Shown here: piece by piece, positions 1 to 42,587 of the stretch
How the letters are laid out: every line of letters starts with the position of its first letter
Numbering within the stretch: the first letter of the stretch is position 1
Assembly: GCA_021413465.1 (NCBI GenBank)
Contig: JAIOQG010000004.1
Span: 1 to 42,587, forward strand
DNA from: Alphaproteobacteria bacterium
GTDB taxonomy: Bacteria; Pseudomonadota; Alphaproteobacteria; Micropepsales; Micropepsaceae
Reading direction: 5' to 3'
Length of the DNA stretch: 42,587 nt
Position numbers and translations under genes: made by a program
The notes under the pieces: model-generated
Database searches by the model: none
The model's input: only the letters and a program-made list of their open reading frames with translations
Told to the model about the DNA's origin: nothing

Positions 1-1
1 G

Positions 2-799
2 GCGGGCCACGTTGTTACGGCGCCGTCGCGGTCGCAAGCGAACCTCCTCGACGCCGCCGATCGCGCGCGCATGCTCGACACCGCCCGGCCGCAAACCATC
101 GTCCATTGCGCCTGGGTCACCGATCACGGCGCCTACTGGACCGCGGCCCAAAACCTCGACTGGGCCGCCGGCACGCTGTCTCTCGTGCGCGAAGCCCGCG
201 AGCGCGGCACCACGCGCTTCATCGGCGTCGGCACCTGCGCCGAATACGAATGGGGCAGCGACGAACCGCTGTCGGAGACCGCACCCACCGAGCCCGCGAC
301 GCTTTACGGCATCGCCAAGGACGGCACCCGCCGAACCATCGAAGCCTACGCCGCGCTCGCCGGCCTCTCATTCGCCTGGGCGCGTGTCTTCATGCTCTAC
401 GGCGCCGGTGAGCACCCAAACCGCTTGGTCCCATCGCTCGCGCGTGCCCTCGTGCGCGGCGAGCCGGCCAAGATGTCGTCGGGACGCGCGATCCGCGACT
501 TCCTCGACGCCCGCGACGTTGGCGCCGCGATCGCGGCCCTGGCGCAATCCACCGTCACCGGCCCCGTCAATATCGCCTCCGGTGTGCCCGTCAGCTTGGC
601 GCATGTCGGCGCAACATTGGCTCGAATTGCGGGCCGCCCCGATCTCCTGCAACGCGGCGCAATCCCCGATGCCATGGGCGAGCCGGCAACTCTCGTCGCC
701 AACGTTCGCCGCCTCGCCGAAGAAGTTCGGTTTGTCCCAAGCATACCGCTCGAGCAGGGTCTTGCCGACGCGCTTGACCATTGGCGGGCGCAGACATGA
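2..799 (+). CDS. NAD-dependent epimerase/dehydratase family protein (SDR sugar-nucleotide reductase/epimerase), 5'-partial
   Basis: The frame is open from the window edge (..VVTAPSRSQANLLDAADRARMLDT..), so the N-terminal Rossmann part lies upstream. YGIAK (YxxxK) catalytic motif and typical extended-SDR C-terminal half. The TGA stop at 797-799 overlaps the next ATG (ATGA). Confidence 0.75.
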   Translation, partial: AGHVVTAPSRSQANLLDAADRARMLDTARPQTIVHCAWVTDHGAYWTAAQNLDWAAGTLSLVREARERGTTRFIGVGTCAEYEWGSDEPLSETAPTEPATLYGIAKDGTRRTIEAYAALAGLSFAWARVFMLYGAGEHPNRLVPSLARALVRGEPAKMSSGRAIRDFLDARDVGAAIAALAQSTVTGPVNIASGVPVSLAHVGATLARIAGRPDLLQRGAIPDAMGEPATLVANVRRLAEEVRFVPSIPLEQGLADALDHWRAQT

Positions 800-1980
800 C
801 GCACCATTGCCCGCTTTGCCAATCCACGAACTCCATCTGCTTCGACCGCCGTGGCCGCACGCCGATCCTGCTCAACCGCACCTATGAAACCCAAGCCGCC
901 GCGCGCGCCGCCGCTACGGGCGCGCTTGCCTTCACGGGTTGCCAAAACTGCGGCTTCGTTTGGAACGCCGCCTTCGACGAAAACGCGATCGTCTACGATG
1001 GTCGCTATGAAAACGATCAAGCGCACTCGGCCGTGTTCCGTTCCCACATGGCCGACATCGGCGCACGCGCCCTGGCCATGGTGCCGGAACGCGAGCGCTT
1101 GAACATCGTCGAAGTCGGCGCGGGGCAGGGCGTATTTCTAAAAGCCGTCGCCGACGCCGCAGGCGCCAAATTGCAAAGCGCCACCGGCTTCGATCCCGCC
1201 TGGCGTGGCAAGCCCGGCGCGGGCCCCGCACCGGTGAAACTTTTCGCGGAAATGTTCGACGCGGCCACCGCAGAGCGCCTCGCGCATCGCCCAAATCTCG
1301 TCGTCAGCCGCCACACCATCGAACACGTCGCAAATCCGCTCGGCTTTTTGCGTGCCATTCACGATGCCTTGCCGGACGGCGAAATCAATCTCGCGATCGA
1401 AACGCCCTGCGTGCAATGGATTTTCGACAATTGGGCGATCCAAGATTTCTTTTACGAGCACTGCTCGCTGTTCACGGCGTCGTCGCTGCGCTTCGCATTG
1501 GCGCAAGCAGGTTTCGAATCCCGGTCGGTCTCTCACGTCTTCGGCGGCCAATATCTGTGGGCCGAAGCCAACAGGCAGGCGGCGCGCGTTGTCGCTCGAC
1601 CGGAGGCGACCGTCACAGACTTTGCCGCCTGGCTGCGCCGAAAGGATGAACTCGTAGAAACATGGTCGGCGTTCATTGCCAGCGCACGCGACAAGGGCCC
1701 CGTCTATGTCTGGGGCGCGGGCGCCAAGGGTATCACCTTTGCCTGTATGTTCGATCCGGACGCGAAGGTGTTGACGGGTCTCGTAGACATTAACCCAAAC
1801 AAACAAGGCGCTTTTGCCGCAATGACGGGTTGCCCGATCATGGCGCCGGACGCGATACTCGGCCCCCGGCCGACGATCATTGTGATGAATCCGAACTACA
1901 GCGATGAAGTCCGGCGCGCCTGCTCCGATCGTAGCCTTGAAGCCGTCATCAGCATCTATGGACCCGAGGGACCGACTTGA
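796..1980 (+). CDS. SAM-dependent methyltransferase, NDP-hexose C-methyltransferase (TylCIII)-like, paralogue 1
   Basis: N-terminal 4-Cys zinc ribbon (CPLCQS ... CQNCGFVWN), SAM motif I VEVGAGQGVFL, and a C-terminal extension like that of sugar C-methyltransferases. The ATG at 796 forms an ATGA overlap with the upstream stop; the track ORF starts at TTG 781. Confidence 0.7.
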   Translation: MTHHCPLCQSTNSICFDRRGRTPILLNRTYETQAAARAAATGALAFTGCQNCGFVWNAAFDENAIVYDGRYENDQAHSAVFRSHMADIGARALAMVPERERLNIVEVGAGQGVFLKAVADAAGAKLQSATGFDPAWRGKPGAGPAPVKLFAEMFDAATAERLAHRPNLVVSRHTIEHVANPLGFLRAIHDALPDGEINLAIETPCVQWIFDNWAIQDFFYEHCSLFTASSLRFALAQAGFESRSVSHVFGGQYLWAEANRQAARVVARPEATVTDFAAWLRRKDELVETWSAFIASARDKGPVYVWGAGAKGITFACMFDPDAKVLTGLVDINPNKQGAFAAMTGCPIMAPDAILGPRPTIIVMNPNYSDEVRRACSDRSLEAVISIYGPEGPT

Positions 1981-2732
1981 AAATTTCGATTGATACCGCC
2001 GCCCGCACACTCACCGTCGATGGTAGAAAAGTTGATCTCTACTCGCGCGAGGGTTTCGAGATCGTCTCCGATCTTTGGGTGAAAGTAGGCTGGGCCGAGA
2101 AGTACTCGTACACATTCTCATGGGCCGGCGCGCCGATCATACAGCTGCCGGAAGACATGATCCGCTATCAAGAGCTTCTCTGGGAGTTGCGCCCGGATGT
2201 CATCGTGGAAACCGGCGTGGCGCATGGCGGCTCGCTAATCTATTCCGCGAGCCTGTGTCGCCTCATTGGCAAAGGTCGCGTCATCGGCGTCGATATCGAA
2301 ATTCGTCCGCACAATCGCGAACGCATCGAGTCTCACCCGTTCGCCGAGTCAATCACCTTGTTCGAAGGCTCATCGACTGCGCCCGATATCGTTGCCGCGG
2401 TACGAAGCGCCATTCGCCCCGGCGAGAAAGTGCTTGTGGTTCTGGACTCCGATCATTCCTACAAACACGTGTTGGACGAACTGCGCGCCTATGCGCCGCT
2501 GGTGACCCCAGGCTCCTTCATCATCGCAACCGACGGCATCATGAAGGACCTGCACGACGCGCCTCGCGCAAAGGCGGAATGGCGCGACGACAATCCCACA
2601 CGCGCCGCCGCCGATTTCGCCGCCGAGAACGCCGATTTCGTATTGGAGGAGCCCACTTGGCCCTTCAACGAGAGCAATCTGAAAGCCCGCGTGACTCATT
2701 GGCCCGGCGCATATGTTAAAAAGGTGAGATAG
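1977..2732 (+). CDS. CmcI (cephalosporin hydroxylase-like) family methyltransferase
   Basis: 251 aa. The segment ..WAGAPIIQLPEDMIRYQELLWELRPDVIVETGVAHGGSLIYSA.. is characteristic of the CmcI/rhamnosyl O-methyltransferase family. The TTG start overlaps the upstream TGA (TTGA). Confidence 0.75.
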   Translation: MKISIDTAARTLTVDGRKVDLYSREGFEIVSDLWVKVGWAEKYSYTFSWAGAPIIQLPEDMIRYQELLWELRPDVIVETGVAHGGSLIYSASLCRLIGKGRVIGVDIEIRPHNRERIESHPFAESITLFEGSSTAPDIVAAVRSAIRPGEKVLVVLDSDHSYKHVLDELRAYAPLVTPGSFIIATDGIMKDLHDAPRAKAEWRDDNPTRAAADFAAENADFVLEEPTWPFNESNLKARVTHWPGAYVKKVR

Positions 2733-2829
2733 ATTCCGAAGTACGGCGCGCGCGCCACCTTCGCAGTATTTTGAGGAATGGTTGGTCAGTTCGAAACGCC
2801 GGCGTTACGACCGGCAGCCACATTGATCC

Positions 2830-3711
2830 TCAATCTGCGTCGATACGATCCGCGCCGCTTTTCCCGCGAAGCGTGGCGCGCCAGCGCGCGCTGAGTATCT
2901 TTGACCAGCGATGCGCGCGGCCTGCGTAAAAGCGAAGTACGACAGACAGATAGAGGCGGGTGGAAAAATCGGGAATAAGTTCGCGCATTTTGGCTTGGCT
3001 GTAGGATAAATAGTCATACCGAAGTTTCTGCATCTGATCGGGGTCCGCGACCGGCCTCACGGCGTCCGACGGCGGCTCGTTAAATCGTTGAATGAAGCTG
3101 GTGCGATCGCTACCCGCCACACGGTGCGTAATCAAGAACGGAAAAATCGTAAGATGATCGAAGCCCATCAGATGCGGAAAATCCCGATCGACGTGCGAAA
3201 GGCTTTCATTGAGATCTTCGGTACGAAATAGCCCGTAGATCCAGCTCGCGTGAGACTGAAACAAGAGTCGCGTTGTGTATGCCAATGAAGGCTCGTAACC
3301 ATGCCGCGCACGGAACCGCCAAATCGCCCGGCGTCGTTTTTTTTCACTTATCACGCACCCAACAGCGAGCGCGGCGTTGGGATTGTCATCCAGCAATCGC
3401 ACGGCTTCCTGAATAAAGTTAACATCCGACAGGTCGTCGTAGGCGCGCCACATGAAATAGGGCGTCCGAGCCATGCCTAGAACGTCTACAAAATTCTGCC
3501 TGGCGCCCTTATTGAACGGTTGGCGGAGATAGGTGAATCGAGCATCTTTGGCCGAGAAATCCTTGGCAATGGCAGCTGTGCCGTCGGTCGAAGCGTTGTC
3601 GAGGATGATAACCTTGAAATCCCGGAACGATTGCGCGGCTAGATTCTCAAGACATTGTTCCAGTAGGCTCTCCGAGTTGTATACCGGGACCCCGATGGTG
3701 ACGCGTGGCAT
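2830..3711 (-). CDS. Family 2 glycosyltransferase
   Basis: The N-terminus [45 protein letters not shown] is a canonical GT2 (GT-A) signature. It is the only minus-strand gene in the cluster and is visibly more AT-rich than its neighbours. Confidence 0.85.
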
Positions 3712-3795
3712 GCAGGCTTCCTTGCGCGGTGCTGGCGCGACCTCGGGTCAGACACGCGTCAAGCTATGGAAATTGTCAAGAGCGATGATCTCACA

Positions 3796-4572
3796 ATGAA
3801 AGCCGTGATCCTGGCCGGTGGGCTTGGTACTCGAATCTCCGAAGAAACGCACCTGCGCCCAAAGCCCATGATTGAGGTCGGCGGCCGGCCGGTACTTTGG
3901 CACATAATGAAGATTTATGCGGCGCATGGCATAACGGACTTCATCGTTTGCGCCGGCTATCGTGGCTACTTGATCAAGGAATATTTCGCCAATTACCGGC
4001 TGCACCGTTCCGATGTCAGCGTGGACCTGAGCTCGGGTGATGTTGTCTACCACGCCTCCACCGCCGAACCGTGGAAGGTCACCATCGTCGATACTGGCGA
4101 AGACACGATGACCGGTGGCCGCGTGCGCCGCATCAAGCCTTATTTGACCCCCAACGAGAGTTTCTGCCTCACCTACGGCGACGGGGTCAGCAATGTCGAC
4201 ATCTCGGCAGAAATCGCCTTCCACAAATCGCACGGCAAGGATGCCACCATCACCGCTGTGGTGCCGCCCGGGCGATACGGCGCACTGGAAATACGCCAGC
4301 ACCACGTCAACCGCTTCGTCGAAAAGCCGCCCGGCGACAACGCGCTCGTCAACGGCGGTTTTTTTGTTCTTCACCCGCGCGTGATCGATCGCATAGCGGG
4401 CGATGAAATCTCTTGGGAGGCCGAACCGCTGGAAGGGCTCGCGCGCGACGGCCAACTCATGGCTTTCACGCACACCGGTTTTTGGCAACCGATGGATACG
4501 CTGCGCGACAAGAACCGCTTGGAATCACTTTGGGAAAGCGGCACCGCACCCTGGAAAGTCTGGGACAAATGA
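3796..4572 (+). CDS. rfbF: Glucose-1-phosphate cytidylyltransferase
   Basis: [38 protein letters not shown].. carries the GGxGTR nucleotidyltransferase motif, and full-length RfbF/DdhA-type similarity is recognisable. The start is chosen at the homologous MKAVILAGG (3796); an upstream in-frame ATG at 3766 is possible. Confidence 0.9.
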
Positions 4573-5572
4573 CGCGCGGCTTGCCTACACCGGCGTTCTG
4601 GCGTGGCCGGCACACGTGACGGGCCTAGCATTGGCGCCCGACGCACATCCGAACCTGTTCGATCTCGCGGGAGTGGGCACGCAAATTGAATCGACCTTCG
4701 GTGACATTCGCGTTGCCGACGCCGTGCGGGTTCTCATCGCGCGCACCGAACCGGAAATCATCATCCACATGGCGGCCCAAGCGCTCGTGCGGCGCAGTTA
4801 CCGCGAGCCAGCCGACACGTTTGCAACAAATGTCATGGGCACGGTGAACATCTTGGAGGCCGCGCGCAGTGTGGCGGGCCTCAAGGCGTGTCTCGTCATC
4901 ACATCCGACAAAGTCTACGAAAACGATGGCGCCGGCCGCGCCTTCCAGGAAGATGAAAAGCTCGGCGGCCACGATCCGTATTCCGCGTCGAAAGCGGCGA
5001 CCGACATCGTCACCGCGTCCTACCGGCAATCCTTCTTTGCACACGCCGGTGTAAAGCTCGCCACGGCGCGCGGCGGTAACGTCATCGGCGGCGGCGACTT
5101 CAGCGAAGATCGCATCGTTCCCGACATCTGGCGCGCGCACCAAAGCGGACAGCCGTTGGTGTTGCGCTATCCGGACGCGACGCGGCCGTGGCAACACGTG
5201 CTCGACTGTCTGTCCGGCTATTTCGTTTTCACTGAACAGCTTGCAACCGGCGAGGTCGACGAACCGGCGCTAAATTTCGGGCCCCATGGCCGCGAAAGCC
5301 GCCCGGTGCGCGATGTCGTCACCGCGATGCAGCGCGCCATCGGCGCAAGCGAAGGCTGGCAGCAGGCCCCCGGACCATTGTCGAAGGAGATGCCAGCGCT
5401 CGAACTCTCATGCGAACGCGCAGAACGGCTATTGCATTGGCGCTCCAAGCTCGACGCAAAGATGTCGATCGACTGGACGGCCGGCTGGTACAAGGCCTAT
5501 GCGGCGGGCGGCGACATGAAGGCTTTCACCTTGCGCCAAATTGCGGATTTCACGGCACACGCTGATGCCTGA
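4569..5572 (+). pseudogene. rfbG: CDP-glucose 4,6-dehydratase lacking the N-terminal NAD-binding motif (deletion plus frame change)
   Basis: ATG 4569 encodes [16 protein letters not shown] and then a TGA at 4617-4619. The rest of the protein (VTGLALAPDAHPNLFDLAGV..HMAAQALV..YSASK..RPWQHVLD..) continues from 4616 in another frame. The VTGHTGFKGSW Gly-rich Rossmann segment expected between FWxGK and the xLAP region is absent in all frames. Only 44 nt separate the rfbF stop from VTGLALAP. Confidence 0.7.
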
Positions 5573-6800
5573 CACCACACCCTCCTGCCGCTTCTGCCAT
5601 AACGTCTTGCGCCACCCCGTGCTCGACCTCGGCGAGCAACCATTCTCGAACAGCTACCTCGAGCCCGGCCAAGAGCGCCGCGAGAAACGTTTTCCATTGC
5701 GCGTTTGGCTGTGTGCGAATTGTTTGCTCGTGCAAACCGATTTCGACGCCCCCGCGGACGAGATTTTCTCGGCCGACTACGCCTATTTCTCGTCCGTTTC
5801 GACCTCGTGGGTCGAGCACGCGAAACGATATGCGCATCAAATGATTGCGCGCCTCGGCCTCGGGCCGAAATCGTTCGTGGTCGAAATCGCCAGCAATGAC
5901 GGCTACCTGCTGCAGCATTTTGTGGCCCAGGGCATTCCGGTCCTCGGCATCGAACCGACGCGGGGCACCGCCGAAGCTGCAATCGCTAAGGGCATTAACA
6001 CCCGCATCGATTTCTTCGGCGAGAAACTGGCCATCGCGCAAAAGGCCGAAAGCGGCGGCGCCGATCTCATCGCCGCCAACAACGTGCTGGCCCACGTGCC
6101 CGACATCGCGGACTTCACGCGCGGCTTTGCAGCGCTCCTAAAACCGGAAGGCGTCGCAACCTTCGAATTCCCCCACGTCCAGCGCCTGATCGAAGGTCTC
6201 CAATTCGACACGATCTATCACGAGCACTTCTCTTACCTCTCGCTCCATGCCGTCGAAACGATTTTCGCCGCCGCCGGTTTGCGCGTGTTCGATGTCGAGG
6301 AAGTCCCAACGCATGGCGGATCGCTACGCGTTTTCGCAGCACGCAAATCAAGTGCGCACTCGGAAACAGCCCGCGTCGCCCAAATGCGCGAGCAAGAACG
6401 CCGCGCAGGTCTCGACGTGCCGGACGGATACGCCGCGCTCAAAATTCGCGTCGGCGCGGTTCGCGAACAGTTTCTTTCCTTCCTCGCGACAGCGAGACGC
6501 GAGGGCAAGACCGTCGCCGCCTACGGCGCTGCCGCCAAAGGCAACACGTTCCTCAACTACTGCGGCGTCACGGCCCGCGATCTCGCCTTCGTGGCCGATG
6601 CCAGCGCCGCTAAGCAAGGCAAGCTGCTGCCGGGCAGCCACGTTCCGATCGTCAGCCCCTCGGAACTCTTGGCCCGAAAGCCGGGCTACATCGTCATTTT
6701 GCCGTGGAACATCAAAGACGAGATCGCGCGTTCGATGGCCCCGGTGCGCGAGTGGGGCGGCAAATTCGTCATCTCCATCCCGGACCTGCAGATTTTCTGA
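5565..6800 (+). CDS. NDP-hexose C-methyltransferase (TylCIII-like), paralogue 2
   Basis: Zinc ribbon CRFCHN ... LCANCLLVQTD, SAM motif VVEIASNDGYLL, and a C-terminal C-methyltransferase-type domain (..AAYGAAAKGNTFLNYCG..ILPWNIKDEI..). ATG 5565 overlaps the rfbG stop by 8 nt. Confidence 0.8.
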   Translation: MPDTTPSCRFCHNVLRHPVLDLGEQPFSNSYLEPGQERREKRFPLRVWLCANCLLVQTDFDAPADEIFSADYAYFSSVSTSWVEHAKRYAHQMIARLGLGPKSFVVEIASNDGYLLQHFVAQGIPVLGIEPTRGTAEAAIAKGINTRIDFFGEKLAIAQKAESGGADLIAANNVLAHVPDIADFTRGFAALLKPEGVATFEFPHVQRLIEGLQFDTIYHEHFSYLSLHAVETIFAAAGLRVFDVEEVPTHGGSLRVFAARKSSAHSETARVAQMREQERRAGLDVPDGYAALKIRVGAVREQFLSFLATARREGKTVAAYGAAAKGNTFLNYCGVTARDLAFVADASAAKQGKLLPGSHVPIVSPSELLARKPGYIVILPWNIKDEIARSMAPVREWGGKFVISIPDLQIF

Positions 6801-6801
6801 A

Positions 6802-7335
6802 ATGCGCTTTGTCCCGCAAAAAATCGCAGGCGTTTTCGTTGTCGAGGTTGAGCCTCAAATCGACGAGCGTGGCGCCTTCGTCCGCGTCTTTTGCGCAGAA
6901 GAATTCGCCCGCGCCGGAATCGACTTCGCTGCCCCGCAAATCAACCTCTCAACAAATGCAAAGCGCCACACGCTGCGCGGCTTGCACTATCAGGACGCTC
7001 CTTTCGCCGAGGCCAAATTCGTGCGCGCCGTTCGCGGCAGTGCCTTCGATGTCGTGGTCGATCTGCGCGCCGGAAGTCCGACCGAAAACCAGTGGATCTC
7101 TGTCGACCTCGACAGCCGGCGCATGAACGGCGTCTACATTCCGGAAGGCTGCGCCCACGGCTTCCTGACCTTGGAGGACGACACCGATATCCTCTATCAA
7201 ATGGGGCGATCGTTCGTGGCGGGCCATGGGCGCGGCGTAAGGTGGAACGACCCGGCCTTTGGCATCGCCTGGCCGGCGGTTCCGGCGGTAATGTCGGATC
7301 GCGACGCCGCCTATCCCGCCCGCATCACGGCTTGA
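6802..7335 (+). CDS. RmlC-like cupin, NDP-4-keto-6-deoxyhexose 3,5-epimerase family
   Basis: MRFVPQKIAGVFVVEVEPQIDERGAFVRVF.. and RGLHYQ..KFVRAVRGSAFDVVVDLR..GVYIPEGCAHGF are RmlC/RfbC family hallmarks. The ATG lies 1 nt after the upstream stop. Confidence 0.8.
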   Translation: MRFVPQKIAGVFVVEVEPQIDERGAFVRVFCAEEFARAGIDFAAPQINLSTNAKRHTLRGLHYQDAPFAEAKFVRAVRGSAFDVVVDLRAGSPTENQWISVDLDSRRMNGVYIPEGCAHGFLTLEDDTDILYQMGRSFVAGHGRGVRWNDPAFGIAWPAVPAVMSDRDAAYPARITA

Positions 7336-7465
7336 CGATTCGGGCGAAAATAAAGGATTTCGGCCAAAGATCACGTTTCGGTAACTGGACTTGTGGCCGT
7401 GAACCGCGCGACAACACGCGCCTGTTTCGCACTTTCCCGCTCTGTCCTGGTTCTGGAGAATCCTG

Positions 7466-10441
7466 ATGCGTTGGCGCCCCGCCCGGCAACTTGGCCTGTT
7501 CGTATGTGTCGCCGCCGCGCTGGCCCTCGCGTCGTGCTCCCAGTCAACCCCAAGGCTCCAATCGACGCAGTCGCTGGATCCTGCGCGCCCCGAATATGCC
7601 TATTGGCCGCACGAGGCGAGCGATCTCAAGCCCGATCCCGCGATCCGCTACGGCGTGCTCGCCAACGGCATGCGCTATGCGATTATGCGCAACGCCCAGC
7701 CGGCCGGAACGGTGTCCCTAAAAATTCGCATTGCCTCGGGCTCGCTTCAAGAAAGCGACCAGCAGCGCGGCCTCGCGCACTTCATGGAGCACATGGCCTT
7801 CAACGGCTCGAAGAACGTGCCGGAAGGCGAGTATGTGAAACTGCTTCAGCGAAAGGGCCTGGCGTTCGGCGCCCACACCAACGCCTACACCTCGACCAAC
7901 GAAACCGTCTACATGCTCGAGCTGCCCAAGAACGATAGCGATTTGATCGACACGGGCTTGATGCTGTTCCGCGAGATCGGCGACCGCTTGACCTTGGACC
8001 CGGCGGCAATCGAGCGTGAAAAAGGTGTCGTGCTGTCCGAGCTGCGCACCCGCAACACGCCGGAATACCGCACCTTTGAAGCGCGCTGGGGCCTTTGGTA
8101 CGACGGTCAACGTCAAGCCGCGCGCCTTCCCATCGGCACGGTTGAAACGATAAAGGGCGCCGATCACGCCTTGCTCGCCGACTATTACGCACGCTTTTAC
8201 CGGCCGGAGCGCACATTGGTCATCGCGACGGGTGACTTCGATCCGGCCGATATCGAATCGAAAATCAAAGCGCGCTTTGCGGACTGGCCGGCGGCGAAAG
8301 CCGTGTCGCCTGACCCGGACTTGGGAACCGTCAAGCAACGTTCGCTTACGGTTGCCTCGCGCGTCGAGCCCAATCTTCCCGAAGACATCACGCTCAGCTG
8401 GTTCAAGGGCCCCGACGATGCCGTCGACAGCACGGCCGAACGCCGCGCTAACGCTTTGCGAAATGTCGCTTTCGAAGTTGTGAACCGCAGGCTTGGACGC
8501 ATCGCACGTTCTGCCAACGCGCCGTTCGTGTCGGCGAGCCTTGGCTATTCCACCACACGCGGCACATCCAGATCGGCATCGCTGTCGATCAGCGCCAGGC
8601 CGGGCCAATGGCGCACCGCCATGGCCGCCGCCGAGCAGGAACTTCGCCGGGCATTGGTGCACGGCTTTCATCAAAGCGAGATCGATCGCGAGGTGAAATC
8701 CTGGCGCGCCGGCTATGAAGACAGCGTTGCCAAGGCGGGAACCCGACGCACCCCGGACCTCGCCAGTCAAATAGCGTCCGAGTTCGAATCCCGCGGCGTC
8801 TTCACCCACCCAAGCGTTGACTTGGAAATCTTCAACGCGACAGTGCCGGCTCTCACGGCGGACGCAACTTTGGCGGCCCTCCGTGACGCCGTGACGGGGC
8901 AGGGACCTATCGTATTTGTCTCATCCGGCGTTCCAATCACCGGCGGCGACACGGCCATCGCCGCGGCCTACGAACAGAGCTTCCAAACCGCAGTCGCCGC
9001 GCCGCAAGTGCCCGAGGCCAAGCAGTTTCCCTATACCAGCTTCGGATCGCCAGGCGCCGTCGTCGAAAAGCGCGAGGCTGCCGATCTCGGCATCAGCATG
9101 TTGCGCTTTGCCAACGGTGTCCGCCTCAACGTCAAGCAAACCGATTTCGAAAAAGACACGATCTACGTCACGGTGCGCTTCGCCGGCGGCTACATTCACA
9201 TGCCCCGCAACAAGATCGGCCTCAATTGGGCACTGCCGTTCGGCTTCACCGAAGGCGGCCTCAAGCAATTGACGACCGAGGAGCTGGAAGAATCGCTCAC
9301 CGGGCGCATCGTGTCCACCGATCTGGATCTCGATGAAGAGGCGTTCGAATTTGGCGGCCGCACGAACGCGCGCGACCTCGAGCTGCAGATGCAGCTAATG
9401 GCTGCTTTCGCCACCGATCCCGCCTATCGCTCGAACGGATTCGAGCGTTTGCAGGGCGCGGCCGAAAACTTCATCAAGCAATACACCTCAAGTCCCGGCC
9501 GCGTGCTGTCGCGTGAGCTGCCGTCATTGTTGCGTTCGGGCGATACGCGCTGGGCTTTCCCGACCTTAAGCCAGATGCAGGCGCTGAGGATCGCCGACGT
9601 TCGGTCCACATTGGCGCCGGCTCTAAGCACGGCACCGATCGAAATCTCGATCGTGGGCGATGTAACTGTCGATGCCGCCGTCAATGCCATTGCTGGAACG
9701 TTCGGCGCCTTCAACGCGCGCGCCGGCAAACTCGCCGAACGCCCCGATGCCCGCGCCGTCCACTTTCCGCTCGCCGCGCGCAAGCAAAGCTTCACCCACG
9801 AAGGCAAACCCGATCAGGCGGTGGCCTATGTCGCTTGGCCCGCTCCGGATTTCTACTCAAGTCCAAGGCGCGCCCGCACCGTCTCTTTGCTGCGCGAGAT
9901 GCTAAAGGTACGTCTCACCGACGAGTTCCGCGAAGCCCAAGGCGCAACCTATTCGCCAAGCACCAGCAGTTGGCACTCCGGCGCGCTCCCGGATTTCGGC
10001 TATATTTCGGCGAATGCGGAAACGAAGCCGGAGCTGGTCGACGGCTTTTATCGCACGCTGGACAAAATCGTTGCGGAAATCAGGTCCGGCAATTTCACGG
10101 ACGACCTCATCGCCCGCGCCCGCACCCCCATCGTCAAATCGATCGAGAAGGACCGCCGCGCCAATGCCTTTTGGTTGAGTGCCATCGAAGACATTCAAAC
10201 CGAGCCGCGGTCGTTGGAAGGAATCAGGACGCAGCTCAGCGACGTCGAAAGCATCACCAAAGACGAACTTGTCGCAGTCGCTCAAAAATACCTCGACAAC
10301 AAGCGTCGCGTGGAAATCCGCATCTTGCCCGTCAAGCAGTCCGCGCTGTCCCTCCCGCCGAATGCCGGTAAGCGAGCGGAAATGGCGCCAAAACAACCTG
10401 TGCGCGAGCGCGAATTGGCGCTCGCGTATCAGCACCATTGA
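7466..10441 (+). CDS. M16 (pitrilysin/insulinase) family zinc peptidase, predicted lipoprotein
   Basis: 991 aa. Inverted zinc motif HFMEH (HxxEH), and a signal peptide with lipobox LALASC. GGAGAA lies 7 nt upstream of the ATG. Confidence 0.85.
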   Translation: MRWRPARQLGLFVCVAAALALASCSQSTPRLQSTQSLDPARPEYAYWPHEASDLKPDPAIRYGVLANGMRYAIMRNAQPAGTVSLKIRIASGSLQESDQQRGLAHFMEHMAFNGSKNVPEGEYVKLLQRKGLAFGAHTNAYTSTNETVYMLELPKNDSDLIDTGLMLFREIGDRLTLDPAAIEREKGVVLSELRTRNTPEYRTFEARWGLWYDGQRQAARLPIGTVETIKGADHALLADYYARFYRPERTLVIATGDFDPADIESKIKARFADWPAAKAVSPDPDLGTVKQRSLTVASRVEPNLPEDITLSWFKGPDDAVDSTAERRANALRNVAFEVVNRRLGRIARSANAPFVSASLGYSTTRGTSRSASLSISARPGQWRTAMAAAEQELRRALVHGFHQSEIDREVKSWRAGYEDSVAKAGTRRTPDLASQIASEFESRGVFTHPSVDLEIFNATVPALTADATLAALRDAVTGQGPIVFVSSGVPITGGDTAIAAAYEQSFQTAVAAPQVPEAKQFPYTSFGSPGAVVEKREAADLGISMLRFANGVRLNVKQTDFEKDTIYVTVRFAGGYIHMPRNKIGLNWALPFGFTEGGLKQLTTEELEESLTGRIVSTDLDLDEEAFEFGGRTNARDLELQMQLMAAFATDPAYRSNGFERLQGAAENFIKQYTSSPGRVLSRELPSLLRSGDTRWAFPTLSQMQALRIADVRSTLAPALSTAPIEISIVGDVTVDAAVNAIAGTFGAFNARAGKLAERPDARAVHFPLAARKQSFTHEGKPDQAVAYVAWPAPDFYSSPRRARTVSLLREMLKVRLTDEFREAQGATYSPSTSSWHSGALPDFGYISANAETKPELVDGFYRTLDKIVAEIRSGNFTDDLIARARTPIVKSIEKDRRANAFWLSAIEDIQTEPRSLEGIRTQLSDVESITKDELVAVAQKYLDNKRRVEIRILPVKQSALSLPPNAGKRAEMAPKQPVRERELALAYQHH

Positions 10442-10541
10442 GCCAAAATGCCGTGTTTCCACCTGTCCCGGCCGCCGCTTTACGCCACCGTCACTGCACG
10501 CCATAGTCCGCCGAGATCGCGAGTCACAGGGCCACGCCCAT

Positions 10542-10925
10542 ATGTTTAAGTTCTTGAATTGGCTGCTAACCTGGTGGAACGGCAACACCCTGGGCACTTG
10601 GATATACACCAAGCGAAATGGCCGATTTGTCGGCGAAGACGTGTTCGGAAACACCTACTACCAAACCAGGGATGCCGCCCGCCGCTGGGTGCTGTACAAA
10701 GGCCTGGCAGAGCCATCTTTGGTGCCTCCTGAGTGGCATGGCTGGTTGCATCACACGGTCGATGAGCCGCCGACGGTCGCGCCGCCGAAGGTCAAGTCTT
10801 GGGAAAAGGAACACTTGCCAAATTTAACCGGAACGCCTTTTGCTTACCGGCCACCCGGCAGCCTTCTGGGCCAGGGCGAGCGCGCCCATGCCACGGGTGA
10901 CTACGAAGCTTGGCGTCCGGAGTAG
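10542..10925 (+). CDS. NADH:ubiquinone oxidoreductase subunit NDUFA12-like protein
   Basis: MFKFLNWLLTWWNGNTLGTWIYTKRNGRFVGEDVFGNTYYQ..WHGWLHHTVDEPP matches the conserved bacterial NDUFA12 family pattern. The start is an internal ATG of track ORF 10179-10925. Confidence 0.8.
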   Translation: MFKFLNWLLTWWNGNTLGTWIYTKRNGRFVGEDVFGNTYYQTRDAARRWVLYKGLAEPSLVPPEWHGWLHHTVDEPPTVAPPKVKSWEKEHLPNLTGTPFAYRPPGSLLGQGERAHATGDYEAWRPE

Positions 10926-10934
10926 GGGAATTCG

Positions 10935-11447
10935 ATGCAGAACGGATTTGTCGAAACGTTGATCGGTGCGGCCGTGGTAATCGTCGCGGGCGTGTTCTTT
11001 TATTACGGTTGGAACACGACCGGGTCGGGCTCGGTTGCGGGCTATGAAGTTTTGGCCAAGTTCGACCGCGTCGACGGCATAGGCGTCGGTACCGACGTGC
11101 GCCTTTCGGGCATCAAAATCGGCGCCGTGACGAACCAAGAGCTTGATCTCAAGTCCTATCGTGCGCTGCTTCGCATGAACATCAAGAAGGACATCGCGCT
11201 TCCCGAAGATTCGTCGGTCAAGGTGGCGAGCGAAGGTTTGTTGGGCGGATCCTATCTTTCCATTTCCCCCGGCGGCAGCGATACGATGATGAAACCGGGT
11301 TCCGAATTCGAATCCACCCAAGGGTCGATCGATTTCGTAGGCCTTATGTTCCAGGCCATGACAGGCGGTGGAGCGGACAAGAAATCGGATACCCCTCCCG
11401 CCGGCACCTCGCCTGCAACACCGGCACCGGCGCCGGCCATTCAGTGA
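10935..11447 (+). CDS. mlaD: Outer-membrane lipid asymmetry maintenance protein MlaD (MCE domain)
   Basis: N-terminal TM (LIGAAVVIVAGVFFYYGW) followed by an MCE domain (..FDRVDGIGVGTDVRLSGIKIGAV..). Conserved position next to NDUFA12-like and DUF2155 genes. Confidence 0.8.
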   Translation: MQNGFVETLIGAAVVIVAGVFFYYGWNTTGSGSVAGYEVLAKFDRVDGIGVGTDVRLSGIKIGAVTNQELDLKSYRALLRMNIKKDIALPEDSSVKVASEGLLGGSYLSISPGGSDTMMKPGSEFESTQGSIDFVGLMFQAMTGGGADKKSDTPPAGTSPATPAPAPAIQ

Positions 11448-11500
11448 TTTCGTCACGGTTGCGGCAGTTGATGATGCCCTCGCAATCAGCGTCCTGGTAA

Positions 11501-12097
11501 GTGAGTCCCATGAAAACACGCGTCTGGTTGCTTTCGAGTCTTTGCGTTTCGATGTCGCTCCTGGCTTGGAGCGTCGTCGCGACGGCGCAGCCGATTCCGC
11601 CGCCGCCCTCGGAAGAAACCTTTCCCGTCGATCCCGAAACCGCACCTCCGATTGAAACCGCACCGATTCCTCCGGTCGAAATGCCCGGAATTCCCGAACA
11701 GCCGGTCACGCCGCCCGCGCCCGAGATCGTTGTCCCAGCACCCCCGTCGAGTGCGGCACCCGTGGCGATCGGCGTCGTCCTCGGCGGCCTCGACAAGGTT
11801 GCCGCGCGCACGGCCAAATTCGAAGTCAATTTGAAGCAGCAAGTTTTCTACAACACGCTCATCATCACCGCGCAGATGTGCAAAACGCGCCCGCCGGAAG
11901 AACCGCCGGAATCGGCTGCGTTTCTTGAAATCCAAGAACGAAAGTCCGACGGCAGCGTTCAAAAGATATTCTCGGGCTGGATGTTCGCCTCAAGCCCGGC
12001 GCTTAACGCGCTGGAACATCCTGTCTACGACGTCTGGGTCGTAAGCTGCAAAACGGTGCCAGCACAGACGGCTGCACCCGCCCCGCCCAACACATAG
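11501..12097 (+). CDS. DUF2155 domain-containing secreted protein with Pro-rich linker
   Basis: Signal peptide ([26 protein letters not shown]), a Pro-rich region, then the DUF2155-like core ..[59 protein letters not shown]. The start is GTG 11501 or ATG 11510. Confidence 0.65.
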
Positions 12098-12711
12098 AAA
12101 TTAGCGGTGCTGTCGACCGCATCTTTGAGCAGCCTGCGATAGCGCTCCCGCTCGATCTCGACGGCGCCGAATTGCTTGAGATGCTCGGTGACGAACTGCG
12201 TGTCCAGCAGCGTAAAGCCGCCAGCCTTTAGCCGCGCCACAAGGTGCACCAGCGCCATTTTGCTGACGTCTCTCTTACGGCTGAACATGCTTTCGCCGAA
12301 GAATGCCGCCCCGATTGAAACGCCGTAAAGCCCGCCCACCAAATCCGGCCCGTCCCAAACCTCCACGCTGTGCGCATGCCCCAACGCATAAAGGTTGGCA
12401 TAAGACCGCTCGATCAGCGGGTTGATCCAGGTCTTGGCGCGCTGCGGCGCCGGATCGGCACACGCCGCCATCACCGCCGCAAACGCCGTATCGACGGTCA
12501 TGCGAAAAAGGCTTGCTCTGATGCTGCGCGCCAAACGACTTGGGACCCGAAACGTGTTCAGCGGCAAGATGCCCCGCCGCTCCGGATCCAGCCAAAACAC
12601 GTCCTCGTCGTCGCGCTCTTCCGCCATCGGAAAAATGCCGCGGCTATAGGCGGTCAGCAATGTAGCGGCAGGAATAATGTCGGGCGGTGGCGGCCGTTTG
12701 GACTTCGCCAT
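12025..12711 (-). CDS. aat: Leucyl/phenylalanyl-tRNA--protein transferase
   Basis: ..[45 protein letters not shown].. and ..[29 protein letters not shown].. are typical Aat motifs. Confidence 0.85.
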
Positions 12712-12722
12712 GGCGGCGCCCC

Positions 12723-14069
12723 TTAAGCCGAGCGCCGCTTCAGAAATTGTTCAAGCCAATGGATCGAGTAATTGCCGTCGATGATATCGGGCTCGGTGAC
12801 CAACGCTTGAAACAGCGGGATCGTCGTTTCGATACCGTCGATCACGAACTCCGACAAACTGCGCCGCAGTCGCATCAAACACTCGGTGCGATTGCGCCCG
12901 TGCACGATCAGCTTTCCGATCAGGCTGTCGTAGAAGGGCGGAATGCGGTAGCCGGAATAAGCGGCCGAATCCACGCGCACGCCCAAGCCTCCCGGCACAT
13001 GGAAGTCTTTGATCAGGCCTGGCGAGGGACGAAACGTCGCCGGATTTTCGGCATTGATCCGGCATTCGATCGCGTGCCCCGAAAACGTCACGTCCTCTTG
13101 GTTGAAATCGATCGCGCCGCCATGCGCCACGCGCAACTGCTCGCGCACCAGATCGAGGCCCGTGACCATCTCCGTCACAGGATGCTCAACCTGCAAACGC
13201 GTATTCATTTCGATAAAATAGAATTCGCCGTTCTCGTAAAGGAACTCGATCGTGCCCACGCCCAGATAGCCGAGTTTTGTCAGCGCGTCGGTAACAACGC
13301 GCCCGATCTTGTCGCGCGCCGTCGCGTTCAGAGCGGGCGAGCCCGCCTCTTCCCAAACCTTTTGGTGCCGCCGCTGGAGCGAGCAATCGCGCTCGCCCAA
13401 ATGCACGACCTTGCCGTGGCTGTCCGCCAGAACCTGAATTTCGATATGCCGCGGCAGCTGCAGATATTTCTCGAGGTAGACCGCATCGTCGCCGAACGCC
13501 GCCTTCGCTTCCGACCGCGCCGTCGACAGCGCCATCGAAAGCTCGCCCTCGTTCTGCGCCACTTTCATGCCGCGCCCGCCGCCGCCGGCCGCCGCCTTCA
13601 CCAAGACCGGATAGCCGATCTTGTTGGCGACGCGCATGGCTTCATGGTCGTCGGTGATACCGCCGTCCGATCCCGGCACGACGGGAATGCCAAGCCCCTG
13701 CACAGCCTTCTTGGCTTGGATCTTGTCGCCCATCAGACGAATATGTTCGGGCTTTGGGCCGATAAAGACCAACCCGTGCTCTCCGACGATTTCTGCAAAT
13801 CGCGCATTCTCGGACAAGAAGCCATAGCCCGGATGAATGGCATTGGCGCCCGTGATTTCGCACGCCGTCACGATGGCTGGAATGTTGAGATAACTGTCGC
13901 GCGCCGCGGGCGGACCCACACAGACGCTTTCGTCGGCCATGCGCACATGCATAGCGTTGGCGTCGGCGGTCGAGTGAATGGCAACGGTCTTGATGCCCAT
14001 CTCGTGGCAAGCACGATTGATGCGCATGGCAATCTCGCCGCGATTGGCGATGAGGACTTTGTCAAACAT
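12723..14069 (-). CDS. accC: Acetyl-CoA carboxylase, biotin carboxylase subunit
   Basis: 448 aa. [17 protein letters not shown].., ATP-grasp Gly loop [12 protein letters not shown], and ..[14 protein letters not shown].. Full-length match to AccC architecture. Confidence 0.97.
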
Positions 14070-14084
14070 CGCGTGTGTGCGCCG

Positions 14085-14555
14085 TCACTCGATGATCATC
14101 AACGGTTCGCCGAATTCAACCGGCTGCCCGTCGCTGATGATAACTTGCGTCACCCGTCCCGCGCGCGGCGCAGGAATTTGGTTCATGGTCTTCATCGCCT
14201 CGATGATCAGAAGCGTCTGCCCCTCCGTCACCATGTCGCCGACTTTCACAAAGGTCGGCGCGCCCGGTGTCGGTGCAACATAGGCCGTACCCACCATCGG
14301 CGATGCCACCAAGCCAGGGTGACCCGAAATATCGGTCGACTTCGGTGCCGCAGGTTGCCCGGCAGGGCGGCCAGCCGCGGCAATCGACGCCGCCGGCGCC
14401 GCAGCGACCATCTGAACCATCCGTGCCACGCGCACACGTAGACCCGATTTTTCGATCTCGATCTCGCTCAGCCCGGTCTCGTCGAGTATGGCCGCAAGAT
14501 CCCGGATCAACTTTCCTTCCAATGGATCGCTTGCCGCTTTTTCTTCTTTGCTCAT
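14085..14555 (-). CDS. accB: Acetyl-CoA carboxylase biotin carboxyl carrier protein
   Basis: 156 aa. Ala/Pro linker and biotinylation motif IEAMKTMNQI, located immediately upstream of accC. Confidence 0.93.
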   Translation of the reverse strand: MSKEEKAASDPLEGKLIRDLAAILDETGLSEIEIEKSGLRVRVARMVQMVAAAPAASIAAAGRPAGQPAAPKSTDISGHPGLVASPMVGTAYVAPTPGAPTFVKVGDMVTEGQTLLIIEAMKTMNQIPAPRAGRVTQVIISDGQPVEFGEPLMIIE

Positions 14556-15016
14556 GCTTGACCCTTCTTGGACGCGCGCGCGGAGATCAGTGTCGCTAAC
14601 GCTTCTATAGCCAGAGAATACCCTTGCGCGCCGAGCCCGCAGATCACGCCGGTCACGACCGGCGAGACGAACGACGTGTGCCGGAACGGCTCGCGCTTAT
14701 AGGGATTGGAAATGTGGACTTCGATGACCGGCAACTCGACGGCCTTCAGCGCATCGTGCAGCGCAACCGAGGTATGCGTATAAGCCCCGGCGTTCAAAAC
14801 GACGCCTGAGGCCGAAACGCGCGCTTCCTGCAGCCAATCGACCAGCTCGCCCTCGTGATTACTCTGCCGGAACTCGATGCCTAGCCCATGGGCCCCGGCA
14901 CACTTGCGCGCCTCGGCCTCGATATCCGCAAGCGTAGTGTGCCCATAGATTTCCGGCTCGCGGGAACCCAAGAGGTTGAGATTTGGACCATTGAGAACAA
15001 AGAGTGGCTTTGCCAT
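14552..15016 (-). CDS. aroQ: Type II 3-dehydroquinate dehydratase
   Basis: VLNGPNLNLLGSREPEIYG signature and ..IEVHISNPYKRE.. 4-nt overlap with accB (aroQ-accB-accC operon). Confidence 0.93.
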   Translation of the reverse strand: MAKPLFVLNGPNLNLLGSREPEIYGHTTLADIEAEARKCAGAHGLGIEFRQSNHEGELVDWLQEARVSASGVVLNAGAYTHTSVALHDALKAVELPVIEVHISNPYKREPFRHTSFVSPVVTGVICGLGAQGYSLAIEALATLISARASKKGQA

Positions 15017-15179
15017 ATCGTCCGGGGAGCAGGGCGGGTGTCTAGGTTGCGGTGCGCCGTTCTTATAGCCAGTCCCGGCGGAGCGCGAAAGCCGTCTGAT
15101 TTCCAGTGGTTAGTGCCCCTCGAACGCGCTATCTGATTGACGACACAGACGGATTTGGACAACCGGAATCGCTCGACGC

Positions 15180-15380
15180 ATGCGCATTCAGCTGAACGGT
15201 AAAGATCATGAGCTGGCAGGTTCGATTTCGGTCGCCATTCTCGTCGAGCGACTGGGCCTCGACATACGCAAAGTCGCGGTCGAGCGAAACCTGGAAATCG
15301 TCCCGCGTTCGGCCTATGGAGCCACGGCGCTCGAAGAAGGCGACAAGCTTGAGATCGTAAATTTCGTAGGTGGTGGCTAA
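15180..15380 (+). CDS. thiS: Thiamine biosynthesis sulfur carrier protein ThiS
   Basis: 66 aa with a ubiquitin-like fold pattern, C-terminal ..VNFVGGG, directly upstream of thiG. Confidence 0.85.
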
Positions 15381-15383
15381 GTC

Positions 15384-16163
15384 ATGACGATGCAAAACGA
15401 TACCTGGACCGTCGCCGGCCGCACTTTCCGTTCACGCCTCATTGTGGGCACGGGGAAGTACAAGGACTATGCCGAGAACGCCGCCGCCCTCGAAGCGTCG
15501 GGCGCCGAAATCGTGACGGTGGCGCTGCGGCGCGTGAACGTCAGCGACGCCGGCAGCCCAAAACTGGTCGATTTTATCGACCCCAAAAAATACACCTACC
15601 TACCCAACACGGCCGGTTGCTATACGGCCGAAGAGGCCATGCGCACGCTGAGACTCGCGCGCGAAGCTGGCGGCTGGTCGTTGGTAAAGTTGGAAGTGCT
15701 GGGTGATCGCAAGACACTCTACCCCGACATGATCGAAACGCTGCGTGCCGCCGAAACGTTGGTGAAAGACGGCTTCGACGTAATGGTCTATTGCACCGAC
15801 GATCCGCTGATGTGCAAACGGCTTGAAGACTTGGGCTGTGCCGCGATCATGCCGCTGGCGGCTCCCATCGGCTCGGGCCTTGGCATACAGAATCCGATCA
15901 ACATTCGTTTGATCGTAGAAGGGTCGAAGGTGCCCGTGCTTGTCGACGCCGGCGTGGGCACCGCATCCGACGCCGCCATCGCCATGGAGCTGGGCTGCGA
16001 CGGCGTGCTCATGAATACGGCGATCGCCGAAGCGAAAGAGCCGGTGATGATGGCGCGCGCCATGAGACTCGCCGTCGAATCCGGACGTTTGGCCTACCGC
16101 GCCGGCCGCATGAAGAAAAAGAGCTACGCCGACCCGTCGTCGCCGCTGGCCGGCTTGATTTAG
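15384..16163 (+). CDS. thiG: Thiazole synthase
   Basis: ..[41 protein letters not shown].. are ThiG hallmarks. 259 aa. Confidence 0.93.
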
Positions 16164-16945
16164 CTCGGCCGTGCTTTGCGCGCGGCCGTAATCGCTTCTT
16201 TCATCTCCTTCAATGTCATGGCGCCGGTGTAGGGCTGGTCGCCGATGAAGAAGGTCGGCGTTGCGTCGACCCCGATCGTTTGGCCAAGCTTTTGCGTTTC
16301 GACAAGTCGCGCCTCCACCTTGGCGGCGCGCATGTCCGTGCGCAGTTTGGCGACATCCAACCCGGCTTGTTTTGCAATCGCAAACACACTTTCTTCGCTG
16401 AGATCGTCGGCACCCATCATACCAAGATGAAAGTCCCAATACTTGCCTTGCTCCAACGAAGCCACGGCGGCGCGCGCCGCAAACTCGGACTCCTTGGAAA
16501 GAATGGGATATTCTTTCAGCACCAGGCGCACGCCCCCGTCTTGCTTCAAGAGGTCGACCATCGTTTGCTTGACCTTCTTGCAATACGGGCAGTGGTAATC
16601 GAAAAACTCGACCACCGTGACGTCACCCTTCGGGTTTCCCGCCACAATCGGTTCGGGCTCGCCAAACAGCTGCGCCGCATGCTTCTTGGCGTTGTCTCGC
16701 AAGCTGGTAAGGCGTTCCTCGCCTTCGCGCGATTTTAGCCGGTCGATAGCCTCAAAAATGATCTGCGGATTCTCGAGCAAATAGTTTTTCACGATTTTCT
16801 CGACGTCGCCTTTGCTCATCGCGACGTCGGGTGCGTCGTCGTTGGATCCCGACAGGCCCCCGGCAAAGTGCAACGCACCAAACACCGCAGCCACCATAAT
16901 CACGGCCCCGAGCAAAAGCAGAACGAGAGAATTTTTGTTTGTCAT
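16160..16945 (-). CDS. DsbA-family thiol:disulfide oxidoreductase (membrane-anchored/periplasmic)
   Basis: N-terminal TM/signal, thioredoxin-fold active site [10 protein letters not shown], and a DsbA-like helical insertion. Confidence 0.8.
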
Positions 16946-16987
16946 TGAGTTAGCTTTGCCGATCTTTGAGCGTTGGCGGTCGCCGGT

Positions 16988-18370
16988 TTAACGGCGGCGT
17001 TTGCGTTGTTCGGTGGCGCCGGCTTGAGCGATCGACAAAATGTCGTTCGCCCGCTGCCAATCGTTCGAACCTTCTTTGAGCTTACTTTGAGCGCGCCGCG
17101 CAAACGACATCGCTTCCCCGTAGGCACCGATCGAGAAATAGCGCTCGGCTGTGGCCAACGCCGCCAAGTCGTCGTTGTTCGTGCGCGCGTAGGCGTCCGC
17201 CAAATAGTACCAAGCCATCGCGTTGTCTTGCTCGTCTTGCAGCGCTTGTTTGAGGTGCTTCTTGGCTTCCGGCACCAATTTGTCGTCTTCCAGCGCCAAC
17301 AGTGCGGCACCAAGGCCGACCTGAATCAGCGGCTCGTTGGGCGCGAGCTCGGCAGCTTTGCGATAGGCCGGAACGCCGTCCGTCGGGTTACTCGACTCGA
17401 CCAATATCTGACCTTTGAGTTCCCAGTAATAGGCGTAGGTCGGGCGCTCAGCGATCAAACTGTCGATTTCAGGCAGGGCACGCGGCAAGTCCGCGCTCCG
17501 GAAATACGCGGCAGCGCGCGCATAGCGCGCCGGCGCGCTTTTGTCTGAAACCGGGTACAGGCGAAGCACCACCTGCGGCTTCTCGATGAAGCCACGCAAT
17601 TTCGCGCGGATCATCGCGTAGTCGGCCAATTCTTGAGGCGTATCCAATTTGTCTTTACTCGGAGACTCGTCGATCAGTCCTTGCATCGCCGAAATACGAT
17701 CGCGCGACAGCGGATGCGACCGTACGAACGGATCTTGACGGTAGCCGCTCAACGCCTCTTGGTCGGCAAAACGATCGAATACGCCGAGCATGCCGCGCGG
17801 CGATTGACCGGTTGCATTCATGAACTTGACGCCCGCCTGGTCGGCTGCGGATTCCTGAGTTCGGCTGTACGCGAGGATCTCGCGCTGAGCGACCGACTGA
17901 GAGCCAATCAACAGCGCCATCCCGATGTCCGGCGCACCGGCAGCGATAGCCGCCACGCCAGCCAACATCGTGATCAACATCGGTACCTCGGCCTTTGCCA
18001 TGGCTTCCGGTCCGCGCGCCAAATGCCCGCCGGAAATGTGACCAGTTTCGTGCGCGATCACGCCCTTGAGCTCGTTGGGGGTATCGAGCGTCATGATCAT
18101 GCCGGTATGCAGGAACACGTTTTGTCCGCCGGAAACAAAAGCGTTCAAGGAGGGATCGTTGATGACGAAAACATCAACGGCCTTCACATCGAGCCCCGCC
18201 GCCCTGAAAATGGGGTCGGTATAACCGCGCAGAATTTTCTCGATTTCGGCATCGCGAATGCCGGCCTTCGCAAAGGACGGCGACTGGCTTGCCAACAGCG
18301 CGCCGGCGGTAGCCAAGCCAAGTCCCAGTGCGCGCAGGGAATTCTTCAATCCCGAACGATGAGTGCTCAC
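16988..18370 (-). CDS. M48 family metalloprotease with C-terminal TPR repeats (BepA-like)
   Basis: HExxH motif (IAHETGHISGGH), a signal peptide (LRALGLGLATAGALLASQSPSFA), and a TPR-like C-terminal half. The start is set at GTG 18370 with GGAG upstream; the track ORF extends to 18457. Confidence 0.8.
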   Translation of the reverse strand: MSTHRSGLKNSLRALGLGLATAGALLASQSPSFAKAGIRDAEIEKILRGYTDPIFRAAGLDVKAVDVFVINDPSLNAFVSGGQNVFLHTGMIMTLDTPNELKGVIAHETGHISGGHLARGPEAMAKAEVPMLITMLAGVAAIAAGAPDIGMALLIGSQSVAQREILAYSRTQESAADQAGVKFMNATGQSPRGMLGVFDRFADQEALSGYRQDPFVRSHPLSRDRISAMQGLIDESPSKDKLDTPQELADYAMIRAKLRGFIEKPQVVLRLYPVSDKSAPARYARAAAYFRSADLPRALPEIDSLIAERPTYAYYWELKGQILVESSNPTDGVPAYRKAAELAPNEPLIQVGLGAALLALEDDKLVPEAKKHLKQALQDEQDNAMAWYYLADAYARTNNDDLAALATAERYFSIGAYGEAMSFARRAQSKLKEGSNDWQRANDILSIAQAGATEQRKRRR

Positions 18371-18610
18371 GATTTTCGGTCTCCAACTAAACTGCGCTGG
18401 CCGCGCCTGTACGCCACGGCGCACACAGGGTCGGCAACTTGGCCCAAGTCCCCGCAAGGGGGACGGTAGGGTTGTGGCATTTTCCCGTCAATCCAAGGCT
18501 TGTAACATCGCCGTAACAATGGCTTACGAAGGCCGCCTAATTATGGCGAAGGGTCCGCTTTCGCGCCGCAACGGTCGAGAAACCCCTATCCTATTAAGGA
18601 AGTCGAACTC

Positions 18611-19762
18611 GTGAAATTGTCACAACGCAGCCAAGTGGACCCGTTTTTGGCTATGGACGTCATGGACCGCGCCAACAGCTTGGCAAGGTCAGGGCGGGCA
18701 ATCTTCCACCTGGAAACGGGCCAACCCGCAACCAAGGCTCCAAAAATTGCACTGGAAGCCGTGGTCCGTGCCATGGACAGCGACGTCCTTGGTTACACGG
18801 AAGCGCTGGGGCGACCGGCATTGCGCGCCCGCATTTCGAAATACTATCGGGACACCTATCGCGTTGATGTGCCGCCTGAGCGCATTTTGATTACGACGGG
18901 TTCGTCCGCCGGATTTTTGCTCGCTTTTATTGCGCTTTTTGATGTCGGCCAATCGCTCGCGATGGCCGTTCCGGGATATCCGGCGTATCGCAACATTGCC
19001 GTCGCCACCGGCGTCCGCCCGCACTTCATCGACTGCCGCGACAGGTCGCAATTCCGCTTTCGAGCGTCGGATATTGCGGCGGCCCAAGGCATCAGCGGCG
19101 TCTTGATCGCAAGCCCCGCAAACCCAAGCGGCACGGTCATCGCTGAGCCTGAGCTGCAAAAAATCGTCGACGTCTGCGACGAGCGCAAGCTTTGGCTTAT
19201 TTCCGACGAGATTTATCACGGCATTACTTACGAGCACCGCGCGCAAACCGCGCTGGCAATTTCCTCAAACGTCATCGTGATCAACAGCTTCTCAAAATAT
19301 TTTTCGATGACGGGTTGGCGTATCGGCTGGATGGTCGTGCCTGAAGCTCTCGTCAGACCGCTCGAGCGTTTGGCGCAGAATATGTACATCTCGCCACCGA
19401 CAATTTCTCAAATTGCAGCACTGGCGGCACTGGACGCCGCCGGCGAACTCGACGGTCATGTGCGCGCCTACGCCGCCAATCGATTGCGCCTGCTCTCGGC
19501 GCTTAAGGAGTCGAATTTCGGAGAGATAGCGCCCGCAGACGGCGCCTTTTATCTTTACGCCGACATTTCGCCGTTCGGCCTAGACGCAACCAGCTTTACT
19601 AAGCGCCTGCTTGACGAGACCGGCGTCGCAGCGACACCGGGACTCGATTTCGATCCCGTTGAAGGCCACCGTTGGGTACGATTCTCATACGCCGGCGCGC
19701 AAGATGAAATCTCCCGCGCGGCCGACATTCTGACCCAATGGTGCCGAAACCTGCGGACCTAA
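18611..19762 (+). CDS. Pyridoxal-phosphate-dependent aminotransferase (class I/II)
   Basis: ..PFLAMDVMDRANSL..HLETGQP.. N-terminus and PLP-lysine motif NSFSKYFSMTGWRIGW. GTG start with AAGGAAG upstream. Confidence 0.85.
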   Translation: MKLSQRSQVDPFLAMDVMDRANSLARSGRAIFHLETGQPATKAPKIALEAVVRAMDSDVLGYTEALGRPALRARISKYYRDTYRVDVPPERILITTGSSAGFLLAFIALFDVGQSLAMAVPGYPAYRNIAVATGVRPHFIDCRDRSQFRFRASDIAAAQGISGVLIASPANPSGTVIAEPELQKIVDVCDERKLWLISDEIYHGITYEHRAQTALAISSNVIVINSFSKYFSMTGWRIGWMVVPEALVRPLERLAQNMYISPPTISQIAALAALDAAGELDGHVRAYAANRLRLLSALKESNFGEIAPADGAFYLYADISPFGLDATSFTKRLLDETGVAATPGLDFDPVEGHRWVRFSYAGAQDEISRAADILTQWCRNLRT

Positions 19763-22548
19763 CCGCCGGTCTTCTTCTGCCACCAACCGCCCTTACGTTC
19801 GGGCTTGGTCTCGGTGCTGGCATCGCCATTACCGTCTTCCGGCTTGCCGCCGAAGCCGAAGAATGAAGCGATGCTGGGCCGCTCGACCTTAGCCTCTGTC
19901 TTCACCTCGACCGGAGCCGAACTCGGTTCGTAACTTTGAACGCGAGGCGCAGGGCGCACGTATTGCGGTGTCGAATCGCGCGCAACCACCGGCCTTTCGC
20001 CGGGGACGGTGTCGTACCCGCCCGTTGCCGGCCAATTGGGGGCATCAAGCGCCTCCGCCGGCGTCGGCAACCGTCCGATGGGGGAGGGCGCCGCTTGCTG
20101 CGGTTGGGCCTCAAATCCTTCTTCGCCTGGGCGCCGACCGCGCCGACCCCGACGTCCGCGACGCCGCCGCCGGCGCTGGCCCTCGGTCTGTTCTCCAGTG
20201 GCTGCGCTCTGCGGCCCGGCGGGATAGGTGCCGCCATCGGCCGTGCCGGTCGCCTCGTCGGCATCACCCTCCTCACCGTCGTCGTCATTTGCATCTGCTG
20301 ATGCAACAACGCCAGGCGCGGCGGAAGGGAAGGACACTTGGGGCTGCGGCCCATTGCTTGGTACCGGAGCATGCGCGGCACCGTGTTCGCGATCGCGGCC
20401 ACCGCGGCGGCGACGGCGTTTGCGCCGCGGGCCGTCCTGCTCGCTGCGCGGTGCCGGCGGCTGAGCGCCAACCTCGGAAATATTATCGTCGGCTTCCGGC
20501 GCTTCATTGTCGCCGTCGGCGTCCTCTTCAACGTCTTCCACCAAATCGTCATTCGCTTCGAGTTCGCTCTCGACCGTAACGGCGGTTTGCGCCGGCTTGC
20601 GCGGCTCGAACGGAACGTTCGTCCCGCGCTCAATCTCATAGGTCGACGCCGTCAGCGATGGTTTGGATTCGATGTAGATATAAACAGCGTGCCGGTCTTC
20701 GATCGCCGTCAACTGCGCGCGCTTGTGATTGAGAATGTAGAGCGCAATCTCGGGCGGCACGCGCAGCGTGATCGCCAATAGCTTCTCGCGCTGGCAATAT
20801 TCTTCGACGGCACGCAGCACCCGCAACGCCATCGACCCAACGGAACGAATGACGCCACGGCCCTCGCAATGCGGGCACGAGATCGTGGCACCTTCCACCA
20901 TTCCGGCGCGCAGGCGCTGACGCGACATTTCCAAGAGCCCGAACGGAGATATCCGGCCGAGTTGAATCCTGGCGCGGTCGTGCCGCAAGCAATCCTTCAG
21001 CCGTTTCTCGACCGCGCGATTGTTGCGGTGCTCTTCCATGTCGATAAAATCGATGACGACAAGGCCCGCCAAGTCGCGCAATCGCAATTGGCGCGCCACT
21101 TCCTCCGATGCTTCCAGATTGGTTTTGAGCGCCGTGTCTTCGATGTGATGCTCGCGCGTCGACTTGCCCGAGTTCACGTCGACGGCAACCAGAGCCTCGG
21201 TCTGATTGATGACGATGTAACCGCCGGATCTCAAACGCACGATCGGATTGAACATACTGTCGAGCGCGGTTTCGACGCCGTATCTTTGATAAAGCGGAAT
21301 GGGATCGCGATAAGGTTTTACTGAATCGGCATGGCTCGGCATCAGCATCGTCATGAAGCCGTGCGCTTCTTTGAAACCCTGCTCGCCCTCGACCCAAATG
21401 TCGTCGACGTCTTTTGAGTAAAGGTCGCGAATGGTCCGCTTGATCAAATTCCCTTCTTCGTAGACCACCGTCGGCGCGCTTGAGCGCAGCGTCAGGTCGC
21501 GCACCGCATCCCATTGACGCATCAGATATTCGAAATCGCGCTTGATCTCTTGCTTGGTCCGGTTGGCGCCAGCCGTGCGAATGATGACGCCCATGCCTTC
21601 CGGCACTTCCAACTCGACAGCCACTTCTTTCAGCTTGCGCCGATCGGCCACATTCGAGATTTTGCGGGAAATGCCGCCGCCGCGATCCGTGTTCGGCATC
21701 AGCACGCAATACCGGCCCGCCAGCGAAAGATACGTCGTCAGCGCCGCGCCTTTATTCCCGCGCTCTTCCTTGACGACCTGCACCAGAAGAACTTGCCGGC
21801 GCTTGATGACTTCCTGAATTTTGTAACGGCGGAACGACCGATGTTCGCGCCGGGGCAATTCCTCCATGGCGTCTTCGCCGCCGGAGGCCTCCATCGCCGA
21901 CGCCTCGGCAGCGTCTGCCGCTTCGAGAGGCGTGACGTCGTGCGACGTGTTGTCGTCGGGCTCGCTCGAAAAATGAGGCTCGGCCTCGCCGTTGCTCGCA
22001 ACGTATTTTTGCTCGGGCGAAGCGCCGTCGCCTTCCGTTTCGGGATCGTGCACCCAAACGTCTTCTTCGCTGTTGGTTGCAACCTCGACGATTTCGCCGG
22101 CCGACTCTTCGGAGTCGTTGAACGACATCGCAGGCTCGGACGCCGACATAGTGATGTCGCTTGGCACCGAACCCGGCTGAGCTTCGTCTGCCGCCGTCGT
22201 GGCGACGTGCGCGGTTTGGGCTTCGCCGGCTGAATCTTCTTCATCCGCATCGCTGCGCTGGGCCGCGCGCGTCGCTTCGAGCAAAGCCTGCCGGTCGGCG
22301 GTCGGAATTTGATAGTAGTCGGGATGGATTTCCGAGAACGCTAAAAACCCGTGCCGGTTCCCGCCATACTCGATAAAACACGCCTGCAGCGAGGGCTCAA
22401 CGCGCGTCACCTTGGCAAGATAGATGTTGCCTTTGAGCGGCCTGCGCGACGCCGATTCGTAGTCGAACTCTTCTACTCGATTGCCGTCAAGAACGACGAC
22501 GCGTGTTTCTTCCGGGTGGCTCGCGTCCACCAGCATTTTTTTCGCCAT
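19759..22548 (-). CDS. rne: Ribonuclease E
   Basis: MAKKMLVDASHPEETRVVVLDGNRVEEFDYES.. S1/catalytic N-terminal half with an acidic insertion in the S1 region. The Arg-rich and acidic low-complexity C-terminal half (RRKRRRRRGGR, RRRRRRGRRGRRGRR) is typical of RNase E scaffolds. Confidence 0.93.
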   Translation of the reverse strand: MAKKMLVDASHPEETRVVVLDGNRVEEFDYESASRRPLKGNIYLAKVTRVEPSLQACFIEYGGNRHGFLAFSEIHPDYYQIPTADRQALLEATRAAQRSDADEEDSAGEAQTAHVATTAADEAQPGSVPSDITMSASEPAMSFNDSEESAGEIVEVATNSEEDVWVHDPETEGDGASPEQKYVASNGEAEPHFSSEPDDNTSHDVTPLEAADAAEASAMEASGGEDAMEELPRREHRSFRRYKIQEVIKRRQVLLVQVVKEERGNKGAALTTYLSLAGRYCVLMPNTDRGGGISRKISNVADRRKLKEVAVELEVPEGMGVIIRTAGANRTKQEIKRDFEYLMRQWDAVRDLTLRSSAPTVVYEEGNLIKRTIRDLYSKDVDDIWVEGEQGFKEAHGFMTMLMPSHADSVKPYRDPIPLYQRYGVETALDSMFNPIVRLRSGGYIVINQTEALVAVDVNSGKSTREHHIEDTALKTNLEASEEVARQLRLRDLAGLVVIDFIDMEEHRNNRAVEKRLKDCLRHDRARIQLGRISPFGLLEMSRQRLRAGMVEGATISCPHCEGRGVIRSVGSMALRVLRAVEEYCQREKLLAITLRVPPEIALYILNHKRAQLTAIEDRHAVYIYIESKPSLTASTYEIERGTNVPFEPRKPAQTAVTVESELEANDDLVEDVEEDADGDNEAPEADDNISEVGAQPPAPRSEQDGPRRKRRRRRGGRDREHGAAHAPVPSNGPQPQVSFPSAAPGVVASADANDDDGEEGDADEATGTADGGTYPAGPQSAATGEQTEGQRRRRRRGRRGRRGRRPGEEGFEAQPQQAAPSPIGRLPTPAEALDAPNWPATGGYDTVPGERPVVARDSTPQYVRPAPRVQSYEPSSAPVEVKTEAKVERPSIASFFGFGGKPEDGNGDASTETKPERKGGWWQKKTGG

Positions 22549-22990
22549 AAAAGAACTCTCCGGGACCCGCGCGCTTCGGTCGGCTTGATGGCGGTATGAC
22601 GCATCGCAAACCGCGCACGCTGGAATCCACTGTGTTTGAAGTTGAAGAAGCGCCAGCTGCAGTCACAGAATCTTGTGGACGGGAACCAAAGGTCCGTCCT
22701 GGAATCTGCTGCAACTTGGCGAAAAACGTCACGGGAAATTCTGCCCCTTCGCCGCCGCCCGGGTGATCGGACAGTCGACGCTGTGGCGTCTCGCTACCTA
22801 TCGGGGGTGCCAAGGCACAGGCGGAAGCGAAACGCCGTTTTCGACCCCTGCTCGGCCATCGCGATTCGAGGCTGATCCAGGACCGGGAAGTTCTTGTAGA
22901 CCTGTTGGCCCCGCATCGCAACGCCGCAGTTTCGCCAATATCTGCGGATTCTATGGCGCACTTGGCCTACACCTTCCCGAACGGTCATAT
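22549..22990 (-). promoter_or_regulatory. Probable long 5' leader (autoregulatory UTR) and promoter region of rne
   Basis: A 555-nt non-coding gap lies upstream of rne with no credible ORF. RNase E genes are known to carry long structured autoregulatory 5' UTRs. The boundaries are not defined by the sequence alone. Confidence 0.35.
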
Positions 22991-23103
22991 GCTAGATGAT
23001 TCTTGGCTAACAGGTCGTCAACACGCCTTCATCGGACGCAGGCGTTGGCCGATGCCATTTTGCCTTTAGTTGAGTTTCCGAGGGGACGTCATAGACCTGC
23101 GCC

Positions 23104-24297
23104 ATGCTTACGCTTCGCAAAAGCTTCATGCTTGTCCTCAGCCTCTGGTTCACGATCGCTATTTCGGGCGAGATCGCCGGGATCTCGGACGCTCGTGCGT
23201 CGCGTCAGGTTTTGGTCAGCGACCTGCGCATCGGCCAGGGCGCCGGACACACGCGCTTCGTGCTGAACATTTCCGAGAAGATCGATTTTGAAGTCTTCAC
23301 CCTCGCAGATCCATACCGGATCGTGATCGATTTTCCCGAGGTGGCCTGGCGCCTGGATCCCGCGGCGACGCAAGGCCTAAACGGTCTCATTAAGGGGTTT
23401 CGCTTTGGGCTCTATCGCCCGGGCCGCTCGCGCATGGTCCTCGACTTGACCGGACCGACAGTGATCGCGAACAAATTCCTGCTGCCGCCGAAAGGCGATC
23501 GCCAGTACCGACTGGTGCTCGACTTAACGGCGACGGATCGCATTGGCTATCTTGCAACCGCAGGTTGGCCTCAGGAGCCGGCCGAAACGTCCGCCGCGGA
23601 AGAAGAGCCCCCTAACCGGACAACGCAAAGCGCGTCATTGTCATCGATCCCGGGCACGGCGGCGTCGATCCGGGCGCCACCGGCGTGGACGGAACATACG
23701 AGAAAGACTTGGTTCTGCCCCTGGCCACGGCACTGCGCGACGTGCTCGAACGCTCCGGCAAGTACAAAGTCGTAATGACACGCGACACCGATATTTTCTT
23801 GTCGTTAAAAGCACGTGTCGCGGTCGCCCGGCGATCGAAGGCCGACTTGTTTGTCTCTCTACATGCCGATTCGGCCCCCAATTCTCTGGTCAGCGGCGCT
23901 TCCGTTTACACCCTTTCCGAAAAAGCCTCCGACAAAGAGGCCGAGGCGCTTTGTCGATCTGACGAATGAGTCCGATGTGGTCACCAGCATTCTGATCGAT
24001 TTGGCCCAGCGCGAGACGAAGAACAACGCGGCGAAATTCGCCCAAGTCCTCGTGCCGGAGTTGCAGCGCGCAGGCGATGTAACGCAAAAGAGCCACAAAT
24101 TTGCAGGTTTCCGCGTTCTCAAAGCGCCGGACGTGCCCTCGGTTTTGATCGAGGTAGGTTATGTTTCTAACCGCTCGGACGAGTCGGTCATGGGCACGAC
24201 TCGCTGGCGGCGCGGCATGACGTCTGCCATCAGCCGGGCGATCGATCGCTATTTCAAGGAAAGCCGGGTCGATCACAAGCCGGCCGACGGGCGCTAA
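23104..24297 (+). pseudogene. amiC: N-acetylmuramoyl-L-alanine amidase AmiC-type (AMIN + Amidase_3 domains), interrupted by two frame changes
   Basis: Frame 1 has the signal peptide and AMIN domain (..LVSDLRIGQGAGHTRFVLNIS..YRLVLDL..) up to ..EEEPPNRTTQ (about 23628). The catalytic core KRVIVIDPGHGGVDPGATGVDGTYEKDLVL..LFVSLHADS..YTLSEKASDKEAEAL is in frame 0 (23628-23951), preceded by an in-frame TAA at 23613. The C-terminal part VDLTNESDVVTSILIDLAQRETKN..FRVLKAPDVPSVLIEVGYVSN.. returns to frame 1 from about 23953. Confidence 0.75.
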
Positions 24298-24422
24298 AAG
24301 GTGCGGAAATCGCTCGAAATTTGAGGCATTTGTGCGCCCCAAACAAGTTTTTGCCATAGCGAAATTTTGGACCGTGGTATAGTCCCCGGGCGCATAGGTT
24401 AAGCGCAGGATCAATCACCGAC

Positions 24423-26879
24423 ATGTATCGATTTTTTGCGTACACGCTGGCTGGCATCGCAGTCCTCACCATTTCGGTGTTCGCGGGCGTAGCACTCTAT
24501 TTGTACAAGCTCAGTCAGGATCTTCCCGACTACGGTAAGCTCGCAAATTACCAGCCGCCGATTACGACGCGCGTATATGCCAATGACGGCGCGTTGATCG
24601 CGGAATACGCGCGCGAGCGGCGCTTGTTCGTACCGATCGAATCGATCCCGCGCCGCGTCATCGACGCCTTCTTGTCTGCCGAAGACAAAGATTTCTATTC
24701 GCACCCCGGCGTCGACATCAACGGCGTCATGCGCGCCGTGATCACCAACGCGCAAAATTATGCATCGGGGGCAAACCGCCGCCCCGAAGGCGCGTCCACG
24801 ATTACGCAGCAAGTTGCGAAGAACTTCCTGCTGACGAGCGACGCCACGCTCGAACGCAAAATTAAAGAATGGATGCTCGCCTTCCGTTTGGAGAGCGCCT
24901 ACACGAAAGATAAAATCCTCGAGCTCTATCTAAACGAGATTTTTCTCGGGTCGGGCTCTTACGGCGTTGCTGCCGCAGCGTACAACTACTTCGACAAATC
25001 GCTGGATCAATTGACGATCGCCGAGACCGCCTACCTCGCGGGTCTACCCAAAGCGCCGAGCAATTATCACCCCGTGCGCAATTTCCGCCGCGCGATCGAA
25101 CGGCGCAATTGGGTGATCCAGCGCATGGCCGAAAATCAATTTGTCCGCGAAGAAGACGCCAAGAAGGCCATCGCCGAAGAGTTGGTGCCGCACTTCCGGC
25201 CCGCCGGCGCTCAATCGCCAGAGGCCCAATATTTCGCGGAAGAAATTCGCCGTTGGATCCAACAGAACTATGGCGATCAGTCGCTTTACGATGGCGGTCT
25301 TGCGGTGCGTTCCACCTTCGATCCGCGCCTGCAACGTTTCGGCGTCAAAGCTCTGCGCAAAGGATTGGTCGCCTACGATCAACGCCATGGCTGGCGCGGC
25401 CCCGTAACCCGCGTCGATCTCGCGACCGACTGGAAGAAAACCCTCGCGGCGATGCCGACCCTGATCGATATCACGGAATGGCGCTTGGCTGCCGTCACGG
25501 GATTTGGCGCCAACGATTCAGTAAAAATCACGCTCACCGACGGCAGCGAAGGGCGTATTCCGCTGGTGGAATTGAAGTGGGCAAAGAAGTTTATCACGGA
25601 CGAAAAATGGGGCGCCGAACCAAAAAAAGCGTCGGAAGTCCTCACCCCTGGTGATGTCGTCTACGTCGAAGCGGTACCCAAAACGGCCGAGGCCGCAGGT
25701 CCGCCTGTATTCGGTCTGCGGCAGGTACCAAAGGTCAACGGCGGCCTGATCGCTATGGATCCGCATACGGGCCGAGTTCTGGCCCTTGTCGGTGGCTTCA
25801 GCTTCTACGCCAGCGAGTTCGACCGCGCGTGGCAGGCCCTCCGGCAAACCGGCTCTTCATTCAAGCCGATCGTCTACGCCGCCGCGTTGGACTCGGGCTA
25901 CACCCCATCAAGCATCGTTCTGGACACCCCCTTCGTTGCCAGTCAGGGACAAGGTCTGCCGATGTGGCGGCCGGAAAATTACGACGAAGGCTATGCCGGT
26001 CCCTCGACGCTGCGTCAGGGGCTGGAAAAATCGCGCAACCTGATGACGGTCCGCATCGCGGCCGACATTGGGATGGAAAAAGTCGTGGAATATGCGCGAA
26101 AGCTCGGCACATCCGAAAAGATGCTGCCCGTGCTCGCCAACGCACTCGGCTCGACTGAATCGACGCTAGTGCGCATGGCTGTCGCTTATTCAACCTTCGT
26201 GAACGGCGGCAAGAGAGTCGTCCCGGCTCTCGTCGATCGCATTCAAGATCGCAACGGAAAGACGATCTATCGCCACGACAAGCGTGTATGCGAAGGCTGC
26301 AATACGGAAGGCTGGACCGGTCAAGACGAGCCGCTCATCGCGAACGAAGCCGACAATATCCTCGACACGCGCACGGCGTATCAGATCACGCACATGCTGG
26401 AAGGCGTCGTCGAACGCGGCACGGCAATGGTGGCCCGCGATGTTGGCGTTCCGTTGGCGGGAAAGACCGGAACGACGAACGATTACAAAGACGCTTGGTT
26501 TGTCGGCTTTTCGCCGAACCTGACGGTAGGTGTTTACATCGGCTTCGATCAGCCCGCCAATCTCGGTCACGGCGAAACCGGCGGCCACAATGCGGCGCCG
26601 ATCTTCCGGAACTTCATGATCGATGCCGTCGGCGGCGAGCCGCCGGTGCCGTTCCGTATCCCGCCGGGCATTCGGCTCGTCCGCGTAGACCTGAAGTCGG
26701 GTTACCCCTCAAGCACGGGTGCGGTCCTCGAAGCCTTCAAAGCGGGCACCGAGCCGGGTTCGGGTTACGTCGCCCGTGGCGACACCGGTGGCATGGGCAC
26801 TGGCGAGGAAGTGGATCCCGATGCCGCCGAAGGCGCGCCGGGCAGCCAGTCGACGCCGGGCTGGAGCGGTCTCTACTAA
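24423..26879 (+). CDS. mrcA: Penicillin-binding protein 1A (bifunctional transglycosylase/transpeptidase)
   Basis: GT51 motifs EDKDFYSHPGVD, GASTITQQ, RKIKEW and KDKILELYLNE. Transpeptidase motifs SSFKP (SxxK), KSRN (SxN) and KTGTT (KTG). 818 aa with an N-terminal TM anchor. Confidence 0.93.
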   Translation: MYRFFAYTLAGIAVLTISVFAGVALYLYKLSQDLPDYGKLANYQPPITTRVYANDGALIAEYARERRLFVPIESIPRRVIDAFLSAEDKDFYSHPGVDINGVMRAVITNAQNYASGANRRPEGASTITQQVAKNFLLTSDATLERKIKEWMLAFRLESAYTKDKILELYLNEIFLGSGSYGVAAAAYNYFDKSLDQLTIAETAYLAGLPKAPSNYHPVRNFRRAIERRNWVIQRMAENQFVREEDAKKAIAEELVPHFRPAGAQSPEAQYFAEEIRRWIQQNYGDQSLYDGGLAVRSTFDPRLQRFGVKALRKGLVAYDQRHGWRGPVTRVDLATDWKKTLAAMPTLIDITEWRLAAVTGFGANDSVKITLTDGSEGRIPLVELKWAKKFITDEKWGAEPKKASEVLTPGDVVYVEAVPKTAEAAGPPVFGLRQVPKVNGGLIAMDPHTGRVLALVGGFSFYASEFDRAWQALRQTGSSFKPIVYAAALDSGYTPSSIVLDTPFVASQGQGLPMWRPENYDEGYAGPSTLRQGLEKSRNLMTVRIAADIGMEKVVEYARKLGTSEKMLPVLANALGSTESTLVRMAVAYSTFVNGGKRVVPALVDRIQDRNGKTIYRHDKRVCEGCNTEGWTGQDEPLIANEADNILDTRTAYQITHMLEGVVERGTAMVARDVGVPLAGKTGTTNDYKDAWFVGFSPNLTVGVYIGFDQPANLGHGETGGHNAAPIFRNFMIDAVGGEPPVPFRIPPGIRLVRVDLKSGYPSSTGAVLEAFKAGTEPGSGYVARGDTGGMGTGEEVDPDAAEGAPGSQSTPGWSGLY

Positions 26880-26954
26880 CCCGAAAAGCTTGAGGTTTTT
26901 AGGGTCGCGACGCTATAACTCGCGCCCGTTCAAATACGAATTGGATGACGAAAA

Positions 26955-28089
26955 ATGCGTGCGGAAATGGAATCGATCTCCGAGCAAATCCAGCAATCGC
27001 TGGCTTTGCTGAGGAGGCATCTTTGACCTCGATACCGCTCGCCGGCGTCTCGACGAACTAAACGCCAAGGCCGAAGACCCCAAAATCTGGAACGATCCTG
27101 CCGTCGCGCAAAAACTCATGCGCGAGCGCAACAAGCTCGAAAAGGCGCTGACCGACTACGCCCGGCTGGACGCGGACTATCGCGACAGCGTCGAGATGAT
27201 CGAACTGGCCGGCGCTGAGGGCGAAGCGGCGCTTCTCGCCGAAGCCGAACAGGGCTTACGCCAAGTTTCCGTGCTCGCCCACGATCTGGAGATGCAGTCG
27301 CTGTTCTCGGGCGAGGCCGATGGCAATGATTGCTATCTGGAAATTCACGCAGGCGCCGGCGGCACGGAAAGCCAGGACTGGGCCGCGATCCTGCTGCGCA
27401 TGTACACGCGTTGGGCCGAGCGCCATAAGTTCAAATGGGAATTGATCGAAGAGAGTGCCGGCGAAGAGGCCGGCCTCAAGTCGGCAACGATCATGATCAA
27501 GGGCGAAAACGCCTTTGGTTGGGCCAAGACGGAGTCGGGCGTGCACCGCCTCGTCAGAATCTCGCCTTTCGATTCCAATGCCCGCCGCCACACGAGCTTC
27601 GCCAGCGCCTGGGTCTATCCCGTCGTCGATGAGAACATTCAGATCGACATCAACGAGAAGGATCTACGCATCGACACTTATCGCGCCAGCGGCGCGGGCG
27701 GACAGCACGTCAACAAAACCGAAAGCGCCATCCGCATAACCCACATTCCGACCGGCATCGTCGTGTCTTGTCAAAACGATCGATCGCAACATAAGAACCG
27801 AGCAACCGCCTGGGGCATGCTGCGCTCGCGTCTCTACGAGTTCGAACTTGAAAAGCGCGAGGCCGTTATCGACGCGCAGAACGCGACGAAATCCGACATC
27901 GGGTGGGGGCACCAAATTCGTTCGTATGTGCTTCAGCCGTACCAGCTGGTGAAAGATTTGCGTACGGGTGCGCAAAGCTACTCGCCGCAAAACGTGTTGG
28001 ACGGCGATCTCGACGCGTTCATGCAGGCGTCATTGGCGCAACGCCTAAAAGGTGGCGCCGATGCGCCACCTGTCGAAGATCTAGAATAG
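26955..28089 (+). CDS. prfB: Peptide chain release factor 2 (programmed +1 frameshift; join 26955..27023, 27025..28089)
   Basis: ORF0 encodes [23 protein letters not shown] and ends at the CTT TGA C slip site. The +1 frame continues [22 protein letters not shown].. with SPF (RISPFDS) and GGQ (SGAGGQHVN) motifs. Confidence 0.95.
27011..27027 (+). promoter_or_regulatory. prfB +1 frameshift site: internal Shine-Dalgarno-like GAGGAGG followed by CTT TGA C
   Basis: The sequence gaggaggcat ctttgac matches the canonical RF2 autoregulatory frameshift cassette (SD-like element, short spacer, CUU UGA C). Confidence 0.85.
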
Positions 28090-28106
28090 GAATAAAATCG
28101 GAAGAG

Positions 28107-28721
28107 CTACTGGCCGGACTTGATGGCACCCAACAGGCTTCCCGTGCTCGTCGTACGGGTCACTTGCTGAGGTCCGCGCGCGAACACGTTTGCGGCGGGT
28201 GCTTGTGCCGGTGCGATTTGCGGCACGGGAGCTGCCACGGGCGCCGGATTCGACGCCGCAATGCCAAGATCCCGCTTCGGCTCGAATGTGGGGCGAACCT
28301 CTGGCTTGCCTGCGGCTTCCGATAAGGGATCCGCAGAGTGCCGGCACGTGCCTTCGAAAAAGGCGCCGACTTCAACCGCCAGTGCCTCGTGAAGAATCGT
28401 GCCTTCCATATGGCATGTGCCGGAAAGCTGAACCTTCCGTGCACGGACGATACCCTGGACGCGTCCGCGAATGGTGCATTCTTCGGCGACGATTTCGCCT
28501 TCGAAGTTTGCCTTCTCGCCGATCGTAACCGATCCCGACCGGATATCCCCGTCGACGCGACCGTCGATTTGGATGTCGCCGGTCGATGTCAATGTTCCAA
28601 TCACGACCAAATCGTTCGATATGATCGATGGTGCCGAGCGGCCCAACCGCTTTTGCGGCTGCTGCAACGGAAGATTATCTGACGAGGGACCCGACTTTCC
28701 CTTACTACCCCTTGAAAACAT
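28107..28721 (-). CDS. Bactofilin family cytoskeletal protein
   Basis: Beta-helical bactofilin repeat core ..LVVIGTLTSTGDIQIDGRVDGDIRSGSVTIGEKANFEGEIVAEECTIRGRVQGIVRARKVQLSGTCHMEGTILHEALAVEVGAFFEG.. and a Pro/Ala-rich tail. The start is set at the internal ATG giving MFSRGSKGKS, which resembles the bactofilin N-terminal membrane-targeting motif. The track ORF extends to 28781. Confidence 0.85.
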   Translation of the reverse strand: MFSRGSKGKSGPSSDNLPLQQPQKRLGRSAPSIISNDLVVIGTLTSTGDIQIDGRVDGDIRSGSVTIGEKANFEGEIVAEECTIRGRVQGIVRARKVQLSGTCHMEGTILHEALAVEVGAFFEGTCRHSADPLSEAAGKPEVRPTFEPKRDLGIAASNPAPVAAPVPQIAPAQAPAANVFARGPQQVTRTTSTGSLLGAIKSGQ

Positions 28722-30090
28722 TTCGCCCCGCATCGAAGAACTTGGTGGGATCGCGGACCACGTCATTGAACCAAATCTCATAGTGAAGATGTGGTCCCGT
28801 ACTACGGCCGCTTGAACCCATCGTAGCGATCTTCTGGCGGAATTGCACCATGTCTCCGACTTTTACGAGAACTGATTTAAGATGGCCGAAACGCGTCCGG
28901 ATGCCGTGCCCGTGGTCGATCTCGACCATGAGGCCATAAGGCCCGCGATTCTCCGCGTTAATGACGCGCCCAGGTAAGCTGGCAAGGATCGGTGTGCCGT
29001 ATTCGCCGGCCATATCGGCGCCCGAATGGAAAGCCACCCGTCCGGTGAACGGATCGACGCGGTAACCAAAGCCGCTCGTCCCCCGGTACAAGCCGAACTC
29101 GATCGGCGTCACGAGCGGAAGCCGCGCCACGGCGGAAGTCAAATTATCAAGCCGGCCAAACGTTTGGGCGATTTCGGCAAACTGCTTCTCAAACTCGTCG
29201 GTGACGCCGTCCAGCGCAGAAAGTCGAATTTCCGCCCCGAGCGGCACCAGGGGGCCGCCACGGCCATTTCGGCTGTTGACCCCAACCTGATTGGCAACCG
29301 CCTCTACATTCAGCCCCGTCATCGCAATCACACGTTGATAGCGATCGATCTGCCCGCTTGCGGAGTCGCGGAGCTCTCCCAACAGTGCCAGTTGTTGCTT
29401 TTGAATGTTGTTAAGTCTGTCTTCGAGCCCGGCAATCCGTTGAACGACGTAATTTCCCGACAAGACGCTCTTCGCGCCAGACCCCTTGCCACCCGCGAGC
29501 GTCGCGTTGGCGACCTTGCCGATTGCGCTGTCGCTGATGTTCTGCTGGGCTCGGCTTTGCCGCACCGCGGGTTCGGCCTCGGCGAACTGCATCATGAGCG
29601 TGTTTGCGCCATCAGGGCTCGACGCCTGCGCGTATGAACGTCCAGCGTAATTCCCCATAACGGCGACTTGCGTCCGGACCTGGCGAATTTGCTTATCCAT
29701 CGCCTGCTTTTGCATCAGCAGCGCCGTCAGCTGGCGATGCTTGGATTCCAGATCGCGCGTCGCGTTCTGAAACCGCTCTTCTGCCAACACGAGCAGACCA
29801 TTGAGCTCGTCATAGGCAAGCTGCATCTGCGAAACGCGGCCTTCATAGGCCGCCTGCATGCTCGCGTATCGCTGATCCTTGGCGGTGATGATCTGTTCTT
29901 TGAATATCACCACGACCGACGCGTACGCCACCCAACCCAAAACGAACAGAGTCGTGGCCGCCACCGTCATCTGGAACGTCGGCGTGAACTCGAAAAACTG
30001 CACCGACCCGCGGCTGCGAAGATAAAACTGACGGTGTGGGAACAACCGGTGCGCAAGCGCCATCAAACCGGCCATGGGCGAGGTGGACAT
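28705..30090 (-). CDS. M23 (LytM-domain) peptidoglycan endopeptidase, bitopic with coiled-coil region (LmdC-like)
   Basis: Short cytoplasmic N-terminus, a TM segment (VAATTLFVLGWVAYASVVVIF), a long coiled-coil-like region, and a C-terminal M23 domain with intact metal ligands HSGADM (HxxxD) and GPHLHYEI (HxH). Confidence 0.85.
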   Translation of the reverse strand: MSTSPMAGLMALAHRLFPHRQFYLRSRGSVQFFEFTPTFQMTVAATTLFVLGWVAYASVVVIFKEQIITAKDQRYASMQAAYEGRVSQMQLAYDELNGLLVLAEERFQNATRDLESKHRQLTALLMQKQAMDKQIRQVRTQVAVMGNYAGRSYAQASSPDGANTLMMQFAEAEPAVRQSRAQQNISDSAIGKVANATLAGGKGSGAKSVLSGNYVVQRIAGLEDRLNNIQKQQLALLGELRDSASGQIDRYQRVIAMTGLNVEAVANQVGVNSRNGRGGPLVPLGAEIRLSALDGVTDEFEKQFAEIAQTFGRLDNLTSAVARLPLVTPIEFGLYRGTSGFGYRVDPFTGRVAFHSGADMAGEYGTPILASLPGRVINAENRGPYGLMVEIDHGHGIRTRFGHLKSVLVKVGDMVQFRQKIATMGSSGRSTGPHLHYEIWFNDVVRDPTKFFDAGRNVFKG

Positions 30091-30253
30091 GCAACAACCT
30101 CAACTAATACGAAAGCCGGTTCATGTCCGGGCCGAGTGACCGACCAGCACATTTCCCCAGCACGCTTGGAGCCTATCCAATTGTTACGGATTTGAAGCTA
30201 TTCGCCAAGCCGTAGAAATTGCTCATTTCCTTACATCTTTTTAAGGAACTCTC

Positions 30254-30724
30254 TTAAAGGTCCTTGAGAACGGACAATACCTCTTCCGCGTGTCCCAAAA
30301 CCTTGACTTTCCGCCAAATCTTAACAACCCGCCCCTTGCCATCCAAGATAAAGGTTGACCGGTCGATTCCCATATATTTGCGCCCGTACATACTTTTCTC
30401 GACCCAGGACCCATACGATTCGATGACGGAGCCGTCAGGGTCGGACGCCAAAATGAGGTTGAGCTTGTGCTTGGCCTTGAAGCGGTCGTGCGAGGCGACG
30501 TTGTCCTTGGACATCCCAATCACGGGCACCCCCAGTTTCTTGAATTTGGCAGCCGCGGCGGAAAACGCCAATGCCTCTTTCGTGCAACCGGAAGTATCGT
30601 CCTTGGGGTAGAAGTATAGCACCAAGGGATGCCCGGCGAATTCCTTGAGTGAGATCTTGCCGCCGCTATCGGTTGCAAGCGAGAAGTCGGGCGCCTTGTC
30701 GCCTTCGCTAATTACGTTCGACAT
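30254..30724 (-). CDS. bcp: Thioredoxin-dependent thiol peroxidase (peroxiredoxin Bcp)
   Basis: MSNVISEGDKAPDFSL..LVLYFYPKDDTSGCTKE is the PxxxT/SxxC peroxidatic Cys motif. The start is an internal ATG with GAAGGGA upstream; the track ORF extends to 30859. Confidence 0.9.
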   Translation of the reverse strand: MSNVISEGDKAPDFSLATDSGGKISLKEFAGHPLVLYFYPKDDTSGCTKEALAFSAAAAKFKKLGVPVIGMSKDNVASHDRFKAKHKLNLILASDPDGSVIESYGSWVEKSMYGRKYMGIDRSTFILDGKGRVVKIWRKVKVLGHAEEVLSVLKDL

Positions 30725-30852
30725 GGAGTTCCCTTCTTGTTTCGTTGCGGCTTTAAGCAGTTTTCCAGTCCGAAACCAAGCGAGGGGGCGTATTCCCCGG
30801 CGCGCGTGCAGGCCTGGCGTGATAGCGTGGCCGACGACCCTGGGCGGGTTTT

Positions 30853-33800
30853 GTGCCAACGACGCAGACAGTCGCGGAGAAGTTAGTTTTGGTTAGGCGT
30901 TCGGCAAAAATCGCTCTGCGTGTCGCCGCGGTCGCGTTCGGCGCGATAGCAATTGCCGCGACGATTTTTGTTTGGCGCGCCTTCAACGGTCCGGTTTCGC
31001 TTGGCCTGCTGACGCCGCGCCTTGAGGCAATGATCAATAGCGGCCTCAAAGATATTCAATTGCATTTCGGCGACAGCGTCATCGAATGGTCGGAAGGCCG
31101 CAGCATTGCGTTTCTACAATTCGTCGATGTTGTTGCGGTCGATCGAAACGGCGCCGTCATCGCGCGCGTGCCTCGCGCCAAAGTTTCGTTGTCCGGCCCC
31201 GCATTGCTGAATGGCGAAGTGGCGCCGACGAATGTCGAGCTCATTGGTGCCAGCGCGCAATTGGTTCGCCGCCTCGACGGCGGTGTTCAATTGGGCTTGC
31301 AGGTCGGCGGCGCGCCTCCTCAAGAGCCCAAAGCCAACACCGCCCCGGAGGGCATGACGAAAGCGATCTTGCAGGCCATGTTGGCCCCCAAGACCAACGA
31401 CACCATGTCGCGCTATCTCAAGCGCTTCGCGGTGACGGACGCCAAACTAACGATCTTCGATGAGGCAACGCGTTCGTATTGGTCTGCCGAAAAGGCATCG
31501 CTCGCATTCGACCGCAAGCCAGATGGCGTGGTTGTGGCCGTCAGTGCTCCGCTCCGTCTTGCAGATAAATCAACATGGTTGTTCACGGCATCAGGACGCT
31601 ACACAAACGGCAGCTCTAACATTGCCATTGAGGCCGCCTTCAAGCCCGTACGTGTTAGCCTCTTGTCCGCCAGCGGCGCCGGCCTCAAGGCCCTCAAAGG
31701 CATCGACATTCCCATTTCCGGCAACGCCGCCTGCGATCTGTCATTGGCCGGTCAGCTTGGCCGCTGCACCCTATGGCTCAACGCCGGGGCAGGGCACCTC
31801 ACGCTGCCGGCCTTGAAGAAGAAGCCAATCCATTTCAAAGACGCGGCCTTGACGGTCGTGCTCGACGCACCATCGCAACGCTATTCGATCGAGCAATTCA
31901 AATGGAGCGGCGACACCATTCGCGGCGAGATATCGGGCGACGGATCTTACGCTTTCGCCGCCGATGGCGCGTTGGCCAGTCTGACCGCCGACTGGACGGC
32001 CGAAAATGTTTCAATCGACGCGCCGAACGTATTCGATGGACAGCTTGCGCTTGAGAGCATGAAGCTGCGCGCAGCCTTCGATGCCGCTCTGAAACACCTG
32101 ACGATCGAAGAAATTCACGCCCGTCGCGGCACTTTCGACCTCTCATTGTCGGGCGAACTCCAAGACAATCCCGTTTCGATGGGCGTTGTCATAAACGGTC
32201 AGTTCGCCAATCTCATGGTGGCCGATCTCAAGCGCCTCTGGCCCGCGGGCGCAGCCCAGGGCGCGCGCGATTGGATTTCGGCGAACGTGCATGAAGGTGC
32301 GATCCGCGCCGGCACGATCGCCGTCAATATTCCACCCGGTGCCATCACCGAAAATCGCGTCCCCGACGAGATGATGAACATTGCCTTCTCCGTCGACGAT
32401 ATGCGCCTCACCTATTTGAACGGTCTGCCCGACATCACCAAGGTCAATGGCGCGGCAACGTTGTTGGGCGACACCTTCAAAGCCGACATTTCGTCGGGCA
32501 ATGTCGGCGCGATTGCCCTGAAGAAGGGCACGTTCGTCATTGCCGAACTTCACAAGCAAGGCACGATCGGAACGATCTCGGGAGAGATTGCCGGTCCCAC
32601 GCGCGACATGCTGACCGTCATCGACCGCCCGCGCCTTGGCTATCCGACGCGTTTCGGCATCGCACCCGATCAAGCCGCCGGCACCAGCACTGTGAACTTC
32701 ACTTTCGCAATACCGATGCTCCACGACCTGAAAGCCGAAGATGTCGGCATCAACGTCGATGCGGTGCTGAAGGATGTAAAACTACCGATCAACGATCAGC
32801 TCAAACTCACCGGCGGCACGTTCGCCATCAAGCTCGACGCCAAAGCGATGAAGGCGCAAGGCGCGGTGCAGGTGAATGGGGCACCCATGGGCTTCACTTG
32901 GGCTGAGGATTTTACCGGCACCGCACTGAACGGAACGCGCATCGACGTAACCGCCACGCTCGACGATCGCCAGCGCGCCGGCCTCGGACTGGATGCACGC
33001 CCCTTTGTCGAAGGCAAATCGACCATCGTTGCGACGTTTACCGGTCGCGCGGGCAAGATTCAGAAGGCGCGCGTCGACGCGAACCTTTCGGCAGCAAGGC
33101 TTTCGTCACCGCAACTCGGCTGGGCAAAACCAGAAGATGCAAAGGCTACACTCAAAGCCGACATCGTTTTCAACGCCGATAAATCGATCGAGATATCGAA
33201 CATCGATGCGGTTGGACAAGGAATGAAGGCACAAGGCCGTCTTGTTGTCGGCGGCGGCAAAATCCTGGTGGCGGAATTCAAGAAGCTGCAATTGGGCGAG
33301 CGCAACGACTTTGCGCTGAACTATCGCAGCGCCGACGATGGTGCGACCTCGATGGACATCAAAGGCCGCGTCATTGATGCAGCCGGTTTCTTTGCCAGCG
33401 ACGACGAAGCAGAGTCCGAAAAGAAGGTCGCAGCAAAAGACAGTAAGCCGGCAATGTCGGTCAAGGCCAACGTCGACATGGCCTATCTGCAGGGCGATGT
33501 TTGGTTCACAGGTCTCAAATTCACCTATGCCGACGATGGTGAGCGGTTGACGGCCTTGAACATCGATGCCTCTGCGGATGCGGCGAACGTGCGCGGCGAG
33601 TTGGTCCGCGCGGGTGACAACTCGCGCAAGCTGAAAATTCAGACCGCCGACGCCGGCCGGCTGCTGCGCGGGGTAACCGGCTTTCGCAGCCTGATAGGCG
33701 GGGAAATGTCATTGAGCGTCGACTTGTCGCCGATGCCGCAGACAGGTCAGGCAGCGACGCGCGCCGACGCAACGTTCGACGGCGTATTGAAACTCGAAAA

Positions 33801-34320
33801 ATTCAAAATAGTCGATCAGCCGTTCTTGGCACGGTTGCTCTCGGCGGGATCGTTCACCGGTCTTGACGATTTGCTGCGGGGCGAGGGCATCACATTCACG
33901 AAGCTCGAGCAGTCGTTCCAAGGACGCGGCGGCATGATCACCTTGACGAACGGCCGCGCCGCGGGTCCTTCGATCGGCTTAACGGCGCAAGGCATGATCA
34001 ATCGCGACACGGATCGCATCGACGTCAACGGCACGGTTGTCCCGCTCTACGGTCTCAACAGCATGTTCGAGGACATTCCGCTCGTCGGCGACATCCTGAC
34101 GTCGCGCAAAGGCGAGGGCATCTTCGGGGTGACGTATGGCGTAAGCGGTGCGCTCGACGATCTAAAGATTGCCGTGAACCCGATTTCGGTTTTGGCGCCT
34201 GGCTTCTTGCGCAAATTGTTCCAGATGGGACCCACGCCCCAAGCCGCCGCGCCGATGCCGGCGCCCCATCAAAAGCCCGACGCGCAAAACGCATCGCAGC
34301 CCGTTACGAAAACCAATTAA
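30853..34320 (+). CDS. AsmA-like / YhdP-family large envelope protein (DUF3971-type)
   Basis: 1155 aa. Single N-terminal TM (VAAVAFGAIAIAATIFVW) and a long beta-rich periplasmic body. The C-terminal ..INGTVVPLYGLNSMFEDIPLVGDILTSRKGEGIFGVTYGVSGALDDLKIAVNPISVLAPGFLRKLF is typical of the AsmA/YhdP family. The start codon (GTG 30853) is uncertain. Confidence 0.7.
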   Translation: MPTTQTVAEKLVLVRRSAKIALRVAAVAFGAIAIAATIFVWRAFNGPVSLGLLTPRLEAMINSGLKDIQLHFGDSVIEWSEGRSIAFLQFVDVVAVDRNGAVIARVPRAKVSLSGPALLNGEVAPTNVELIGASAQLVRRLDGGVQLGLQVGGAPPQEPKANTAPEGMTKAILQAMLAPKTNDTMSRYLKRFAVTDAKLTIFDEATRSYWSAEKASLAFDRKPDGVVVAVSAPLRLADKSTWLFTASGRYTNGSSNIAIEAAFKPVRVSLLSASGAGLKALKGIDIPISGNAACDLSLAGQLGRCTLWLNAGAGHLTLPALKKKPIHFKDAALTVVLDAPSQRYSIEQFKWSGDTIRGEISGDGSYAFAADGALASLTADWTAENVSIDAPNVFDGQLALESMKLRAAFDAALKHLTIEEIHARRGTFDLSLSGELQDNPVSMGVVINGQFANLMVADLKRLWPAGAAQGARDWISANVHEGAIRAGTIAVNIPPGAITENRVPDEMMNIAFSVDDMRLTYLNGLPDITKVNGAATLLGDTFKADISSGNVGAIALKKGTFVIAELHKQGTIGTISGEIAGPTRDMLTVIDRPRLGYPTRFGIAPDQAAGTSTVNFTFAIPMLHDLKAEDVGINVDAVLKDVKLPINDQLKLTGGTFAIKLDAKAMKAQGAVQVNGAPMGFTWAEDFTGTALNGTRIDVTATLDDRQRAGLGLDARPFVEGKSTIVATFTGRAGKIQKARVDANLSAARLSSPQLGWAKPEDAKATLKADIVFNADKSIEISNIDAVGQGMKAQGRLVVGGGKILVAEFKKLQLGERNDFALNYRSADDGATSMDIKGRVIDAAGFFASDDEAESEKKVAAKDSKPAMSVKANVDMAYLQGDVWFTGLKFTYADDGERLTALNIDASADAANVRGELVRAGDNSRKLKIQTADAGRLLRGVTGFRSLIGGEMSLSVDLSPMPQTGQAATRADATFDGVLKLEKFKIVDQPFLARLLSAGSFTGLDDLLRGEGITFTKLEQSFQGRGGMITLTNGRAAGPSIGLTAQGMINRDTDRIDVNGTVVPLYGLNSMFEDIPLVGDILTSRKGEGIFGVTYGVSGALDDLKIAVNPISVLAPGFLRKLFQMGPTPQAAAPMPAPHQKPDAQNASQPVTKTN

Positions 34321-34322
34321 GT

Positions 34323-35576
34323 TCACACCGGCCGCAGCAACACGTGTTTCTTCTTGCCCAGCGAAAGCTTGATCACGCCCTCGGCCGTCAAATGGCTTTC
34401 GCTCAGCAGCATCTTTTCGTCCGACACCGCTTCGTCGTTGACGCGCAATCCCCCGCCTGCCGCTTGCCGCCTGGCATCGCCGTTTGACGTGGTAAGGCCC
34501 GCGCGCGTGAAAGCGCCGAGAACGCCGATACCGGCTTTAAGCTCCGACCGCGCCACCTCGATCGTAGGTAAGTTCGCCGACAAGCCGCTGCCTTCAAAGG
34601 TTTGCCTTGACGTTTCGGCGGCGCGCTCGGCCTCCGCCCGCCCGTGACAAAGCGCCGTCGCTTCGTTCGCGAGCACCTTCTTTGCATCGTTCAGTTCTGC
34701 GCCCTGCAGCGCCTCGAGCCGCGCAATCTCCTCGAGCGGCAGATCCGTGAACACGCGCAAGAACCGCCCGACATCGGCGTCCTCGACATTCCGCCAGTAC
34801 TGCCAGAAATCGTAAACCGACAGCATGTCCGCCGACAGCCACACGGCGCCCGACACCGACTTGCCCATCTTCGCGCCCGACGACGTCGTGATCAGCGGCG
34901 ACGTCAACCCGAACAATTCGACGTTGTCGGTGCGGCGCGCCAGATCGATGCCCGAGACGATATTGCCCCACTGATCCGACCCGCCCATCTGCAGACGGCA
35001 GCCGTAACGCCTGTAGAGTTCGGCAAAGTCGTAGGCCTGAAAGATCATGTAGTTGAATTCGAGGAAAGTCAGCGGCTGCTCGCGATCAAGCCGCAACTTC
35101 ACGCTATCCATCGCCACCATGCGGTTGATCGTGAAATGCCGCCCGATATCGCGCAAGAACGGAACGTATTGCAGCTTGTCGAGCCATTCCGCGTTGTCGA
35201 CCATGATCGCGTCGGTCGGCCCGTCGCCGAATTTCAGAAACCGGCGATAGATCTCCATGTGGCGAATCTTGTTCGCCTCGATCTGTTCGTCGGTCAAAAG
35301 CTGGCGCGACTCATCCTTCCCCGACGGGTCGCCGATCTTGGTGGTCCCGCCACCCACGACAACGATCGGCTTATGCCCGCCGCGCTGCAGCACCCGCAAC
35401 CGCATAATCTGCGTCAAGTTGCCGACGTGAAGGCTTGGCGCGGTGCAGTCGAAGCCGATATAGGCGGCCACGCGCTCCTTCGTCATCAACGCATCGAGCC
35501 CGTCTTGGTTCGTGCATTGGTGCAAATGTCCGCGCGCGGCGAACTCGTTCAAGAATGCGGAGCGAAACGCGCCCAT
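34323..35576 (-). CDS. tyrS: Tyrosine--tRNA ligase
   Basis: HIGH-type motif (SLHVGNL), KMSKS-type motif (KMGKS), and a C-terminal S4-like domain. 417 aa. Confidence 0.96.
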
Positions 35577-35641
35577 GATCTATAAAAGCCTTCAGAGTCG
35601 GGGAACAAGGGCCGGGTGTGTAGCACGAAAGGAGGCTTAGC

Positions 35642-36736
35642 TTGAAGGCGATAGGCTTGATGAGCGGCACCTCGATGGACGGCATCGACGTCGCGATCTT
35701 GGACACCGGCGGGGAGCGCGTAGACGCGTTCGGCCCCACGCTTTTCCAGCCTTATTCCCCGGAAATGCGCCAGCGACTGCGCGCAGCGCTCAGCACCGGC
35801 GCGTCAATTCGCGCCGCCGGACCGCTTACGCCTGAGATCGAACGCCTCGAACGCGACCTGACCGATGCCCATGCCGATGCGGTCAATACACTGCTGCGAG
35901 AATCGAAACTCCGCCCGTCGCAGATCGACATGATCGGCTTCCACGGCCAAACCCTCATCCATCGTCCGGCGGAACGCATGACGCTGCAAATCGGGTCGGC
36001 TCCAAGGCTGGCCCTGCGCACGCAGATCGACGTCATAAGCGACTTCCGCACCGCCGATGTCCGCGCTGGAGGGCAGGGGGCACCGCTTGTGCCGATTTAT
36101 CACGCAGCCCTCGCCGCAGATCGCGCGCCGGTCGCGGTCCTCAACATCGGCGGCGTCGCCAACGTCACCTTCGTCGGTCGCGGTGGCGATCTTCTCGCCT
36201 TCGACACCGGCCCAGGGAACGGCCCAATCGACGACTGGGCGCTGAGATACACCGGCAAGCCGATCGATGAAGCGGGCGCGCTCGCCGCAAGGGGACACCC
36301 AAATCAAAACGTTATCGCGCATTTATTGACGCACGCTTATTTCGCCAAGCCCGCGCCAAAATCGCTCGACCGCATGGATTTCGCTTTAGACATGGCGAAA
36401 AATCTGGGCGTCGAAGACGGGGCCGCCACGCTCACCGCCTTCACCGCGCGCTCGATCGCAAAGGCGCGCGAACATTTTCCGCAGAGCCCGCGCGAATGGA
36501 TCGTCTGCGGCGGCGGCCGGCACAATCCCACACTCATGCGCGAACTTCGCGCCGCGCTCCCGGACATGAGTGTGATCACAGCCGAAGACGCCGGCTGGCG
36601 CGGCGACTTCATCGAAGCGGAAGCTTGCGCCTACCTCGCCGTGCGCTCGTGGCGTGGCTTGCCGATCAGCTTTCCCATGACGACCGGCGTTCGCCGCGCC
36701 ATGACGGGCGGCACGCTGTCGACTGTTAAGCGCTAG
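35642..36736 (+). CDS. anmK: Anhydro-N-acetylmuramic acid kinase
   Basis: (M)KAIGLMSGTSMDGIDVAI.. N-terminus and ..GGGRHNPTLM.. are typical AnmK motifs. TTG start at 35642. Confidence 0.9.
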   Translation: MKAIGLMSGTSMDGIDVAILDTGGERVDAFGPTLFQPYSPEMRQRLRAALSTGASIRAAGPLTPEIERLERDLTDAHADAVNTLLRESKLRPSQIDMIGFHGQTLIHRPAERMTLQIGSAPRLALRTQIDVISDFRTADVRAGGQGAPLVPIYHAALAADRAPVAVLNIGGVANVTFVGRGGDLLAFDTGPGNGPIDDWALRYTGKPIDEAGALAARGHPNQNVIAHLLTHAYFAKPAPKSLDRMDFALDMAKNLGVEDGAATLTAFTARSIAKAREHFPQSPREWIVCGGGRHNPTLMRELRAALPDMSVITAEDAGWRGDFIEAEACAYLAVRSWRGLPISFPMTTGVRRAMTGGTLSTVKR

Positions 36737-37389
36737 CCGCTTTCCTCGACCGGCGGCATGCGCATGTCGAGATAGTCTTCCACCGTCTTCACCAGCTCCG
36801 GCAGGTTCTGGTCGAAAAAGTGGTTGGCGCCCTCGATCTTCACCTGCGTGATCTTGATCCCGCGCTGCGCATTTAAGCGGTCGACCATTTTTTGCACGTC
36901 GGCTTCCGGCGACACTTGGTCGTTGCGGCCATGCACGATCAGACCCGAAGCGGGGCAGGGGGCAAGGAACGTAAAGTCATAGATATTGGCCGGCGGTGCG
37001 ATCGTAATGAAGGCGTGAATCTCGGGCCGGCGCATCAGCAACTGCATGCTGATCCAAGACCCGAACGAAAATCCGACCACCCAGCAGGTCTGCGCCCCGG
37101 GATTCATGGTCTGCAGCCAATCGAGCGCCGCGGCGGCGTCCGACAATTCGCCGATCCCCCCGTCAAAAACACCTTGGCTGCGACCAACGCCGCGGAAATT
37201 GAACCGAAGGACCGAACAACCGCGCCGCTGAAACGCATAGAACATCTCGTAGGTGACCCGATTGTTCATCGTGCCGCCGTGCTGCGGATGCGGGTGCAGA
37301 ATCAGCGCAATCGGCGCCGTCTTGTGCTTTTGATGCTGGTACTTCCCCTCAAGACGGCCCGAAGGTCCGGTAAAAATCACATCAGGCAT
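36733..37389 (-). CDS. Alpha/beta-fold hydrolase (COG2945-like)
   Basis: 218 aa. Nucleophile elbow GFSFG (GxSxG). ..ALILHPHPQHGGTMNNRV.. and ..VHGRNDQV..ANHFF are typical of this small esterase-like family. Confidence 0.75.
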   Translation of the reverse strand: MPDVIFTGPSGRLEGKYQHQKHKTAPIALILHPHPQHGGTMNNRVTYEMFYAFQRRGCSVLRFNFRGVGRSQGVFDGGIGELSDAAAALDWLQTMNPGAQTCWVVGFSFGSWISMQLLMRRPEIHAFITIAPPANIYDFTFLAPCPASGLIVHGRNDQVSPEADVQKMVDRLNAQRGIKITQVKIEGANHFFDQNLPELVKTVEDYLDMRMPPVEESG

Positions 37390-37496
37390 CGCAGCTCATT
37401 GACCTCGTTCGGCGTCTTTGTTGATTCGGGAAGTTGGAATAAAAAATCGCAAGCGCTAAAAAATACTACATTGTTTCAATGGGTTATCCCCGCCAT

Positions 37497-37511
37497 GCAG
37501 TTTGTAACTGC
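37497..37511. promoter_or_regulatory. Perfect inverted repeat GCAGTT-TGT-AACTGC abutting the -35 element of the suf operon promoter (candidate operator)
   Basis: The 6-3-6 perfect palindrome was read directly. It ends 6 nt upstream of the predicted -35 hexamer in the AT-rich divergent intergenic region. The binding protein is unknown. Confidence 0.3.
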
Positions 37512-37517
37512 AAATAC

Positions 37518-37546
37518 TTGACCCCCTCACTCAGGAAATCTATATC
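37518..37546 (+). promoter_or_regulatory. Candidate sigma-70 type promoter for the Rrf2-regulator/suf operon
   Basis: TTGACC (37518-37523), 17 nt spacer, TATATC (37541-37546), about 120 nt upstream of the Rrf2 gene start. Confidence 0.4.
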
Positions 37547-37664
37547 GCACACTGGAAAGCGACCGGGCGCGCTTTCTAACACGGGTCAGGGGCGCAAAAG
37601 CAAGCAAATCGAGCATGCCCAAGCCGCCTGCGATGGCACCGTCATCAAATAGGAGTCCCGTTCG

Positions 37665-38135
37665 ATGAATCTCAGCACCAAAGGCCGTTACGCCGTCATG
37701 GCGATGGTTGATCTGGCGAGCCACAGCAAAGGCAAGCCCGTCGCCCTCAACGAGATAGCGCAACGCCAAGAAATTTCACTCTCCTATCTGGAACAATTGT
37801 TCGCCCGCTTGCGCCGAGGCGGCTTGGTTGTCAGCGCGCGCGGGCCTGGCGGCGGCTACAAGCTGGCGCGCACGCCGGAAGAAACCCGCATTTCCGATAT
37901 CATGATGGCAGTGGATGAGCCTCTCAAAGCCACCCGCTGCGAAATGGGCTCGCCCCGCGGCTGCACCGGCCAGCAGGGCCGATGCACGACCCACGATCTG
38001 TGGGAAGAACTCAGCCGCCAGATCCAGATATTCCTGAGCGCCGTGACGATCGCCGACGTCGTGAACAAACGCGTCCTCGGCATGAGCCGCCCAGTCGAAT
38101 TCGCAGCCGCAAAGCAAGACAACGTGGCGGCCTGA
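37665..38135 (+). CDS. Rrf2 family transcriptional regulator (IscR-like, Fe-S cluster ligating)
   Basis: MNLSTKGRYAVMAMVDLA.. winged-helix N-terminus (SLSYLEQLFARLRRGGLVVSARGPGGGYKLA) and a Cys cluster C-x7-C-x6-C-x2-H. It heads the suf operon. Confidence 0.85.
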   Translation: MNLSTKGRYAVMAMVDLASHSKGKPVALNEIAQRQEISLSYLEQLFARLRRGGLVVSARGPGGGYKLARTPEETRISDIMMAVDEPLKATRCEMGSPRGCTGQQGRCTTHDLWEELSRQIQIFLSAVTIADVVNKRVLGMSRPVEFAAAKQDNVAA

Positions 38136-38141
38136 CCACGC

Positions 38142-39308
38142 ATGACGCGCATCTACCTCGACCACAACGCGACCTCCACTCTGCGCCCCGAAGCGCGGGC
38201 GGCGCTGTTGTCGGCGCTCGACGAGACAGGCAATGCCTCATCGGTTCACGCCGAAGGTCGCCGCGCCCGCTCGCGCATCGAGACGGCGCGTGGCCAAGTG
38301 GCGTCATTGGTGGGCGCTTCGCCCGGCGAAGTGATCTTCACCAGCGGCGGCTCGGAGGCGAACGCGCTTGCGTTGAAGGGCACCATTCAGGCCGCGGCCG
38401 CAGCGGGCGAGCGCATCACGCGCCTCATCATTTCGGCGATCGAGCACGACTCGATCCGCGACAACGCCGCGCAGTGCGAGGAAACCATACCGGGACTGCG
38501 CGTATTGACCTGTCCGGTAACGCCCCAAGGCATCGTCGACATCGTCGCCCTGAAAACGATGCTTCGCGAAGGCAAAGGCCGCGCCCTCGTGTCGATCATG
38601 TCCGCCAACAACGAAACCGGCGTAGTTCAGCCGCTTGCAGACGTGATCGCCGTGGCAAAGGCCCACAACGCCCTGGTTCACACCGACGCCGTTCAAGTCG
38701 CGGGCAAGCGCCAGACAAACTTTGCGGCACTGGGTCTCGATTACATGACGCTCAGCGCCCACAAATTCGGCGGCCCGGCGGGCACGGGCGCGCTCATCGT
38801 GCGTGACGGCGCACCGCTCGCGCGCCAAATCGCCGGAGGCGCCCAGGAACTGGGTCGCCGCGCCGGCACGGAAAACATGGCCGCCATCGCGGGCTTTGGC
38901 GCTGCCGCACAAGCCGCTGCACAAGACATGTCCTCGTGGGAAACGCGTACCGCTTGGCGCCAGGCTCTCGAGCGCGCGCTTGTTGCCGAATGCCGCGATG
39001 CCGTGATTTTCGGCAGCAACGAAAGCCGTTTGCCCAATACAATTTGTATTGCCGCCCCTTCGGTGCCGGCCGAGAACATGGTGATCGCGCTCGATCTCGA
39101 TGGCTTCGCCGTCAGTGCTGGCGCCGCCTGCTCGTCGGGCAAAGTCGCCCAGAGTCACGTTTTGACCGCTATGGGGGTTGAGCCGCACCTCGCGCAATCG
39201 GCAATTCGCGTAAGCATCGGCTGGAATTCGACGGAACAAGAATTAACGGCGTTCGCCGAGGCTTGGACACGCATCGTCAAGCGTGCCCAAGCCCGCGTCG
39301 CTGCCTGA
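38142..39308 (+). CDS. Cysteine desulfurase (NifS/IscS-like, class V aminotransferase)
   Basis: PLP-lysine motif SAHKFGGPAGTGAL, catalytic Cys loop SAGAACSSGK, and MTRIYLDHNATS.. N-terminus. Confidence 0.9.
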   Translation: MTRIYLDHNATSTLRPEARAALLSALDETGNASSVHAEGRRARSRIETARGQVASLVGASPGEVIFTSGGSEANALALKGTIQAAAAAGERITRLIISAIEHDSIRDNAAQCEETIPGLRVLTCPVTPQGIVDIVALKTMLREGKGRALVSIMSANNETGVVQPLADVIAVAKAHNALVHTDAVQVAGKRQTNFAALGLDYMTLSAHKFGGPAGTGALIVRDGAPLARQIAGGAQELGRRAGTENMAAIAGFGAAAQAAAQDMSSWETRTAWRQALERALVAECRDAVIFGSNESRLPNTICIAAPSVPAENMVIALDLDGFAVSAGAACSSGKVAQSHVLTAMGVEPHLAQSAIRVSIGWNSTEQELTAFAEAWTRIVKRAQARVAA

Positions 39309-39318
39309 AGGATAAACG

Positions 39319-40770
39319 ATGGCCGAACAAGCAACGATAGATGCGGTCGCGGCGCGCGGCGCCGAGCGCTACAAATACGGCTTCGTCACCGACATCGAAA
39401 GCGAGAAGGCCCCCAAAGGCCTGACCGCCGACACCGTGCGCTTCATCTCCGCCAAAAAGAACGAACCCGAATGGATGCTCGAATGGCGTCTCGCCGCTTT
39501 CGAGCGCTGGCAAGCGATGCGCGAGCCCAATTGGGCGCGCGTGCATTACCCGAAGATCGATTTTCAAGACGCCTATTACTATTCCGCGCCGAAATCGAAG
39601 CCGAAGCTCGACAGCCTCGATCAGGTCGATCCGAAAATTCTTGAGACGTACAAGAAACTCGGCATCCCGATCACCGAACAAAAGCTGCTCGCGGGCGTGG
39701 CCGTCGACGCCGTCTTCGACAGCGTGTCGGTCGCAACGACGTTCAAGGGCAAGCTGAAAGAAGCCGGCGTCATCTTCTGCCCGATCTCCGAGGCGCTACA
39801 AACGCACCCCGAACTTGTCCGCAAGTATTTGGGCTCCGTCGTGCCGGTGACCGACAACTTCTACGCCACGCTGAACTCCGCTGTTTTCAGCGACGGTTCG
39901 TTCGTCTACGTGCCGCCGGGCGTGCGCTGTCCGATGGAACTCTCGACCTACTTCCGCATCAACGAGGCCGAGACGGGGCAATTCGAACGCACGATCATCA
40001 TTGCCGACAAGGGTTCGTACGTTTCCTATCTTGAAGGCTGCACCGCGCCGATGCGCGACGAGAACCAACTCCATGCCGCGGTCGTCGAATTGATCGCGCA
40101 CGACGACGCTGAAATCAAATACTCGACGGTTCAAAACTGGTACCCGGGAGACGAAAACGGCAAAGGCGGCATCTATAATTTCGTGACCAAGCGCGGCGAT
40201 TGCCGCGGCGCACGCTCGAAAATCAGCTGGACCCAAGTTGAAACCGGCTCGGCCATCACCTGGAAATACCCCAGCTGCATTTTGCGCGGCGATGAATCGG
40301 TGGGCGAGTTTTTCTCGATCGCCATCGCCAACAACTATCAGCAAGCCGACACCGGCACGAAAATGATCCATCTGGGTAAGAACACCCGCTCGCGCATCAT
40401 CTCCAAAGGCATCAGCGCAGGCCACGCGCAAAACACCTATCGCGGCCTGGTCAGCGCCCACGCCAAGGCCGAGAACGCGCGCAACTACACCCAGTGCGAT
40501 TCGCTGTTGATCGGCTCGAAATGCGGCGCCCACACCGTGCCCTACATCGAAGCTCGCAATCCCACGGCGCAGTTCGAGCACGAAGCGACGACCTCGAAGA
40601 TCAGCGACGATCAGTTGTTCTATTGCCTGTCGCGCGGCATTCCCGCCGAAGAGGCCGTGACCCTCATCATCAACGGCTTCTGCCGCGAAGTGCTGCAGAA
40701 CCTGCCGATGGAATTTGCCGTCGAAGCGCAAAAACTGATCGGCATCAGCCTCGAAGGAAGCGTCGGATGA
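39319..40770 (+). CDS. sufB: Fe-S cluster assembly scaffold protein SufB
   Basis: 483 aa. ..[37 protein letters not shown].. and ..[14 protein letters not shown].. are strongly conserved SufB segments. Confidence 0.96.
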
Positions 40771-41036
40771 ACGAAGGTCGCGAAGTTTGGTTTGTTCGCC
40801 GGGAATATGCGTTTCAGAATTATCCGGTCACCTGGCAAGGATGGCTTGCGACAATCCTGTTTGGCGCCCTTGTCATCGTCATGGTGGCGCTCGCCGCGGT
40901 GATAGCCTCCGCACTCTTTGTCGTTTTGATGGTGGCGCTCGTCATAGCGGTTACCATCGGCTTCTTACGTTGTGTTTTCGTTCATTCCACTAGGTCGCGA
41001 GCCGATCGCGATGATCGCAGGAACTTCGATGCTTGA
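40767..41036 (+). CDS. Hypothetical small membrane protein (89 aa, about 2 TM) embedded between sufB and sufC
   Basis: The ATG overlaps the sufB stop (ATGA), and its own stop overlaps the sufC start (ATGCTTGA, 8 nt). The hydrophobic stretch [42 protein letters not shown] is flanked by charged ends. I recognise no family. Confidence 0.5.
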
Positions 41037-42587
41037 AATCAAAGACCTCCACGCCACCGTCGGCGGCAAGAAAATTCTAAACGGACTGACGCTCGCGCTC
41101 GGCGCCGGCGAGGTCCACGCCATCATGGGTCCGAACGGCTCAGGCAAATCGACCTTGTCCTACGTCCTGGCCGGCCGTGATGGTTATGAAGTGACGTCGG
41201 GGTCGATCGTCTTTCGCGGGCAGAACGTGCTGGAGATGAAGGCGGAGGCGCGCGCCGCCGCCGGAATTTTCTTGGCGCTGCAATACCCCGTCGAAATTCC
41301 GGGCGTGACCACCATCAATTTTCTGCGCACGGCCCTCAACGCTCAGAACAAAGCGCGCGGCGAACCCGAAATCGATGCAGTCACATTCTTGAAGCGCTTC
41401 AAGGCAGAGCGCGAAAAACTGTCGATGAGCGACGAGATGGTCAAGCGGGCGGTCAACGTCGGCTTTTCGGGGGGCGAGAAAAAGCGCAACGAAGTGTTGC
41501 AAATGGCGATGCTAAAGCCGCGCTTGGCCATACTCGATGAAACCGATTCCGGACTCGACATCGACGCGTTGAAACTGGTCGCAGGCGGCGTCAACGCGTT
41601 GCGCGAGCCCGACCGCAGCTTCCTGGTCATCACCCACTATCAGCGCCTGTTGGACGCCGCACCGACACCGGAAAGCGCCTTGGCATCGCTCCACGCGAAA
41701 CTGAGCGACAGCTTACCCGGTTCTTCGTGGCTACGCTCTGTACGGGCGGATGCGCTCGCGCGCGTATTGCGCGACGGTCTGCCTCATCGCCGTGTCGAAG
41801 CCTGGAAATACACGGACTTCCGAAACAAACTCGAACCGGCATTCGCGTTGGCACAAAGCAGAGCCGATGCAGCGCGCGCGCTGTTCGAAGGCCTCAGCGC
41901 GCATCGTATCGACATCAACGGCGGTAAAGTTTCCCGCCTGCCAACAGGCGACGCACTTCCCGACGGCTTGGAAATTCTAAGCCTCGCCGAGTCGATCGCG
42001 ACCCCGGCGCTATGGCTGCGTCAGTGGTTGCAGCCCGGCGACGGCGCGCTTGAAAATCTCAATCTGGCTTTCGTCACCGACGGCGCCTTGATCCGGGTGG
42101 GGCAGGGCACGCGCGTGGTCGATCCGGTGTTCTTGCACTATCGCTTGTCCGAAGGCGCCATGACGCAAACGCGCTCGGTCGTCATGCTTGAGGAAGGCGC
42201 AGAGCTAACCTTGGTTGAACTCGACGACGGCACGACCGACGCTCAAAGCTTCGCCGGAGCGGTGACGGCCATCGCGCTCGAACCCGGCGCGAGGCTGCGC
42301 CATCTTCGCGTCACGTCGAACGGGGCGTCAGCCATCGTCGTTCGCAGCGACACGATCGAAATCGCCCGCGACGCCAGTTATGACGGCGCTATTCTCTCTT
42401 CCGGCGCCGCGCTCGCGCGCCATCAAATGCAAGCTCGCTTGATCGGCGCGGGTGCCTCGTTCGACATCGCTTGCGCTTACGCCGCCGGCAAGGCCCAGCA
42501 CACGGACTACGCGCTGGAACTCGTGCACGAGGCGCCGCACACGCGCAGCCGCATCCTTTCAAAAGGCATTGCCTCGGGCAACGGCCA
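41029..42587 (+). CDS. sufCD: Fe-S assembly ATPase SufC fused in frame to SufD (3'-partial, runs off the window)
   Basis: Hand translation from ATG 41029 shows no stop to the window end, so the ORF track cannot list it. SufC motifs present are Walker A GPNGSGKST, Q-loop LALQYP, signature FSGGEKKR, Walker B LAILDE and H-loop VITHYQRLLD. From about 41656 the same frame continues as the SufD N-terminal region ..LSDSLPGSSWLRSVRADALARVLRDGLPHRRVEAWKYTDF.. and the SufD beta-helix. Confidence 0.8.
   Translation, partial: MLEIKDLHATVGGKKILNGLTLALGAGEVHAIMGPNGSGKSTLSYVLAGRDGYEVTSGSIVFRGQNVLEMKAEARAAAGIFLALQYPVEIPGVTTINFLRTALNAQNKARGEPEIDAVTFLKRFKAEREKLSMSDEMVKRAVNVGFSGGEKKRNEVLQMAMLKPRLAILDETDSGLDIDALKLVAGGVNALREPDRSFLVITHYQRLLDAAPTPESALASLHAKLSDSLPGSSWLRSVRADALARVLRDGLPHRRVEAWKYTDFRNKLEPAFALAQSRADAARALFEGLSAHRIDINGGKVSRLPTGDALPDGLEILSLAESIATPALWLRQWLQPGDGALENLNLAFVTDGALIRVGQGTRVVDPVFLHYRLSEGAMTQTRSVVMLEEGAELTLVELDDGTTDAQSFAGAVTAIALEPGARLRHLRVTSNGASAIVVRSDTIEIARDASYDGAILSSGAALARHQMQARLIGAGASFDIACAYAAGKAQHTDYALELVHEAPHTRSRILSKGIASGNG

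Follow-up and report, generated by a model that had tools for sequence, protein, structure and literature searches.

The suf locus

The window, the whole stretch of 42,587 nucleotides that was analysed here, ends within a suf operon in which sufC reads directly into sufD. The features of the locus are collected in Table 1. The locus is a standard alphaproteobacterial suf operon in its layout, running from rrf2 through a nifS-like desulfurase gene, sufB, a small membrane ORF and sufC to sufD. Operons of the rrf2, nifS-like, sufBCDS type usually constitute the housekeeping Fe-S system in alphaproteobacteria. When one genome per GTDB species was scanned, 80 loci came back, and L001 (JANOFM010000091.1, in the MAG ‘Alphaproteobacteria bacterium SOY_64_metabat_57’) is the nearest of them. 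Its gene order is identical to that of the window, including the small membrane ORF, and sufS, sufT and sufA come after sufD. The window SufD is 69% identical to that of L001 and 71% identical to the SufD of a Micropepsaceae MAG; judged from relatives with a SufD of 436 aa, about 125 sufD codons would lie past the end of the window.

Table 1. Positions of the suf operon features in the window, with the evidence for each.
Feature	Position	Strand	Evidence
rrf2/iscR-type regulator, first gene of the operon	37665..38135	+	Pfam Rrf2, E 6e-40; identical protein on Logan contig L161 (SRR15633504)
NifS/IscS-like class-V aminotransferase (cysteine desulfurase)	38142..39308	+	Pfam Aminotran_5, E 7e-58; same position in L001
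sufB, intact, 483 aa	39319..40770	+	SUFBD_core, E 4e-78, and SufBD_N; 96.5% identity to L001 SufB
Small conserved membrane ORF, 89 aa, between sufB and sufC	40767..41036	+	No Pfam family
sufC remnant, codons 1-209, lacking the C-terminal 39 codons and the stop	41029..41655	+	93.3% identity to L001 SufC 1-209
Deletion junction, GAC/GCC	41653..41658	+	137-143 nt present at this point in L001, L081, L082, L083 and L084 (DNA alignments)
sufD from about codon 9, lacking its own start, cut by the window end	41656..42587	+	SufBD_N and SUFBD_core

The ORF between sufB and sufC has a long hydrophobic stretch and probably encodes a membrane protein. It shares bases with both neighbours, its ATG with the sufB stop codon (ATGA) and its last 8 nt with the sufC start, an arrangement that looks like translational coupling at both ends. 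L001 (55% identity) and the metagenome locus L081 (35% identity) have it in the corresponding place, and it may represent an uncharacterised accessory gene of this type of suf operon. A scan for promoters and terminators across 40700-42587 found nothing relevant. Within the sufD part, a weak GGAAAG precedes a TTG at 41680 that is in frame and is a candidate internal restart that could supply free SufD; it would not rescue SufC.

Elsewhere in the window, prfB (release factor 2; 26956-28089, plus strand) carries a textbook programmed +1 frameshift site, with a short ORF from the ATG at 26956 leading into AGGAGG CAT CTT TGA C at about 27010-27027 and the PCRF and RF-1 domains lying in the +1 frame.

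One reading frame across sufC and sufD

An earlier reading made from the sequence alone (the sequence-only reading) had reported that no stop codon interrupts the frame opened by the ATG at 41029. Translation of 41029-42587 on the plus strand bears this out, giving 519 codons, zero stops and a frame still open at the window end, which rules out an error of hand translation as the source of the open frame. Residues 1-209 of the product are normal SufC, and SufD occupies the product from about residue 210 onward. The SufC equivalog model TIGR01978 aligns to residues 2-210 over its positions 1-209 of 243, with 301.4 bits against a cutoff of 212.8, and E. coli SufC (PDB 2D3W/5AWF) aligns without gaps over positions 1-210 of 248. 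The motifs of the ATPase are all intact, comprising Walker A (34-41), the Q-loop (82-87), the signature FSGGE (146-150), Walker B (166-171), the D-loop (174-177) and the H-loop THY (202-204). Homology to SufC then stops at D209, whose codon GAC occupies 41653-41655, so that the description of SufC as normal through the H-loop and ending near 41655 was accurate. Positions 210-243 of TIGR01978 find no counterpart in the fused ORF, which leaves the ABC alpha/beta domain short of its post-H-loop beta-hairpin and helix.

Alignment of the ORF to family profiles, a check that had been suggested along with that reading, shows the SufC part reaching model position 209 of 243 and then giving way to SufBD_N (residues 233-367, E 6e-9) and SUFBD_core (residues 375-518, E 5e-27). 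The SufD equivalog model TIGR01981 scores 96 bits against a cutoff of 222, with the window ending at model position 173 of 275; SufD's C-terminal helical domain, which binds SufC, falls past the window end. With the halves matching at E 4e-90 and 2e-27 and a single clean gap against L001, the joining of two suf families in one ORF is, on sequence comparison, not a product of chance.

Extent of the missing segment

The missing segment was delimited in a six-way DNA alignment of the window, L001 and the four closest metagenome loci (L081, L082, L083 and L084). Pairwise DNA alignment of the window with L001 contains a single clean gap of 143 nt, between ...TTGGAC and GCCGCACC..., and comparison with the closest suf operons, proposed earlier as a search for an allele about 150 nt longer, yields 137-143 additional nucleotides in all five nearest relatives. 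What the window lacks is sufC codons 210-248, the sufC stop and the first seven or eight codons of sufD, including its start. In L001 a SufC of 248 aa ends at its own stop codon, and sufD, encoding 436 aa, begins with an ATG that shares one base with that stop. The same one-base overlap, as TGATG or TAATG, is found in five of five nearest relatives, as is a conserved SufC tail, [HY]IVPD[RK]VHVL..GRI..SGGP.LA..LE..GY.

These comparisons refine the sequence-only reading at three points. It had put the absent part of SufC at about 45 residues plus the stop codon; the absence stands, and by the nearest relatives the length is 39 residues. It had counted an intergenic spacer among the losses, which is mistaken, as the one-base overlap in all five relatives means that a spacer was never there. 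It had also taken the frame to continue as the N-terminal region of SufD; the continuation is indeed SufD, from which codons 1 to 7 or 8 have gone as well. Its estimate that an in-frame join would arise by chance about one time in three is upheld. Because sufC and sufD overlap by one base, a deletion joins them in frame when its length is 2 mod 3, and 143 is 47x3+2.

The lost tail has not moved to another place nearby. A search of the 42.6-kb window in any frame failed to find it (best tblastn match, E 0.58), the window holds no second sufC, the sole SufC-like region being 41029-41655, and no backup Fe-S system is visible in the 42.6 kb.

Structural context of the lost segment

The AlphaFold2 model of a full-length homologue (P0096, whose numbering minus 37 gives window numbering) places the tail in a strand at 252-257, a second strand at 260-265 and a helix at 267-276, with mean pLDDT values of 94, 91 and 85 for successive ten-residue blocks across 251-280. 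The lost piece is thereby confidently predicted to be a beta-hairpin and helix of the ABC core. To our knowledge, every characterised ABC nucleotide-binding domain has 30 or more residues past the H-loop, and the tail of 37-55 residues seen in 145 of 146 related loci (see below) agrees with a rule of at least 30 post-H-loop residues for ABC ATPases.

When the window protein is modelled with AlphaFold2, the helix that follows the H-loop runs directly into the SufD N-terminal helices at 214-225 and 233-249, and nothing takes the place of the hairpin and helix; pLDDT is 58 over residues 201-210, which end at the junction. The ABC part is still folded in this model, with a mean pLDDT of 85. As AlphaFold2 is insensitive to destabilising truncations, the model of the fused protein was given no weight with respect to stability.

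The geometry of the complex is also relevant. SufC docks on the helical domain at the C-terminus of SufD, in which N- and C-terminal helical subdomains flank a nine-turn beta-helix. About five residues separate D209 of SufC from the N-terminal helical subdomain of SufD in the fused ORF and, by our reading of the description of the structure, that subdomain sits at the far end of the beta-helix, which measures about 40 angstrom. A SufC fused in this way could not, we infer, reach its normal docking site on the same SufD, and the fused product would be a defective ATPase.

Occurrence of the junction in related sequences

Among the 146 related loci that carry both genes (76 from genomes and 70 from metagenomes), sufC is separate in every one. 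SufC measures 246-261 aa in 75 of the 76 genome loci, the exception being L058, in which an early stop leaves 113 aa; in all 70 metagenome loci, 37-55 residues extend past the point at which the match to the window's SufC ends. By either measure 145 of the 146 retain the tail. A collection of 5.8 billion proteins also yielded partial SufC sequences, and in the six closest (81-91% identity) the tail is present and forms the end of the protein.

A degenerate pattern covering every codon choice for the junction peptide HYQRLLDAAPTPE finds the window once and had 0 matches in 241 million metagenome records, and the search of 5.8 billion proteins returned no close match covering the whole fused ORF. 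No fragment from the same species came out of protein searches targeted at the junction region or run with SufC residues 100-210. Little weight attaches to this, since the word-indexed protein search missed SufC relatives at 88-93% identity (L001 and L081) that contig scans had found, and its negatives for close relatives are weak. As far as these sequence collections reach, the lesion is private to this sequence.

Public collections do contain predicted proteins that combine ABC_tran and SufBD domains, as the window ORF does, and are thus read-through ‘SufC-SufD’ proteins (e.g. P0021, P0060, P0068, P0093, P0112 and P0034). Each is a single-member cluster, and most have out-of-frame linker peptides that indicate a frameshift near the sufC stop. 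All those inspected retain at least the beta-hairpin after the H-loop, and the junction of the window is present in none of them.

Error-derived suf ‘fusions’ are numerous in these collections more generally (P0001, P0002, P0007, P0021, P0063, P0077, P0086 and P0105). They include tandem duplications of SufC as well as SufB-SufC and SufC-SufD read-throughs with frameshifted linkers. In P0077 the peptides LSLIHIS and EDVYKRQ presumably reflect adapter sequence, as they resemble what we take to be translated Nextera adapter. The frequency of singleton, error-derived SufC-SufD, SufB-SufC and duplicated-SufC proteins suggests that this locus is often mis-assembled or mis-called.

Constraint on the sufC remnant

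The comparison of SufC residues 1-209 with L001 gives a dN of 0.046 and a dS of 0.89 (dN/dS of about 0.05) at the identity listed in Table 1. Mean identity to 79 outgroup SufC proteins is 68.0% for the window and 67.1% for L001, so the window branch is not longer than that of its sister. The remnant shows no relaxed constraint, which implies that the event was either not biological or very recent. For practically its whole history the remnant appears, from these rates, to have been under the constraint normal for SufC. The same pattern would follow from a functional fusion, for which, however, relatives sharing the junction would be expected.

Source data and assembly

Exact-protein look-up placed the window Rrf2 and AnmK proteins on two Logan contigs of SRA run SRR15633504. 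One of these (L162) is 100% identical to the window over 1251 nt (35518-36768); the other (L161) is 99.7% identical over 1456 nt (37267-38722), and its 4 SNPs fall close together in 38137-38622, three of them inside the nifS-like gene and the other just upstream of it. Judged by these identities, the same strain as that of the window occurs in SRR15633504. Its contigs there are only 1.25-1.46 kb long and the junction is covered by neither, and exact look-ups of the window SufB, the NifS-like protein and the small membrane ORF for contigs of the same species gave no match. The short contigs and the four SNPs suggest that coverage was low or that the strain was microdiverse. The data set has the look of a metagenome, where minority alleles or errors of local assembly are plausible.

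The window itself contains no N and has long intact ORFs of up to 1155 aa. No direct or inverted repeat of note lies at the junction in the window, the two breakpoints share no sequence in relatives, and there is no obvious microhomology at the junction. A classical repeat collapse is therefore unsupported. Assembly collapse in the strict sense, across a repeat, had been one of the explanations suggested by the sequence-only reading; with no repeats flanking the junction in either the window or its relatives, it was rejected.

Explanations for the joined frame

The sequence-only reading had offered a natural fusion, a deletion allele and an assembly collapse. The core common to all three is sound, in that the 3' end of sufC, its stop and the start of sufD are missing and the join is in frame; the fusion and the collapse across a repeat are not supported. 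We read the evidence as a 143-bp lesion that is private to the assembly and evolutionarily instantaneous, and not as an evolved SufCD fusion. Loss of 143 bp across the sufC/sufD boundary places SufC 1-209 in frame with SufD from about residue 9. For the loss being a local assembly or consensus artefact we put the chances at about even, and of an artefact and a real defective allele the artefact is somewhat more likely. The origin would then lie in the sequence and not in the organism, as a local assembly or consensus error in strain-heterogeneous, metagenome-type data; a chimeric read bridging a thinly covered stretch might have produced it, or a scaffold gap wrongly closed. Since the product would be a defective ATPase, the deletion seems unlikely to be the true, dominant allele of the organism. 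Several observations run counter to an artefact, namely the lack of a repeat or microhomology, the good assembly of the window and the concordant divergence on both sides of the junction. Furthermore, a real allele would have to keep the frame and join cleanly between codons to be viable, and chance gives such a join in roughly one case in three.

A real but non-adaptive, very recent loss of 143 bp, one that left a crippled SufC tethered to SufD, we regard as a credible, if less probable, account. An ISC system, a second sufC or a further copy of suf elsewhere in the genome might make it tolerable, or it might be a minority or transient allele that the assembler followed. The junction is clean, keeps the frame and falls between codons, an assembly collapse has no repeat to explain it, and the rest of the window is well assembled. 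Strain-level SNPs beside the operon in SRR15633504 are consistent with several alleles coexisting, and the undecayed remnant fits a very recent event. Against this, a sufC lesion in a housekeeping Fe-S system should be strongly counter-selected, the 42.6 kb offer no backup system, and the relatives examined keep the tail, the early stop in L058 apart. A chimeric contig, in which sufB-sufC of one organism has been joined to sufD of another in a conserved stretch, is a highly improbable source of the junction. SufB and SufC are indeed highly conserved among co-occurring relatives, and the window ends inside sufD; however, L001 is nearest for both halves, the pairing of 93% identity in SufC with 70% in SufD follows the same trend as every other pair among the five relatives, GC3 is similar on the two sides (0.78 and 0.73), and such a join alone would not remove 143 nt. 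An inter-organism chimera was rejected on the concordant divergence and GC3, and even when pooled with anything not considered here it takes up a very small share of the probability.

A natural, functional SufC(1-209)-SufD subunit would permanently tether one SufC in the SufBC2D scaffold, with an ATPase that works in the absence of its C-terminal hairpin and helix, possibly stabilised by the N-terminal helices of SufD. The preserved frame and the intact ATPase motifs are compatible with such a subunit, as are the strong purifying selection on the SufC part and the AlphaFold2 fold of the ABC part, which is weak evidence given the insensitivity of the method to truncations, and natural fusions of SUF components do exist (PMC6006210, PMC6231488). 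The constraint on the remnant is explained equally well by a recent event, however, and among the genomes and contigs searched no second one has the junction. Both the length and the sequence of the lost segment are conserved across the range between E. coli and the nearest relatives, and the model places it with confidence in the core. The link of some five residues enters SufD at its N-terminal helical subdomain, while the docking site of SufC is C-terminal. The claim of a natural covalent SufCD fusion is thus not supported, with the junction present in 0 of 146 loci, 0 metagenome matches and the loss of a universally conserved part of the ABC core. We consider a functional fused subunit unlikely, and it is very unlikely that a Micropepsaceae-like alphaproteobacterium really uses a covalent SufC(1-209)-SufD polypeptide.

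Comparison with known systems and significance

The locus shares its operon context, gene order and SufC motifs with the canonical SufBC2D system (E. coli; PDB 2D3W, 2ZU0 and 5AWF), and its SufD likewise has an N-terminal helical region and a beta-helix core. It differs in that SufC is without residues 210-248 and its stop, SufD is without seven or eight codons and its start, and the two form one ORF. In L001, sufC and sufD are separate, and the window is without the 143 nt that make them so. Compared with known systems, the locus is canonical SufC plus SufD minus 143 nt.

Natural fusions in this pathway include SufCB in Blastocystis, Pygsuia and Stygiella (PMC6006210) and SufDSU in Preaxostyla (oxymonads and Paratrimastix) (PMC6231488). 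They resemble the window ORF in covalently linking a component of the SUF scaffold, or the ATPase, to a pathway neighbour. These fusions recur across several species, with C-B and D-S-U as partners, whereas the C-D junction of the window is a singleton. The fused ORF also has part of the ATPase fold deleted, so the fold of its SufC module is predicted to be incomplete.

Were a functional fusion true, SufC would be an ABC ATPase able to do without its C-terminal beta-hairpin and helix, and one SufC could be tethered to the far end of SufD, altering the stoichiometry and geometry of SufBC2D. Structural models of ATP-driven Fe-S cluster assembly would then change, a consequence that the evidence makes unlikely. 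Should the junction be artefactual or belong to a defective allele, it would serve mainly as a quality flag. Annotation pipelines would label the ORF a ‘SufCD fusion’, and the genome would seem to be sufC-less or to have a novel architecture.
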